The notes below the pieces were generated by a model. That model saw only the letters and a list, made by a program, of their open reading frames with translations. It ran no database searches and was not told the origin of the DNA. Position numbers and translations under genes: made by a program. A stretch of 64,000 nucleotides of DNA from a bacterium (GTDB lineage: Bacteria > UBA8248). Positions 1-64,000 of the stretch are shown here, piece by piece. The DNA is taken from assembly GCA_965200245.1 (NCBI GenBank), contig CBDATS010000004.1:1476791-1540790 (forward strand), in the 5' to 3' direction. The first letter of the stretch is position 1. Each line of letters opens with the position of its first letter.

Positions 1-308
1 TACACCGCGGCGTTTGCTTGGGCGCCACTGTGCGGCTGTACGCAGGCATGATCCATGCCGAATAGGGACTTCGCCCGCTCGATGGCGAGGGATTCGGCCA
101 CATCTACGAAATGACACCCGCCATAGTATCGTCTCCCGGGAAATCCCTCCGCATATTTGTTCGTCATCACGCCGCCTACCGCTTCCATCACCGCCTTGCT
201 CACGTAGTTCTCGGAAGCGATGAGTTCAAGTTCATCCGCCTGACGATGTTTTTCATCTTCCATGGCAGCGAAAATATCGGGATCTCCCAAGGCAAGTGCC
301 GACGACAT
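1..308 (-). CDS. glyA: Serine hydroxymethyltransferase, 5' part (runs off the window edge)
   Basis: Manual translation from ATG at 308: [13 protein letters not shown]...[12 protein letters not shown]...[17 protein letters not shown]...[10 protein letters not shown], the SHMT signature motifs. Absent from the ORF track because it is truncated. Confidence 0.97.
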
Positions 309-369
309 CGGCGGAACCTCCAGACTTTCAGGGCGTGGGTAAGCGGTACGGAATTTCCATGGCGAACCG

Positions 370-398
370 AAGCTAACAAACCGGTTCGGGAGCGTCAA
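370..398 (-). promoter_or_regulatory. Putative sigma70 promoter for glyA
   Basis: Minus strand reads TTGACG-17 nt-TAGCTT, about 60 nt upstream of the glyA start. Confidence 0.5.
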
Positions 399-474
399 TC
401 CCGAAAGGCGAATGTGGCATGATTCCACGAGGTGTATAATGCCATTCGCACATCTCAGGAAAAAGGATATTGTC

Positions 475-939
475 ATGTCGAACGAAGCCGGTGATTTGCT
501 CGATATCTCCTCGGACGGGATTCCCGAAACGTCGCTTCCGGCCGAACCGGAAGAACTCGTCGCGTTGGACTCGCTTTGCGACGCCATCCTGTCGAGCGAT
601 GAAAGCCGGGGGGCGGCCATGGATGAGTTGAAGAATCTGGTGGCGCGATATCCGGATGCCCTGTCAGGCTGGGTGGCCATGGGGCGTATTGCGCTCGCGA
701 ACGAGGAAACAATCAGTGCATATGCTTACTTCCGGGTCGCATATCACAGGGGGCTGGACAAGGCCCGCGGCTCGGGCTGGCGCGGCGATGGACGTATTCC
801 CTGGAAAATTTCCGCCAATCAACCGTTTTTGCGTGCCATTCACGGGTTGGGGCAATGTGCCGCCGCAATCGGAGAATCCGACGAGGCGAAACGATGCGAT
901 GAATTTCTGGGGATACTCGACCCGGATCACCCGCTCTAG
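475..939 (+). CDS. DUF3151-family protein
   Basis: [29 protein letters not shown]...NQPFLRA...[11 protein letters not shown] resembles the DUF3151 pattern. Start placed at ATG 475 after AAGGA; TATAAT at 435-440. Confidence 0.75.
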
Positions 940-1050
940 CGGAGCGTTTCCTTCACTCAACGCAGGAAACGGAAGAATGCCTGAATGCCCGGCTGGTCCC
1001 GATGCCGAGACCGGGAAACGGACCCTCTCTCTACAGGCTGAATTCCGTCC

Positions 1051-1377
1051 TCATCCGCCCATGTATTGACCCATGAGGAGGATGAGATCGCCCTCTTTCA
1101 TCTCGGAATCCAGCTTGTGATGGATTCCCAGTAGCGCATCGTTCACGGCGATCTCGAGGTGTTCCGCCAATTCGCCTGTGCCGTTGTGCCAAAGCGCTTC
1201 ATCCAGGGATCGGTAACGCCTGCTCATCTTTTTGAGGACATCCCGGAGCGTGGCGCCTTCCGGAACTTCTTCTTCGAAAATCTTGCGCTCGTTCCCGTCG
1301 CCGCCCACGAACGTCGACGCCCAAGAGATGAACTCTAGACGGACGCAAATTGCCTTGACGCTTTTCGTCTCGCTCAT
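1051..1377 (-). CDS. MoaD/ThiS-family sulfur-carrier protein
   Basis: Ubiquitin-like size, GATLRDVL...IAVND...EGDLI, C-terminal GG; last gene of the AOR operon. Confidence 0.85.
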   Translation of the reverse strand: MSETKSVKAICVRLEFISWASTFVGGDGNERKIFEEEVPEGATLRDVLKKMSRRYRSLDEALWHNGTGELAEHLEIAVNDALLGIHHKLDSEMKEGDLILLMGQYMGG

Positions 1378-1406
1378 GGGCGCTATCCCCGGAATTCAAG
1401 TTCAGG

Positions 1407-3299
1407 CTACGCGTTCGCACCCCACAAGGCTTCGGCGACATCTTCCAGGTCGAGTTCGCGCAAAAGCTCGGGTTTGGGACGACCCGTATCTCTGTCGTAG
1501 CCGGCCGTCTCGTACCAGATGTCGAGCATTTTCTCCCACTGGTCCATTATCGAGACGCCCGCTATCGGCCCATCCACCGGTGTGGAACCGTATCGCCTGG
1601 ATGGCTTCTCGACCTCCGGGCCGATGCCGCAGCGCAGGTTGAATGCGCGCATCAAGGCGTTGATGCGCCGGCCGGTCTGCATCGCTTCATCCTTGTCCAC
1701 GTCCCATCCGGTAGCCGCCTGAATGGAGCGGCACAAGACGTCCATCGGTGCGCGCGTAGTGAACACACATGCCCCCAGAGAATCTTCGTACGCGCGACGT
1801 CCCCTGAGACCGCCCACGTGCTTGGGCACCGCCTCCGCGTCTTGAGGATGCACACGTGCCGGCAGGCCGTAATCTGTCGGGAACACCGGGGGAGCCGTAT
1901 CCATCGTTCCGCCCGAACCCGTGCAGGTATCGATCATCTCCTCCCACCGGGAGCGGTGATCGTGTCCTCTCGGGGAATTGCCTACTTCCGTGTAAATGGC
2001 GCAATCCTGTGCCTCGCCGCCGAGTTTCTCCGCCGCGAGTTTCGTTCCCTCGGCGAGAAGGTCGCCCATACCCTCGCGCTTGCAAATCATCTCGAGCAGC
2101 CTGTTGGCCCCGTCGATATCGCCCCACTCCAGACGGAAGCCCAGGTCCTGATCCGAGATGTAGCCTTTTTGCTGGCATTCCATCACCCAGCCGCAGAGCC
2201 AGCCGAACTCGTTCACGTCCACACAGGCACGGTCGAGCTGGGTGTTCATCCATGTGACCTGCTGTGGGTCGGTGGCGCCAATCGTCCAGCCCGCACCCGA
2301 CCAGCCTTCGTACTCCGGTTCGTCCACGACCTGTCCCTTGTAGGGACCTGAGGTGATGACCTGCATGTGACAATGGTGCATCCCGCACGAACTGCACTGA
2401 TGGCCCCGGTGGTCGAAGCCCTCGCGAAGACCGTTCGCCTCCCATTTCTGTGTTTCCACTTCCTCGGGCCACACATTGGTCGTGTAGTTTCGAATCGGAA
2501 GCGCGCCCATGCCCTGCAGGTTCCGGACGCCGCCCAGAGTGCCGTAGAGATACAGCCCCCTGGTGGAAGGATCGGTCTGCAGGCTGTGGGCGATATCGTC
2601 CGCCGACGCGAAGAGCGCTTTGGGATGGGCGGCGGGAATCGCTTTCGTTCCCCGCTCGATGGCCACCGCCTTCACCTTTTTCTTGCCCATGACGGCACCA
2701 CAGCCGTTCTTGCTCGCCACGTGGCCGTAGTCGCCCTGTATGGCAGCGAAGCGCACGAGGTTCTCGCCGGCGGGTCCAATGCTGTAAACGCTCAAGTTAT
2801 GCCCGCTCAGGTTCAAGGTGTTCTCAAGCGATTGCTGGGTTTCCCAGGTGTCCTGGCCCAGTAACCCGGCAGCGTCTCGAAGCTCCACTCCGTCATCACG
2901 AATGTGGAGATAGACCCAATCGGGCGATTCTCCTTGGAACACGATGGCGTCGTAACCGCAATACTTGAGATTCGCTCCGAAAAATCCGTTTGCCTGGGTG
3001 TTGGTCGCGCCGTTGGTCATCGCGCCCCGTGTCACCACGGTAAGGCCGCCCGTTCCCCACACGGGCAGACCCGCCAAGGGGCCTGTGGCCAGAACGAGCC
3101 GGTTCTCGGGGTCATCCCAACCTACCTCAGGCGGTACTTCTTCCCACAGAATCTTGGCGCCCAGACCTGCGCCGCCCACCCATTTCCTGCGGTCGGCTGC
3201 TTCGAATTTCTCGCTCCAAATCTTCCCGCTCGAGAGTTCGACCCGGAGGATTTCTCCTGCGTATGCGTAATCAGTCAAGGCATCGACCCCCTTGTTCAT
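1407..3299 (-). CDS. aor: Aldehyde:ferredoxin oxidoreductase, W/Mo-bispterin catalytic subunit
   Basis: 630 aa; ILRVELSSG, GGAGLG, PENRLVLATGPLAG, IGPAGENLVRFAAI, GCGAVMGKKKVKA, CSSCGMHHC, EPEYE, LAEG and RAFNLRCG motifs. Confidence 0.93.
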   Translation of the reverse strand: MNKGVDALTDYAYAGEILRVELSSGKIWSEKFEAADRRKWVGGAGLGAKILWEEVPPEVGWDDPENRLVLATGPLAGLPVWGTGGLTVVTRGAMTNGATNTQANGFFGANLKYCGYDAIVFQGESPDWVYLHIRDDGVELRDAAGLLGQDTWETQQSLENTLNLSGHNLSVYSIGPAGENLVRFAAIQGDYGHVASKNGCGAVMGKKKVKAVAIERGTKAIPAAHPKALFASADDIAHSLQTDPSTRGLYLYGTLGGVRNLQGMGALPIRNYTTNVWPEEVETQKWEANGLREGFDHRGHQCSSCGMHHCHMQVITSGPYKGQVVDEPEYEGWSGAGWTIGATDPQQVTWMNTQLDRACVDVNEFGWLCGWVMECQQKGYISDQDLGFRLEWGDIDGANRLLEMICKREGMGDLLAEGTKLAAEKLGGEAQDCAIYTEVGNSPRGHDHRSRWEEMIDTCTGSGGTMDTAPPVFPTDYGLPARVHPQDAEAVPKHVGGLRGRRAYEDSLGACVFTTRAPMDVLCRSIQAATGWDVDKDEAMQTGRRINALMRAFNLRCGIGPEVEKPSRRYGSTPVDGPIAGVSIMDQWEKMLDIWYETAGYDRDTGRPKPELLRELDLEDVAEALWGANA

Positions 3300-4618
3300 G
3301 AAGAAACTGTGATTTCACGCGCCGACGCCGAAGGACGTCCCAAGACGGTTTCCGGCAGCAGGTCGCCTGCGGCACCCGAGGCCAGGAACGCACGTTTCAC
3401 GTCAAACGGATTCCTGCGCAAATGCTCTTTCCATTCGGAGATATCCACTCCGGAGTATACGAGTCCCTTGAGTATCCCCACATCGTTCGTCGTCCAGATT
3501 TCCCGGGTTTTCCCCAGGATGATCGCCCCGGTCAGTCTCCCGCCGTGGAACAGGAGCTTTCTGTAGGCGGGGCGATCGGGGCGCACGGTTTCGAGAACTT
3601 CCGCATCTGCGTCGTCCCATGCGCCAAAACTCGCAATTTCCAAATCGAGAACGTCCACGATGTTCATGAGCAAACTGCCCTTGTACGCGATTTTCTGTCC
3701 CGCCATATTGGCCGCCGCCACGCGGCCATGCTGCATGGCGGTGGGTTCGATAGCGTGCACGACCCTATCACCCGTCACCGCGTCGGGGCCTTCGGCAATA
3801 TCACCTGCCGCATAGATGTTTGCCACGTTCGTGCGGCAATGTTCATCCACCAGGATTCCCTGGTTGGTCTCGAGATCGCTTCCTGCCACCCAGTCGATGT
3901 TGGGCCTGATGCCCGTTGCCATGATAACCAGGTCGACTTCCAGATCGGGGCCTTCCTTGAACTTCAAAAGTTTGGCGTCTCCTTTATCCTCGATGGAGGC
4001 TACCTGTGTCGAGGTTCTCACTTCCACGCCGCGCTCGCTCAGCCAATCCTGAACGATTTCCGCGCCGGCATCGTCTATCATGCGCGGGAGGATGCGCGAT
4101 TCGAGTTCCACGACAGTGAGTTTCACACCTTGGTTCACCAGAGCGTTCAGAATCGTGAAGGCGATGAATCCCGCTCCGATCATCGCCACCCGGGTCCCCT
4201 CCTTCACACCGGACGCCACGGCGCGTGCCTGGGGAAACGTCCAGAAGCTGTGCACGTTCTTCCCGTTCGCTCCCGGCACCGGCGCTTTCACGGGAGAAGA
4301 TCCCGTGGCGATCAGGAGGTTGTCGTATTCGATCTCGTCACCGCCTTCGAGAATGAGCTTGTCCGAGGATGTGTCGATACTTTCGGCACGCGCACCGAGC
4401 CTCGCATCCACTTTCAGTGCGGCGAGCCTGGGAGGAGAGGCGATGTAGACGTGGGACTCCGCGATGTCCCGCGCCAGGTAATAGGGCAGCACCATCCGCG
4501 AATACGGCGTTTCATCCGCAACGAGGATAATCTCCGAATCGCCCTTGTCCAGTTCCCTGAGGGTAGTGATGGCGTTCCATCCGGCGGTTCCGCCGCCCAC
4601 GATGATGTGTCTGGCCAT
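3296..4618 (-). CDS. NAD(P)/FAD-dependent oxidoreductase (AorC-like flavoprotein subunit)
   Basis: IIVGGGTAG, YDNLLIATGS, IGAGFIA, ATGIRPN and IYAAGD motifs; overlaps the aor start. Confidence 0.9.
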   Translation of the reverse strand: MARHIIVGGGTAGWNAITTLRELDKGDSEIILVADETPYSRMVLPYYLARDIAESHVYIASPPRLAALKVDARLGARAESIDTSSDKLILEGGDEIEYDNLLIATGSSPVKAPVPGANGKNVHSFWTFPQARAVASGVKEGTRVAMIGAGFIAFTILNALVNQGVKLTVVELESRILPRMIDDAGAEIVQDWLSERGVEVRTSTQVASIEDKGDAKLLKFKEGPDLEVDLVIMATGIRPNIDWVAGSDLETNQGILVDEHCRTNVANIYAAGDIAEGPDAVTGDRVVHAIEPTAMQHGRVAAANMAGQKIAYKGSLLMNIVDVLDLEIASFGAWDDADAEVLETVRPDRPAYRKLLFHGGRLTGAIILGKTREIWTTNDVGILKGLVYSGVDISEWKEHLRRNPFDVKRAFLASGAAGDLLPETVLGRPSASAREITVSS

Positions 4619-4619
4619 A

Positions 4620-5099
4620 TCAGATCACCCCCGCAAGCGGCCCGGCGGGCGATTTCGCCCGCTCCGCGGCAAAGGGTCCGACCCAGTCGGTCTTGTCGGC
4701 CTCTTGGTAGACAATAGCGTCGGTAGGGCAAACGGACGCGCACGCGGGATTACCCCCGCACAGGTCACACTTGAACGCCTTGTGGGTGTCCATGTCATAG
4801 AACATCGTTCCATAGGGACAAGCGATGGTGCAGAGCTTGCAACCCACGCAAATGTCATCCGCCACGTCTTTCGCTCCAGCAGGCGAGATGCCAATCGCCT
4901 CGACAGGGCACGCCGTCAGGCACCATGCCTCGTCACATTGCGGACACGTATAGGGAGCATAGCTCGTGTGCCCCTCGAACGAAGAGACGCGAATCACCGC
5001 CTTCGAGGGCTGAAACGTTCCTGTCTGCTCGTATGAGCACGCGAGTTCGCACCGCATGCAGCCGGTACACTTCTCGGGAATGATCTTGAGTATTTTCAT
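4620..5099 (-). CDS. 4Fe-4S polyferredoxin (AorA/HydN-like)
   Basis: Four clusters: CTGCMRCELAC, CPQCDEAWCLTACP, CVGCKLCTIACP, CDLCGGNPACASVCP. Start at MKILKII. Confidence 0.92.
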   Translation of the reverse strand: MKILKIIPEKCTGCMRCELACSYEQTGTFQPSKAVIRVSSFEGHTSYAPYTCPQCDEAWCLTACPVEAIGISPAGAKDVADDICVGCKLCTIACPYGTMFYDMDTHKAFKCDLCGGNPACASVCPTDAIVYQEADKTDWVGPFAAERAKSPAGPLAGVI

Positions 5100-5254
5100 C
5101 GCACCCCCACGATTTTCAGAAAGGGTCTCCCGCTCCACATCTCGTGCATCGTGACGCGGGAAACACATTTTTGGAAGAATGAAGACGCACTCATTCTCGC
5201 AGAGAGACACGTCCCCGGTCAAACCAAATTCCTTTTCGGAGGCTGCTCAAAGCG

Positions 5255-6136
5255 TCAGCCGCTCGACGTCACCAAAACGGCCCCGGCCACGACGATGAGC
5301 GTGCCGACCACCAGGCGTTTTGTGATGACTTCCAGATCGCGCAGTATTACTACCGACAGCAACAGAACGAATATCGGCGTCATGCGAACGAGTGGGGAAA
5401 TGACCGCGAGTTGCCCGTCGCGCAGCGAGGTCCAGAACATCACGGCGGAGAATAGCGCGAACAATCCCGCCGGAACGCATGCCCCCGCAATACGCATGCC
5501 CCACTGGAACTTCTGGTCTTGCGAGGCGAAGCGCGAGGAAACAAGCAATCCCACGTTGGCGATGAGCGTGGCCACGATTATACCCAGCCAGGGAGCGTTC
5601 ATGGCGGCCAGCCCCGCCTTTCGGAAATAGGGCGTGAAGCTGAATGCCGCCATCGCGATGAAGGCGAACGTATAACGCCTGAGCGAATACTCTCCCGTGA
5701 TCCGATCCCCGGTGAGCCAGATCATCCCGAGTACGACGAGCAGGATTCCCAGCCAAACGCTGGCGTCCGGGCGTTCACCCAGAATCAAGACGCCCATCAG
5801 GGCAGAGCCGATGGGAGTCGCCGCCACGAGCGCGTTCGTCCTGCTTACGCCGATGTTCTCACTCGAACGGAGAGCGCTGTAGCGCGCCACGAGATTCCCC
5901 GCCACCCCTGTGAAGACGAAAAAGGCGAGAGCGGTCGTCCAGTTGCCCTCGTAACTATCGGAGAGAGGGGAAAAAACGACGGCGAGAACCGCCATCCAGC
6001 CATTCACCCAAAAGATGATCGTGAGTGCCGAGGCGCGTTCCAGCAATCTGCGAACAAGCGTTTGGTTGCACGCAAACAAAAAGGCACCCAGCAAAGCGCG
6101 GATCTCAGGCGATGCCTCCAGAATCAGGTTTGCCAT
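5255..6136 (-). CDS. EamA/DMT-family transporter
   Basis: About 10 hydrophobic segments in two EamA repeats (GVLILGERP; VILRDLEVIT). Start at MANLIL. Confidence 0.85.
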   Translation of the reverse strand: MANLILEASPEIRALLGAFLFACNQTLVRRLLERASALTIIFWVNGWMAVLAVVFSPLSDSYEGNWTTALAFFVFTGVAGNLVARYSALRSSENIGVSRTNALVAATPIGSALMGVLILGERPDASVWLGILLVVLGMIWLTGDRITGEYSLRRYTFAFIAMAAFSFTPYFRKAGLAAMNAPWLGIIVATLIANVGLLVSSRFASQDQKFQWGMRIAGACVPAGLFALFSAVMFWTSLRDGQLAVISPLVRMTPIFVLLLSVVILRDLEVITKRLVVGTLIVVAGAVLVTSSG

Positions 6137-6246
6137 TTCCACACCTCGAGAATCACCCTGAAAACCCGCTCGTGGGCCAGAAGACCGGGAGATGCCTTGA
6201 ACCGCTTCCGAAAGAAACCGTGCGCCGCACTCGAAAGCAACGGCGG

Positions 6247-7131
6247 CTATCGGCCTAGTATGATCAACACGGCGCCTTCCACAGCGAGAAGTCCACCTGC
6301 GATCACGCGCAAATTGATTCGTTCGATTCTCTGATAAAAAATCCAGGAAAAGAGAATCAGGAACAAGATGGAAAGCCGGTTTATGGGAATTACCTCCACG
6401 AGCTTCCCGTTCTTGATGGCGACCCAAAAGGCGTACGCCGATATGATGTTGAAAATACCTGCGCCGAGAACTGCCAGTATACCCTTTTTGCTCCAGGTAT
6501 TGGGCCTGAGTTCATGATTCTCGACGAACGGGATCGAACCGAGCTGGAGAAGCGCGCCCGTGAACGCCGTTGTGGCGATGCCAAAGGCGGGTGAGGGAAT
6601 CGTCTGAAACGCGAATTTGCGCAAAGGCGGAGCGAACGAGAAGAAAAAGGCACCCAGAAGCGGCAGAAGATAATACCAAAGCGGAGCACGCCTGCCCTCT
6701 GTCCCTCTTTCCTGCACCAGAAGTATCGCGCCCAATACGATGGCGAATGTGCCCAGGGCGACCGGGAAGGTCATCGTCTCGCCGAAAAGGAGCATGGCGA
6801 GCAAGGCGCTCCAGATTGGGTGGACCTGGGCCAGAATCTGGGAGCGTGCCATTCCGATGAGCGTGGCCGAGATAAAGTTGATGTTTCTCGACAGGAAATG
6901 AGAGCAAAGCCCCGCCAGAACGAACCATAAAATTCCCTCCAGCGGCCATTTTTCGAGACTGACACCCAGCGCGTAAATCGTCGAGGCGTACGTAAACAAT
7001 GCCAGGTTGCTCAAGAAGGCGAGTGCCTTCGGTCCCACCCACTGAAGAGCACCTCGATAGATTGTTTGCGCCACGGCCAAAAAGACGCCGGAAATGAAAG
7101 ACAACAGGATTGGGGGGAGTGATTCAATCAA
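6247..7131 (-). CDS. EamA/DMT-family transporter
   Basis: 10-TM pattern, LAMLLFGETMT, second repeat ending IERINLRVIAGGLL. Confidence 0.85.
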   Translation of the reverse strand: MIESLPPILLSFISGVFLAVAQTIYRGALQWVGPKALAFLSNLALFTYASTIYALGVSLEKWPLEGILWFVLAGLCSHFLSRNINFISATLIGMARSQILAQVHPIWSALLAMLLFGETMTFPVALGTFAIVLGAILLVQERGTEGRRAPLWYYLLPLLGAFFFSFAPPLRKFAFQTIPSPAFGIATTAFTGALLQLGSIPFVENHELRPNTWSKKGILAVLGAGIFNIISAYAFWVAIKNGKLVEVIPINRLSILFLILFSWIFYQRIERINLRVIAGGLLAVEGAVLIILGR

Positions 7132-7278
7132 GGCCTACCCAGGGTGACAGGGAAATGACTTAAAATGATAAGTGAATATTATGACACGGGAAACCCGCGC
7201 CCGGCATCCACGTCCCGCGCGAATCCAGCCATTGCGTGTTATATTCCCGACTCCCGATTCCACTCGAGGACAGAGAAA

Positions 7279-7953
7279 ATGCCGGAGAACCCACACAGAC
7301 CTGCTACGGAAATTTTCCCCGAATACGCCTTGTTGCCCGAAATGTACGCCAGTGAGGTGGAAGGCTTGTCGCAAGGGCAACTGGATTTGAAGCAAGCCGG
7401 TAAAAGCTGGGGTTTATGGTCGATCCGCGAGCAGGTCAGCCACATGGGTTATGTGAATTACAGATGGTTTTTGGAGGTTTGGGGAAAATCCTTGTTTGGA
7501 GAAGATTTGCCGAGGCCGAAATCCCTGTACGACACTGGCGGTGCGGATCGCCTCCTCGATCCAGAACGATTTCATGAGGTGGACGGACTACTCTCGGCTT
7601 TTGAAGATGGTTGCCGGTTGGCTCTGGACATTCTGAAAAACGAAACCCCTGAATCGCTGCGCGAGAAAACCAAACAAAGGGAAGCTCCCCAGGACTACAA
7701 ATGGCCCTCGGGGGATCGATATATCGACTGGCTGGAAAACGTGGTGCTCAAAACCCACCCCGACGGTTTTTGGCGTGACGAGAGCCGGGACGACCTTTTT
7801 CACTACAACCTGGAGTGGACATTTCGCCATGTGCTCTGGGAAGCGTACGCCCATCTCAAGACCATCCAGATGCACAAACGATCCCAGGGAATCGGGGTGA
7901 AGGTAGCGCTGGATGAAAGCGTGGGTTACCTCGCCGCGCTCACCTGGGAGTGA
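7279..7953 (+). CDS. DinB-family (four-helix, thiol-transferase-like) protein
   Basis: WSIREQVSHM and RHVLWEAYAHLKTI motifs. Confidence 0.65.
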   Translation: MPENPHRPATEIFPEYALLPEMYASEVEGLSQGQLDLKQAGKSWGLWSIREQVSHMGYVNYRWFLEVWGKSLFGEDLPRPKSLYDTGGADRLLDPERFHEVDGLLSAFEDGCRLALDILKNETPESLREKTKQREAPQDYKWPSGDRYIDWLENVVLKTHPDGFWRDESRDDLFHYNLEWTFRHVLWEAYAHLKTIQMHKRSQGIGVKVALDESVGYLAALTWE

Positions 7954-8482
7954 GCATCCGCAACACCAGGTTCTCGGGCGCATCTTCGACCGTGAACAGA
8001 TCCATGTTTTTCCTCCAGATGAAGCCTTCCTTGTGCATGTGACGCAAAAAAACCAGCAAAGGCTCGTAATAGCCACAAATGTTGAGCAGGCCGACGGGCT
8101 TGGCGTGATATCCGAGTTGGAGCAAGGTACTCATCTCCATGGCCTCCTCGAGCGTGCCCAGCCCTCCCGGAAGCGCGATGAACCCATCGGCCAGTTCCGC
8201 CATCAGGGCTTTTCTCTCGTGCATCGTGCGTACCACGCGAAGTTCGGTGACCCCGTGGTGTGCCACTTCCATTTCCATCAACTTGTCGGGAATCACGCCG
8301 ATGATCTCACCTCCGCGTTCGAGCACCGCGTCGGCCAGAATACCCATGAGTCCGACACCTCCCGCGCCGTACACTACACCGATTCCGCGCGCGGCCAAGG
8401 TATGGCCCAGAGTTCGCGCCGCCTCCTGATATTCCGTTCGCACCCCTTTAGATGAACCAGCGAAAACGCATATCCGTTTCAA
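7940..8482 (-). CDS. LOG-family (TIGR00730) nucleotide phosphoribohydrolase
   Basis: ICVFAGS, YGAGGVGLMG, MHERKALM and PGGLGTLEE signature. Confidence 0.93.
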   Translation of the reverse strand: MKRICVFAGSSKGVRTEYQEAARTLGHTLAARGIGVVYGAGGVGLMGILADAVLERGGEIIGVIPDKLMEMEVAHHGVTELRVVRTMHERKALMAELADGFIALPGGLGTLEEAMEMSTLLQLGYHAKPVGLLNICGYYEPLLVFLRHMHKEGFIWRKNMDLFTVEDAPENLVLRMLTPR

Positions 8483-8606
8483 AAAAATTTCCTCCCGACC
8501 GGGACGGCGCCCTGGCGGGAGTCGACGTTCTCCGGCTTTTGGTTTTCATCGCAATTTCTTCTCTGATTAGCGTCAGCCATATTACTACCGCTACACTCTC
8601 TGCGCC

Positions 8607-9335
8607 ATGAACATCCTGATTTGGAATATCATGCACGGTGGCGGACGCCGGGCAAGCAAAATCGTGCAGTACATTCGCAGCGGAAGTCCCGACCTTATCG
8701 TTCTCACGGAATTTCGGGGTACTCCGCCGAGTCGGGAGATCGCCTCCCGAATCGGGGAGATGGGACTGTCCCACCAACTGCGCACAGCATCTGAAAACCA
8801 TCCGGCCAGAAACGCTCTTCTGCTTGCCTCTCGCTGGCCGCTTGAGCGCGTTCGCTGGAGGAATCCGCCTCAACCCGGACAGCGCCGCCTGCTCGCCCGT
8901 GTCCGTGCACCTAGGCCCATTACCGTCACTGCCGTTCACGTGCCCAACCGCGTAAGCGGTATCAAGTATCCCTTTCTTGATGCGCTTTGCGATCTGGCAA
9001 GTCGCAGGCGCGGTGGCGACGCCATCGTAGCTGGTGATTTCAACACCGGGCGAATCGGCGAGGATGAAACGGTGAAATGTTTCAACAGGCGCGAAGACGA
9101 TTTCATGACCACCATGTCGAAAGCGGGATGGGCGGATGCGTATCGTAGCGTTCACGGCCGGAAGCGCGCCTATACCTGGCGCGCCCCCGGGGGTGGAGGG
9201 AGTTTCCGGCTGGACCATGCGTTCATCAATCGAAGCGCGCAAGACAGGCTGCTCGACGCACGCATCGATTGGGTGAAGGGGAAACCGAGGCCGCCCAGCG
9301 ATCACGCCGCATTGTGGATCACGTTGAAAGATTGA
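8607..9335 (+). CDS. Endonuclease/exonuclease/phosphatase family (ExoIII-like)
   Basis: WNI, LTE, GDFN, YTW, RLDHAF and SDHA catalytic motifs. Confidence 0.88.
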   Translation: MNILIWNIMHGGGRRASKIVQYIRSGSPDLIVLTEFRGTPPSREIASRIGEMGLSHQLRTASENHPARNALLLASRWPLERVRWRNPPQPGQRRLLARVRAPRPITVTAVHVPNRVSGIKYPFLDALCDLASRRRGGDAIVAGDFNTGRIGEDETVKCFNRREDDFMTTMSKAGWADAYRSVHGRKRAYTWRAPGGGGSFRLDHAFINRSAQDRLLDARIDWVKGKPRPPSDHAALWITLKD

Positions 9336-9388
9336 TTCGGGAAGTTGTAGAACGAGGTGGTTTCTTTTGAACAAAAAGGAGAAGTTCC

Positions 9389-10567
9389 GTGAGCAAACCC
9401 CTTCAGGGCGTCAAGGTATTGGACCTGACCCGCCTCGTCTCGGGCGGAATGTACGGCATGCTGCTGGCCGACGCCGGCGCCGACGTGGTCAAGGTCGAAG
9501 CCCCGGGCCAGGGCGACACGCTGCGGGCATGGAACCCGTATTGGTGGAAGGTCTACGGGCGGGGGAAACGCTCCATCACCACGAACCTGGCGAAAACACA
9601 AGGCCGGGACCTCATCCGAAAGCTGGCGGCCAAGGCGGATGTTCTCGCCGAGAATTTTTTCGCCGGCAAACTCGAAAACTGGGGACTGGGACCGAACGAG
9701 TTATGGAAAGTGAATCCGAAGCTCATCGTCGTGCGGATATCCGGATGGGGACAGGACGGTCCCTATCGCGACAGGCCGGGCTTCGGCACCTTGGTGGAGG
9801 CGATGTCGGGTTTCGCCGATATGAACGGCTTTCCTGATTCCCCTCCCCTGGCTCCTCCCCAGCCACTTGCGGATATGACGGCGGCACTTCAGGGCGTCGC
9901 CTCCACCATGTTCGCGCTCTACCACCGCGACGCTCTGGGAGGCGGGAGGGGACAGACTATCGATCTGGCGCTTTACGAACCGTTATTCACGATGCTGGGT
10001 CCACAGGCGGCCCGCTATCTCATCGAAGGGAAGAAGCGTCCCCGCCTGGGTAACCGCTCCGAGAACTCGGCACCCAGAAACATCTATCCCACGAGCGACG
10101 GGAAGTGGGTAGCGATTTCCGCTTCCACCCAGCCGATGTATGAACGCCTCGCCCGCGCCCTGGGGCGTGATGATCTCATTTCCGACGAGCGGTTCTCGAA
10201 CAACGAGACGCGTGTTGTAAACCAGGATGCGCTCGATAAAATAGTGGCCGATGCCATAGCAAAATGCAGTTGCGATGAGAACATGGAACTTTTCAACGCG
10301 GGTGGTGTAACGGCGAGCCCCGTCTACGACATCGAAGACATTCTGGCCGATCCCCATTTTCAGGCGAGAAATCTGGTGCGCCATGTGCCGGACGCAGATT
10401 TCGGTTCCGTGCCCATGCAGGGCGCTTTCCCGAGCATGTCGGAGACGCCCCTCGATATTGCCTGGACAGGGCCGGCCCTGGGGGAGCATACCGAAGCGAT
10501 TCTCAATGAATGGCTGGGCATGAAGCCTCCGGAAATCGAACGTCTGCGGAACGAAGAAGTGCTGTAA
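9389..10567 (+). CDS. CaiB/BaiF family III CoA-transferase
   Basis: PLQGVKVLDLT, GADVVKVE, RGKRSI, ADVLAENF, GPYRDRPGFG, LAD and PALGEHT. Confidence 0.93.
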   Translation: MSKPLQGVKVLDLTRLVSGGMYGMLLADAGADVVKVEAPGQGDTLRAWNPYWWKVYGRGKRSITTNLAKTQGRDLIRKLAAKADVLAENFFAGKLENWGLGPNELWKVNPKLIVVRISGWGQDGPYRDRPGFGTLVEAMSGFADMNGFPDSPPLAPPQPLADMTAALQGVASTMFALYHRDALGGGRGQTIDLALYEPLFTMLGPQAARYLIEGKKRPRLGNRSENSAPRNIYPTSDGKWVAISASTQPMYERLARALGRDDLISDERFSNNETRVVNQDALDKIVADAIAKCSCDENMELFNAGGVTASPVYDIEDILADPHFQARNLVRHVPDADFGSVPMQGAFPSMSETPLDIAWTGPALGEHTEAILNEWLGMKPPEIERLRNEEVL

Positions 10568-10569
10568 AG

Positions 10570-11412
10570 TTACCCCCTGGAGAAAAGAATCACGGACGCC
10601 GCGGCGAAGACGACGCCCACCCCTTTCCTCAATGTCAATTTCTCCTTGAGGAAGATGATGGCGAGCACCCCGGTCAACACGAAGCTCAACTGGGCGATTG
10701 GAGCCACGACGACCGCCTCGCCATAGGTGAACCCCACGGCGATCGCCACGTAGCTCGACGAGGTGAGCACGCCGCACACGAAAGGCAGCCAGAGTGGGAC
10801 GCCGCTTTTGGGAAGCGGGTTTTTTTGCAGGAACGCGAAGGGCACGGCCATGCAAAAAACGCCCACGCTTTGCGTGGCCGTCATCATGGCCGGTTTGGCT
10901 CCCATCCCCAGGCCCAGTTTGTAGAAAAGCCCGATAACCCCGAACATGCACATGGCGGAGATCGCTAGGACGATGGAACGCCTGTCCCCGACGGACGCCG
11001 CCAGGCCGCTGCCGCCGGCCATCACAGCGAGAGCCGCCAGGAGGAGGGCGGTGCCCTTGATGAGATTTACACTTTCGCCCAGGAAAAAAATGGTGAGGGC
11101 GGCCGTGACCGCGAAATTGAGGCGGACGATCGGCACGAGCGCCACTGCCTCGCCCCGTCTCAATGCGAGCAGGACGAACAAAAACGCGGTAAACGCCAAA
11201 ATCCCGTTGATGAACCCGAATAAAAGACCCGGATTCCAAAGCAATTCATTGCGATAATAGGCTAGGCCGAACGCGTTGGGCAGATACGCCATGTTTTGCA
11301 GGAACATGAAGGGCCCGCTCCGTATATCCCACTGCTGGCCCCATTTGTAGAGAAAGTCATTGACGCCGAGAAAGCACAGCGACATGAGCGCGAAGGTGAC
11401 TTCTGGCGGCAT
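10570..11412 (-). CDS. EamA/DMT-family transporter
   Basis: Two EamA repeats (GEAVALVPI...FFLGE; GEAVVVAPI...FLKEKLT). Start at MPPEVTF. Confidence 0.88.
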   Translation of the reverse strand: MPPEVTFALMSLCFLGVNDFLYKWGQQWDIRSGPFMFLQNMAYLPNAFGLAYYRNELLWNPGLLFGFINGILAFTAFLFVLLALRRGEAVALVPIVRLNFAVTAALTIFFLGESVNLIKGTALLLAALAVMAGGSGLAASVGDRRSIVLAISAMCMFGVIGLFYKLGLGMGAKPAMMTATQSVGVFCMAVPFAFLQKNPLPKSGVPLWLPFVCGVLTSSSYVAIAVGFTYGEAVVVAPIAQLSFVLTGVLAIIFLKEKLTLRKGVGVVFAAASVILFSRG

Positions 11413-11723
11413 ACGCGACTCCTCGGCGCGGACATCCCTGCTCGCCACGCGCGTTTTTGAATGATGGGGGGATGAAAGCACCCTCGATTCAGGGAAACTC
11501 CACAGGACAGGCTTTAAAAATCGAAAAAATGATACGACCCGCACTCCGGTGTGTCAACGTGATGGATGGTGGCGAATGCCCCCTGTTTTCTGCGATACGG
11601 ACACCTTGGCGTAACCCTCTTGGCGGAAAACGTGCTATTTTGGCTTCCGGAAACCGGATAAAACCGTTGCAACCGGAAAACCTGAGTGTTTGCTTTCATC
11701 TTTTTCAACGAGGAGCCGGGGGG

Positions 11724-12188
11724 TTGGGTCGTGAATATCCACTTCGCCCGATTGTCGGCGTAGGAGCCATCATTCTCGATAGCGATAACGTCCTCATCGT
11801 CCGGAGGGGGAAACCCCCCAAAATGGGTGCCTGGAGCATTCCCGGCGGTGGTGTCGACTTGGGGGAAGACCTCAAGGAGGCCTGCTTGCGAGAGGTGAAA
11901 GAAGAAACCGGCCTGGAAGTGGAGGTTCTCACAGAAGGAAAGGTTCTGAACCGTGTTACCCGGGACGAATGGGGGCGCGTGCAGTTTCATTACGTGCTCA
12001 TTGATTTCGTGTGTCGGCCCACCGGGGGTGTGCTACAGGCGGCGAGCGATATTTCCGAAGCCAGGTGGGTTCCGTTAAGTGAAATATCCGGACTGCGCCC
12101 CATGACGAGCGGGACGGCGGAATTCATACTGGAATCGGTTGCTGCGCTTCAACAGTCATCAAGCCGGAAAAACCGGGAAATCACATGA
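11724..12188 (+). CDS. NUDIX hydrolase
   Basis: Nudix box GGGVDLGEDLKEACLREVKEETGL; TTG start after AGGAG. Confidence 0.92.
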   Translation: MGREYPLRPIVGVGAIILDSDNVLIVRRGKPPKMGAWSIPGGGVDLGEDLKEACLREVKEETGLEVEVLTEGKVLNRVTRDEWGRVQFHYVLIDFVCRPTGGVLQAASDISEARWVPLSEISGLRPMTSGTAEFILESVAALQQSSSRKNREIT

Positions 12189-12907
12189 AAAACGGCGGAG
12201 AAAAACAACCTTCGAGCGAACGACTCGTGGCTTTGTTCTTGCGCCTTGCCGCGCGCGAACTCCAAACGCCCGCCTCTCGCCTGAATGACAGGTTCTTCAC
12301 CTTGGCTGAGGAATCTGACCCATGGAAGGCACGGGAAGAAATTCAGGATCTATCCGAAAATATTCATCGCCTCAGCCGCCTCATCGAAACGCTCGCCGAT
12401 GCCGCCGATATCGAAGCAAAGCGCGTAGGCCTTGAAAGCGACGAAGTCAATCTCGCGCATCTGTTCAGCGAGCGCATCGGCAAACGGCTCTGGAACTTCC
12501 CTTCCTTTCGGTTCTTGCCAGAAATGCCGTCTCGGCTCGACATTTGCGGCGACAGGACGAGGCTCAATTTCCTCATCGACGATCTGCTGGATGCGGCTAT
12601 TCACATCGCGCCCGAAGGCGGAACCATCCACGCACTTCTCGCGAGGGAAAACGAAAGGATTGTTTTGTCGACCACCAACCGTGATGCGGAGATCCCGCCC
12701 TTTTCCACCAGTTCGTTTATCGACTGGATGGCGAAAGACCTCGAAAATCCGGGCGCGCTGAGGGGAATCGGAATCGGTCTGTACCGAAGCCATCTCACCG
12801 CCCTCATGCTAGGCGGACGCCTGGAACTTACGACCCCTTCCGAGGGCGGCGCATCCTTCACCGTCGAGTTCCCGGCCAGTCAATCACAACGCTCCAGTCT
12901 TTCATAG
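12185..12907 (+). CDS. Degenerate histidine-kinase-like protein (HisKA/HATPase fold, catalytic residues missing)
   Basis: ARELQTPA where SHELRTPL is expected, DLLDAAIH where NLLDNAIK is expected; retains GIGIGL and GGASFTVEFP. Confidence 0.7.
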   Translation: MKNGGEKQPSSERLVALFLRLAARELQTPASRLNDRFFTLAEESDPWKAREEIQDLSENIHRLSRLIETLADAADIEAKRVGLESDEVNLAHLFSERIGKRLWNFPSFRFLPEMPSRLDICGDRTRLNFLIDDLLDAAIHIAPEGGTIHALLARENERIVLSTTNRDAEIPPFSTSSFIDWMAKDLENPGALRGIGIGLYRSHLTALMLGGRLELTTPSEGGASFTVEFPASQSQRSSLS

Positions 12908-12919
12908 GAATCCATCTAC

Positions 12920-13984
12920 ATGACTGAAATGAAACGAATTTCCGAAGAAGCGCTCGTGGATTTCGCCACGAAATGCATTGTGGTCTTGGGGGCCACAGAG
13001 GAACGCGCCAGGGTGACGGCGAAAATCCTCGCTGCGACGGATATGCGCGGAATTTCAAGCCACGGCGTAGCGGGCGGGACGGGTTTGCGCGAACTCGTCG
13101 AGCGCATTCGGAAAGAGGCCATCGACCCGAAAGCCGAACCGATTGTCGAGCGAAACGAAAACTGGGCCGTCGCCACCATGGACGCGCAAGCCGGCATCGG
13201 CCCGGCGGCGGCGATGGATGCGACGCACCTCGCGGGCGACTTGGCGGAAGAGTACGGCATCGGAAAGGTCTACCTGCACAACGCGAACCATTTCGGGGCG
13301 GCTTGCGTGTATGTGGAGGCACTTATCGAACGGGGTCTCGCCGGCCGCGCCACGTGCACCTCTGGTGCATGGATGAAGCCTTACGGGGGAAACAGGATTC
13401 GGCTGGGTACGAACCCCATCGCCTGGGGAGTGCCGGCAGGAGATCGAGCCATCGTCATCGACGTGGCTACTACGCAGCGCGCCGTAAGTCCCGCCATTCG
13501 CGCCAGTCGCGCAGGCGAAGCGATTCCACCCGATTATTTTCTGCACGAAAACGGTGAGGTCATCTCTGGTCACGTTCCGTACGACGAACTCATCAAGGGC
13601 TCCGTTCTGCCACTGGGGGGAACGCAGTTCGGTTACAAGGGCTCCGGCCTCGCCGTGCTGGTGGATCTGGACGGCGTCATTGGTGGTGGTTCAACGCAGC
13701 ACATCCCGACGCTGCGTGTCCAGCCCGACGCTCGCATCACGCAAACGATAGAATCCTGGAGGCTGGACGTGCTCTATCCATTGGAGGATGCGAAAAAGCG
13801 TCTGGCCGAGGCGGTTCGGGACATCAAAAGCTGCGGAGGCCCTGAGATGCTGCTTCCGGGAGAGCGCGAGGCGAACAGGAGAGCGGATGCGGAGAAAAAC
13901 GGCATTCCCTATGAAGCCAGCCAGCGTGATACGCTCGAAATGATAGGAGGGTGGCTGGGCGTCGCACCGCCCGAATCCATGTAA
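12920..13984 (+). CDS. Ldh_2-family (malate/L-lactate/ureidoglycolate-type) dehydrogenase
   Basis: DMRGISSHG, NANHFGA, GTNPIA, GYKGSGLA and LLPGERE. Confidence 0.9.
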   Translation: MTEMKRISEEALVDFATKCIVVLGATEERARVTAKILAATDMRGISSHGVAGGTGLRELVERIRKEAIDPKAEPIVERNENWAVATMDAQAGIGPAAAMDATHLAGDLAEEYGIGKVYLHNANHFGAACVYVEALIERGLAGRATCTSGAWMKPYGGNRIRLGTNPIAWGVPAGDRAIVIDVATTQRAVSPAIRASRAGEAIPPDYFLHENGEVISGHVPYDELIKGSVLPLGGTQFGYKGSGLAVLVDLDGVIGGGSTQHIPTLRVQPDARITQTIESWRLDVLYPLEDAKKRLAEAVRDIKSCGGPEMLLPGEREANRRADAEKNGIPYEASQRDTLEMIGGWLGVAPPESM

Positions 13985-14054
13985 CGGAATTCATCTGCCG
14001 TTTCAGGCCATCGGCCCGGGAGCACTCGCCGGAGCCGCGGTCACTAATCATCCT

Positions 14055-15305
14055 CTAGGCGTTTCGCTCCAGGCGAACGGTTTCTATCTGTCGCTCGTTG
14101 GCCGATTCTACGGTGAGGGTCCAGTCCTCCAGGGATATATGCTCGCCCTCTTTCGGGATGCGTTCGAACTGTCCCAGAAGGTAGCCCGACAACGTCTCGT
14201 AGTCCCCATCGGGTAAGGGTAATTTGAGCGTCTCGCGCACATCCTCTACCTCCATGCGGGCATCGACGAGGTAATGCCTCTCACCCAGCTTGTGGTGCTG
14301 GCGAACTTCGTCGATGTCGTATTCATCGGCGATGTCACCCACGATCTCTTCCACAAGATCCTCCATTGTCACGATGCCGGTGCAGGCCCCGTATTCATCC
14401 ACCACCACGGCCATCTTGTCCTTCCGGCTCATCAACTCATCAAGGAGGCGGTCAGCCGGCTTTGTCTCCGGCACGAAATAAGCGCTTCGAATGAGGCCAC
14501 CCTTGTCCTTTAGGCGTCCGGCGGTGTCGGGTCCCAACCCGAGAATGTCCCTTGTATGAACGACGCCGACGATATGGTACAGGTTTTCCCTGTAGATCAG
14601 GATTCTCGAGTGGCCGTCGTCTTCGATCTTCTGGATCACTTCTTCCACCGTGCCTTCCTCATCCACCGCCGATAGGTCCACGATGGGCACGAGCACGTTT
14701 TCCATGTCCAATTCGCTGAACGTGAAGATGCGGCCTATCATCTGACGCTCGAGGACCTGCACGTCACCTTCGCTTTGCTCCTCCATCAGCGACTCGAGTT
14801 CCTTGCGGGTGACAAACGGGGTGCTCTCCCCGTCGCGTTTTCCCAGTCCCAAGGCGGTGCCGATGAGTGTGCTGATGAGCCACACCAAAGGATATATGAT
14901 CAGCCTGGCGCACCAGACGACACGCGCCAGCAAAGGGGCAAGTGTGTCGGCGCGAGCCTGGCAATAGCCCTTGGGAACCACCTCGCCGAACACCACGAGA
15001 AGAGGAATCACGAGGGCGACCGAGAGCACCTCTCCATAAGCAGGACCGACAAAATTGATGGCCGTTATGGTGGCTAGGGAGACGTTCGTGACGAAACTCG
15101 CGTTATGGCAGGTGAGAATCGTGCCCATGAGCCATTCGGGTTTTTCCAGTAACTGCAGGGCGATATCCGCGCCTTTGTTCCCTTCCTCCGCCCTGGCCCG
15201 CAGGCGGGCACGATCTGCGGAAACGATGGCGATCTCCGCACCAGAGAACAACGCCTCCGCCAAGAGGAGGAGCAAACCGACGATGATGACCGGGAAAATA
15301 TCCAA
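14055..15305 (-). CDS. CNNM (DUF21)-CBS-CorC 'hemolysin-family' membrane protein
   Basis: FSGAEIA, FGEVVPKG, HSRILIY, VVDEYG, EDLVEEIVGDIADEYD and YETLSG. Confidence 0.92.
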   Translation of the reverse strand: MDIFPVIIVGLLLLLAEALFSGAEIAIVSADRARLRARAEEGNKGADIALQLLEKPEWLMGTILTCHNASFVTNVSLATITAINFVGPAYGEVLSVALVIPLLVVFGEVVPKGYCQARADTLAPLLARVVWCARLIIYPLVWLISTLIGTALGLGKRDGESTPFVTRKELESLMEEQSEGDVQVLERQMIGRIFTFSELDMENVLVPIVDLSAVDEEGTVEEVIQKIEDDGHSRILIYRENLYHIVGVVHTRDILGLGPDTAGRLKDKGGLIRSAYFVPETKPADRLLDELMSRKDKMAVVVDEYGACTGIVTMEDLVEEIVGDIADEYDIDEVRQHHKLGERHYLVDARMEVEDVRETLKLPLPDGDYETLSGYLLGQFERIPKEGEHISLEDWTLTVESANERQIETVRLERNA

Positions 15306-15306
15306 T

Positions 15307-16578
15307 TCAGGAATCCTCCCGCCTTCGCGCGCGCACCTGAAGGACCCGGGCACCGCTCGTCTCGGTCACCGTGAATTCCACGTTCCCCAGACGAACCCAC
15401 TCGTTTACTGAAGGCACACGACCCAGCATCGTGAAAACTGTGCCGCCCAGCGTATTTGCCTCTTCGTAATCGGGAAGTTCCCATCCGCTCACCGTCGAGA
15501 ATTCCGCCAGGGGAACGCGGCCATGACACAGGAATGAATTCTCGTCTTCCTGTTCGATCCAGGTTTCTTCGACTTCCTCGTGTTCGTCCTTGATCTCGCC
15601 GAAAATCTCCTCGAGAAGATCCGTCATCGACACCAGGCCGAGAGTGCCGCCAAACTCATCCTGAACGATGGCGATGTGGGTTCGCTCATGTCGGAACTGA
15701 CGAAATAGGCGATCAAGCTTCATCCCGCCTGGGACGATGAGCGGGGCGCGCAGCATCTGTTTCGTCAGACGCTCCTCGGGGCTGAAATTTCTTCGGCCTG
15801 CCTGGCGCAGAAAGTCCTTGACATACAAAATGCCCACTATCTGATCCCGGTCTCGCTGGAAAATCGGAATGCGCGAATGGGTTGCCGTGCGGACGTGCTC
15901 GATCACTTCCACGACGGGCAGGTTCATCTCCCAGCATTCCAGATCCGTGCGTGGCACCGCCACGTCGGACACGGTCTTATCGTGGAAACCGAACACGTTG
16001 TGAATGAGTTCGCGCTCGCCTTCTTCGAGTTCGCCTTCGGCGTGGCCCGCATCCACGAGGTGGAGGAATTCATCTTCCATCAAGATGCTTTGAGGATCCC
16101 GTGAGGGAGATCCCATCAGGGAGAGTACGCCGTTCGCCACCTGCAGGAATATCCACCGCAGCGGAGAAATGAAGCGCGCGAAAACGGATATGGGAGTCGC
16201 CAGAAATCGCGAGAATCGCTCCGGATACCGGGCCGCCAGGGATTTGGGCGTAATCTCGCCGAATATCATGAGCAGCGGCGTCATGAACACGGGAGCGAGC
16301 CACCTTTTCCCGGGTTCCAGATAAGCCACCACGACGCCCGTGAACAGCGCGGAGGAGGCGATGTTCACGACTTCGTTTCCCATCAATATGGAAGTAATCA
16401 GCCGCCTGGGCCTGTCGAGAAGGTCGGATATCCGCTCGCCTGCCCCGCCCTCGCGGCGCATGGTGCGCACCTTGGGGCGTGGCAGGGAGAAAAGGGCCGT
16501 CTCGCTGGCCGAGAAGCCTGCAGAGCAAAGCATGAGGAAGACGAAGGCGGCGAGCCGGAATAGCAGGTCGGCATCCAT
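15307..16578 (-). CDS. CNNM (DUF21)-CBS-CorC 'hemolysin-family' membrane protein (tandem paralog)
   Basis: FSASETALFSL, FGEITPKSLA, HSRIPIF, DEFGGTLG and LLEEIFGEIKDE. Confidence 0.92.
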   Translation of the reverse strand: MDADLLFRLAAFVFLMLCSAGFSASETALFSLPRPKVRTMRREGGAGERISDLLDRPRRLITSILMGNEVVNIASSALFTGVVVAYLEPGKRWLAPVFMTPLLMIFGEITPKSLAARYPERFSRFLATPISVFARFISPLRWIFLQVANGVLSLMGSPSRDPQSILMEDEFLHLVDAGHAEGELEEGERELIHNVFGFHDKTVSDVAVPRTDLECWEMNLPVVEVIEHVRTATHSRIPIFQRDRDQIVGILYVKDFLRQAGRRNFSPEERLTKQMLRAPLIVPGGMKLDRLFRQFRHERTHIAIVQDEFGGTLGLVSMTDLLEEIFGEIKDEHEEVEETWIEQEDENSFLCHGRVPLAEFSTVSGWELPDYEEANTLGGTVFTMLGRVPSVNEWVRLGNVEFTVTETSGARVLQVRARRREDS

Positions 16579-16648
16579 CAGTCCGAGCCTCCCGGCTGAT
16601 TATGGTGAAAATGTATTTGCCCCGGTGGTTCAGGGTCAGGTTCTTCCA

Positions 16649-17530
16649 CTACCATGAGGCTGTCAATCTCCTTAAATAATTCCGAAATGCTGGGCCGATG
16701 TCCTCGCGCTGTAGGGCGAACTCGACTGTCGCTTCCAAATAGCCCAATTTGTCGCCCGCATCATATCGCTGTCCCGCATATTCATAGGCGTAGAGACGGG
16801 TCTGAGCCAGCAGACCCCGCAACCCGTCGGTGAGCTGGATCTCCCCTTTCGCATCCGGCTTCACGCGTTCGAGGATCGGGAAAATCTCGGGCGGCAAGAC
16901 GTAGCGTCCGATGATTGCGACATTGGAGGGCGCATGTTCAGGTTCGGGTTTTTCGACCATCCCCTTGAGTGGCGTGACGCCGGGCGCTGGAGAGGGTTCG
17001 CCGGAAGGATCGATGATGCCGTATTTCGAGAGTTCGCTTTTCTCGACCCGCACTCCTGCGATCACACCACCGCCGTGCGCGTCGAACACCCGCACCAACT
17101 GGCCGATGACAGGCTCTTCGCTCCGGATGACGTCATCGGATAAAATGACGGCGAACGGCTCGTCTCCCACGACCGGCCTGGCGCACAGGACAGCATGACC
17201 CAGACCCAGCGGGCGTTTCTGGCGAATGGACGTGATGCGGGCTTTTTCCGAGATTTCCTCCACCACGGCCAACAGCCTCTCCTCGTTCCTGTCTCGCAGG
17301 TAAGTTTCCACCTCGAAGGCGACATCGAAATGGTCCACCATCGAGACCTTCCCGCGCCCGGTGATGAAAACGATCTCCTCAATACCGGCATCCAGGGCCT
17401 CCTGTACGCCGATCTGGATTTGAGGGACGTCCACAATGGGAAGCATCTCTTTCGGGATCACCTTGGTGGCGGGCAGAAACCGCGTTCCGAGCCCCGCTAC
17501 CGGAAAAACAGCCTTGCGAACCCGGCTCAT
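16649..17530 (-). CDS. galU: UTP-glucose-1-phosphate uridylyltransferase
   Basis: KAVFPVAGLGTRFLPATKVIPKEMLP, GLGHAV, VEKP and GEIQLTD. Confidence 0.97.
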   Translation of the reverse strand: MSRVRKAVFPVAGLGTRFLPATKVIPKEMLPIVDVPQIQIGVQEALDAGIEEIVFITGRGKVSMVDHFDVAFEVETYLRDRNEERLLAVVEEISEKARITSIRQKRPLGLGHAVLCARPVVGDEPFAVILSDDVIRSEEPVIGQLVRVFDAHGGGVIAGVRVEKSELSKYGIIDPSGEPSPAPGVTPLKGMVEKPEPEHAPSNVAIIGRYVLPPEIFPILERVKPDAKGEIQLTDGLRGLLAQTRLYAYEYAGQRYDAGDKLGYLEATVEFALQREDIGPAFRNYLRRLTASW

Positions 17531-17618
17531 GAGAAAGTTCCCATGAGAAAGAAAATGTGTCGGTGCGAATGAATGCGTAACATTTCTCTTCGATCATAGA
17601 AAAATGAACAAACGGAGG

Positions 17619-19718
<2,100 letters not shown>

Positions 19719-20708
19719 TCAGAGCGATTCGAAGCGCTGTCGGGCAGTGGCCGCCGCGCTCGAATCCGGATATTTGGCAATTACCTGGCCGAGCAACTCA
19801 CGTGCACTCGCGCGATCATCGATGTTCAGAAACGAGAGTGCTTCCAGAAGCAGGGCTTCCGGTGCCTTGTCCCCATTGGCGTAATCGACCTGCACCTTGT
19901 TGAACGCCAGAATGGCGCGTTCGAAATTCTTCTCCTGATAGTAGGACTGTCCTATCCAGTACTGCGCGTCGTCCGCCAACTCGTGCGTGGGATAATTGTC
20001 GATAAACGTATCCAAAAGGCTGCGCGCCTTCGCGTAATTTCTTTCATCGCGCAAGACGCGAATTGCCCGTGTGTAGTCCTCTTCGGGGTCAGGAAGTTTG
20101 GGCACAGGTTTAGCCTGCGGGGGCCGGTTCACGGGCTCTTTGGATATGACCACGACGCGCTCGCCTGCGGCAGGCTGGCCCACAGGCTGGGTGCCCGTGC
20201 TCGCCGGCAAACCTGCCGATACAACCCGCCCGTCCCCGGCAGGAACACCCAGGGGAGACATCCGGGACGGCGAGCCCGCCGGCGTCACGACAACCTCCGC
20301 TTTTTTCTTCGTCGCCTGAACGGGAGGTTTTGAGCGCAACAGGCTCAACTCTTTTTCGAGTTTATCGATTCTCTCTTGGAGTTTCGCGATTGTTTTTCCG
20401 GCTTTTTCGAGAGATTTCTCGGAATCCTTTCGCGCGCGTTCGACCTCGTTCGTGACCCCCTGAATGGCCTCTCGCGCTTCCTCGATGCGTTGCTCCTGGT
20501 TTTGCATCCCGCGCCTGAGACCTTTGAGATTTGCCTCAATGGCAGCAACGTCGATCGATGGATTCTGGGTACCAACCTGAGCCGCCGGCGCGGGAGGCGG
20601 TGTACCGGAATCTCCTGCCGGAGAATTCGTATCCGGGCAACCGATCAAAAAAAAGGAAAACACCACCAAAGAGAAAGGCCTGAGTCCGGATGCCTGAAAA
20701 GTTTTCAT
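19719..20708 (-). CDS. cpoB: Tol-Pal-associated CpoB/YbgF TPR protein, with lipoprotein-type signal
   Basis: FLIGC lipobox, coiled coil, C-terminal YPTHELADDAQYWIGQSYY...KAPEALL...YPDS; directly downstream of pal. Confidence 0.85.
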   Translation of the reverse strand: MKTFQASGLRPFSLVVFSFFLIGCPDTNSPAGDSGTPPPAPAAQVGTQNPSIDVAAIEANLKGLRRGMQNQEQRIEEAREAIQGVTNEVERARKDSEKSLEKAGKTIAKLQERIDKLEKELSLLRSKPPVQATKKKAEVVVTPAGSPSRMSPLGVPAGDGRVVSAGLPASTGTQPVGQPAAGERVVVISKEPVNRPPQAKPVPKLPDPEEDYTRAIRVLRDERNYAKARSLLDTFIDNYPTHELADDAQYWIGQSYYQEKNFERAILAFNKVQVDYANGDKAPEALLLEALSFLNIDDRASARELLGQVIAKYPDSSAAATARQRFESL

Positions 20709-20712
20709 GAAG

Positions 20713-20744
20713 AAAAACTCCCCGGCGGCATCTGCCGCCGGGGA
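20713..20744 (-). terminator. Intrinsic terminator-like hairpin between pal and cpoB
   Basis: 12-bp inverted repeat TCCCCGGCGGCA/TGCCGCCGGGGA, followed on the minus strand by GTTTTT. Confidence 0.7.
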
Positions 20745-20775
20745 ATCCTTTTTGATACGCAGGACAGCCGAACGG

Positions 20776-21363
20776 CTAGTTCATACCCGCCGGAATACCG
20801 CCGATGATGTTGAACTTCGCCCGGCGATTCTTGGCCCATCCCGCTTCGTTGGAGCGTGAATCGGCCGGACGTTCCTCGCCATAGCTTACCGTATCGACCC
20901 GGGAAGCCTTGACCCCGAGCGAAGCGAGATAATCCTTGGCGCTCTGCGAACGTCTGTGTCCGAGCGCGATGTTGTATTCCACCGTTCCACGCTCGTCGCA
21001 ATGTCCTTCAATCTGCACTCGAAGGCTGGGATATTCCTGCAGGAAGCGAGCCTTGGCGTCCATGATCGAACGCATATCAGAACGGATCTCGGACTTGTCA
21101 AAATCGAAGTAGACCAGATGGTTTTCAAACCTGGTCAAGGCACGTTTGAAGGCGGCGCGACGGCGCTGCCTCTCGAGCATGCTTGTGTCTTCCTGCATCT
21201 TGGTTGGTTTGGGAGGTTGCGGCTTTCTCGCCATGGGAGGAGGTGGTTTGGGCGCCGGCAGTTCTTCTACCTCCGGCGTATGTTTCACGCAGCCTACCGT
21301 GAATACGAGTAACAAACCCATCAACAAGGATTGATAAGACTGAATACGGCCCGATAACGACAT
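20776..21363 (-). CDS. pal: Peptidoglycan-associated lipoprotein
   Basis: TVGC lipobox; VYFDFDKS, IEGHCDERGTVEYNIALG, SYGEERP and KNRRA. Confidence 0.96.
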   Translation of the reverse strand: MSLSGRIQSYQSLLMGLLLVFTVGCVKHTPEVEELPAPKPPPPMARKPQPPKPTKMQEDTSMLERQRRRAAFKRALTRFENHLVYFDFDKSEIRSDMRSIMDAKARFLQEYPSLRVQIEGHCDERGTVEYNIALGHRRSQSAKDYLASLGVKASRVDTVSYGEERPADSRSNEAGWAKNRRAKFNIIGGIPAGMN

Positions 21364-21553
21364 GCAAACACCCCCCCCTCGCAGTCTTTGGTTCGTATAT
21401 GTTCAGAGCGAGAAGTAATTTTTAATACGGGGCGGAGAGCCTTCCCCCTCTCGGATTGCTCCACAACCGAACATCATGAATTATAAAGGGTGGATGCGTG
21501 ATGAGCAAGTCCAATTCGTGCTTTTTCGAGAGATATTTCCCGGATTCAGTATT

Positions 21554-22858
21554 TTATCTGGACATTGGCGACCAGGCGGGTTCCTGTCCGGGTTGAAGTC
21601 GCTTGAGTTGCGTGCCGGCGGAGGTCATCACATACACATATTTCCTGCCACTCCTGTCCGAGGAGAAGGTGATATGCCGGCCATCCGGAGACCAGGTGGG
21701 CGATTCGTTGCGCCCCTGACTGCCGGTGAGGCGACGCATGTCCCTGCCGTCGATGTTCATGGTGACGATATCTATTTCCTTGCCTTTCTTGATGCGGCTT
21801 GTCAGAGCGATTCTGTCCCCCCGGGGACTCCACTCGGGTTCGGTATTGTATTTTCCGCTGAACGTGATTCGTTTCGGGCTGGAGCCGTCCGAGTTCATGA
21901 CGTAGATGTGGGGATTCCCTGAACGGCTCGAGGTGAAGGCGATTTTCTTGCCGTCCGGCGAGAAGGTGGGAGATACGTCGATGCCGAAACTTCTCGTGAT
22001 CCTCCTCTTCACGCGAGTGCGCAGGTCGTAGCGGAAAATCTCGTAGTTTCGCCTTACGAGTTCGGCGAAAGCGAAGTATCGCGAATCTGGAGAAAAAGCA
22101 CCTCCGACGGCCTGTGCGCGGGAAGAACTCACCTTGAACTCGCGTGCGCCGTTTGTTGGCAGAAGGAAAACGCCGGGGGGGGTGGACTTGAACGATGAAT
22201 ATGCTATCCATCTCCCGTCCGGAGACCACGCGGGCGCATTGTTTCCCATGCCGTTGCGCGTTACCCGCCTGAGTTCTGCGCCGTCCCAGTCCATGATGTA
22301 TATCTTTCCGCGATCCTTGAGCGAACGTCTTGATACGAATGCGATCTGGGTGTCGAACACCCCCTTCTCGCCAGTGTAACGTTCGATCACCGCGTTGGCG
22401 AAACGGTGGGCCAGCAAGCGCCATCCGCTTTTGGGATAACGGTACCGCTTGCCCAGTTCCTGTGCGGAGCGAAGTGTATCGTAGAGATAAACTTCCGCCG
22501 TGATGGTGTTTTCCGAAATGATGTAGCCGCCCTTGATGAGGGCCTCCACCTTGACCACCTTGCTCCATTGGGAGAAGCGCTGTTCGTCCCTTCGAATCCC
22601 GGTGCGCAGGGGATTCTCCAGATAACCCTTGCGGTCGGGAATGAAGAACAGGCCGCTGCGTTTGAGATCTGATTCGATGACCTGCGCGATCTTGAGTCCC
22701 AGCGGGTCACGCGCTCCTCTAAGGGGGCGAAACTCGGGTGCCGCCAACCGTATCTTTTTGGCGGTCGGGGAGTAGATGTCGATGAACACGCGCTGGGCAT
22801 CCGCGGCTTGCGGGCAGGAGAACAACATGGTGATGAGGAATATCGCCCATCCGATCAT
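21554..22858 (-). CDS. tolB: TolB beta-propeller periplasmic protein
   Basis: Signal peptide, AHRFAN, FDTQIAFVS and repeated PD40 (WSPDG) motifs; start after GGGAGG. Confidence 0.95.
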   Translation of the reverse strand: MIGWAIFLITMLFSCPQAADAQRVFIDIYSPTAKKIRLAAPEFRPLRGARDPLGLKIAQVIESDLKRSGLFFIPDRKGYLENPLRTGIRRDEQRFSQWSKVVKVEALIKGGYIISENTITAEVYLYDTLRSAQELGKRYRYPKSGWRLLAHRFANAVIERYTGEKGVFDTQIAFVSRRSLKDRGKIYIMDWDGAELRRVTRNGMGNNAPAWSPDGRWIAYSSFKSTPPGVFLLPTNGAREFKVSSSRAQAVGGAFSPDSRYFAFAELVRRNYEIFRYDLRTRVKRRITRSFGIDVSPTFSPDGKKIAFTSSRSGNPHIYVMNSDGSSPKRITFSGKYNTEPEWSPRGDRIALTSRIKKGKEIDIVTMNIDGRDMRRLTGSQGRNESPTWSPDGRHITFSSDRSGRKYVYVMTSAGTQLKRLQPGQEPAWSPMSR

Positions 22859-22902
22859 ACGAACCTCCCGCTTGTCTGATTCGCTTTGAATTTTTTTTCG
22901 CA

Positions 22903-23961
22903 TCAACGGCAAAAATCCTTTCCGCAGAACCGGAAACCGAGCAAAAGCCAGTTTTCCTTTATCGTGACGGGCGGCTTGGGGAGGGAAGGCTCGGCGGCCC
23001 GCTCCACGGCGCGAAGCGCCGCTTGATCGTAAGTATGATTTCCGCTGTAGCGCACGATCCGCAAATTACGGCAATTTCCTTGCCGATCCACGTCAATCGT
23101 GATGTCGGTCTTGAGGCGACTCAAATCGGCGGTGCCTGGCGGTACCGTCCAGAAACCCCGAATGCGCTCGGCCAGAAGCCCGTAATATCGCTCCGCATCC
23201 GTTCGCGCCACACCGCCTGTGCCGCCCGCGCGACTACCGCCCCCTTGGCCGTCGCCTCCCCCCTCGCCTGCATATCCTTTCAAGGGTGCGCGGGCCTTGG
23301 GCGCCAGATCGGCTTTCGCCAGGCGATCATCGCTCTTCCGGTTGTCGCGCGGGCGCTTTTCGTTCGGAGTCGGTTTCTTCTTTGCATCTTTCTTGAAACG
23401 CTCGCGCCAGCGTTTTGCGCGCGCGCGGCGCTCCTGTATCCGTTTGAGACGCGCCTCGCGAACGCGGTCGAGCTTTTTCTTCCGAACTGTTCTTTTGCTT
23501 TTCTTGTTCTTGTCTGTCTTGATGCGTCGCACTTCCTTGCGAGGTTTTTTCTTCTTGACGATCTTTTTCTTTTTGACCTTGACGGGTGCGGATTTCTTCT
23601 CGGGCGCCGCTATCTTTCTCGTTCCCTCGTCCGGCCCTTTTCGGGGAACGGGTGCCTTCATATCTTCAGGCCGATCGCCGGATTTCCCCCGTGCCGAACC
23701 GCCCGGTATCTCATTTGCACCCACCAGGCTGACGGCCGTTCCACCTCCGAAAAACCTGTATTGCGGCTGAGAGGGAGCCAGGTTCACCCAGACGAAGAGC
23801 GAAACGTGCAAAACGACCGAAGCTGCCAACGCCCTGAGGAAGCGGCGATCGCGAAGCAGACCACTGCCTTTTCCGTTCGCGTTCCGAAGAATTCCGCCCG
23901 TGCGGGCCGATTTCGTTCCTGATGAATTGGAATCTTGAGAAAACGGAGATTTGTTATTCAT
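22903..23961 (-). CDS. tolA: TolA/TonB-C protein
   Basis: N-terminal TM with SVVLH, Lys/Arg-rich linker, C-terminal domain (IRGFWTVP, SGNHTYDQAALRAV); lies between tolR and tolB. Confidence 0.8.
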   Translation of the reverse strand: MNNKSPFSQDSNSSGTKSARTGGILRNANGKGSGLLRDRRFLRALAASVVLHVSLFVWVNLAPSQPQYRFFGGGTAVSLVGANEIPGGSARGKSGDRPEDMKAPVPRKGPDEGTRKIAAPEKKSAPVKVKKKKIVKKKKPRKEVRRIKTDKNKKSKRTVRKKKLDRVREARLKRIQERRARAKRWRERFKKDAKKKPTPNEKRPRDNRKSDDRLAKADLAPKARAPLKGYAGEGGGDGQGGGSRAGGTGGVARTDAERYYGLLAERIRGFWTVPPGTADLSRLKTDITIDVDRQGNCRNLRIVRYSGNHTYDQAALRAVERAAEPSLPKPPVTIKENWLLLGFRFCGKDFCR

Positions 23962-23976
23962 GATATCACTGACTTC

Positions 23977-24417
23977 TCAGCGTCTGCGCCGCCCGCCCCG
24001 AGAGGATTCCAGGGGGTCGGTCACCATGTTAAGGCGGTTTATGCCCGCTGCGCGAATGATGGCCATGACTTCCACCACTTCACCGTAGGGAACCGCGCGA
24101 TCCGCTCTGAGAAAGATTTCCTTGCGTTGCCTGTTTTTGAAGAGCGCCGTGAGCTTCTCCTTGAGTTCGGAAGCAGCTAGTAGATTATCATTTATATACA
24201 TGTCCCGTTTTTTGTCCAACGTGATGATGACGGCGTCCTCGGCCACGCTCGCCTTTGCTGCCTGTACCTGCGGCAAATCCACGTTCACAGCTTGGTTCTG
24301 GGTTTCTAGCAGGGGTGCCGTGACCATGAAAATCACCAGCAACACCAACATCACGTCCACGAGGGGGGTGACGTTGATGTCCGAGATGCTCGAACCCCGG
24401 TTCAGTTTAACGGCCAT
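23977..24417 (-). CDS. tolR: TolR
   Basis: DINVTPLVDVMLVLLVIFMVTAP and LRADRAVPYGEVV. Confidence 0.95.
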   Translation of the reverse strand: MAVKLNRGSSISDINVTPLVDVMLVLLVIFMVTAPLLETQNQAVNVDLPQVQAAKASVAEDAVIITLDKKRDMYINDNLLAASELKEKLTALFKNRQRKEIFLRADRAVPYGEVVEVMAIIRAAGINRLNMVTDPLESSRGGRRRR

Positions 24418-24439
24418 GGCAGAATCCGCTTGTCATACG

Positions 24440-25207
24440 TCATAAACGCATAAAATGGCGGCCGACCAAGTTGAGGAAGTCCGCCGTAAAGATTTCGATT
24501 TCATCCGCGATCACCTTCACGCGACTCTGGAAGTGGTTGTAGGCGATTACGGCGGGGATGGCGGCCAAAAGTCCGAGCGCCGTTGCGATGAGCGCTTCGC
24601 TGATACCCGGGGCAACGACGGCGAGTCCGGCAGAGCCCCTCGCTCCGATTTCGCGGAACGAATTCATGATGCCCCACACCGTGCCGAACAAACCGATGAA
24701 CGGCGTGGCACTCGCCGTGGTTGCAAGGAAGGTCAGCATACGCTCAAGCCGGCCCACCTGTTCGTTCGCCGCACGCCTCAGCGCGCGCTCGACGCTCTCC
24801 ACTCCCGTCATTTCCGAGGTGAGAACGTTCGAATCCGCCTCCCCGTCACGGGCGCGCGTTTTCAGCACCTGTTCGGCTTCCTGATAACCCGCGGCGAACA
24901 CATCTCCCACCGGGCTGCCCTCGTGCTCGGCGAGTTCCCCATAGAGTCTGTCGAGGCGCTTGGAGCGCCAGAACGCATCGACGAACGACGCCGAGCGACG
25001 CCTCGCTCCTCGAAGCTCCCAGAATTTCCAGATGATGATGGCCCATGAAGAGAGCGAGAAGAAAACGAGCACCAGCAGAACGAAAAAAACCATGCCGCCC
25101 GATTGGGTGGCGAGGGTAATGATGTCCATTTCTTCTTGTGCTTGAAGCGGCGCGAGCGGCGCAGTTTCACCCGTAGGTGTGGCGGCCGCAGCCAAAATCG
25201 GGAGCAA
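24440..25207 (-). CDS. tolQ: TolQ
   Basis: FLATTASATPFIGLFGTVWGIM and VAPGISEALIATALGL. Confidence 0.95.
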   Translation of the reverse strand: MLPILAAAATPTGETAPLAPLQAQEEMDIITLATQSGGMVFFVLLVLVFFSLSSWAIIIWKFWELRGARRRSASFVDAFWRSKRLDRLYGELAEHEGSPVGDVFAAGYQEAEQVLKTRARDGEADSNVLTSEMTGVESVERALRRAANEQVGRLERMLTFLATTASATPFIGLFGTVWGIMNSFREIGARGSAGLAVVAPGISEALIATALGLLAAIPAVIAYNHFQSRVKVIADEIEIFTADFLNLVGRHFMRL

Positions 25208-25353
25208 GACGGTTCTCCTTGCGGGCGGGATCTACAGTATCGCCCTTTCCTTGGTTTCCGTCAATCCAAAAAGGTCCGGTGCAAATCATTGACATCACCT
25301 TGAAAGGCCGGTGATAATGAGTCTCCCGCCCGCCCCTGGAGGCGTAGTCCGCA

Positions 25354-26538
25354 GTGGACGTTCATGAGGTCAAAGCCGCCATATCGAAGTTGATCGACGA
25401 TGAGGCGGACGCGCTTTGGGTGCTCTCTCTGGAGATTCACAGGGATCCGGAACTGAGCCTCGATGAACACCGCGCGGCAGAACGTCTGTGTACCTACCTG
25501 GAGAGCAACGGTTTCGACCTCATGCGGGGTTTGGCGAACCTGCCCACCGCGTTTCGCGCGCAACGGCCCGCCGCGGACAGTGAAAAACCATCCGTATCGT
25601 TTCTTTCTGAATACGACGCGCTGCCCGGCCTCGGGCACGCCTGCGGGCACAACATTATCGGGGTGGCCAGCGCGGCAGCGGGCGTCGCGCTCAAGCAGGT
25701 GCTCGGCCCCGAATATGGTGGCGTCACCGTTTTTGGCACGCCCGGAGAAGAAGGCGGGGGTGGCAAGGCCCTGATGGTGCAAGCCGGCTTGTTCCGGGAA
25801 GTGGACGCGGCGATGATGGTGCACCCATCGGGCGAGACCAGGGTAAACGTCGATTTTCTGGCGCTCTCGGAACTTCGCTTCCGTTTCAGGGGACGTGCCG
25901 CCCACGCCGCAGCCGCGCCCGAACAGGGTATCAACGCGCTCGACGCTCTTGTCGCTACGTTCAACGCCGTCTCGCTGCTTCGCCAGCAACTGTCCCGGGG
26001 GGATCGCGTGCACGGCGTCATCACCGATGGCGGGGAGGTACCCAACATCATCCCCGAGAAAGCAGCCGCGTGGTTTTTCGTGAGGAGCGAAACCATGGAG
26101 GGGCTCGATGCGCTGCTTGCGCGGGTCATCGCCTGTGCGGAAGGGGCGGCACTTGCCACCGGGGCGGAACTCGATACGGAGAAAAATCCCATCACCTACG
26201 CCCCTATGCGGGTCAACCATCCCCTGGCGGCGCTGTTCCTCAAGAACCTGAACAGGATCGGTGTTCACGAACCGGATTTGGCTCCGCCCCTGCGGATGGG
26301 ATCGTCCGACGTGGGAAACGTGAGCCAGCAAACACCCACCATTCATCCGCAAATCCAGATGGTTCCCGCAGATGTTTCCGCACATACGCCCGAGTTCGCC
26401 CAGGCATCGGCGGGAGCGGAGGGCCGGCGTGTTCTGCTCGCCGGAGCCAAGGCGCTCGCAATGACGGGGGCGGACTTTCTTCTAGATGAGGGGGCGCGCA
26501 AGGCCGTTCAGGCTGAATTCGAGCACCGGGGGGGATGA
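25354..26538 (+). CDS. M20D amidohydrolase (ACY1L2/AbgB-like)
   Basis: EYDALPGLGHACGHNII, GTPGEEGGGGK, GSSDVGNVS and HT. Confidence 0.9.
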   Translation: MDVHEVKAAISKLIDDEADALWVLSLEIHRDPELSLDEHRAAERLCTYLESNGFDLMRGLANLPTAFRAQRPAADSEKPSVSFLSEYDALPGLGHACGHNIIGVASAAAGVALKQVLGPEYGGVTVFGTPGEEGGGGKALMVQAGLFREVDAAMMVHPSGETRVNVDFLALSELRFRFRGRAAHAAAAPEQGINALDALVATFNAVSLLRQQLSRGDRVHGVITDGGEVPNIIPEKAAAWFFVRSETMEGLDALLARVIACAEGAALATGAELDTEKNPITYAPMRVNHPLAALFLKNLNRIGVHEPDLAPPLRMGSSDVGNVSQQTPTIHPQIQMVPADVSAHTPEFAQASAGAEGRRVLLAGAKALAMTGADFLLDEGARKAVQAEFEHRGG

Positions 26539-28784
26539 AAATCCATAAACATATAATCGACACGAAACCACGATCCTGCATTGTCGCCTTGCTCGGTTTG
26601 TTTCTGCTCCCGACACTCGTATTTGCTGCAGAAAAAGAAAGTTCTGTGCACACGGCGAAATCATCGCACAAAACAGAAGCCGTGCGTCCGAGCCTGCCCG
26701 CAAAAATCGAGAAACTCCTGGCCAGGAAGCGATACGGGGAACTCATCCGATCGCTGCGCCGGGAGAAAACGCTCCTTGGAGACAGGCGTTTTTTTCTGCT
26801 GGGCCACGCCCACCTGAAACTCAAGCAGTTTCGTCCGGCGGTCAAAGCGTTCCAAAAAGCGCTCAAGGAAACGCCCGCGCTCGAGAACTATTCGCTCCTG
26901 TTTCTGGCGAAAGCCGCAATCGGAGCAAAGGATAATGCCACCGCCCGGCGCGCGCTCGAAAAACTCGTCAAAAAAGGAAAAAAAGCGCCCGAACCTTCTT
27001 TCGTCTATGAAGAGCTGATACGTATACACCGAGCGGAAAAGCAGCCCCTGCGCGGGGCGAAGGTCGCCAAGCGCTACCTTCTCCTGTTCCCGAAAAGCTA
27101 CGAGGCACCCGATTTTCTACTCAGGCGCGCCGAGGCGCTTCGCGCCGCAAAGCGGAACAGAAATGCTGCGCTCGCCTTCCGGGAATTGTGGCGGCGTCAT
27201 CCCGAACATCCCTATGCGCGGCGGGCGTTAAGACGTTCACTCAAACTCGGAGCCACTCTCTCGCCTCCGCTCAGGAAACCGGGACCCAAAGCCTACTTTG
27301 AACGTGCCCGACTCCTGAGAAAGCGCTATCACTTCGAAAAGGCACTGAGAGGCTTCGGGGATCTGAAGCGCCTGTTTCCCAAGGCCCCCTACCACAGGAA
27401 CATCGTCTTCAACGAGGCGCTCGCGCTGTTTTCCCTGCGGAAAACGAAACAGGCGGATCCTGCGCTCAGACATGCTATCCGTCACTTCGCCCCCGGTGAC
27501 CCACAGCGTGCGGAGGCGCGGTATTTCCTAGCCAGAAATCATCTGCGCAAAGGAAACCAGCCAGCTTTCGAGAAACAGGCACGCCTACTGCTCAAGGAGA
27601 AGAAAAAAGGAAAATGGGCGGCGAAGACGCGCTTCCTGCTCGCCCGCGTATTCGAGGACGATCGCGATTACAAAAAGTCCGCGCGCTATTTCCAGGAGGT
27701 GATCGTCAACCACCCGCGCTCGTCCCTCGCACCCAAGGCGCTCTTCCAACTCGCATGGATTCGCTTTCAATCCAGAGACTATCGGGGGGCGCACCGGGGA
27801 TTCTCCCGGATGAAGACTACCTACCCCGATCACTGGCTGGTCTCCTCCGCCCTCTACTGGGCCGCCGCAGCGGCGGAAAGGACAGGGGACAGGAAGAAAG
27901 CGCTCGCCCACTACCGCGCTTGCGCCAGGGAACACCGTCACCGCTATTATGGACAACTCTCCCTGCGGGCCATCGATCGCCTCGCGCGCGCGGGAGGTTC
28001 GGACACGCCGAAACCGCCTCCTTTGGGTGAGGTCGGCTACCGCAAATGGCTGCGACCTCCGGCGAAGAGCGCTCCTGTTCGAGAGGCGGCCGCGCTGCTC
28101 ACCTCCATGGGGTTTCATGAACTCGCTGCCGAGGAGTATCGCCGCCTCGGCGCATCGCCCTATTCGCGCTACCACGCGGCGCACGCATTCACGATGGCGG
28201 GCCAGAGCCACCGCGCCATCTACCTCGTCAACAAGTCCTTCTGGAACGCGGTGCGCGCGGGCGGAAGCGATTTGCCGGAAGAGTTCTGGAAGATCGTCTA
28301 TCCTATCATTGTCAAACGCAGGGAACCCGGAGGGGCGGACCCCTACCTGGTGAACGCCATCATCAGGGCGGAGAGTTCCTTCGACCCGCGTGCGTTCTCT
28401 CCTGCCGGCGCGATGGGACTGATGCAGCTCATGCCCGCTACAGGACGCAGACTCGCGAGAAAACACAAAATTCGAATCAAGTCCACGAACGATTTCTTCG
28501 ATCCCAGGATAAACACCCGGCTGGGTGCGAGGTATTTGGGCGCGCTCATCCGCGATTTCGGCGGCGCACTCGTTCCTGCGATAGCGAGCTACAACGCGGG
28601 CCGCAGACCCGTCAAAAGATGGTGGGCAGCCGGACGCAGCAAGCCCATCGAAATCTTCATCGAAGAGATCCCTTACCAGGAAACGAAAAACTACGTGAAA
28701 AGGGTGTTGGGCTATTACCACGAATACAAGAGAATCTACGGGAAGCCGAAACGTTCGAAGCGGGGGGAAGCGTCTCCATCATGA
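26535..28784 (+). CDS. slt: Soluble lytic transglycosylase with TPR repeats
   Basis: Signal peptide, long TPR region, SLT domain (AIIRAES, GAMGLMQLMP, ASYNAG, ETKNYVKRV). Confidence 0.9.
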   Translation: MKIHKHIIDTKPRSCIVALLGLFLLPTLVFAAEKESSVHTAKSSHKTEAVRPSLPAKIEKLLARKRYGELIRSLRREKTLLGDRRFFLLGHAHLKLKQFRPAVKAFQKALKETPALENYSLLFLAKAAIGAKDNATARRALEKLVKKGKKAPEPSFVYEELIRIHRAEKQPLRGAKVAKRYLLLFPKSYEAPDFLLRRAEALRAAKRNRNAALAFRELWRRHPEHPYARRALRRSLKLGATLSPPLRKPGPKAYFERARLLRKRYHFEKALRGFGDLKRLFPKAPYHRNIVFNEALALFSLRKTKQADPALRHAIRHFAPGDPQRAEARYFLARNHLRKGNQPAFEKQARLLLKEKKKGKWAAKTRFLLARVFEDDRDYKKSARYFQEVIVNHPRSSLAPKALFQLAWIRFQSRDYRGAHRGFSRMKTTYPDHWLVSSALYWAAAAAERTGDRKKALAHYRACAREHRHRYYGQLSLRAIDRLARAGGSDTPKPPPLGEVGYRKWLRPPAKSAPVREAAALLTSMGFHELAAEEYRRLGASPYSRYHAAHAFTMAGQSHRAIYLVNKSFWNAVRAGGSDLPEEFWKIVYPIIVKRREPGGADPYLVNAIIRAESSFDPRAFSPAGAMGLMQLMPATGRRLARKHKIRIKSTNDFFDPRINTRLGARYLGALIRDFGGALVPAIASYNAGRRPVKRWWAAGRSKPIEIFIEEIPYQETKNYVKRVLGYYHEYKRIYGKPKRSKRGEASPS

Positions 28785-29992
28785 GCAACCCCCTCCCTCT
28801 TTTGGCCATCGGTCTCATGTCGGGAACTTCCGCCGATGGCGTGGACGCCACCTTGGTCCGGATTTGCCCGGGCGAGCGGGTGCAAGTCGAAACGCTTGGT
28901 TTTCACGCCGCTCCCTACCCGGAGAATCTTGATGAACGACTTCTTCTCGCCGCAGGCGGGGAGGGCGCACGAACTGAGGAAATATGCTCGCTGCGCAGGG
29001 AGGTGGGAGAAGTCTTCGCCGAAGCCGCGCTCGAAGTGGCCGCGCAAACCGGAACCGGACTACAGGAAATCGACTTTATCGGCAGCCATGGCCAGACGGT
29101 GCGCCATCTTCCGGAAGGCATGGAGGAGGTGCGCGGACCGCTGCTTCCGTCCACCTTCCAGATAGGCGACCCCGCCTTCATCACACAGCGCACGGGAATT
29201 ACATGCGTGAGCGATTTTCGCTCGCGAGACGTGGCCGCGGGCGGCACAGGCGCTCCCCTGACTCCCTGGGCACACCGGATTCTCTTCAGTCGTGAGAACG
29301 CCGCGAGCGCCTTCTTGAACTTGGGTGGCATCTCGAACGTCACCTATCTCCCCCCGGCGGGCGAGGAAGGGGTTTTCGGTTTCGATTGCGGTCCTGCGAA
29401 CATGCCGCTCGACGCCCTCGCGCGGCGTATAACGAACGGGGAGAAAACTTGCGACGTGAACGGTGATCTGGCAGCGGCGGGCTGCGTATGTCCGGAAACC
29501 CTGGCCGAATTACGTGGTCATCCATACCTTGAGCGAAAACCGCCGAAAAGCACGGGCAGGGAAACGTTCGGCGAGGCGTTCGTGGAAAAGGCCATCGACC
29601 GCATAACCGCGCATGGAGGCGGCACGAAAGACGCCCTCGCTACGCTCACCGCCTTTTCCGCTGCTTGCGTGGCGGATGCGATTCGGGATTTCTTTCCGAA
29701 ACGTCCGCCGCAAGAGGTGGTGGCCGCAGGAGGCGGCGTCCACAACAAGACCTTGATGCGTTATCTGTGCGCTGCCCTGGGCGATCTCCCGCTCCTTGCA
29801 AGCGACGAGCGGGGCGTCTCGCCCGATGCGGTGGAAGCCGTCTGTTTCGCGTTACTTGCATGGGGCACGCTCTCAGGGCAGGCGAACAACCTGCCGGGCG
29901 TCACGGGCGCGAAAGAGGAGGTATGCCTCGGCAACATTACGCCGGGTCGGAATTTTACCTCGCTGATGCGGCGCTTTCTCTGTACCGTTTGA
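28781..29992 (+). CDS. anmK: Anhydro-N-acetylmuramic acid kinase
   Basis: IGLMSGTSADGVD, IGSHGQT, DFRSRDVAAGGTGAPL, NLGGISN, DCGPAN and PPKSTGRE; overlaps the slt stop. Confidence 0.95.
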   Translation: MSNPLPLLAIGLMSGTSADGVDATLVRICPGERVQVETLGFHAAPYPENLDERLLLAAGGEGARTEEICSLRREVGEVFAEAALEVAAQTGTGLQEIDFIGSHGQTVRHLPEGMEEVRGPLLPSTFQIGDPAFITQRTGITCVSDFRSRDVAAGGTGAPLTPWAHRILFSRENAASAFLNLGGISNVTYLPPAGEEGVFGFDCGPANMPLDALARRITNGEKTCDVNGDLAAAGCVCPETLAELRGHPYLERKPPKSTGRETFGEAFVEKAIDRITAHGGGTKDALATLTAFSAACVADAIRDFFPKRPPQEVVAAGGGVHNKTLMRYLCAALGDLPLLASDERGVSPDAVEAVCFALLAWGTLSGQANNLPGVTGAKEEVCLGNITPGRNFTSLMRRFLCTV

Positions 29993-30063
29993 GACAGCAC
30001 GTACACAGGCGGCCCGGAATGCGGCATCATGCTCTCTCGTTCTCAATCTTCAGGAGATGACAA

Positions 30064-31251
30064 GTGGATGCGGCCATCGAGACGCAAACCGTCTCGCTTA
30101 CCAGGGAACTGATAGCGATTCCCAGCGAAAATCCCACGGGCGACGAGTTCGCCATGGCGGATCGGATGGAGACGTTCTTTCGGGACATCGGCCTGGACGT
30201 CACACGGGAGCGCGTCGCCGAGAGGCGCGAGAACGTGACAGCGGAGCTCACCGGCTCGGGGCGCGGTCCCGCTCTCGTCTTTCTCAATCACATGGATACC
30301 GTGCCTGCGGGCGAGGGCTGGACGCGCGAACCGTTCCTGGCCGCCTGTGCAGACGGGAAGATATGGGGCCGGGGAAGCTGCGACATGAAAGGCGGTATTT
30401 CCGCCACCCTTGCGGCGATCAGGAGCCTGAAAAAACGAATCGACTCTGGTGCCAGGGCGCAACGCACGGTGCGCTGCTGCATGGTGGTGGATGAGGAAAG
30501 TGGCCGCATGAGTGGCACGGAAGCGGCCATCACGAACGGTCACATTGACGCCGAGGACATCGTGATCTCCTGTGAGCCGACCGAACTCGCACTGGTGACG
30601 GCGCAGAAAGGCGCAATGTGGTTCGAACTCATTTTCCTTGGAAAGAGCGCCCACGCCGCGGCACCCCACATGGGCGCGGACGCGATTCACGCCGCATCCC
30701 TTGTTGTGGCGGCACTCCAGGAAGCGGTGACGCAGCTTCCCCACGAAGACCCGTTGCTGGGGAAATGCACCTTGGTCGCGAGCATGATCGAGGGAGGTCA
30801 CAAGACCAACGTGGTTTCAGAGAGATGCACGATGCAGATAGACTCGCGCTTTGTCCCTCCCCTGCTGACGGCAGATGTCGAGCGGATCATTCATGAGAAA
30901 GCGGTCGAGGCCTGCACCCGGGTGAGCGGGGTGACATTCTCGCTGCGTGCCACTATTGCGGATCGGCCGCCCGTGACGGCGGATACCGACGGCGCGGGGG
31001 TAAGGCTCATTCAGGAGACGCTGGAGGAAGTCCTGGGAGCGAGATCCGAGCCGGCTGGTGTGAGCTATTATTCGGACGCCGGGATGGCTGCGGCCCAGAC
31101 CGGAAGCCGGAACTGTTTTCTGTTGGGTCCCGGCAACATCGAGCAGGCTCATGCGCCCGATGAGTTCATCGAGGTCGACTCGCTCAAGAAAGCCGCCCGC
31201 GTCTATGGGAGGCTGATCGAGAAATTCGCGCTGGGTGAAGATTCGACGTAA
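30064..31251 (+). CDS. M20A ArgE/DapE-family deacylase
   Basis: NHMDTVP, WGRGSCDMKGG, DEE, CEPT and AHAPDE. Confidence 0.9.
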   Translation: MDAAIETQTVSLTRELIAIPSENPTGDEFAMADRMETFFRDIGLDVTRERVAERRENVTAELTGSGRGPALVFLNHMDTVPAGEGWTREPFLAACADGKIWGRGSCDMKGGISATLAAIRSLKKRIDSGARAQRTVRCCMVVDEESGRMSGTEAAITNGHIDAEDIVISCEPTELALVTAQKGAMWFELIFLGKSAHAAAPHMGADAIHAASLVVAALQEAVTQLPHEDPLLGKCTLVASMIEGGHKTNVVSERCTMQIDSRFVPPLLTADVERIIHEKAVEACTRVSGVTFSLRATIADRPPVTADTDGAGVRLIQETLEEVLGARSEPAGVSYYSDAGMAAAQTGSRNCFLLGPGNIEQAHAPDEFIEVDSLKKAARVYGRLIEKFALGEDST

Positions 31252-31260
31252 AGGCAGACG

Positions 31261-33591
31261 TTACCCGCCGCGTTGCTTTTCCAGTTCCCGGAACATGTTC
31301 GCAATGCTTTCGAGCGCGTCAGACGCGCCGATTTCCTGAAAGATGCTGCGCGCCTCGGTGAGTCGTTCATGCGAGGCCTCCCATTCGCGCGCCTCGAAAT
31401 GTACCCGACCCAGGTTGCCGAGCGCCAATGCCTGCGCGAGAACGTTCCCTTGTTCGCGACTGATCTCGAGAGCCGCCTCGTACGCCTCGTGTGCTTCTGG
31501 CAAGTCGCCCCGCGCGTAGTGAATGTTTCCCATACCGCTCAGATTCGCTGCCTCGCCTTTTCGGTTTTCGAGTCCCCGATTCAGGCGCAAGGCGTTCTCG
31601 TAATAGCGAAGCGCACGTGTGAATTGCTCCTGCGCCGCGAAACTCACTCCCATCTGTCCATACACTAGGGCTTCACCCGCCTTGTCCCCGATTTTCTGGC
31701 AAAGGCTCAGGGCATCGTCCAGACTCACCTGCGCCGCGTCGTAATCGCCCGTCTCGCTCAGGACAGAGGCGAGCGCGGTGTGTGCCCTCGCCTCGTTGCG
31801 TCTGTCCCCAAGCTTGTGGAACAGGTGCGCCGCCCCCGAGAAATGATCTCCGGCTTTCACCTTGTTCCCCAATCGACGGAACAATCGACCCACGCGCATG
31901 TGCAAGGAGGCGAGTTGCCGGATATCGCCTTGTGATCCGGAATGGTCGAGCGCTTTCTCGTAGAATTCCACTGCTTTCTCGTCATCTCCCTTGCTCTGGT
32001 AGAAATGGCCGAGATTCCTGGAGATCGTCGCCTGCGCAGGAAGGTCGTGACTTGCCTCGCGAAGTGCCTCGCGGGAATAGGAAATCGCAGGCTCCACCTT
32101 TCCCCGCAGGTAGGAAGCCACGGCCAGCGCATTGAGAACCGACTCGAGCCGACTCGTGCGCCGAAGTGATTCCTTGAGATGGTTCGTCGCTTCCTCGTTG
32201 TGCCCCAGAACCAACTCGAGAATGGCTAGGCGCAGGTGTTCCTCGGACGCGGGCATCTGCCGGGTTTTCTCGCGCTGGGCCAACTCGATGCCGGCGGCAT
32301 TTACCACACCCTGCGTCCAGGCGGGAAGTTCCCGCTCCATGTTTTCCGCCAGGAGCAAATCTTCAGGACAGATATCCGCCACAAGGTCGCGTATGAGTTC
32401 CGTAGGCGTGTTCGTCGGAGCCTCGTGAGAAGCAGATAGCGGCGATGCTTCACCGGGAACGAGTACTTCCAGTTCGTCGAGCGGGAAATCGGCCGTTTCA
32501 GCGGTTTTTTCCGTCTCGGCCTCTTCTCGCACAGCGTCGGCTTGCGAAAAATTTTCATCCTTCACGCGTTCGAGCTGAATAAGGGATATGATATCTTCCT
32601 CGTCGGAACTAACTGTTTTCTGTTTGGATTGCGGGGCCGCAGGTACTTCATCGGGTTGATGGATCCCGGAATCGGCGGAAACCACAGCGGACCCGTCTTC
32701 CGTGAGAATCGGTTCTTCATCCCGAGCGGACGGCTGCCTGTCCACATGTTCCCCAAACCTGAGCTCAGGCAATGATTCCCCTGAAGCTTCGGGTTCTGCC
32801 GACGCGTCCAACTCTTCTTCTCGCGCAAATTCAGAGGAAGTGTCCGCCACGCCTTCTCTCTCTCTCGTAAGGCGAATGACCTCTTCGACTTCTTCTTTCT
32901 CACCCGGCGCATCAGTTGCGGAAACGATCTCGTCTCGCACCTCGCTGACGGCGGGAATTCGTATGCGCAAGGGGGCGTTCGCGCCCTGGTTCGCTTCTGC
33001 GGCTTCTAGTATCTCTTCGTCCGAAAGAACTCCCTCGTCTTGGCTGCCCCGTACCGGTGAACCGGGTGGCTCCCTCGGGTCGGCGCTCGGCAACTCATCT
33101 GCCTCAAACGGGTATTCCGCATCGCTCGGTGCGGCCAATTCCTCCCACCAGGGAGTGTCTGGCCTCGTGGCGGGCGATTCAATGATACCGGGCGCGGATT
33201 CTTCGCCATCCGCGGATGGAGCGACCTCCTCGGGAGGGTGAACTTCATCTTTCGCCGGAACTATATCGCCCCCCTTCTCGATTATCCGCACACCTCCTTC
33301 CGCGTCGTCGAGCGAATCGCGTGAATACTCCGCCACAACCGGGCTGATTGCGTGCTTCGCCGTTCGTTCCCCCTCCTCTTCGGTGTCAGGGGTGTTGCCG
33401 TCGATGAAGCGCGATGAGGCATCTTCCCAGCCGTCGGGTGCATTGCTGGCTTCTGCTTCCAGAATTCCGTTCCATGCATGCTTCGAGTGCCTCAGGGCGC
33501 GGCGGCGCGTCCACAACATGAAAGGGATGCCCAAGAGGGCGAGCACGCCCGCTGCGCCCAGCGCCGTTTTCCAGACGGCCACCTCAAACAC
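31261..33591 (-). CDS. Membrane-anchored TPR protein with long acidic disordered linker
   Basis: N-terminal hydrophobic helix, roughly 400 aa rich in E/P/A, then about 8 TPR-like repeats (e.g. GEAANLSGMGNIHYARGDLPEAHEAYEAAL). Confidence 0.75.
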   Translation of the reverse strand: MFEVAVWKTALGAAGVLALLGIPFMLWTRRRALRHSKHAWNGILEAEASNAPDGWEDASSRFIDGNTPDTEEEGERTAKHAISPVVAEYSRDSLDDAEGGVRIIEKGGDIVPAKDEVHPPEEVAPSADGEESAPGIIESPATRPDTPWWEELAAPSDAEYPFEADELPSADPREPPGSPVRGSQDEGVLSDEEILEAAEANQGANAPLRIRIPAVSEVRDEIVSATDAPGEKEEVEEVIRLTREREGVADTSSEFAREEELDASAEPEASGESLPELRFGEHVDRQPSARDEEPILTEDGSAVVSADSGIHQPDEVPAAPQSKQKTVSSDEEDIISLIQLERVKDENFSQADAVREEAETEKTAETADFPLDELEVLVPGEASPLSASHEAPTNTPTELIRDLVADICPEDLLLAENMERELPAWTQGVVNAAGIELAQREKTRQMPASEEHLRLAILELVLGHNEEATNHLKESLRRTSRLESVLNALAVASYLRGKVEPAISYSREALREASHDLPAQATISRNLGHFYQSKGDDEKAVEFYEKALDHSGSQGDIRQLASLHMRVGRLFRRLGNKVKAGDHFSGAAHLFHKLGDRRNEARAHTALASVLSETGDYDAAQVSLDDALSLCQKIGDKAGEALVYGQMGVSFAAQEQFTRALRYYENALRLNRGLENRKGEAANLSGMGNIHYARGDLPEAHEAYEAALEISREQGNVLAQALALGNLGRVHFEAREWEASHERLTEARSIFQEIGASDALESIANMFRELEKQRGG

Positions 33592-35191
33592 TTGCCGTCC
33601 CCTGTTGTATCAGTTTGCGCAGTGCACGGCCCGGATGCGTTCCGGTGTGGTTTCCGTCTTCCACGACGAATTCGCCGTTTACGAGAACCATCTCGATGCC
33701 CGATGGGTACGCTACAGGATGTTCATAGGTGCACTTGTCGCGTATCTTGTCGGGGTCGAACAGCACGAGGTCGGCCTTCATCCCTGCCGCGAGACGGCCT
33801 CGATCCGCGATACCCAGTCGCGCGCAGGGAGCAGAGGTCATCTTCCGTATCGCCTCCGCCATCGAAAAGAGACCCTCGTCGCGCGCCAATGCTCCAAGAA
33901 CGAAGGGGAAAGTGCCGAAATTCCTCGGGTGCGGCCTGCCCCCGCCCAGAGGCGGTTCATGCGTGAGGGCACCCGCGTCTGAACCCACCATAACGTAGGG
34001 TTTGCCGAGGATGCGGCGCATGTTCTCCGAACTCATCATGAAAATGAGAATCTCGACATTCATTCTCTCCTCGATCAGCAAATCGAGCATCGCGTCCACG
34101 GGGGCCATGCCCCGGGCCTCGCCCAGGCGCGCGAGGGTGAGGCCCTCGCAAGTGTTGTTCGCTTCCGTGAATACGCGGCTGATCAGTATCTTCTCCCAAT
34201 AGGAGGGCTCGGGATGCGCCTCCATGATTTCGCCTCGTATCTTCGCCCTGGCTTCCGACTCCGCAAGACGGGCCAGCTTCTCGTCCAAAGCGCCGTCATG
34301 CGCCCAATCGGGCAGAAGTGCGCTGAGGTGGGTGTTCGAGGCCGTGTAGGGGTAACGATCGCAGGTTACGTCTTCGCCCCTCTCTCTCGCGCGTTCAATA
34401 CGGGTGAAGGCCTCGTCGAGCTTGTCCCAGTTGCGTTCGCCCGCTGTCTTCAAATGACTTATCTGAAGCGGTAGCCCCGCCGCCGCCGCAACGCCCATTA
34501 CCTCTTCAATTGCCTCGAGCAGGGTGTCTCCTTCGCTGCGCATGTGGGTGGCCAACAACCCTCCCTTGCGCGCCGAAACCCGACAGAGGGTGATGAGTTC
34601 TTCTTTTTCCGCGAAACAGGCCGGGGCATAGACCAGCCCGGTAGAGAGCCCGAAAGCCCCCTGCTCCATACTGGTGCCGAGCATCTCCTCCATAGCGGCG
34701 AGTTCCTCAGCACGGGCCGCGCGGGCCTCGCCACCCATCACGCTCGAACGAATCGTGTTGTGCCCCGCGAGATGCGCGTAGTTAATCGATACGCCCACCT
34801 CGTCCACGTGATCGAGGTGTTCGCCCACACTTTCAAACGGGATATCCAGGTCGAATTGCTCGCGGTACCACTTCTTGCGCTCTTCGGACTCCGCTCCGCG
34901 AATCGGAGAAGCGGCGTAGCCACAGTTGCCACCCACGTCGGTCGTGACTCCCTGGCGCACCTTTGCGTGCGCCTCGGGGTTGATGAGGAGGTAATAGTCG
35001 GAATGGCCATGGATATCGACGAACCCCGGGCTTAGGGCCAGCCCCCGCGCATCGACCTCTCGACGGGCGGGACCGTTTACTGCGGAACCTGCTGCCGCGA
35101 TGGCGTCTCCACGAACAGCAAGTGCGCCTTCGTAGGGTTCCCCTCCCAAACCGTCAAATATCGTGGCGTGATGAAATATGATGTCATACAT
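33584..35191 (-). CDS. N-acyl-D-amino-acid deacylase (D-aminoacylase)
   Basis: PGFVDIHGHSD, QGVTTDVGGNCG, THMRSEG, QISHLK, GSD and PHPRNFGTFP. Confidence 0.92.
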   Translation of the reverse strand: MYDIIFHHATIFDGLGGEPYEGALAVRGDAIAAAGSAVNGPARREVDARGLALSPGFVDIHGHSDYYLLINPEAHAKVRQGVTTDVGGNCGYAASPIRGAESEERKKWYREQFDLDIPFESVGEHLDHVDEVGVSINYAHLAGHNTIRSSVMGGEARAARAEELAAMEEMLGTSMEQGAFGLSTGLVYAPACFAEKEELITLCRVSARKGGLLATHMRSEGDTLLEAIEEVMGVAAAAGLPLQISHLKTAGERNWDKLDEAFTRIERARERGEDVTCDRYPYTASNTHLSALLPDWAHDGALDEKLARLAESEARAKIRGEIMEAHPEPSYWEKILISRVFTEANNTCEGLTLARLGEARGMAPVDAMLDLLIEERMNVEILIFMMSSENMRRILGKPYVMVGSDAGALTHEPPLGGGRPHPRNFGTFPFVLGALARDEGLFSMAEAIRKMTSAPCARLGIADRGRLAAGMKADLVLFDPDKIRDKCTYEHPVAYPSGIEMVLVNGEFVVEDGNHTGTHPGRALRKLIQQGTASV

Positions 35192-35259
35192 CTTGGACTG
35201 CCCGGGGCGGAGATGCTCGCAAGCTAAGCATAGCAGCAAAAGGAATTATGAGCGAATCT

Positions 35260-36477
35260 TCATCCGCTTGCAATTGGTGGCGCGCCCGACGCCCACTTCC
35301 CGCCCACCATCGCGGCGATGAGTTCCAGGGAAACGGGATCGAAAAGACAGACATCCGCGCGAAGTCTCGGTGCCAGGCGGCCCCAGAAGGACTCGAGACC
35401 CAGAACGCGCGCGGGATTCCGCGTAGCCGTTGCCAGTACGCAGGCGGTTTCGAGGCTGCTCCAACGCCTGAGACGGGGCAGCATGCGAGAGAGCGCAAGG
35501 CGACTGCCGCTCAGGACGCCACCTCGCGTCACGGCGTCGCCCGGTACCTCGTTGTCCGCCTCATTTTCTCCGGGCCGTGGCATCAACCCTCCCTCGGCAA
35601 CGAGGTCCGATGTCAAGACTGTCCGCTCCCAGCCCCTGGCGCGAACGAACGTCGCGATCGGGCGCGGAGCCACATGCACGCCGTCCGCTATCAGGCCGGC
35701 GAAGAGTCTCTCGTCGCTTTGCACGTAATCCATGGGGGAGGCACTTCGGTGCGCGGGGGTCTCTGGGTGGCCGTAGCGATTGAACGCATGAACCGCGAAC
35801 GTGCCGCCGGCTTCCAAAAACTCCTTCACGCAATCAGCCGTGGCTTGGGTGTGTCCCATGGCGGGGACGACGCCGTTCTGCGCCAGCCAACGAGCCAGGT
35901 CTGCAGCGCCCGTCACTTCCGGGGAGAGTGTGACCATGGCCAGCCCAGGCGTGCCGTTCACGCCAAGTCCACCGGCGGCTTCTGCAATTGCCTCTACCTC
36001 GTCCATGGAAGGTATGCGCAGGTGCTCTTGCGGATGCGCGCCCTTCATACGCGGATCAAGATACGGCCCCTCCAGATGTACGCCCAGGATGCGCGCCTCG
36101 GCACAGGCTTCATCCGACTGAAGGCCCCACGCTTCTCGCACGGCGCGTGCCGCGCGAATCAACTCATCCCGCGACGCCGTGGTAAGGGTCGGGAGAAAAG
36201 TGCTCGTTCCCTGTTTTGCCAACTTCCGTGCAATCCGCCGCACGCCGGCTGCATCTGCCGTGAGCAGCGCTTCTGCGCCCAGACCGTTCACCTGCAGGTC
36301 CAACAGACCGGGGCACGCCAGCGCGCCGCCCAAGTCGATCTCCTCGTCGCCGGGAGCCTGCGGGTATGCACCGCGCGGCCCCACGTACGAAAAAACGCCT
36401 TCCTCGATAACAAGGAGAGCGTCCGGAATTTTCTCGATCGGCGTATACGCCGTCACTGCCACGAGGCGCAGAGCCAT
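35260..36477 (-). CDS. nagA: N-acetylglucosamine-6-phosphate deacetylase (divergent)
   Basis: DLQVNG, FLPTLTT, HLEGPYL...GAH, GHT, HAFN, IADGVHV, SD, LSGS and ATRNPA. Confidence 0.8.
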   Translation of the reverse strand: MALRLVAVTAYTPIEKIPDALLVIEEGVFSYVGPRGAYPQAPGDEEIDLGGALACPGLLDLQVNGLGAEALLTADAAGVRRIARKLAKQGTSTFLPTLTTASRDELIRAARAVREAWGLQSDEACAEARILGVHLEGPYLDPRMKGAHPQEHLRIPSMDEVEAIAEAAGGLGVNGTPGLAMVTLSPEVTGAADLARWLAQNGVVPAMGHTQATADCVKEFLEAGGTFAVHAFNRYGHPETPAHRSASPMDYVQSDERLFAGLIADGVHVAPRPIATFVRARGWERTVLTSDLVAEGGLMPRPGENEADNEVPGDAVTRGGVLSGSRLALSRMLPRLRRWSSLETACVLATATRNPARVLGLESFWGRLAPRLRADVCLFDPVSLELIAAMVGGKWASGAPPIASG

Positions 36478-36486
36478 GGCGCGGGC

Positions 36487-37092
36487 CTACTTCTTCTCTG
36501 CGCTTTTCTTCAGTTCTGTGCGCACCTTTGCGTTCGCGTCGATGAGCGATTCGACGTTCTCCATGGCCACATCGTAGAGGGAAGACTGAATCCGTTTGAT
36601 GATCAGGCGGCCTGCCAGCGTGGTGACGCCCGGAACCTTGGGCGGCATCTCCTGGTTGCCCGTTCCTTTCGAGAGCGCTTCGATGTCCTTCAAAATGTTC
36701 CTGTCGTCGTAGAGTTCGTTCTCTCCGTACTGATAGGTAAGCTTTACGTAGTCTCTTTCTTTTCTCTCTTGGTCACGTGTCTCGCGGACGATGTTCTCCA
36801 TGTCGGTGGAGACGGGCTTTTTCGCCGAGTCGTTTTGCTTCTCGATCTGTTTGAAATACTTTGCGTGATCACAGGAGGCGGGCAATTCCTCGCCCGGTAT
36901 CCTCGAACTGATCTCGAAGCGAATCGCCCTGTCGTCGTTCACGAATTTTGGCGGGCCGATCTCGTAGGTGATACCCTCGACGTTGAAACGATCTCCTTTC
37001 TTGGGTTCGAACTTGGTTTGCAGGTCTTTTGTCAGGCGATTCAGCGTTACGGAAGCGATTTCCACGAAAAGCTGCGCTTGAAGTGAAGACAT
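36487..37092 (-). CDS. Hypothetical protein (~200 aa, soluble)
   Basis: Clean ORF with host-like codon usage and GGGGAG upstream; ends 10 bp before the nagA start. No family recognised. Confidence 0.75.
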   Translation of the reverse strand: MSSLQAQLFVEIASVTLNRLTKDLQTKFEPKKGDRFNVEGITYEIGPPKFVNDDRAIRFEISSRIPGEELPASCDHAKYFKQIEKQNDSAKKPVSTDMENIVRETRDQERKERDYVKLTYQYGENELYDDRNILKDIEALSKGTGNQEMPPKVPGVTTLAGRLIIKRIQSSLYDVAMENVESLIDANAKVRTELKKSAEKK

Positions 37093-37304
37093 TTTTCTCA
37101 ATCTCCCCGGCTTCGATGGACAAATCAGAGGATGGAACATGCCCCAGCGGAACGAATGCGTCAAGATCCCGGGAGGTGTTCTCGTGGCCTGTATGACGAA
37201 AACCAATCGCCCCCACTCCCTTCAGTATATGAGCACATATATGATACGCTCGCGGCCTCTCAAGCGCGCATCATTCCTCAATCTTCGATAAGGAGCTGTT
37301 TCAG

Positions 37305-38231
37305 ATGACAGGGCCCGTCCATATCCGCATCGGGGGCTACTCCCCGCCCGACACTTCCCACAGCCGTGCGATGGTTCTCTTCAGGGACAGGATGAACGAA
37401 CGGCTGGGCGAAGACATAAAGATAGACATCTTCTGGAACGTGATGGATTTCGGCTACGGTGCGCCCGATCTGCTCTCCATGGTGGAATGTGGGATGCTCA
37501 ACCTGTGCTATTTCTCGACGAGCTATATCGCAGACAGGGTCCCCGAACTTGAGATCGTCGACCTGCCCTTCACCTTCGAGGATTCTGTCCACGCCTACGG
37601 CGCGCTCGACGGCGCACTGGGCGCGCACTTAAGCGAACGAATCGAGGCACAGACTGGCTACAAGAACCTGGGTTTTTGGGACAACGGTTTCCGCCACCTC
37701 TCGAACAGTGTCCGCGACGTGAGGACGCCCGAGGACTGCCGTGGCCTTCGTGTGCGACTGCAGCCCAACGAAACGCACGTCAGGACATTCGAACTCCTCG
37801 GCGCAAAACCCGTACCGGTGGAACTCAAAGAAGGGATCGCCATGATCGAATCCGGCGAGGTGAACGCGCAGGAAAACCCGCTTTCGAACACCGTGACCTA
37901 CGGGGTCACGAATCACCAAAGACGCATCACGATGAGCGGCCACTTCTACGGGGCGCGCGCCCTGCTCGCTCACCGCGAGAGTTTCGACGCCTGGCCCGCT
38001 GAGGTTCAAGAGGTGGCGCGCGCCAGCATCCGCAAATCCATCGAGTATCAAAGAGAAGCCGCCCTGGCGGGGGAAATAGCGATTCGAAAACGTCTCGAAG
38101 AGGAAGGCGTCTCCTTCGTGGACCTGAACGATGCTGAACGCGCTGCGTTCACCGGGGCCACCGGACCCATACGCGCCGAAGCCAGGGAGAGGCTTGGGAG
38201 CGATCTTTTCGATCTGGCCGAAAGAAGATAG
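37305..38231 (+). CDS. dctP: TRAP-transporter substrate-binding protein (DctP family), no signal peptide
   Basis: DLPFTF, WDNGFRH, GLRVR, LGAKPVP and AQENP; AGGAG RBS at 37291. Confidence 0.85.
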   Translation: MTGPVHIRIGGYSPPDTSHSRAMVLFRDRMNERLGEDIKIDIFWNVMDFGYGAPDLLSMVECGMLNLCYFSTSYIADRVPELEIVDLPFTFEDSVHAYGALDGALGAHLSERIEAQTGYKNLGFWDNGFRHLSNSVRDVRTPEDCRGLRVRLQPNETHVRTFELLGAKPVPVELKEGIAMIESGEVNAQENPLSNTVTYGVTNHQRRITMSGHFYGARALLAHRESFDAWPAEVQEVARASIRKSIEYQREAALAGEIAIRKRLEEEGVSFVDLNDAERAAFTGATGPIRAEARERLGSDLFDLAERR

Positions 38232-38344
38232 GCGAAGACTCTCTTCGCCGGAGTGGCGCGAGGCCCTCCTCGCCATCGCGTCCCTGCTCCGGTTAAAATC
38301 CATGCCCAAAGAGGGTAAATCGAGAGCGGATTTATTCATAGAAG

Positions 38345-39343
38345 GTGCGGACAACCTTGCGTGTATTCTACATTGTCGCATGTCTGGCCGGTATCACCAT
38401 GATTGGTACGGCTGGCTACATCGCAATTGAGGGGTGGTCGCTTGTCGATTCCTTTTACATGACGATTATCACCCTCACGACGGTGGGTTACAGCGAGGTG
38501 GGTGAGATGAGCACGGCAGGGCGCATGTTCACCGTGGTGATCCTGCTCTTGGGCGTGGGAAAGGTGTTCTATGGTACTGCGACGATTGCAGAAGTAAGGT
38601 TCGAAGAGCGAATACGTCAGATTTTCGGGAGGCGAAAACTGGTGAAAGAACTCGATAGACTCGAAAACCATCACATCATCTGCGGATACGGGCGCATCGG
38701 CTCCACCGTCGCGGCAGAATACGCCAGACAGGGGCTGCCTCACGTCATTATCTAGAACGACGAGGCTATCGTCTCTGATCTCGATCAGGAAGGGAAACTC
38801 GTGATTCTCGGCGACGCCACGCTTGACAAGACCCTCGCCGAAGCACACGTGGAGAAAGCAAAAAGCCTCGTCTGCGCCCTGGCGACGGACGCGGAAAACG
38901 TGTTCGTCACCCTGACGGCGCGGACGCTGAACTCGAACCTCTTTATCCTGAGCCGCGCGGCACTCGATAGCTCTATCGGCAAAATGTAGGCGGCCGGCGC
39001 GAATTACGTGGTTTCTCCCTACGTCATGGGCGGCATGCGCATCGCGCAGTCCGTTCTAAGGCCCAAGCTCGCAGGTTTTCTCGACGAGGTTATCAGCCAC
39101 GCGACGACGGATCTCGACTTCGACGAAGTGACCGTGCCCGATGGTTCGGACCTGGTCGGTATGGCGCTTCGGGAATCGAAGATAAGCCAGGAGACCGGTG
39201 TGTACCTTCTGTCCATCCGGCACGCCAACGGGGAGATGCGCTTCAACCCGGGGCCCGATTTTCAAATCCAGGCGGGAGACCACCTCTACGCCCTGGGGAC
39301 GCCCACGCAGGTGGAATCCCTGCGCAAGCGCGTTCATGCGTAA
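38345..39343 (+). pseudogene. MthK/TrkA-type K+ channel (2TM pore + RCK N + RCK C) interrupted by two in-frame TAG codons
   Basis: Three ORF-track fragments lie in one frame: TLTTVGYS filter, ICGYGRIG, GDAT, LTARTLN, AAGANYVVSP, FNP...GDHL. TAGs at 38753-38755 and 38987-38989. Confidence 0.85.
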
Positions 39344-39358
39344 CAGGGATTCACTCCG

Positions 39359-40093
39359 CTAGCCGAGCTTTTCGAGCCTCAACCCCTCCGCCAGGCGCAA
39401 CAATTCACCCGCGGCGCAGGAACCGGGGGTAGCGCGCGCGATAATCGCATCCACCCCCGCCAAGTGGGGAATCACGCCCAAAAGAGGGGTGTCCGCTCCG
39501 CAAAGCTCGACTATGGCCGCGGGATTTCTCTCTCCCGCCGGCGTGGCCTCTATGGTCGTGTCGGATAGGATGACGCCCAAAACCAGGAGGCCCTGCCGTT
39601 TTGCCTCCCGTACGCTGAGCAGGGTGTGGTTGATCGTCCCAAGCCCCAGAGGGGCGACGAGAACGAGAGGCAGGTTCGCGGCCAGTGCCAAATCGCTCAT
39701 CAGGACGCCTTTGGCCAAGGGGGCGAGAAGACCGCCCGCTCCCTCGACAAGGAGAGGGCCGTCTTCTTTTTTGAGTGTTTCTATCGAATCGACGATTCTT
39801 TCCAAATCCGGCGAAGCCCCCTCGCGTTCAGCCGCGTGGGCAGGGGTAAGCGGAATTTCGTATGTGTAGAGGCAGATTTGATCGAGTGGCCGCGGGTCGC
39901 CCGCCGAAGTCCTGAGGGCCAGGGCGTCTCCGGGTATGAGAGTGTCGCCCTCTTTCGCGCAGCCCGATTCTGCAGGCTTCATTACCCTGGGGCTCCGGCC
40001 CTGCGCCGCCCAGTGGGCCGCGATGACGCAGCCCGCCACCGTCTTTCCAACGCCGGTTCCCGCTCCGGTCAAAAAGATGGCAATATCGGACAA
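39359..40093 (-). CDS. bioD: Dethiobiotin synthetase
   Basis: FLTGAGTGVGKT, MKPAESG, TPAHAA, VEGAGGL and LGTINHTLL. Confidence 0.95.
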   Translation of the reverse strand: MSDIAIFLTGAGTGVGKTVAGCVIAAHWAAQGRSPRVMKPAESGCAKEGDTLIPGDALALRTSAGDPRPLDQICLYTYEIPLTPAHAAEREGASPDLERIVDSIETLKKEDGPLLVEGAGGLLAPLAKGVLMSDLALAANLPLVLVAPLGLGTINHTLLSVREAKRQGLLVLGVILSDTTIEATPAGERNPAAIVELCGADTPLLGVIPHLAGVDAIIARATPGSCAAGELLRLAEGLRLEKLG

Positions 40094-40119
40094 TGAACGA
40101 ACCTCGCGAGGAGCCTAAA

Positions 40120-40350
40120 ATGAACCATGCCCAAACCATCGACCTCACGGGCGAAATCTGCCCCATGAACTGGGTGAGGACGAAGCTTGCGCTTGAGGCG
40201 ATGGCACCGGGCGATACCCTGGAAGTATGGATCGACGCAGGCGCCGCCGCCACCAGCGTCTCCAAAAGCGCCGCTGCCGAGGGACATGCCGTCAAGAGTG
40301 GTGTGCCGGACGGGCTAGGTCGCGTGCGGGTCGTTATCAGGAAGGAATGA
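40120..40350 (+). CDS. tusA: TusA/SirA-family sulfur-carrier protein
   Basis: IDLTGEICPMNWVRTKLALE (CPxx motif) and GDTLEV; GAGGAG RBS at 40108-40113. Confidence 0.88.
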   Translation: MNHAQTIDLTGEICPMNWVRTKLALEAMAPGDTLEVWIDAGAAATSVSKSAAAEGHAVKSGVPDGLGRVRVVIRKE

Positions 40351-40475
40351 ATCAATTCATCCCAGGCAAATACTTCTCTGCATATTTTTTCACTTGCCGA
40401 TTTTATTGCCGCTGTTGATCTGAAGCCGACGGTTTTCCGTCTTTCGGAGGAGTATGTATAGGATGGAAGCGAGCC

Positions 40476-40638
40476 GTGAAATGCAGGAAATGCGAGTGGG
40501 TGTTTGTGGAAATGGCGGAAGGGAGACTACCATCATAGGTCATCGGGGCTCGATAACGAATACATCGGGGATGCGCATCTCATCGAATGGGGATGCGAGG
40601 TGGAAGGGATACGAACACCCCATGTGAAATTTCGATAG
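40476..40638 (+). pseudogene. Possible remnant of a YgiT/MqsA-type zinc-finger antitoxin
   Basis: GTG-KCRKCE..MAEG, then after a frameshift DYHHRSSGLDNEYI..., resembling CxxC + YHYxESGLDNVYL. An alternative 57-aa ORF (40454-40627) with a GGAGG RBS overlaps it. Confidence 0.35.
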
Positions 40639-40843
40639 TTTCAACCAAGTACGCAAACAGTAAACAGAGAAAACAGCATATCGGCAATCAAACTCGTTTC
40701 CACTGCCGGGGAGGATTTCGATGTCGAATACGTCGCGCAGGCGTATCGAACCGTTTGTGCAAAATCACCCACCGGAAATACGAGATGCGCCAACGAACCC
40801 ATTTCTGCCAAATAGCGTTCAAATGACTTGAAGACTCGACCGG

Positions 40844-40895
40844 AAATTTTGGGAATTATCTACTTGAATCCGCAAGTCTGAATATCCTGATTTTG
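40844..40895 (+). repeat. Left inverted repeat
   Basis: AAATTTTGGGAATTATCTACTTGAATCCGCAAGTCTGAATATCCTGATTTTG. Confidence 0.75.
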
Positions 40896-40915
40896 CGTTT
40901 TCCGGGTGTATCGTT

Positions 40916-41287
40916 TCAGGTCACAGGCGGAATTGCTGTCAGAACCGGTGCATGCGCCGCCTTCTTCCATTCAGCCCATACACCGGAACTGACAGGAACC
41001 CGAAAGTGGGCACTTTCGCATATAAATTCCCTTATCGATACCAAATCGTAATCTGCACCGCTGGCGCCTTCCAACTGTTCCTCGGTGAGCCGGGTCGCAG
41101 GCGGGAGGACGAGATAGCTGTTCTCGGCGTCGTCTTCCATCACATGCAGGTTGAAATTCTCCGGCATCGTTATCCCGAACTCCTCGAATCCCACGGCCTT
41201 CGGTTCGGAGATAAGACGGGCACGGAACTCCTCACTGTCGCTTGCCTTCTCGATCAGGTGCTCGCGCATCTCGGAAATAGATTTCAT
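40916..41287 (-). CDS. NHLP (nitrile-hydratase-like leader) RiPP precursor peptide
   Basis: LIEKASDSEEFRARLISEPK...FGITMP...LHVMED...YLVLPP...LTEEQLEGASGA is the NHLP leader with a double-Gly-type cleavage site; TAAGGAG RBS. Confidence 0.88.
   Translation of the reverse strand: MKSISEMREHLIEKASDSEEFRARLISEPKAVGFEEFGITMPENFNLHVMEDDAENSYLVLPPATRLTEEQLEGASGADYDLVSIREFICESAHFRVPVSSGVWAEWKKAAHAPVLTAIPPVT
41001..41018. terminator. Hairpin within or just after the NHLP core region
   Basis: CGAAAGTG-GG-CACTTTCG perfect inverted repeat, about 13 nt downstream of an out-of-frame TAA. Confidence 0.4.
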
Positions 41288-41469
41288 TCCGGTCTCCTTA
41301 TCCTGAGGAAATGAGTATGGGTGGACACCCCCGATGCTTTCGTTTTTTTTGCATCGTCATCCTGAACAGGATATGGGATATTCCGACGGGAAAGCAAGAA
41401 ATTTTTGACGTTTTCTCGTGAGGAACAGGCTTCCTCCTGGGAAAACGGCGGCCGGAGGACACGTTTTCC

Positions 41470-41520
41470 CAAATTCAGGGAGCCAGACTTGTGGATTTAC
41501 GTATGTAATTCCCGAAATTC
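41470..41520 (-). repeat. Right inverted repeat
   Basis: Reverse complement reads GAATTTCGGGAATTACATACGTAAATCCACAAGTCTGGCTCCCTGAATTTG; 30 of the first 37 nt match the left repeat. Confidence 0.75.
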
Positions 41521-41556
41521 ATGAGTTGAAAATCTGTTGCGATTCAAGAAGCTTCC

Positions 41557-42036
41557 TCATGGCAAGGGTTCGTCGTTGAGCCAGCGTGCGAGGGCTTTTT
41601 CGGGGTCTGCGATCTCGTTGAGCGAAGTGTAGAAGTAGTTCTCCCAGCCGACCTCGGGCAGGCCGGTGAAGATCATAAGATTCAGCGGATAGTGATCGCA
41701 ATCGGTCGAGCGCCTGAAATCGTCTCGAAACAAGAAGACGGGCTTTCCCCAGGCGATGGCCATGCCAAGTTCGACCATCACGCCCTCATCGGGCGGGCAG
41801 CCGTTCACCACGCCGAAAAAGCCCGCCGCATCGCGCACGTCGCGCATATCGTTCTGGCCGACGCGGTACGCCCAGCCGGGCTGCGCGAGTTCAGATGGCT
41901 GGTTGTTGCGCGTGAACGGTTCCCACACCTCGGCGCCCATGGCCTCAAGCGCCACCACGAGATCGGGCAGCGGCCCCTCGCGTTGTTGTAAGGAAAAACC
42001 GTAAGAACTCGCCAGGTACAGGGTCTTTTTTTCCAT
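41557..42036 (-). CDS. Nucleoside 2-deoxyribosyltransferase-family protein
   Basis: LYLAS, VWEPF, D..DV, PDEGVMVELGMAIAWGKP and NLMI motifs. Confidence 0.88.
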   Translation of the reverse strand: MEKKTLYLASSYGFSLQQREGPLPDLVVALEAMGAEVWEPFTRNNQPSELAQPGWAYRVGQNDMRDVRDAAGFFGVVNGCPPDEGVMVELGMAIAWGKPVFLFRDDFRRSTDCDHYPLNLMIFTGLPEVGWENYFYTSLNEIADPEKALARWLNDEPLP

Positions 42037-42137
42037 GCCAATCCCTCTCCTCTCTCGTTCACCTCATGCCTTCTGCAAGGGAACGCGCGTCATGCTTTCA
42101 CACGAGGAATGGGTTGGTCCAGCGTAGACGCGCGACC

Positions 42138-43292
42138 TCAGTGTACATTCTTTCCCAAAACGGCGAAGGCCAGCCCTGCGCAAAGCGCCACTCCTGCTGC
42201 GACGTGGAGCAGTGCCACGAACCCCCATATCGGGAGCAGCCAGCCCGCCAGCAGCGCACCAAACGTGGAGCCGATCCCCTGGGTGGCGGCGCTGTAGAGT
42301 GATTGCGCGGTGTTCTTGGTGGCCGCGCTGCTCAGACGATCGACGTATTGAATCGCGCCCGCGTGAAAAACGCCAAAGGCGACGCCGTGAAGAAGCTGTA
42401 TCAAGATGAGCAAAACGGCGTCCGTCGTGAGAGCGACGAACTCCCACCTGAGTCCTGCGGCTATCATGCCTGCGGCTATCATCCACTTGAGACCGAATTT
42501 TCTCTGGATGGCCTGCGCGTAGGTGAGAAAGAATATCTCACTCACGACGCCCACCGTCCACGCCAGGGCGATCATATCCGCCGACAGACCCAACTCTTTC
42601 AGCCTGATGCTGAAGTAAATCCCGAACGGCCCGGCGGACATGGAGGCGAACGTGGTGGTGAGGAGGAATACGGCGAGCGAGTCGCTACTGAGCAGGAGCC
42701 TCAGGTCGGCCCGGAAACGGGGTCTTGTCGCGCCCGTCTCTTTCGGCAGGTGAAAGATCACGAAAACGAGCGCGAGACCCGCGGCCGTCACAAGCGGAAA
42801 GATGGAAGCGACCCCGGTGGTCTCGACCAGGCGGCCCGCGCCCATCGCCGCGATGATGAAGCCGAGGGACCCCCAGAGGCGCACCCGGCCGTATTGTGCA
42901 CCGGTGGTCTCTGTCTCACGCAGGCAGAGGTTCTCGGCTATCGGCACGAGGGGGGCTCTGAGTGCGGAGAAAAGCGTGATCAAGACGAACAGGGCGAGAA
43001 AACCACTCGCTCCCCACAACAAAAGCGCAAGCAAAGAACTGGCGACGGCGCACGTGAAGGCCACGCTTTTTCCGAGGCGGAACTTGTCTGCCAGCGCACC
43101 GAACAGGGGAGGCGCCAGCGCGCTCGAAAGACGGGGCGCGGCGTTCAGCAGACCGAGATGGAAACCGCTCACGCCGACTGAATAATAAAAGATGTTCAGA
43201 AACGGGAGCATGACGCCCACGGTGAAAAAATGCAGAAAATAAAACGCGGGCATCCGCCAGAAGGGGATTGCGCCTGTTGGCTGCGCGCTCAT
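42138..43292 (-). CDS. MFS transporter (MFS_1_like/HcaT-type)
   Basis: 12-TM pattern; GALADK, YGRVRLWGSLGF and QLLHGVAFG. Confidence 0.9.
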   Translation of the reverse strand: MSAQPTGAIPFWRMPAFYFLHFFTVGVMLPFLNIFYYSVGVSGFHLGLLNAAPRLSSALAPPLFGALADKFRLGKSVAFTCAVASSLLALLLWGASGFLALFVLITLFSALRAPLVPIAENLCLRETETTGAQYGRVRLWGSLGFIIAAMGAGRLVETTGVASIFPLVTAAGLALVFVIFHLPKETGATRPRFRADLRLLLSSDSLAVFLLTTTFASMSAGPFGIYFSIRLKELGLSADMIALAWTVGVVSEIFFLTYAQAIQRKFGLKWMIAAGMIAAGLRWEFVALTTDAVLLILIQLLHGVAFGVFHAGAIQYVDRLSSAATKNTAQSLYSAATQGIGSTFGALLAGWLLPIWGFVALLHVAAGVALCAGLAFAVLGKNVH

Positions 43293-43599
43293 GGGCGCGT
43301 GTGGGTAAAGCGGGTCACCGGGCACCTCTCCACCCGGGCGGCGGAATCCATTCGAGCATGATGTGAGAATGATTTCCACCCGCGCAGCAGTTTCTTCTTC
43401 GGCATGGTTTTGTTATCCTTCGCGCGCGATGTATTGTCCTGTTCCGACCCGGACGATCGAGCGGCCGTTTCGGAACCGAAATCCGGAACTCCGCCTAAGC
43501 ATCCTAGACCTGAAAGCGACCATTGGCGGGAACCTCGAAAGATGGGGAATTCCCCGCTGAATTATCCACGTCATCGGCCATTCTTGCGGGAGCGGAATC

Positions 43600-44622
43600 A
43601 TGAACACGAACGACCTGGCAGCAATCGCGAAGCAGATGGTGGCGCCTGGCAAAGGCATCCTCGCGGCGGACGAGAGTTCGGGCACAATTCAAAAGCGCCT
43701 CGACAGCATCGGCGTCGAATCCACCGAGGAGAACCGGCGCGCCTATCGCGAGCTTCTCTTTACGACCGAGGGAATCGAGGAATATATCAGTGGTGTCATT
43801 CTCTTTGACGAAACTCTGCGCCAGAGCGCTGCAGACGGGGCGAACTTCACCGCACTGCTCGCCTCGCGTGGCATCCTGCCTGGGATCAAGGTCGACAAGG
43901 GGGCGAAGGATCTTGCTCTCGCCCCGGGCGAGAAGGTCACCGAAGGTCTCGACGGCCTGCGTGAACGACTGGCCGAATACGTCACGCTGGGCGCCAAATT
44001 CACCAAGTGGCGCGCCGTGATCACCATCGGCGAGGGAATTCCCTCGACCTATTGTATCGACGCCAACGCGCACGGCCTCGCGCGTTACGCCGCGCTCTCA
44101 CAGGAAGCGGGTCTCGTGCCCATCGTGGAACCCGAGGTGCTCATGGATGCGGACAATACCATCGAGACTTGCGAGACGGTGACGAACGATACGCTTGAGA
44201 GCGTCTTCCACGCCCTGCACCAGCACCGCGTCTTGCTGGAGGGTATGATTCTGAAACCCAATATGGTGATCTCGGGTAAACAATGCCCGGTCCAGGCAGG
44301 TGTGCAGGAAGTGGCCGAGGCCACAGTCCGTTCCCTGTCGAGAAACGTGCCTGCCGCCGTGCCCGGCATCTGTTTCCTCTCGGGGGGGCAGAGCGACGCC
44401 ATCGCCACCGCACACCTGAACGCCATGAATACGATGGGTCCCCACCCTTGGGAACTCAGCTTTTCCTACGGCCGCGCACTTCAGGCACCGGCCCTCAAAG
44501 GCTGGGGTGGCGACGCCGCAAACATGCCTCTCGCCCAGAGGCTCTTCCTCCACCGTTGCAAGTGCAACGGCGCAGCGCGCACGGGAGTATACGAGGACGC
44601 AATGGAGCAAGAAGCCGCCTGA
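43600..44622 (+). CDS. fba: Fructose-bisphosphate aldolase class I
   Basis: GKGILAADES, PGIKVDKG, KWRAV, VPIVEPEV, LKPNMV, FLSGGQS and FSYGRALQ. Confidence 0.97.
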   Translation: MNTNDLAAIAKQMVAPGKGILAADESSGTIQKRLDSIGVESTEENRRAYRELLFTTEGIEEYISGVILFDETLRQSAADGANFTALLASRGILPGIKVDKGAKDLALAPGEKVTEGLDGLRERLAEYVTLGAKFTKWRAVITIGEGIPSTYCIDANAHGLARYAALSQEAGLVPIVEPEVLMDADNTIETCETVTNDTLESVFHALHQHRVLLEGMILKPNMVISGKQCPVQAGVQEVAEATVRSLSRNVPAAVPGICFLSGGQSDAIATAHLNAMNTMGPHPWELSFSYGRALQAPALKGWGGDAANMPLAQRLFLHRCKCNGAARTGVYEDAMEQEAA

Positions 44623-44659
44623 CAGGCCGGCGGCAGCCCGAGGAGGAGAGGAGTAGAAA

Positions 44660-45700
44660 ATGCAGCAGGAAGCCGTCGCCATCGACAGCGCGAACTTCAG
44701 GGGAATGACGCTTGAGCGTCACATTCGCGAGGAAGAGAGAAATCACCCCGGTGCGCGGGGGCTTTTCACCCGGCTCGTCACGCAGATCACCCTTGCCGCC
44801 AAGATCATCAACGCCGAGGTCAACAAGGCGGGTCTCGTGGATATCCTGGGTCTTACCGGCGAGGTCAACGTGCAGGGAGAAGAAGTCCAGAAACTCGACG
44901 AATATGCGAACGACGTGATGCGAAGGGCACTCGACCACACGGGTTCAGTAGCCGCCCTGGCGAGTGAGGAGATGGAGGATGTCTACGTCATCCCCGGAAA
45001 ATACGTGGAAGGTGGCGAATACGTCGTGCTCTACGATCCACTGGACGGTTCCTCGAACATCGATGTAAACGTGAGCATCGGTTCGATCTTTTCCATCCTG
45101 CGCCGCAAGAGCGGGGGCAGTACCACAGAGTTGGACGACTTCCTCCAGCCGGGCGTCGCCCAGGTCTGCGCGGGCTATGTCATCTACGGTTCGTCCACCA
45201 TGCTGGTCTATACCACGGGCAACGGTGTCGACGGATTTACGCTCGACCCCTCCGTCGGTGAGTTCTTTCTCTCTCATCCCAATATCCGTATTCCCGAGTC
45301 GGGAAAGATATACAGCATCAACGAGGGCAATTCATCGAAATGGGACGAGCCCACCTCCCGCTACGTCTCATACTTGAAAGAAGAAGATCCCGAATCGGGA
45401 CGTCCCTATTCAGGCCGCTACATTGGTTCACTGGTAGCCGATTTCCACAGAAACCTCTTGAAGGGCGGAATATTTCTCTATCCGGGTGACAGGAAAAGCC
45501 CGAACGGCAAGCTGCGCCTCCTCTACGAGTGCAACCCGATATCCTTCATTGCGGAGCAGGCTGGGGGAGCTGCGAGCGACGGCCACCGCAGAGTGATGGA
45601 GATACAGCCCGAAAAACTTCACCAGCGCATTCCCTTCATCGTCGGCAGCAACCGCGACGTCGCCGAGGCCGCCCGTTTCATATCCGGAGGAGGAAATTGA
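44660..45700 (+). CDS. fbp: Fructose-1,6-bisphosphatase class I
   Basis: NVQGEEVQKLD, SEE, DPLDGSSNIDVNVSIG, RYIGSLVADFHR and GKLRLLYE. Confidence 0.97.
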   Translation: MQQEAVAIDSANFRGMTLERHIREEERNHPGARGLFTRLVTQITLAAKIINAEVNKAGLVDILGLTGEVNVQGEEVQKLDEYANDVMRRALDHTGSVAALASEEMEDVYVIPGKYVEGGEYVVLYDPLDGSSNIDVNVSIGSIFSILRRKSGGSTTELDDFLQPGVAQVCAGYVIYGSSTMLVYTTGNGVDGFTLDPSVGEFFLSHPNIRIPESGKIYSINEGNSSKWDEPTSRYVSYLKEEDPESGRPYSGRYIGSLVADFHRNLLKGGIFLYPGDRKSPNGKLRLLYECNPISFIAEQAGGAASDGHRRVMEIQPEKLHQRIPFIVGSNRDVAEAARFISGGGN

Positions 45701-46600
45701 ATGCAGACGCATCACCTCGCTATTTTATTCCTCGTTGCTGTCCTGCTCACCGGATGCGTGGGCATCGAAGATTATGAGCGAAAGACCGATGAGGCCGTCG
45801 GCCTCAGAAACGAACTCTCGAAGGCTCGGGGCGAGAGCGACGGACTACGCCGGAAGATCGAGGAACTGGAAGGACAGATTAAGCAAAAAGACATGGAAAG
45901 CCAGGAACTCAGCCAGTCCCTTACCATGGCCAGACGCCACAGCCAGCAGACGGAGACGCGCGTGGCCGACCTGCGCGCGCGGATGACCGCCCAGCAATCG
46001 CAACAAACCGAGGCTGCCAAAAAGGCCAGCCGCTTTCAGCGCGCCTATGAGAGTTCGCGCACGCGCGTCCGGGGTATCCAGAAGAAACTCGTCGCTGTGC
46101 AAAAGAAACTCCTGCGGTTCGAGGATCGGATTCGTTTCCAGATTCAACTCGAAAAGGACATGAAGGCGCAGCTTTCGAAAGAACGAGAACGCGGGATCGT
46201 ACAGGTGCGCCGCGTGGGTGATCGGGTGGTGATCAGCATCGCGAGTTCCATTCTCTTCCGTTCGGGGAGCGCCAAGATTCGCTCGGAGAGCAAGGCACTT
46301 CTCGTGAAATTCGCCAACCTGCTGCACCGCTACGCGAACCGCGAGATACAGGTGCAGGGCCACACCGACAACGTGCAGATATCCGATCGTCTGGCGGAGC
46401 GCTGGGAGACGAACTGGGAACTTTCCGCCGCGCGCGCCACGCGGGTGCTGCGCTATTTCGTCGAGGTGGGAAATTTGGATCCGCGGAGGGCCTCGGGAGC
46501 GGGAATGGGGGAGTTCCGCCCGATAGCCAGCAACAACACGCGTGAGGGGCGCCGGAAGAACCGCAGGATTGAAATCGTCATCTTCGCCTCTGATTCCTAG
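45701..46600 (+). CDS. Lipoprotein with coiled coil and OmpA/MotB peptidoglycan-binding domain
   Basis: LLTGC lipobox, heptad region, LFRSGSA, GHTDN, NWELSAARA and NRRIEI. Confidence 0.88.
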   Translation: MQTHHLAILFLVAVLLTGCVGIEDYERKTDEAVGLRNELSKARGESDGLRRKIEELEGQIKQKDMESQELSQSLTMARRHSQQTETRVADLRARMTAQQSQQTEAAKKASRFQRAYESSRTRVRGIQKKLVAVQKKLLRFEDRIRFQIQLEKDMKAQLSKERERGIVQVRRVGDRVVISIASSILFRSGSAKIRSESKALLVKFANLLHRYANREIQVQGHTDNVQISDRLAERWETNWELSAARATRVLRYFVEVGNLDPRRASGAGMGEFRPIASNNTREGRRKNRRIEIVIFASDS

Positions 46601-46643
46601 TGGGTGTGCGTTCCCGCGCAGCAAACCGAGAAAGGATGTTTCC

Positions 46644-47306
46644 TTGATCCTGGAGCGGATACCTGTAGGGCCTTTCCAGATGAACAGCTACATCGTGGGC
46701 TGCGAGGAGACCAAAGAGGCTGCCTACGTCGACCCGGGTGCCGAGGTTGATCGCGTCATTGAGGCGTCGCGCGCACACGGTCTCACCCTCACCAAACTCA
46801 TCGGCACCCACGCGCACTTGGACCACGCCGAGGGTGTTGCGGAAGCCAGGAAGAAACTCGGGATTCCCTACTGGCTCCACGAGGCGGAACTCTTCAACCT
46901 GCGCAACATGCCAAATACGGCGCGTGGATACGGGTTTTCCGAACCGTCCGTCCCCGAGGTGGATGCGTACCTCGTGCCGGGTGAGAAGATTTCGGTGGGT
47001 AACCTGGAATTCGGGATCAGGCTCACCGACGGGCACGCGCCGGGCAACGTCACGCTCTACCTGCCCGGGAACGGTGGCGAGGCGGGGCACGCCATCGTGG
47101 GTGACGCGCTGTTCGCAGGTTCCGTTGGGCGCACCGACCTCTATATGGGCGACGCAGGCGTGTTGCTGAACGCCATCCGGACGCAACTGCTCACCCTCCC
47201 GGACGATACCGTCGTGCATCCGGGCCACGGACCCGATACCACCATCGGTCACGAGAAATCCACCAATCCCTACTGCCAGCCCGGAGCGGAACAATTCTTG
47301 ACCTGA
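46644..47306 (+). CDS. MBL-fold metallo-hydrolase (glyoxalase II-like)
   Basis: THAHLDH, GHAPG, GDALFAGSVGRTD and PGHGP. Confidence 0.92.
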   Translation: MILERIPVGPFQMNSYIVGCEETKEAAYVDPGAEVDRVIEASRAHGLTLTKLIGTHAHLDHAEGVAEARKKLGIPYWLHEAELFNLRNMPNTARGYGFSEPSVPEVDAYLVPGEKISVGNLEFGIRLTDGHAPGNVTLYLPGNGGEAGHAIVGDALFAGSVGRTDLYMGDAGVLLNAIRTQLLTLPDDTVVHPGHGPDTTIGHEKSTNPYCQPGAEQFLT

Positions 47307-47347
47307 ACGCGGACGCCCCCCAGGCGCATCCCCATCTCGGAGGCGGG

Positions 47348-47851
47348 GTGAAATTCTGCGTTTCCTGCGGGAGCGCGCTCGTCTACCGTTCCTGGACGGA
47401 AGGGGACGGATCCATGCAACTCTGCTGCAGCGCGGTCTCGTGCAGCCATGTCCATTTTCTCGACCCCAAGCTGGCGGCGGGCGTTGTGGCGACGATCAAG
47501 GGGGAGGTCGTGATCGTGCGGCGCGCCCACAACCCTGGCAAGGGGCTCTGGACGTTTCCGGGTGGTTTCGTGAACCGGGGCGAAGTGGTACCCAAAGCCG
47601 CCGCGCGCGAAGCGGAAGAAGAGGCGGGCATCGAGGTGGCTGTGGAATCTCTTCTTGGGGTGTACTCGTTCGAGGGCAACGCCACCGTGCTCATCGTCTA
47701 CACGGGCATTGTGACGGGAGGATCTCCCCGCGCACTTTCGGAGAGCACCGAGGTCAAGCTCGTTGCACCCGATGCGATCGATTTCGATGAACTCGCATTC
47801 GACACCACGCGCGCTGCCATGCGCGACTGGCGGGTGCGGATGAAGGGCTAG
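47348..47851 (+). CDS. NUDIX hydrolase with N-terminal Zn ribbon
   Basis: FCVSCG...C, DPKLA, Nudix box GGFVNRGEVVPKAAAREAEEEAG. Confidence 0.9.
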   Translation: MKFCVSCGSALVYRSWTEGDGSMQLCCSAVSCSHVHFLDPKLAAGVVATIKGEVVIVRRAHNPGKGLWTFPGGFVNRGEVVPKAAAREAEEEAGIEVAVESLLGVYSFEGNATVLIVYTGIVTGGSPRALSESTEVKLVAPDAIDFDELAFDTTRAAMRDWRVRMKG

Positions 47852-47870
47852 GGGGCTGCATCTCGGTTGC

Positions 47871-48207
47871 TTATGAAGTTCCCGTGTATATAAGCGCGCC
47901 GGGTTTCAGGGGAACATCTTTCTTTTGCTTCTTCATACGCAACTCCATCGTCATGCCCGGCTTGAACATATATGCGATCAGTCGCTCGCGGGAGAAGCAC
48001 GAGAGCTTCCCGTTCATGAGATTCGGTGCCTCGGGTTGCTTGATTCCGGGATACTTCATAAGGTCCTTTTTTCTTGATCCCTCTCGATTCAATAGTGTCC
48101 CTAATTTCCGGGAGCAGTTTTGATCTCAACACCATTTCATCCAGGTTCGGAAGTCCAGGACATTTAAAGGTATTGTAGCTGCCTTCGAAAATTTCAACTT
48201 CACTCAT
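47871..48207 (-). pseudogene. Frameshifted XRE/HTH_37 (HigA-like) antitoxin
   Basis: EGSYNTFKCPGLPNLDEMVLRSKL..IRDTIESRGI, frameshift at the T6 run 48067-48072, then GIKQPEAPNLMNGKLSCFSRERLI. Resembles GSGNVFADLG...QPxVSxLxxGKxSxFSxERL. Confidence 0.7.
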
Positions 48208-48370
48208 CGGTTCATCTCTGAAATCCCTGAATGGCTTGGCGGAAGGGAGGCTTTTTCTCCCCGTTGAGCTACCTTCACGGCACAGAACATATCCTCTTGT
48301 GCCTCATGGGAAACTGTGTGAACGTATCCTCGCTTTTGCCTATCCACCATATGGTTTGGGATTTCTTCGA
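48204..48370 (-). pseudogene. Truncated, frameshifted RelE/Gp49 (HigB-like) toxin remnant
   Basis: Joined frames read TIWWIGKSEDTFTQFP / HEAQEDMFCAVKVAQRGEKA / PSAKPFRDF, resembling the Gp49-toxin N-terminus; abuts the antitoxin start. Confidence 0.55.
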
Positions 48371-48523
48371 TCTGTTGCACTGCACGGAAATACCCTCCCC
48401 TTACTTTCATGACGTTGCCGATCATATAATCGGACGGAACACCCGGTATGATCTTTCCGGTTCGGGGAGGAGCACGCGGTCCGGCCGGCGGCTCTTGTCA
48501 AATGCGATGGAAGGAGACGAAAG

Positions 48524-49201
48524 ATGACGCTATCTGATGAAACGCTCACGAAGCTTCGGGAGATCGACACGCCCACGGCGTCGAACGCGGTAGAATCCTT
48601 CGGTGTGAGGCCGAGAACCCTGGGCCACAGCGACGCCAGTATCAAGTGCATGTTCCCCGAGATGGGTGTGGCGCTCGGCTACGCCGTGACGTTCACGACC
48701 AGCGAATTCGCGCCCGGTGAGGAACGGACAAACGCATCGAGAATCGCGCTCTATGAAGCCGTGTCGGCGGCTCCCAAGCCCTGCGTACTCGTGCAGCAGG
48801 ACATTAGCCTGAAACCCCGATCGGCGTGCCTTTGGGGGGAGATCATGTCGAACCTCTTCTCGCGCCTGGGAGCAGAGGGCGTGGTGACGAACGGGGTGGT
48901 GCGCGACTTGGAAGCCATGCGTGAGGCGGGCTTCAGGACCTGGTGCGGGGGTATGACGGTCTCGCGCGGCGACGTGCGCGTGGTGGCTGTGAACACGCCG
49001 GTCGCCGTCGGCGGGATGGCCGTGACGCCGGGTGACCTCATCCATGCGGACGTAAGCGGCGCGCTCGTGGTGCCGAAAGAAATCGCGGCGGATGTTCCCG
49101 AAGCCGCAGAGCGCGTGCTTGCAAAAGAAGCAGATCTTCTCGCCGCTATCCGCGCGGAGGACTTCAGCCTGGAGGAATTGGTGAAGCGGTTCTATTCATG
49201 A
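48524..49201 (+). CDS. RraA/HMG-aldolase-family protein
   Basis: DTPTASNA, GYAVT, WGEIM, TNGVVRD and PGDLIHAD. Confidence 0.9.
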   Translation: MTLSDETLTKLREIDTPTASNAVESFGVRPRTLGHSDASIKCMFPEMGVALGYAVTFTTSEFAPGEERTNASRIALYEAVSAAPKPCVLVQQDISLKPRSACLWGEIMSNLFSRLGAEGVVTNGVVRDLEAMREAGFRTWCGGMTVSRGDVRVVAVNTPVAVGGMAVTPGDLIHADVSGALVVPKEIAADVPEAAERVLAKEADLLAAIRAEDFSLEELVKRFYS

Positions 49202-49291
49202 TGGATAGTCATCGTGAGAAATCCGCACCCATCTTCCCGGAAAACGAGGTGTTCAGGTACACTCCTTCCCTCATGGGAAACACTTCGGTCC

Positions 49292-49915
49292 CTATCCGCT
49301 GACCAGCCAACTCTCGGCCGTCTCGCGCACTTCGGTTTCCTTCTCCGTCCTGGCGATGGTGATTCCTTCGGGAGGCGTCTGCCCCGTCCGCGCGTTTCGC
49401 CAGCAATGGTAGCGGATGTTGAGAGGATATTGCTCCAGGTTCATATTCTCGAAAAACGAATCCGGAATTTCACGTGGATTGTGCGCATCCATGCGATCCT
49501 TCTCATAGATGGCTGTGCGGTTGAAAATACGCCATTCGCCGTCTCGCTTTTCCACTTGGTCGAGGTAGCAGCTCCAGGTGTGGAAATCAAAGGCGTACCC
49601 GTCGAGGAGACGACGGTTGTGCAGGATGACATCGTACTCGATGAGCGCGCTCTCTCCGTTCAACCGCACCCGCGGGTTCGCGTTGACGTGTTTGGTGAAC
49701 TCCTGCGGCCCTCGGGAAGCCATCATCTTCTTGGAGCGTTCGATGAATTCATCCACAGAGCCGGAGTGCCAACTCACGGTCACGTTCGCATCCGGGTGGT
49801 AACAGTCCTGAAGTGTCTCCCAGTCGCCCTTGTCCCGGGAATAACAGGCGGCGGCAACCACTTCCTGAATTTCAAACTTGTCGAGCATGTTTTGCAGTCT
49901 TTCGGAATTCGGCAT
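49292..49915 (-). CDS. SnoaL/NTF2-like protein
   Basis: DKFEIQEVV...SRDKGDW...YHPDA...YLDQVEKRDGEWRIFNRTAIYEKD. Confidence 0.8.
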   Translation of the reverse strand: MPNSERLQNMLDKFEIQEVVAAACYSRDKGDWETLQDCYHPDANVTVSWHSGSVDEFIERSKKMMASRGPQEFTKHVNANPRVRLNGESALIEYDVILHNRRLLDGYAFDFHTWSCYLDQVEKRDGEWRIFNRTAIYEKDRMDAHNPREIPDSFFENMNLEQYPLNIRYHCWRNARTGQTPPEGITIARTEKETEVRETAESWLVSG

Positions 49916-49972
49916 GGCGATTCTCCCGTTCGGGGTTGTTCCGGTTGCAATGTTTTTTACGGGTGGGCCAAC

Positions 49973-50011
49973 AAAAGCAGCCTCCCGCCCTCGGGTCGGA
50001 CGGGAGGCTGC
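49973..50011 (-). terminator. Intrinsic terminator after the ABC substrate-binding gene
   Basis: GCAGCCTCCCG...CGGGAGGCTGC 11-bp stem followed by TTTT on the minus strand. Confidence 0.75.
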
Positions 50012-50028
50012 CTGCAAAGGACCGGCGG

Positions 50029-51566
50029 CTATTTTTCCAGATACGCCTTGCGCCAGTAAATCCGCTCGCCCGGGTGAACGATCACCCCTTTGAGCTTCTT
50101 GGATTTTCCGACCAGCATGACTTCCTGTTTGAAGAAGACCCACGGCGGATCTGCCAGCAGCATTTTTGCTGCCTTCTTGTAGAGTGCCTTTCGCTCTGTC
50201 GGATCGTTGATCTGCCGTGCCTTGTCGATGATCTTCTCGTAAGCGGGATTCTTGTAGCGGGTATAGTTGCCCGAACGCCCGTGGGTGGCCGAGTGGAACT
50301 TGTTGTACATGACCATGTCGGGGTCGCCCGTGGAAACCCCCCAGCCGTAGAGGAACATGGGTGCTTTCCCTTTTCGTACGGAAGGAGCGACGAGTCCCCA
50401 GGAGCCGGTGCGGAGTTTGGCCTTGATTCCCACTTTCGCCAATTGGGCCTGAATGGCTTCGGCGGCCACCTTGTCAGCCGTATACCTGCCCGTGGGATGC
50501 CAAAACTCGGTGCTGAACCCGTTGGGATATCCCGCTTTCTTCAGAAGTTCCCTGGCCTTTTTCGGGTTGTAGGAATAGCCCATCTTCTCGAACTCGGGGT
50601 CATAGCCCCATACCGTCGGGCCATAAGGCCCCCGAATCGGACGCCCTACGCCAAGCATCACCTTCTCGATAATGGTTTTTGTATCGATGGCGTAGTTCAT
50701 CGCTTGGCGGACGATCGGGTTGTCGAAAGGTTTGTGGAGCATGCTCATCCCGACGAAAATCACCCGGAACAGGGGCGCTTTCACGAGGTCGAGTTGGGAT
50801 CCTTGTCCACCTCCGCTAGCTGGGCCGGGGGCAGGAACATGGCGAGCTGGGCTTGGCCCGATCGAAGCTGAAGCACCCGCGTCGTGGCTTCGGGAACCAG
50901 CCGGAATTCGAGGACGTCAATTTTGGGTTTTCCGTCCCAGTAATTCGGGTTGGCCCGGAAACGGATGTATTCTCCCGCCACCCATTTCTCAAAAATGAAC
51001 GGGCCGGTTCCGACCGGATTGCGCCGGAAATTCTTTCCGTGTTTCTTGATGGCGGCGGGACTACCGATGGCGGCAACCGGCGTCCCCAGGTTCAGCAAGA
51101 TGGGGGCGAAGGGATACTTGAGACCGATCTCGACCGTGTGCTCGTCGAGCACGCGGACATCTTTGATCATGGCGATCCACTTCCTCAGACGAGCGCGTTT
51201 ATGGCTTCGCGTCCGGTCGAGATTGAACTTCACGGCCGCGGCGTTGAAGGGTGTGCCATCGTGGAACTTCACCCCCTTTCGCAGCTTGAAGACAAGCTTG
51301 GTGGGGTTCCTGAACTCCCAGGAGGTAGCGAGACGTCCCTCAATTTTACCGTCGAGGCGGTGGTAGGTCAGCGAATCGTAGAGGCTCGTCTGGACGTTCA
51401 GGTTGGCGGAACCTGCCGGGTGGAGGGCGTTGTCGAGACTCTTCGGCTCCGCTCCATGGATGAAGACGACTTTGGTCTGTGCCCATGAAAGCCCCCATGT
51501 AAGGGCGATGGCTGCAAAAAGCAGCGTTGCGGTGCAAGCCAGTTTCTTGGGGTTAGTGCGCAACAT
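50029..51566 (-). pseudogene. Family-5 (Dpp/Opp/GsiB-type) ABC substrate-binding protein split by a 1-nt deletion
   Basis: LRKGVKFHDGTPFNAAAVKF and PVGTGPF in one frame; VRQAMNYAID and YNPKKARELLKKAG in the next. Inserting one base near 50793 restores DPNLDLVKAP. Could be a sequencing error. Confidence 0.85.
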
Positions 51567-51677
51567 GTGCATCCCTCCTAAAATGGAAATGCAAGAGAAA
51601 CGTTCTGTCTCCTCGGTGACATAAAGCGCGTCGTTACCTCAAAAACGAAACGCCCGAATCGACTGGAGCAATATCCG

Positions 51678-51740
51678 TTTCACCAGTTTGTGGACTTGGT
51701 GTTAACCATAATACCAAGCTGGCAAACTGACAAGGTGAAA
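51678..51740 (-). promoter_or_regulatory. sigma70-like promoter embedded in a long imperfect palindrome
   Basis: Minus strand TTGTCA (51733-51728)-17 nt-TATGGT (51710-51705), within nested arms TTTCACC/GGTGAAA, CAGTTTG/CAAACTG and CTTGGT/ACCAAG. Confidence 0.55.
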
Positions 51741-51801
51741 AAACCTTCCCGTTTCTGTGTTTCAAACGTATGCTCCGAGGGTGATTTCCAGTGATATCCT
51801 C

Positions 51802-52821
51802 TCAACCCAGGTTGATGACTCCGCGAGGCTCCCCTTTCATGAAAAAGTCGCGGATGTGGCCGAGCGCAGTACCGGGGTCCGCTCTCCAATAGTTGGAACC
51901 CCCGCCTGTATGGGGGAGAAGAACCACGTTCGGAAGCTCACGGAGCGGACTCGAAACAGGCAGGGGTTCGCTCCGATAGACATCTAGACCCGCCATGGCG
52001 ATTTTCCCGTTTTTGAGAGCTTGCGCCATTGCATCTTCGTCAATCAGGCCGCCACGCCCCACATTGACGAGCGTGGCGGTCGATTTCATTTGCGCGAACT
52101 GCTCGAGACCGATGATTCCTTCCGTCTCGGGGGTATGCGGCAGGACGAGTACGACATAGTCCGAAACGTCGAGCAAATCATCCAGGGAGAGAAATTCGAC
52201 GTCCAGCATTCGCTCGACTTCGCCCGGGTGCGGGGTGCGTTGGTGGTAGCAGACTCTCATCTCGAAGGCGCGGCACCGCTTGGCGATCTCGATGCCGATG
52301 TCGCCCAGACCGACGATGCCCGCCGTCTTTCCGAACAACTCGTTCAGCCCTTCCATCTTCGCCCAGTTCCCTCCGGTCCTCCATTGGCTCGTCGCGATGG
52401 GTTCGATCCCCATATCGAGATAGGCCGCCTCGCTCACGACACGGTGCCCCGGAATCACCTGTCGTGCACAGGATAGCATCAAGGCGAGCGCGTGCTCGGC
52501 GACAGCGGCGCTTCTGAGCAGAGAACATGTTGCTACGGGTATCCCTAGTTCGGTCGCAGTCGCAACGTCGATGTTGCGGCAGTTACGCCCGTGTTTCTGG
52601 ATCAATCTTAATCGGGACGCGGCCCGTATTACCGAACCGGGCAGTGGCGCCTTGTAGCAGAGAATGGCCTCGACCTCGGGCGCGCAAACGCGTAGGGCCT
52701 CTTCCCCCTCTTCTTCAGGCACGATGAACTCGAAATCACTGGCCCCCTCGCAGTGGCGCATTCGCTCGGCGAATCGGGGTGGATTCATGTCGGTAAGCAG
52801 CAGACGAATCGGGTCGGCCAT
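51802..52821 (-). CDS. D-isomer-specific 2-hydroxyacid dehydrogenase
   Basis: AVAEHA, GIVGLGDIG, NVGRGGLIDE, LDVYRSEP and LLPHTGG. Confidence 0.93.
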   Translation of the reverse strand: MADPIRLLLTDMNPPRFAERMRHCEGASDFEFIVPEEEGEEALRVCAPEVEAILCYKAPLPGSVIRAASRLRLIQKHGRNCRNIDVATATELGIPVATCSLLRSAAVAEHALALMLSCARQVIPGHRVVSEAAYLDMGIEPIATSQWRTGGNWAKMEGLNELFGKTAGIVGLGDIGIEIAKRCRAFEMRVCYHQRTPHPGEVERMLDVEFLSLDDLLDVSDYVVLVLPHTPETEGIIGLEQFAQMKSTATLVNVGRGGLIDEDAMAQALKNGKIAMAGLDVYRSEPLPVSSPLRELPNVVLLPHTGGGSNYWRADPGTALGHIRDFFMKGEPRGVINLG

Positions 52822-52933
52822 GGAAATCTCCTGAAAAAGGCTGAATGAATCGTAAATCCTGCCAGGCTATGATAGCATCGAACTTCCTCATAACGGCACT
52901 TCGGTTCTCTTGTGAGTGGGACGGTGCGCGATT

Positions 52934-53865
52934 ATGTTCGAATATCTGCTGAGAAGACTGTTCCTGCTAATCCCCGTCCTCCTGGGCGTCTCCCTTGTCA
53001 TCTTCCTCTCCATCCGCCTGGTTCCGGGAGACCCGGCAGAGGCACTGGCGGGTGAGTTTGCCGACGACGCCTACGTGGAGGAAGTGCGGCGCATCTACGG
53101 ACTGGACAAGCCCCTGCATGTCCAGTCCGCCATGTTCATGGGGCGGGCGCTTCGCGGCGATCTGGGTCGCTCGATTCTCTCCGATACGCCGGTTCTGAGC
53201 GAAGTATGGACCCGCTTCCTCAATACAGTGCAACTCGCTTTCTGGGCTATGCTGCTCGCCACCATTGTGGGTCTGCTCGCCGGAGTGTTGTCGGCGACCC
53301 ACCCCTACTCCAAGTTCGACTACGGCAGCATGACGGGCGCGCTTCTCGGCATATCCATGCCTTCGTTCTGGTTCGGCCTGATTCTAATGGGTTTTTTCTC
53401 TGTCTATCTTGGCTGGCTTCCGGCGGGAGGTAGGGGGACGGTGGCCCACCTCATCATGCCTGTGGTCACGCTCGGCCTGACCGGTGCAGGCATCATCGCG
53501 CGCATGACGCGCAACACGATGCTCGAGATCACGGGCAGCGAATACATCACCACGGCGCGCTCGAAGGGTTTGCCGAACAACAAGGTCAACTACGTCCACG
53601 CCCTCAAGAATGCCCTCCTGCCCGTCATCACCGTTGTCGGGCTTCAGTCGGGGTATCTGCTGGGGGGCTCCGTCATCACGGAATCGGTGTTCGCGTGGCC
53701 GGGCTTGGACGCTACATCGTCGAGGCCATCAAGCTGCGCGACTACCCTGCAGTGCAGGGCTCGCTACTGTTCTTTGCGCTCACGTCTGCCCTCGTGAACC
53801 TGACAGTCGATCTCCTATACGCAGTCTTCAACCCACGCGTGCGCTATGGAGGGTCGAGGGAATGA
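52934..53865 (+). pseudogene. Peptide/nickel ABC permease (DppB-like) with a 1-nt frameshift
   Basis: PGDPA, YGLDKPL, GDLGRS, TARSKGL and HALKNA. One extra G at 53707-53708 restores WPGLGRYIVEAIKLRDYPAVQG...NPRVRY. Confidence 0.85.
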
Positions 53866-54758
53866 ACCCGGCCGTTGAAGTTGAGTCCATCGCCCACGAA
53901 ATGGAAAGCGAGCCGATTCGCGGCATCTGGACGGACACTTGGCGCCGCCTACTAAGGCATCGCATCGCTGTCGTGGGCTGCGTTTTCGTCGGGCTCTTCG
54001 TTCTCTCGTCACTGCTGGCGCCTGTGATCTCTCCTTACAACCCCACGGAGGCGAACTTTCAGGCGGCGCTCAAATATCCGTCCCTCGCGCACCCTTTCGG
54101 GACAGACCATTTCGGGCGCGACGTTCTGAGCCGGGTCATCTACGGCGCCCGCACCTCGCTACTCATCGGGGTGTTCTCTGTCCTCATCGCCGCGTTCGGA
54201 GGCGTGTTGCTGGGGCTGATTGGCGGATACATCGGCGGATGGATCGGTAACCTCATCATGCGGGCCGTTGACATCATGCTTACCTCCCCACGGATACTGC
54301 TCTCCATTCTCCTCATCGCCATCATCGGGACAGGAATGGAGAACATCATGCTGGCGGTCGGCATCTTCGCCATCCCGACCTACGCCCGTCTGGTGCGCAG
54401 TTCGGTTCTCGTCTTGAAGGAGACCGAGTTCGTGGAGGCGGCCCAGGCCATGGGCGGATCGAGCCGTCGCGTACTGTTCCTGCACATCTTTCCGGGAACG
54501 CTAGGTCCCATTGTTGTGCAGTCGACCTTCCTGATAGCGACTTCCATCCGCGTGGCGGCAGGGTTGAGTTTTCTGGGAATCGGCGTGCCCCCGCCTACAC
54601 CCGAATGGGGCACCATGCTCGCGGATGCGCGTTCTTACATGGCGCTGGCGCCGCACCTGCTCGCCATCCCCGGATTCGCTCTCATGGGCGTGGTGCTCTC
54701 CTTCAACCTACTGGGTGACGGCCTGCGTGATGCCCTTGACCCCAAGCTGAGGAGATAG
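53862..54758 (+). CDS. Peptide/nickel ABC permease (DppC-like)
   Basis: HPFGTDHFGRDVLSRVIYGARTSL, EFVEAAQAMG, LSFLGIG, PEWG and NLLGDGLRDALDP; ATGA overlap with the previous gene. Confidence 0.92.
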   Translation: MNPAVEVESIAHEMESEPIRGIWTDTWRRLLRHRIAVVGCVFVGLFVLSSLLAPVISPYNPTEANFQAALKYPSLAHPFGTDHFGRDVLSRVIYGARTSLLIGVFSVLIAAFGGVLLGLIGGYIGGWIGNLIMRAVDIMLTSPRILLSILLIAIIGTGMENIMLAVGIFAIPTYARLVRSSVLVLKETEFVEAAQAMGGSSRRVLFLHIFPGTLGPIVVQSTFLIATSIRVAAGLSFLGIGVPPPTPEWGTMLADARSYMALAPHLLAIPGFALMGVVLSFNLLGDGLRDALDPKLRR

Positions 54759-55282
54759 GAGGGTGAATCAGGAGATCCTTGCGTTTCTGGCAGATTTTGT
54801 ATGGGAGATCGAAAGGAAAACGCATTCGTAAAATATCTGTACGTCCAGGCTAGCTTTTTCCGGACAATCCTGCAATATCTTTTTTGACTTCAAGAAGTGA
54901 AAGCCATTGAGGCGTCAAACCGCATTGGACAAACCCACCGCGATGGCTGGTATCCATATTCAAGGCTAGGGCAACTTGCCCCCTCTAAAGAGGCTCGACT
55001 TTGTTCGTTGCAATTCGGTAGGATTTTCTGGCGTCTGGCCATCGTCATGGAACAGGTTGGGATCGGAGAATAACACCATCATCCCAACTTGAGCCGGAAT
55101 GAAGAGCGAAATGAAATGTGCAGGCGGACACCCAGGCTTGACACTACGGAAAGTCAGGCATTCAAAACCTCGAACACTCTCATCGCCGGGTGCATGTGGG
55201 TGCTTTTTTGCGATAAGGTTCTCTGCTGGTTGGCGGAGTGGCCGACGCAGAATGATGACTCTCTGGAGAACTGGACGGTACA

Positions 55283-56083
55283 ATGAGTTTACGTAGATGG
55301 AAGGACAGGATGGTGGCGCGTCTTCTGACGCGGTTTCCGGGTCTGGTGAGCAAATGGGCCGGCGGCAGGGATTTCTCCGCCGAGATGGTCAGCTGGCGCG
55401 CGGGACCTGGGCTTACACCCTGGACGCCGCTGCTGAAGCCCGTTCGTGACTGCAAGGTCGCGCTGGTGACGACGGGAGGAGTACACCTCAAGTCGCAGAC
55501 GCCCTTCGACATGAAAAACCCCGACGGCGACCCCACCTTCCGTGAGATTCCCGCAGACGCCGCGCACGATTCTCTCACGATAACGCACGACTACTACGAT
55601 CACCGGGGGGCGAATGAGGACGTGAACGTCGTGTTTCCGTATGAGCGGCTCGCCGAGATGGCGGCGGAGGGGGTGATAGGCGGGGTTTCACCTGTGCATG
55701 TGAGCTTCATGGGCCACATTGATGCCGAACTCGTCGAGCAGCTTGTTCAGGAGACGGCACCGGCCGCGGCGCGAAGACTGCGCGAGGCGGGAACGGAAGC
55801 AGCGCTGCTTGCGCCCGCCTGAGGGCTTTGCAATCGCTCGGTCGGGCTGGCTCAAAACGCGCTGGAACGCGAGGGTATAGCGAGTGTTTCGGTGAGCATC
55901 GTAAAGGAAATCACGACGGCGCTCGCGCCGCCACGGGCTGTGTTCGTGCCTTGGCCGCTGGGTCACCCTTTCGGCAGAACTGGAAATCTTGAACAGCAGC
56001 GCACCGTGTTGTATGATATGATCGAGTTGTTGGAAAGTGCGAAGATGCCGGGTGTGATGGTCGAGCGGAACCACCCTTGGTGA
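55283..56083 (+). CDS. Glycine/sarcosine/betaine/D-proline reductase selenoprotein B family (GrdB/PrdB-like), UGA read as Sec
   Basis: KVALVTTGG, GDPTFREIP, DVNVVFP and EGVIG; then in-frame TGA at 55820-55822 giving APA-U-GLC (UxxC), continuing as NRSVGLAQNALEREGIASV...PRAVFVPWPLGHPFG to TGA at 56083 (266 aa). Confidence 0.85.
55820..55854 (+). promoter_or_regulatory. Putative bacterial SECIS element
   Basis: Apical stem GCUC/GGGC with a GGUC loop starting 17 nt after the UGA (fdhF-like loop); basal UGAG/CUCA pairing. Confidence 0.6.
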
Positions 56084-56238
56084 GTATGGGGATTCGGGCT
56101 AGCGGCGAGAATAGCGAAATTCTTTAATACAGCGAAAATCGTAATTCCTGAAAACATGAATATAGTCAGATAAGTCTTTGAATTATACTTGTTTGAAAAT
56201 GAATGTGTTATCGGGGTCTTATCGATTGGGAGACCGCT

Positions 56239-56823
56239 ATGGACGCAGTCGCCACTCCCGTCACCCGTCTCGCTGAAGAACTTGCAGACATCTATGATAA
56301 CGGTGCCCGCGGCAGGGAATTCATCCGTGCTGCGGAACCCGCTCTCAAACGCTTGCTGGACGGGGATTCCTTCCTCTCACCTGAGGCGCTTGAACCCTCG
56401 GATGAAGGGTATGCGCGGCACTTGCTGTATCGCGACCCCGAGGAACGCTTTGTCGTGGCGGCCATGGTGTGGAAGCCTGGTCAGGGCACGCCGATTCACG
56501 ATCATGACGGCGCTTGGGGGATGCTCGGCATGGTGAAGGGCAGCCTAGAAGTCGTGAATTACTTTGCGGATTCGGAAATAGCCGAGGCGGAGGTGGAGTT
56601 GAGAAGCGACGCACCTCACAATCCCTCGGCAGGCGGGCAGGATTCGGTTTGCGGCTGTGCGGATATCCATAAGGTGCGCAACATGCGCGACGATGTGGCG
56701 GTTTCCGTTCATATCTATCCGCGTGACCTGGAGGCGTGTTATTTCTTTGAGCCGATAGAGGGTGAAAAAAATCGTTTCTACTCGCGCCGTGTCTCGATTT
56801 CATACACGGGCGATTCTTCCTGA
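56239..56823 (+). CDS. Cysteine dioxygenase-family (cupin) protein
   Basis: YARHLLY, WKPGQGTPIHDH, DIHKVRN and VSVHIY, the 3-His cupin motifs; GGGAG RBS. Confidence 0.88.
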   Translation: MDAVATPVTRLAEELADIYDNGARGREFIRAAEPALKRLLDGDSFLSPEALEPSDEGYARHLLYRDPEERFVVAAMVWKPGQGTPIHDHDGAWGMLGMVKGSLEVVNYFADSEIAEAEVELRSDAPHNPSAGGQDSVCGCADIHKVRNMRDDVAVSVHIYPRDLEACYFFEPIEGEKNRFYSRRVSISYTGDSS

Positions 56824-57041
56824 GTGATTTCCGATTCACAACCAAAAAGCCATAAGATAGAATGAAACATCGGGGAACAAGGCTTTTTCGTTCATGCTTG
56901 ATAAGGTTTGACATCGGGCGTCACACCGAATTGGCGATATGTGATTCGTTCGATGACCCTTCACTGGCAGAGTGATAGGTTATTTTCTCGATCTGATGCG
57001 ATGCCTCACAAATTAATCCTTTTCCATCCAAAGAGGTTTAT

Positions 57042-57905
57042 ATGCGTAGCAAAGGTAGTTGGTATGCTGGTTTTGAGACGGTGTCGAATTTTCGAATGTT
57101 CTTTCGGGACTGGAGGCCTGCGGAAAAAAGCTCGACCTTGCCGGTTATCGCTTTGCATGGTTCGTTGATCCAGGGTGGCATGTGGAACGCCACCGCCGAA
57201 AACGCGGGCTCGATACGAATGATTTGCCCGGATCAAAGAGGGTTCGGGAGGACGGAAGACCCGAGCACGAGTGACACCGCTGTGGATTTGGGAAGGGACG
57301 TGATTGCCTTGGCAGATGCACTTTTGCTGGAGCGCTTCGTTGTGATGGGACATTCCTTCGCAGCTTCCATTGCCTTGGCAGTTGCTGCGGAGAGGCCCGA
57401 TCGCGTCGTCGCAACTGTGTTGGTGGACCCGACTGTGCGCGATGTTGCAGGAGCCAATGTGAACCTGGAGGCATCGCGGACTCGCCCGATGGAGTTCGAT
57501 GATCTGGAGCAGGCACAGAAGTTCATCGTCCAGAGTGAAGAAGGAAACTGGCCACTCGCCAGGACGAGACGATTCTTGAGCGATGTTTTGGTGCGCGATG
57601 GCGTAAATGGCGTTTGTAGAGTTCCTTATCAAAAAAGCAGGATACTGAGACTAAGGGAATTTCAGGCTTCTGCTGCGAGCGATTATGATCCGGTTTTCTG
57701 GGCAGGCAAAACGAAATGTCCATCCTTGGTGTTTCGCGGAGGCAAGAGCAAGCGATTTGGCGAGAATTCTGAAAAATCGTTGATGAAAGCGTTGCCCATG
57801 AAATCGAGAATAGTCATATGTCCGAAATCGGGCCATTTTCCGAGTGTTACCGAACCGGTCATCGTGCAACGAGAGCTAAAGGCATTTCTGGCATATCTGC
57901 AATGA
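57042..57905 (+). CDS. Alpha/beta hydrolase
   Basis: LHG, PDQRGFG, GHSFA nucleophile elbow and SGHF. Confidence 0.9.
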   Translation: MRSKGSWYAGFETVSNFRMFFRDWRPAEKSSTLPVIALHGSLIQGGMWNATAENAGSIRMICPDQRGFGRTEDPSTSDTAVDLGRDVIALADALLLERFVVMGHSFAASIALAVAAERPDRVVATVLVDPTVRDVAGANVNLEASRTRPMEFDDLEQAQKFIVQSEEGNWPLARTRRFLSDVLVRDGVNGVCRVPYQKSRILRLREFQASAASDYDPVFWAGKTKCPSLVFRGGKSKRFGENSEKSLMKALPMKSRIVICPKSGHFPSVTEPVIVQRELKAFLAYLQ

Positions 57906-60118
57906 ACAAGCGAAGCGGCAACAACCTGCATATAGAAACCGAACTCAGTCGGGATTTGGGGCTCACGTCGGCCTTATCTATCGGTGTAGGTACGATGATA
58001 GCGGCGGGTATTTTCACACTCTCCGGGCTGGCCGTCAGGGATGTAGGTTCATCAGCCGTCATCGCTTTTCTTCTCGCCGCTGTCGTCGCCGGATTTACTG
58101 CGCTCACCTATTGTGAATTTACGTCGCTGTACCCGGAATCCGGAGAAGGATATCTCTATGCGAGAAGAACGTTTCCTGCTCCGCTTGCCTATCTTGTAGG
58201 CTGGACACTGGTTCTCGGATACACTTCTTCATGTGCCTTCTACATCAGCAGCCTTTCTTCTTATTTCAATGAGTTTGTTTGGCATTCGCCTTATGAGCAA
58301 ATGTCGGGAACTTTGGGACTCTTGGGTCTTGTGCTGCTTAACATCAAGGGAACAAAGGAATCGGCACGTTTTCAAATTTTGATCACAGCTGGAAAAGTCA
58401 TCCTCTTGTGCTGGTTTGTTTTTGGGGGAATTGGGAACTTCGATGCAAACGCACTGCTGGAGAGGATGAGTATGGACATTCCGAGAATTGGAGCGACGGC
58501 CAGTCTGGTTTTTATTACGTTTTTCGGATTTTCAGCGATTGCGGCATCGGCTGGAGAGGTCATCAATCCTGTCAAGACGATACCTCGCGCGATATTTCTT
58601 TCCATGACGATAGTGACGATTTTATACACATTGGTGGTTGTCGTTATCGTTGTGGCAGATCTAACCGAATATACGGAAGCGGCGATGGGCAATGCTGCGC
58701 GCCTTTTCCTTGGTCCTGTGGGCGGGATGGTAATCGTTGTTGGTGCGCTATTTTCGATGATTTCTGCATCGAACGCATCGATATTGGCGGGTTCGCGTGT
58801 TGTGCTGTCCATGGCGCAACTGGGGCATTTCCCCTCCGGCATCGCCGCGATTAACTCACAAACCCGCACGCCGATCATATCGCTTATTCTGGTGGGAGGA
58901 GCCATTGTTCTCTTTACGCAAAGTTTTCATCTGGAGAAACTGGCGCACTTCGCGGACACTATTCTCCTGCTGGCTTTGATTCTGGTGAATGCAGCGCTCA
59001 TATACCACCGAAGGAAATTTCCGAACCTGCCAAGACCCTTTCGTGTTCCCTTTGTGCCGTTCCTGCCGCTTCTGGGTATCGTCGCAAATATTTATTTGCT
59101 TTCATTGGTGATGCGACACCCCGAACCTGTCGTGATGGCCATTCTATGGCTGATCGTGGGGATGCTTGGTTTTCTCGCCTGGAAAGGTTCTCAGGCCGAG
59201 GAAGAATTTCTGCCGGGCGAACCATCCCGTGTGGCGCAGGTCAGCATGGAGGAGGAGGTGGAGGAGAGTAAATTCCGTTTATTGGTTCCTATAGCAAACC
59301 CGACGAACGTAGCTCCTCTGATTGATTTAGCCTCTGCGATAGCGAAGAATAATGAGGGTGAGATCATCGCGATGCGGGTTGTTTCTTTGCCTGAGCAATC
59401 CCCGCCGAGTCGTGAGGCTGCATACGTTGAGCGGGAAAGAAGAATTTTGGAGCAAGCCCATGTTCGCGCTAGGTCGAATGGTGTCAAAATCAGTTCTCTG
59501 GTAACGATCGGGCGAAATCCGGCTCGCGCCATCTTGGAGACGGCAAGAGAGCGTCATTGCGATCTGATAGTCCTGGGCTGGAAAGGATACACTTCTACCG
59601 CCAATCGAATCCTGGGCGAGATTGTCGATGATGTTGTAAACCTCGCACGGGCGGATATTATGCTGGTTAAACTAATGGGTGAGATGAGGTTGAATAATAT
59701 TCTATTGCCGACAACCGGAGGAGCCCATGCGCTCTTGGCAGAACGATATACGGCCTCGATAGCAAGTGCTTACAATGCCAGACTTGTTGTTTCGACAGTA
59801 GTTTCTCCGGAAGCCGGGTCTATTCATAGTCACACCGTCGAACAAAGCCTCAGCGAGGTAGTAGGCAGAATCAACGAAGAGAGTAGCGTTCATGTAGAGA
59901 GCAGAATTATTACGCATAAGTCTGTTTCGGTGGGAATTATCCAGGCTTCCGAAGAATATGACGCCATTGCTATGGGCGCAGCCGGCGAAAGTTTCTATAA
60001 ACAGATTCTCTTCGGCTCTATTCCGGAAAATGTTGCCAAGCACACCGACAAAGTTGTTATCGTATATAAACAATATTCGCCGGTGAAGGCATTGATGGGA
60101 CGAGTAATGGAAAGCTAA
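57902..60118 (+). CDS. APC-family amino-acid permease fused to two universal-stress (USP) domains
   Basis: GTMIAAGIF, GEVINPVKTIPRAI and RPFRVPFVP; then LLVPIANP...DLIVLGW and ILLPTTGG...FGSIPENVA. Confidence 0.9.
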   Translation: MNKRSGNNLHIETELSRDLGLTSALSIGVGTMIAAGIFTLSGLAVRDVGSSAVIAFLLAAVVAGFTALTYCEFTSLYPESGEGYLYARRTFPAPLAYLVGWTLVLGYTSSCAFYISSLSSYFNEFVWHSPYEQMSGTLGLLGLVLLNIKGTKESARFQILITAGKVILLCWFVFGGIGNFDANALLERMSMDIPRIGATASLVFITFFGFSAIAASAGEVINPVKTIPRAIFLSMTIVTILYTLVVVVIVVADLTEYTEAAMGNAARLFLGPVGGMVIVVGALFSMISASNASILAGSRVVLSMAQLGHFPSGIAAINSQTRTPIISLILVGGAIVLFTQSFHLEKLAHFADTILLLALILVNAALIYHRRKFPNLPRPFRVPFVPFLPLLGIVANIYLLSLVMRHPEPVVMAILWLIVGMLGFLAWKGSQAEEEFLPGEPSRVAQVSMEEEVEESKFRLLVPIANPTNVAPLIDLASAIAKNNEGEIIAMRVVSLPEQSPPSREAAYVERERRILEQAHVRARSNGVKISSLVTIGRNPARAILETARERHCDLIVLGWKGYTSTANRILGEIVDDVVNLARADIMLVKLMGEMRLNNILLPTTGGAHALLAERYTASIASAYNARLVVSTVVSPEAGSIHSHTVEQSLSEVVGRINEESSVHVESRIITHKSVSVGIIQASEEYDAIAMGAAGESFYKQILFGSIPENVAKHTDKVVIVYKQYSPVKALMGRVMES

Positions 60119-60198
60119 TCGGAGTACATGGCCGTCGGCATATTGTGGTGTGAACAATTACAGCCCTGAATTGATATTTCGTTATTGAGGTTGTTCAG

Positions 60199-60918
60199 TT
60201 GTCCAAAATCGTATCGAGTTCCATAGAGGCCGTTTTAGACATCCCAGGAGGCTCGTCGATTCTTATCGGCGGATTCGGAATATGCGGAATGGCGCATAAT
60301 TTATGTAAGGCGATTAGCCAGCGAAAAGATGTCGGTGATTTCCATCTGGTGTCGAATGCGGGAGGAATGGACGGTTGGGGTGTGGGCTTGATGTTCGAAA
60401 ACAGGCAAATTCGCTCTATCATTGCCAGTCGTGTAGGTCCGGCTTGTAAGGCTTATGAAGAGCAAGCTTTAAAGGGGGAAATCGATGTCGAGCTCTCTCC
60501 TCAGGGGACATTTACGGAACGAATTCGAGCGGGCGGGGCAGGCATCGGTGGTTTCTTCACCCCAACGGGGGCAGGTACCATAGTGGCCGAGGGGAAAGAG
60601 ACGAGAATTATAGAGGGTCAAGAATATATTTTTGAAGAACCCATCCGAGCGGATTATGCTTTAATCAAGGCTTGGAAGGGGGATGAACATGGAAATTTGG
60701 TATACAGGATGAGTGCTCAGAACTTTAACCCCGTGATGGCCACTGCTGCCGAAGTGACGATCGCCGAAGTAGAGGAAATTGTTCCCGTGGGTGATATCGT
60801 CCCAGAAAATGTGCATACACCCGGGATTTTTGTGCAGCGTGTGGTTTTGGGCGAAGATGTTGAAAAACCCATTGAAATCATGACGAATCGGCCCCGAAGT
60901 GGTTTTGGGGGGAGTTGA
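60199..60918 (+). CDS. scoA: 3-oxoacid CoA-transferase subunit A
   Basis: [37 protein letters not shown] and HTPGIFV. Confidence 0.93.
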
Positions 60919-60919
60919 A

Positions 60920-61582
60920 TTGCCATTAAGCAGACACGATATTGCCAGACGGGCTGCGAAGGAAGTGCCTCGAGGGGGGTACGTCAATCTCGGGCTTGGC
61001 ATACCTACCTTGGTGAGTAATTACATTCCCGAGGAATACGGCGTGACCATCCACTCAGAAAACGGTGTGTTGGGCGTAGGCCCGTTTCCATTCGAAGGAG
61101 ATGAAGACCCCGATCTGTTGAACGCCAGCAAAGAAACCGTGACGCTAATGCCGGGTGGTTCATATTTCGACAGCGCCACGTCATTCTCCATGGTCAGGGG
61201 CGGGCATATAGACGTCACCATACTCGGTGCCATGGAAGTCGCCGGGAATGGCGATCTGGCGAATTGGGCAATTCCCGGCAGAATGATATCCGGCATGGGA
61301 GGTGCGATGGATTTAGTCGTTGGCGCCCGAAAGGTTATCCTTACCATGGAACATGTTTCAAAACGAGGTGCGCCCAAGATTGTAAAGGCATGCACTCTGC
61401 CTTTAACAGGCAGAGGAGTGGTGGATGTCATCATCACAGATCTTGCGCTTATTTCGGTGGAGACTGACGGGCTACTGTTGCGTGAACTCGCTCCTGGTGT
61501 GTGTGAAAGCGAGGTGCGGGAAAAAACCGGGGTGCCTTTCCGGGTGGCTCCTGATTTGTGCGAGATGTTCGCGGTTATTTGA
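60920..61582 (+). CDS. scoB: 3-oxoacid CoA-transferase subunit B
   Basis: [14 protein letters not shown] (catalytic Glu), [14 protein letters not shown] and CTLPLTG. Confidence 0.93.
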
Positions 61583-61590
61583 AGCTCATC

Positions 61591-62508
61591 ATGATCGATC
61601 TCGAAAAATATACACCGGAATATTGGGGGTTGATGCGGCAACATGCCTATCGGCTCACAGGCAATATTTTGGATGCGGATGATATCGTTCAAGATACGAT
61701 GTTACGAGCCATTGAAATGGGCCCGGCCTTGGAGAAAGTCGAAAATCATCCTGAATGGTTTTATACGACATGCACGGAAGCAGCCCTTTCTCGATTGCGA
61801 GAGAAACCCCCTTTGGAGTTGAATGAATTTGATCTTCCCGACTTGATACAAACGAAGGGTTCGTGTGCCAATGGCGAGATCAAATCGATAGAAGCGAGTG
61901 GCGTATGGCCGAGCGTTTCGCTTGAGTTTTTGTTCCCTCTCCAGTACATGACGCCCGAACAGCGTGTGGTTGTCGTACTCAGAGACGGGGTAGAGGATGG
62001 TGATCGAATTGCGGCATCCTCACTCGGAATGAAGATTCAAGAGGTTTTCGAAATTGCAGACGATGCGGATAAAAAACGAGTGCAAATTCGAAAACTCTGG
62101 AAAGGAAATCTATTCTTCGCCTCTACCAAGGATTTGGCGAAAACTGCACGGGTAATCGAGCGATTCGTGGAAGCGCTCGGTTTTCGGGACAAGGTTTTAT
62201 TGCAAGGTTTGATGTCACCGGATGTAGAGCTTATTGTCCGTGACGAAAGGAGAACGGGTGATGATTTTGTAGCTGTTGCTTGTACGGAACTTCTTGGCCA
62301 AATGGGTGGAAAGCTGACGTTCAGTCCAGTTTGGCTCAACGGTTGCCATGGCGTACTTATCTGGACATGGCGGACAAGAAGAAATGAATGGCTGAGATGT
62401 GGTGCCATCACGGTTTTGAGTGATGATTCGGATATAAAGGCCATGAAGTGGTATTTGGATGGCCATCTTCTACGAGCAATTCAGGTCGAATCGCCCCGAG
62501 TTTCTTGA
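61591..62508 (+). CDS. ECF sigma factor with C-terminal SnoaL-like domain (ECF41/SigJ-like), divergent
   Basis: AYRLTG...DADDIVQD, LQYMTPEQRVVVVLRD; C-terminal IERFVEAL...L..LMSPDV...LNGCHG. Confidence 0.7.
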   Translation: MIDLEKYTPEYWGLMRQHAYRLTGNILDADDIVQDTMLRAIEMGPALEKVENHPEWFYTTCTEAALSRLREKPPLELNEFDLPDLIQTKGSCANGEIKSIEASGVWPSVSLEFLFPLQYMTPEQRVVVVLRDGVEDGDRIAASSLGMKIQEVFEIADDADKKRVQIRKLWKGNLFFASTKDLAKTARVIERFVEALGFRDKVLLQGLMSPDVELIVRDERRTGDDFVAVACTELLGQMGGKLTFSPVWLNGCHGVLIWTWRTRRNEWLRCGAITVLSDDSDIKAMKWYLDGHLLRAIQVESPRVS

Positions 62509-62611
62509 ATTTTCACATTGGAACAACGGAAGTCTTTTTGTGAATTATATGGTTGACTTGGCAGATATACGTTTTCCCTTCCCGAACATGATTTTTTCAC
62601 ATTTTCACGAT

Positions 62612-62854
62612 TTACCCCCACCTATCCATATCCTTTTCAAGAATCACGTAGGCGGATCGTCTGCTATGGAATGATTCGTATCTGCTGCGGAGTACACGGC
62701 CGATCTTCTCGACTACCCCCGTCGATTCCTGGGTCTCATGGTCCAGAAACTCCACTTCATCGCCCACCTGCGGACGTATGCCCCTGAATGGGCGGAAAGG
62801 TATATAGACAACTCTATCCGCGAAAGGTACAAATTCCGTCTGCCATCTTCTCAT
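62612..62854 (-). CDS. Small hypothetical protein (phage-like context)
   Basis: 80-aa ORF (MRRWQTEF...RPQVGDEVEF...GVVEKI) with a GGGAG RBS. Confidence 0.5.
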   Translation of the reverse strand: MRRWQTEFVPFADRVVYIPFRPFRGIRPQVGDEVEFLDHETQESTGVVEKIGRVLRSRYESFHSRRSAYVILEKDMDRWG

Positions 62855-63827
62855 ACTTATCTCCCATACCAATCATCGTCATCATCTTCGTATGGTTCCA
62901 GACACCATCTTCCCCAATAATAGCCAGGATTCTTTTTTTTTGCATTTCTTCCAATGTCTTTCCGCTGTTGAAATGTCTTTGATATGATATCCTTTCCGAT
63001 ATAGTATCAAACCAGCTGAGCATCGGGATTTCGCGCACTTCACTGAATTGGAAGAACCTGTTCCTTATCCTGGTATATCCGCCCGTGAGTTTCTGCATCA
63101 CTTCTAGGACCTTGCTTTTCCTGCCTTTCTTTTCCATTTCGCTGGTTTCTGGGTCTATTTCAAAAACATAATCGTCATACAGGGGCAGGAACAGTACTCC
63201 GTCTTGGTCATATCTCTTACCAAAGTATATCAGGTCTTCTTTCAGCCGCTCGCCATCGCCATGCGGGTCATCTATATCGGCCACAAATGCAGACTCTTCC
63301 TTTACCCATTTCCCCAGTTCGCCTTTGTTTTTGCATCTCTCTTCATCATCCAGATCGTAATACTTGTGTTCATCTCCTTCCCTGTATGTCTCGCAATACC
63401 CGCCGCCTACCTTGGTGACGCTGTAATGTCTGTTGAGCGCGGCCCGGAGTTCCCTGTTTCTTTCCCGGTTCTTTTTCAGGCCGTATCTATCTTTGAACGC
63501 CGATATGACCCCACAATGATACCTCTGCCACTTGCTCTTGAGTCTCTTGAAGTTGCTTTCGGTCATCAGTTCTTCATATTCATATTCCTCTTCGCCGGCG
63601 AGCATATCCATGTGGTCGTGCCATCGATCAAAGGCTTCGCCCTCGATTATATCCACGGCATTCTCCATTCTGACGGGGTTGATGTGTATCCCCGATTCAA
63701 GTATCCAGCCTTTATACAGTCCGCCAATTCTGCGGGTATAATCGCTTGCGTTTTCGCCATTGCGGATAATCGGAAACCCGTCTGCGGCTTCCAGAAACAT
63801 TTCCAACATTTTTCGATGGCCTGGCAT
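62814..63827 (-). CDS. Phage-like hypothetical protein, probably frameshifted near the C-terminus
   Basis: Lower GC; ESNFKRL...CGVISAF...NRERNRELRAAL...VTKVGGGYCE...EESAFV...GKRYDQDGVLF resembles a protein pattern seen in large myophages. An alternative frame after the T9 run ends at 62857. Confidence 0.55.
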   Translation of the reverse strand: MPGHRKMLEMFLEAADGFPIIRNGENASDYTRRIGGLYKGWILESGIHINPVRMENAVDIIEGEAFDRWHDHMDMLAGEEEYEYEELMTESNFKRLKSKWQRYHCGVISAFKDRYGLKKNRERNRELRAALNRHYSVTKVGGGYCETYREGDEHKYYDLDDEERCKNKGELGKWVKEESAFVADIDDPHGDGERLKEDLIYFGKRYDQDGVLFLPLYDDYVFEIDPETSEMEKKGRKSKVLEVMQKLTGGYTRIRNRFFQFSEVREIPMLSWFDTISERISYQRHFNSGKTLEEMQKKRILAIIGEDGVWNHTKMMTMIGMGDKYEKMADGICTFRG

Positions 63828-64000
63828 GTCTGATTTTCCCTTTATATATCAAACTTTATTTATCCAAATATACATTGCCAAGTTAATCATATAATTCCCG
63901 TCTTTTTTATCGGCAGGTAATTTTGTGGGATTTGCATCGGTGATAGCGTTCATGTTGGTTTGTTCCGAGCGCTTCGTAAATGTGGCACCCCACTGGAATT

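Follow-up and report, generated by a model that had tools for sequence, protein, structure and literature searches.

A probable mobile insertion cassette with an NHLP-leader RiPP precursor gene in a sponge-associated bacterium

The segment 40851-41513 of the window (the whole stretch of 64,000 nucleotides that was analysed) is very probably a non-autonomous DNA transposon of the mobile insertion cassette (MIC) type, mobilised in trans. The cassette family counts about two dozen copies, which are dispersed in the genome of this sponge-associated bacterium and differ in their peptide ends. According to the mechanism proposed here, an element made of two 30-nt inverted ends around a promoter/RBS module, an NHLP precursor gene and a 3' module would have been inserted by cut-or-copy-and-paste into the spacer between a tusA-like gene and a nucleoside deoxyribosyltransferase gene, with duplication of an 8-bp A/T-rich target. 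Insertion into this spacer is demonstrated by the target site duplication (TSD) and by the empty sites of congeners. Transposition would be performed in trans by an IS1595-family DDE transposase, and the spread of the cassette would have carried along precursor genes whose leader is conserved and whose short cores are unrelated.

The ends of the element were placed by comparison with other copies. The element measures 663 bp; its left end at 40851 reads GGGAATTATC... and its right end at 41513 reads ...GTAATTCCC, and the likeness between copies breaks off exactly at GGGAATT.../...AATTCCC, the outer base of the repeat. The terminal inverted repeats (TIRs), GGGAATTA...CAAGTCTG, are 30 nt long and alike at 25 of 30 positions. 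The TIR on the 3' side of the gene (40851..40880, plus strand), where the likeness between copies begins exactly, is GGGAATTATCTACTTGAATCCGCAAGTCTG and contains a small palindrome, ACTTG-N6-CAAGT; the TIR on the 5' side (41484..41513, minus strand) reads GGGAATTACATACGTAAATCCACAAGTCTG inward. A repeat search of the window returned arms of 36 nt at 40845-40880 and 41484-41519 (83% complementary). An earlier note on this DNA had described inverted repeats of ~52 bp at 40844-40895 and 41470-41520: the repeat itself is real, but its extent had to be corrected to 30 nt with true ends at 40851 and 41513. The outermost ~7 nt of that first reading belong to the TSD, whose A/T-rich letters prolong the symmetry by accident. 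The TSD is 8 bp long and flush with the ends, the left copy (40843..40850) being GAAATTTT, with two changes relative to the target, and the right copy (41514..41521) being GAAATTCA, so that 6 of 8 positions are alike. It takes the place of the more distant TTGAA pair (40828-40832 and 41526-41530), which had been suggested as a direct repeat.

Between the ends, the NHLP precursor is the sole gene and the sole ORF with a family match, and no transposase is encoded. The ORF (40916..41287, minus strand) codes for 123 aa, of which residues 1-78 form the leader, ending ...EGASGA, followed by a 45-aa tail. Residues 5-77 match TIGR03793 with 62.1 bits, above the cut-off of 50.9, as expected from the earlier description of a single gene with an NHLP leader. 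Upstream of it, the conserved 5' module, or A module (41288..41483, minus strand; 76% mean identity), holds the RBS AAGGAGACC at 41291-41299 and ~190 nt of hairpin-rich DNA, both of which had also been recognised before. The A module of the window copy presumably contains a promoter; a promoter/terminator scan of the cassette gave nothing exceeding shuffled sequences, and by eye no sigma-70 or sigma-54 promoter could be placed. Downstream, the conserved 3' module, or B module (40881..41040, minus strand), is found in most complete elements, with 82% mean identity among four short copies, and in the window copy the precursor ORF runs through it. Besides the gene, the cassette holds a nested hairpin (40933..40998), in which two ends of an insertion sequence of the IS256 family, the one represented in this genome by C4:705182-706424, stand back to back. 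This hairpin is absent from the copy at C15:389741, and ~50 nt of it are also dispersed in congeners and in one genome of the class. No Rfam family was detected in the window cassette nor in a 958-bp sister element.

The repeat is far beyond chance: when this genome was searched with a profile of it, 35 sites reached E<1e-5, and 0 matches were obtained with a reversed control pattern. These sites include 11 convergent pairs, i.e. complete elements of 599-1005 bp end to end, each enclosing an NHLP gene (two in one of them), and 13 unpaired ends, 12 of which have an NHLP gene no more than 900 bp away. The pairing of further repeat copies around NHLP genes with different cores, which the earlier note had proposed as a check, was thus found. 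From the unpaired ends it follows that one-ended copies, deletions or recombination had a part in the history of the family as well. The 8-bp flanks of the 11 elements match at 7, 6, 2, 8, 7, 7, 8, 6, 8, 4 and 4 of 8 positions; the TSD is poor in three of them (2, 4 and 4). The mean is 6.09, compared with 2.96 for mismatched flank pairs, and the observed sum was reached in 0 of 100,000 permutations. Furthermore, three pairs of elements differ at 0-3 positions and yet occupy unrelated flanks, suggesting recent movement.

Empty sites were observed for all three elements tested. At the locus of the window copy the left anchor is present in 5 of 11 congener loci, and the target is uninterrupted in G020, G021 and G005: the first two carry a single target CGGAAATTCATG and the third carries it with changes, the 8-bp target GAAATTCA being present once and unduplicated in these congeners. 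The empty tusA-to-deoxyribosyltransferase site that the earlier note proposed to look for is therefore found in three genomes. In two others (G002 and G016) a different 1.35 kb occupies the site. For the element at C4:1426664-1427368, four of five congener loci are empty and the fifth is without anchors; the element at C8:198493-199450, a copy with perfect ends, is absent at two of five. A 28-mer of the end, with at most 3 mismatches, matches 29 times in this genome (G000); of 40 relatives, only G006 (one match) and G022 (two matches) have it. A 21-mer of the end matches 39 times here, versus 0-5 times in 41 genomes of the family, and NHLP matches number 39 in this genome versus 2-9 in congeners. 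By comparison of these genomes, the cassette family has multiplied in this lineage alone. Two end-like matches in G020 were set aside, being one large inverted duplication and not an element. The 11 pairs, the 8-bp TSDs, the empty sites and the lack of a transposase gene are in agreement with the non-autonomous mobile unit postulated previously.

Exchange among a few old insertions, through gene conversion or homologous recombination, might also have multiplied the copies in place of repeated transposition. Traces of such exchange are present: elements are mosaic, those of 1 kb sharing the B module at 91-92% with leader proteins only ~38% identical; one element contains two NHLP genes; and some duplicates extend into their flanks (C4:114526-115390 equals C15:389344-390215). 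This process, however, cannot yield insertions with their own 8-bp TSDs at 11 unrelated sites and leaves the lineage-specific rise of the ends, from 0-2 to 29, unexplained. Recombination probably acts in addition, reshuffling modules; as the means of spread it is very unlikely. We give still less credit to an invertible switch, also considered in the earlier note, in which a site-specific recombinase would flip the segment and turn the precursor on or off. A promoter-plus-gene segment bounded by inverted repeats has the look of such a device, but no recombinase ORF is found inside or beside the element, and the upstream module lies within the repeats, so flipping would leave gene and promoter coupled. 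The TSDs and the empty sites indicate insertion. DNA contigs from two studies show a single orientation at both junctions, contigs being blind to minor forms: the right junction is bridged by contigs from runs of both studies and the left one by 40 nt in X3 and 30 nt in X1 (criterion 31 nt). No joint skipping the element and no empty allele was present in the sequencing-run contigs examined.

The ends are not restricted to NHLP genes. In G022, G006, G011 and G012 they surround other cargo, and in G014 they bound a cargo-free MITE of 351 bp. Such differing cargo in congeners points to a mobile insertion cassette, that is, a general vehicle. In a gammaproteobacterial MAG, from another phylum, the same ends enclose either a TnpB gene or nothing, the cargo-free form measuring 262 bp. 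The TSDs of elements with these ends in other genomes match at 8/8, 7/8 and 6/8 positions. In an element of this build, with TIRs and a TSD, a TnpB gene is an unexpected cargo. In the genome of this bacterium, tblastn with the TnpB of the other phylum found no match and Pfam gave just one broken remnant. BLAST of the cassette end against plasmids returned no significant match. Scans of metagenome contigs and of genome contigs each gave one match, respectively within a coding frame and in an Omnitrophota sequence resembling coding sequence, and both were judged to be due to chance. With these elements, the mobile-DNA field gains a cargo-cassette family whose ends cross phylum boundaries.

These data also bear on the idea that the repeats are operators or other regulator-binding sites, the copies having arisen by ordinary gene duplication and without transposition. 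The upstream repeat stands alone in ten NHLP genes, ~180-420 nt ahead of the start codon, and the palindrome within the repeat would suit a binding site. Regulator binding leaves unexplained, however, the 8-bp TSDs, the precise empty sites, the abrupt loss of likeness at the outer base of the repeat, the same ends around unrelated cargo in other genomes, another phylum included, and the resemblance to IS1595 termini described below. As the sole explanation it is contradicted and hardly credible; the ends may have a regulatory role in addition to their role in transposition.

Concerning the enzyme acting in trans on the MIC-type element, sequence comparison most likely designates an IS1595-family DDE transposase, and we regard this assignment as rather probable. 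A 13-nt terminus, GGGAATTATATAC, is common to the cassettes and to the left ends of IS1595-family copies of the genus, and GGGAATTAT occurs, facing inward at the expected left end, in 5 of 16 IS1595 loci of the genus (chance ~0.03 per locus). Agreement between the 30-nt cassette ends and the IS1595 copies covers the first 9-13 bases, is loose beyond and is seen at left ends alone. A search for the right ends and for long inverted repeats of the IS1595 copies found neither. In this genome, a 331-aa ORF with a Zn_ribbon_IS1595 and a full DDE_Tnp_IS1595 domain, apparently intact, lies at C14:1779-2774, on a 10-kb contig (the contamination of the bin is estimated at 8%). It is preceded by GGGAATTATAC 76 nt ahead of the ATG and followed by ...AAATTCCC 33 nt past the stop; this copy has no target duplication and its end positions match at 8 of 20. 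The IS1595-family member ISApl4 is described in PMC12561309 with A/T-rich 8-bp target duplications and ends starting with GGG. The insertion sequence with matching ends, for which the earlier note had proposed a search, is found in part: left termini agree over 9-13 bases, but neither this assembly, nor 41 genomes of the family, nor two collection scans yielded a transposase gene flanked by the complete 30-nt ends, and a fuzzy 30-mer search (at most 8 mismatches) gave no end pair enclosing a transposase. Among other candidate partners, ISL3 transposases are missing from the genome and IS66 and IS6 are represented by weak fragments only. The IS256-family copies have ends (GAGTTACTGTCGG..., GGGGATGTCCC... 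and GGTGAAGTCC...) that are unlike those of the cassette and account for the nested hairpin only.

The state of the precursor genes was then compared among copies. In the window ORF, residues 73-78 (...EGASGA), which have the form of a Gly-Gly-type cleavage motif, are followed by 45 aa read into the 3' module, where sister copies hold 5-15 aa. Relative to the copy at C4:1371916, ~33 nt are gone, stop included; with the usual end of the core and its stop lost, the reading frame runs on into the long tail. Judging from this alignment, the window copy is probably a decaying member of the family. Its dN/dS against the nearest copies is 0.75-1.05. Other copies are damaged as well: those at C4:571461 and C8:199183 are without the GG/GA site, those at C2:3564 and C15:2275 are truncated, the one at C2:26427 is frameshifted, and those at C2:305136 and C4:2242 are without a start codon. 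Such lesions would be expected if the cassette were mobile and its precursor gene a mere hitch-hiker, carried by a selfish burst whose copies are useless at their new sites and decay. This explanation, which also draws on the unrelated cargo found elsewhere in the same vehicle, is possible, though we incline against it. The median dN/dS of the leaders is 0.34 over 110 pairs, indicating purifying selection on leaders, and in 23 of 36 ORFs the start codon and the G[GAS] cleavage motif are kept, together with a tail of 2-20 aa that takes 19 different forms. Among four copies, leader and B module have a mean nucleotide identity of 0.84 and 0.82, versus 0.34 for the core that they flank, a contrast that would not be expected from neutral decay alone. 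The cores are unrelated, ~5-15 aa long and rich in Tyr, Trp, Asp and Gly; YYDWDDAF, YWGDVPNHV and QYDPFGGRIP are examples. Finally, contigs from RNA libraries (one study, strandless) that are identical to the window copy, which also speak against a useless passenger, cover 40513-41340 in pieces, with 41340 as upper limit. They leave 40300-40512 and 41341-41760 uncovered, gaps in contigs not being evidence of absence, and a start near 41340 is a mere hint.

None of the maturase and exporter families searched (YcaO, the NHLM exporter proteins and the enzyme family described below) has a match within the window; exporter and candidate maturase genes lie elsewhere in the genome. This agrees with the earlier note, which had seen none in the window and supposed a maturase encoded at another site. 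On C8, an NHLM_micro_ABC1 gene (TIGR03796; 222519-224708) scores 902 bits (cut-off 853.3) and adjoins, within 219599-225625, an ABC2 gene (TIGR03797; 684 bits, just below the cut-off of 709) and an HlyD-like gene whose match is partial. A P450 gene lies between NHLP genes on C2. In addition, an enzyme family of ~370 aa without Pfam assignment occupies nine loci, seven of which have an NHLP gene within 3 kb; five members are intact and the family is broken at two of the nine loci, a breakage that would suit a hitch-hiking precursor. The intact members lie at C8:325365-326516, C5:366988-368013, C15:99066-100145, C2:5534-6745 and C2:7332-8597. The retention of an intact NHLP exporter and of five intact paralogs argues in the opposite direction. 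The best AlphaFold model of this family has a pLDDT of 77.8 and a pTM of 0.78 (pLDDT 47-55 for the other four), and in a fold search of the PDB with it, all 37 matches listed among ranks 1-49 are aromatic or indole prenyltransferases, with E-values of 1e-6 to 3e-4 and TM scores of 0.39-0.55. The family profile gave no match with Pfam or PDB sequences. The proteins are likely peptide-modifying enzymes, and according to the model they may have the alpha-beta-beta-alpha barrel of aromatic (ABBA) prenyltransferases. No YcaO is encoded in this genome; in one congener, a classical NHLP cluster unites YcaO with a desaturase-like protein and with an ABC transporter.

In the mechanism favoured here, the peptides would be modified by these enzymes encoded elsewhere, the prenyltransferase-fold family and the P450, after which the NHLP-type ABC1/ABC2/HlyD system on C8 would cleave and export them. 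The cassettes may form a mobile peptide library supplying such enzymes: purifying selection on the leaders and the RNA-library contigs are in favour of it, and several decayed copies, that of the window included, are against it. More tentatively, the IS-derived cassette might act as an engine of RiPP diversification, in which each hop would place a self-expressing precursor at a new site, cores framed by conserved leader and 3' modules would shift by indels and inter-copy recombination, and the ~20 different Tyr/Trp-rich cores of the symbiont would be handled by a P450, a small number of promiscuous prenyltransferase-fold enzymes and a single NHLP exporter. This bears on how one genome comes to hold dozens of RiPP precursors that share a leader and differ in their cores. 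The cassette shows one route by which families of modified peptides can multiply, and the unit of spread is visible here as a bounded cassette with a single precursor gene and its expression signals. For genome mining, orphan NHLP genes remote from clusters may be cassette-borne substrates of distant enzymes, and the unannotated prenyltransferase-fold family is flagged as a likely peptide-modifying enzyme.

Among known systems, MIC is the closest name for the element and fits better than MITE because the element carries a gene. MICs likewise have the inverted ends of an IS family, a TSD, no internal transposase and one or a few passenger genes, and they are mobilised in trans; MIC231 of the Bacillus cereus group is one of them. 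Further examples are the TALE/mlt cassettes of Xanthomonas and the qnrS2 cassette of Aeromonas, as presented in PMC4337579, PMC5444012 and PMC6199540. Unlike known MICs, the present cassette has as its passenger a RiPP precursor with its own expression module, reaches about two dozen copies per genome and shows a hypervariable core in a conserved frame. In a full-text literature search, neither MICs nor MITEs carrying RiPP precursor genes came to light. MITEs are also small and non-autonomous, with TIRs, a TSD and many copies resulting from a burst; they are by definition non-coding, whereas the cassette carries an expressed-looking gene. The element shares non-autonomy, TIRs and TSD with the MITE-like unit named in the earlier note, but strict MITEs usually stay below ~500 bp, and it measures 663 bp and holds a 123-codon ORF with an RBS. 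The IS1595 family (ISXO2-like DDE transposase with an N-terminal zinc ribbon) shares the 8-bp A/T-rich TSDs, and its left termini resemble the cassette ends; the cassette differs by the absence of a transposase and by an agreement confined to the first 9-13 bases. Siguier et al. 2009 are said to have described IS1595-family members with passenger genes.

As in NHLP/proteusin systems, the leader belongs to TIGR03793, and the genome encodes an HlyD-like protein and a pair of exporters that includes a peptidase domain; the differences are the lack of YcaO, the very short aromatic cores and the adjacent unannotated enzymes of prenyltransferase-like fold. The prochlorosins of marine picocyanobacteria likewise consist of many dispersed precursors with a conserved leader, hypervariable cores and enzymes encoded elsewhere. 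For the expansion of these Nif11-leader peptides, a link with a TnpA_REP transposase has been proposed (bioRxiv 10.1101/2020.03.09.984088; PMC10783134), and the authors' own post-submission note to the preprint (bioRxiv 10.1101/2020.03.09.984088) speaks of no strong evidence of causation. There, precursors are co-located with a single-strand transposase gene, whereas here they lie inside bounded elements with TIRs, TSDs and empty sites, which establish structurally the mobilisation of single precursor genes. The leader is also NHLP and not Nif11, and the likely chemistry is prenylation or P450-dependent instead of lanthionine formation. If true, the proposal would make of these cassettes a transposon-borne combinatorial peptide library and would provide a concrete mechanism for precursor expansions of the prochlorosin type.

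A repeat search of the window revealed an inverted repeat with arms of 36 nt, 83% complementary, at 40845-40880 and 41484-41519. The sole ORF with a family match between the arms (40916-41287, minus strand) scored 62.1 bits with the NHLP-leader RiPP precursor model TIGR03793 (cut-off 50.9). The inverted repeat and the single enclosed NHLP precursor described from the sequence by the earlier note are thus real. The cassette is bordered on one side by bioD and a tusA-like gene and on the other by genes for a nucleoside 2-deoxyribosyltransferase and an MFS transporter. Within the spacer that separates the tusA-like gene from the deoxyribosyltransferase gene, the motif GCCAAATAGCGTGTCAAATAAC is present in two to four copies (window 40790-40835, and congeners G020, G021, G005, G002 and G016) and resembles a repeated binding site. 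The window and its contig end in 1,384 bp (62617-64000, C4:1539407-1540790) that recur elsewhere in the genome; the longest frame there is of 344 aa.

The assembly of the genome carrying the window (G000) comprises 3.68 Mb in 15 contigs, the window being C4:1476791-1540790. BLAST with the cassette detected about two dozen related places, and the 38 tblastn matches of the leader yielded 36 NHLP ORFs. A repeat profile found 35 sites at E<1e-5, 22 of which make up 11 convergent pairs, spanning 599-1005 bp from end to end and each enclosing one NHLP gene (two in one case), so that the further paired copies to be looked for according to the earlier note do exist. The other NHLP genes have the upstream repeat alone (10), the downstream repeat alone (3) or no repeat (11). 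Some loci may be one place assembled twice, because C2:1-6862 overlaps C15:1-4816. In all copies, mutual likeness starts abruptly at GGGAATTA..., the sequences beyond it being unrelated. A third end-adjacent module ("C type") was observed at six places in G000 (C5:265338, C5:328952, C5:368279, C15:69375, C15:101980 and C4:988948). At five of them it precedes an NHLP gene by about 370-420 nt and at one it stands by itself; no second end was found at these sites, and two of the modules have a prenyltransferase-fold gene just outside or downstream.

In each of three element pairs, the partners show 0-3 differences and lie in wholly different flanks, and their identity stops exactly at GGGAATT.../...AATTCCC. 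The window's element accordingly occupies 40851-41513 (663 bp), with GAAATTTT as left and GAAATTCA as right flank. Over 11 elements, the 8-bp flanks agree at 7, 6, 2, 8, 7, 7, 8, 6, 8, 4 and 4 of 8 positions (mean 6.09); when flanks were mispaired between different elements the mean match was 2.96, and the observed sum was reached in 0 of 100,000 permutations. In congeners, the left anchor of the window site was present in 5 of the 11 loci examined. An uninterrupted ...CCGACCGGAAATTCATG... stands at the element's site in G020, G021 and, with changes, G005, which provides the empty tusA-to-deoxyribosyltransferase site suggested as a check; in G002 and G016 the site is occupied by another 1.35 kb. 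With the ends fixed, the 8-bp flanks matching and the congener target uninterrupted, the TTGAA pair previously put forward as a possible direct repeat is therefore not the target duplication, which consists of the 8 bp abutting the ends; of the 52-nt repeat reported earlier, the repeat itself stands and the outer bases counted in belong to this A/T-rich duplication. A second element, C4:1426664-1427368, is absent from G022, G006, G010 and G008 (4 of 5 loci, the fifth lacking anchors), and the four empty congeners have a single GAAAAGTTC whereas G000 has AAAAATTC on both sides. A third, C8:198493-199450, is absent from G018 and G011 (2 of 5 loci). The mobile reading of the cassette is supported by these observations, and the element belongs to the mobile insertion cassettes, its cargo being a RiPP precursor.

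Five short elements, when aligned, share this order: an end, an upstream (A) module of about 190-240 nt that includes a conserved RBS, the leader, the core with its stop, the 3' (B) module and the other end. The mean pairwise nucleotide identities were 0.90 for the upstream end, 0.76 for the A module, 0.84 for the leader, 0.34 for the core and stop, 0.56 for the B module (0.82 without the C15 copy) and 0.84 for the downstream end. The hairpin at 40933-40998 in the B module is made of two back-to-back ends of a resident IS256-type element, the family having G000 copies at C4:705182-706424, C5:732589-733832 and C4:590371-591545; the cassette copy at C15:389741 is devoid of this hairpin. About 50 nt of the hairpin are also dispersed in most congeners and in one genome of the class. 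The cassettes of 958-1005 bp contain, after the precursor gene and before the 3' module, a GC-rich segment of about 230 nt (L045:2198-2429, which is G000 C8:198690-198921). Of the 22 congeners, 19 have one to three places that match it with 75-84% identity. It has no Rfam match and no convincing ORF, and it may represent the capture of a gene fragment or of a small RNA gene.

The sister cores are short and aromatic (e.g. YYDWDDAF, YWGDVPNHV, QYDPFGGRIP, APWYNDGWPE, GYLWPY and EWVWH). Of the 36 ORFs, 23 retain the start codon, the G[GAS] site and a short tail (2-20 aa, 19 different ones), and the median leader dN/dS is 0.34 over 110 pairs. Compared with the copy at C4:1371916, the window ORF is missing about 33 nt, including the stop, and therefore runs 45 codons into the B module. 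Having lost its stop and showing a dN/dS of 0.75-1.05 against its nearest copies, the copy in the window is probably decaying or defective.

The cassette stretch was found in sponge-metagenome runs of three studies, the best-matching of which may be the source sample, and the junctions were examined in contigs of four runs from two studies with a bridging criterion of 31 nt. Contigs from runs of both studies cross the right junction, from the A module to the flank, with no differences; the left one is bridged by 40 nt in run X3 and by 30 nt, one under the criterion, in run X1. Contigs of RNA libraries from one study, which carry no strand information and may contain DNA, match the window copy in pieces over 40513-41340, ORF included, with 0 differences save for one piece with a single difference (record 19/26).

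A 28-nt end pattern (up to 3 mismatches) had 29 matches in G000, one in G006, two in G022 and none in the other 38 of 40 relatives, and its reversed control matched neither G000 nor the 40 relatives. A 21-nt pattern gave 39 matches in G000 versus 0-5 in 41 family genomes, and NHLP-leader matches numbered 39 versus 2-9 in 22 congeners. The cassette family is a lineage-specific burst. In congeners, the same ends enclose other cargo: two small ORFs in an A/T-rich insert in G022 (L025:3001-3729, 729 bp, 7/8 duplication), a 196-aa ORF in G006 (L014:2438-3338, 900 bp), a 329-aa lipoprotein-like ORF and a 135-aa secreted-looking ORF in G011 (L031:1006-2962, 1.96 kb), a 155-aa Cys-rich membrane-anchored ORF in G012 (L032:1020-2109, 1.09 kb), and no cargo in a 351-bp element of G014. 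A scan of the genomes of 185,579 species matched the end in just two further organisms, one of these matches being taken as chance. The second, a gammaproteobacterial MAG (Candidatus Oxydemutatoraceae, G058), has 8 ends. It carries a 1,256-bp element with cassette-type ends and a perfect 8-bp duplication AAAGATAA (L061:101-1356), whose sole ORF encodes a 404-aa TnpB (Cas12f1-like TNB, OrfB_IS605 and HTH_OrfB_IS605), together with a shortened copy (L060:101-755) and a 262-bp MITE (L028:2765-3026). Because PMC3627910 states that prokaryotic TnpB-only elements have neither inverted ends nor duplications, the element looks as though a DDE-type vehicle had captured a TnpB, a situation that resembles Fanzors in eukaryotes.

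No transposase was found between cassette-type ends in G000, in 41 family genomes or in two collection scans. ISL3 was rejected as motor, the family being absent from G000, as was the IS256 family, whose G000 copies have different ends. Contig C14 carries a 331-aa IS1595-family ORF whose domains are Zn_ribbon_IS1595 and a complete DDE_Tnp_IS1595, with GGGAATTATACGG 76 nt ahead of the ATG and ...GAAAATTCCC 33 nt past the stop. Of the 23 genomes of the genus, 17 have IS1595-family genes, and GGGAATTAT, pointing inward at the expected left end, occurs in 5 of 16 fetched IS1595 loci (chance expectation for a 9-mer, about 0.03 per locus). The aligned IS1595 copies of G022, G008 and G016 start GGGAATTATATAC, a start shared with the G022 and other-phylum cassettes; aligned with these left ends, the window element's ends read GGGAATTATCTAC and GGGAATTACATAC. 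For one member of the family, PMC12561309 describes A/T-rich 8-bp direct repeats and ends starting GGGG. From the shared left termini and the reported repeats, the probable motor is therefore an IS1595-family transposase acting in trans, a step that we infer since the right ends of the genus IS1595 copies were searched for and not found. The cassette itself is probably of IS1595 descent.

As for a use of the cargo, G000 encodes an NHLP-type exporter (C8:219599-225625), with an ABC1 match including the peptidase domain at 902 bits (cut-off 853.3), an ABC2 match at 684 bits, under its cut-off of 709, and a partial HlyD match. YcaO is absent from G000 and present in a congener's NHLP cluster. A cytochrome P450 gene (C2:3836-5128, corresponding to C15:711-2000) is flanked by two NHLP precursor genes, the core of one being NLYY; the P450 matches a RiPP P450 model weakly (ApyO, 46 bits), and a cassette end at C2:3820 abuts its 3' end. 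A family of proteins of about 350-420 aa, without any Pfam or PDB sequence match, adjoins NHLP genes in congeners. G000 has nine loci of it: five intact (C8:325365-326516, C5:366988-368013, C15:99066-100145, C2:5534-6745 and C2:7332-8597), two broken (C4:1314974-1315996 and C8:216380-217420) and two contig-end pieces, with an NHLP gene within 3 kb at 7 of the 9. For one paralog, the best AlphaFold model reached pLDDT 77.8 and pTM 0.78, the other four being poor, and the top of its PDB list held solely aromatic/indole prenyltransferases (PriB, IptA, DMATS, CymD, TleC, CloQ, NphB and AmbP1/3; E 1e-6 to 3e-4, TM 0.39-0.55). On this modelled fold the family is a candidate peptide prenyltransferase. 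An NHLP cluster of the congener G013 (L037, G013:C4:3523500-3536500) combines a precursor, a prenyltransferase-fold enzyme, a YcaO of 923 aa that includes a winged-helix domain, a fusion resembling fatty-acid desaturases, a protein of 432 aa with an NHLP-leader-like N-terminus and an ABC transporter, and has an IS4/IS5-type transposase beside it. A peptide-library function of the cassettes is plausible but unproven.

Mobile insertion cassettes are an established kind of element (PMC4337579, PMC5444012 and PMC6199540). Full-text searches of the open literature turned up no cassette or MITE that carries a RiPP precursor. The nearest precedent for mobile DNA accompanying the expansion of RiPP precursors is the association of prochlorosins with TnpA_REP, the cause of which is left open by its authors (bioRxiv 10.1101/2020.03.09.984088).
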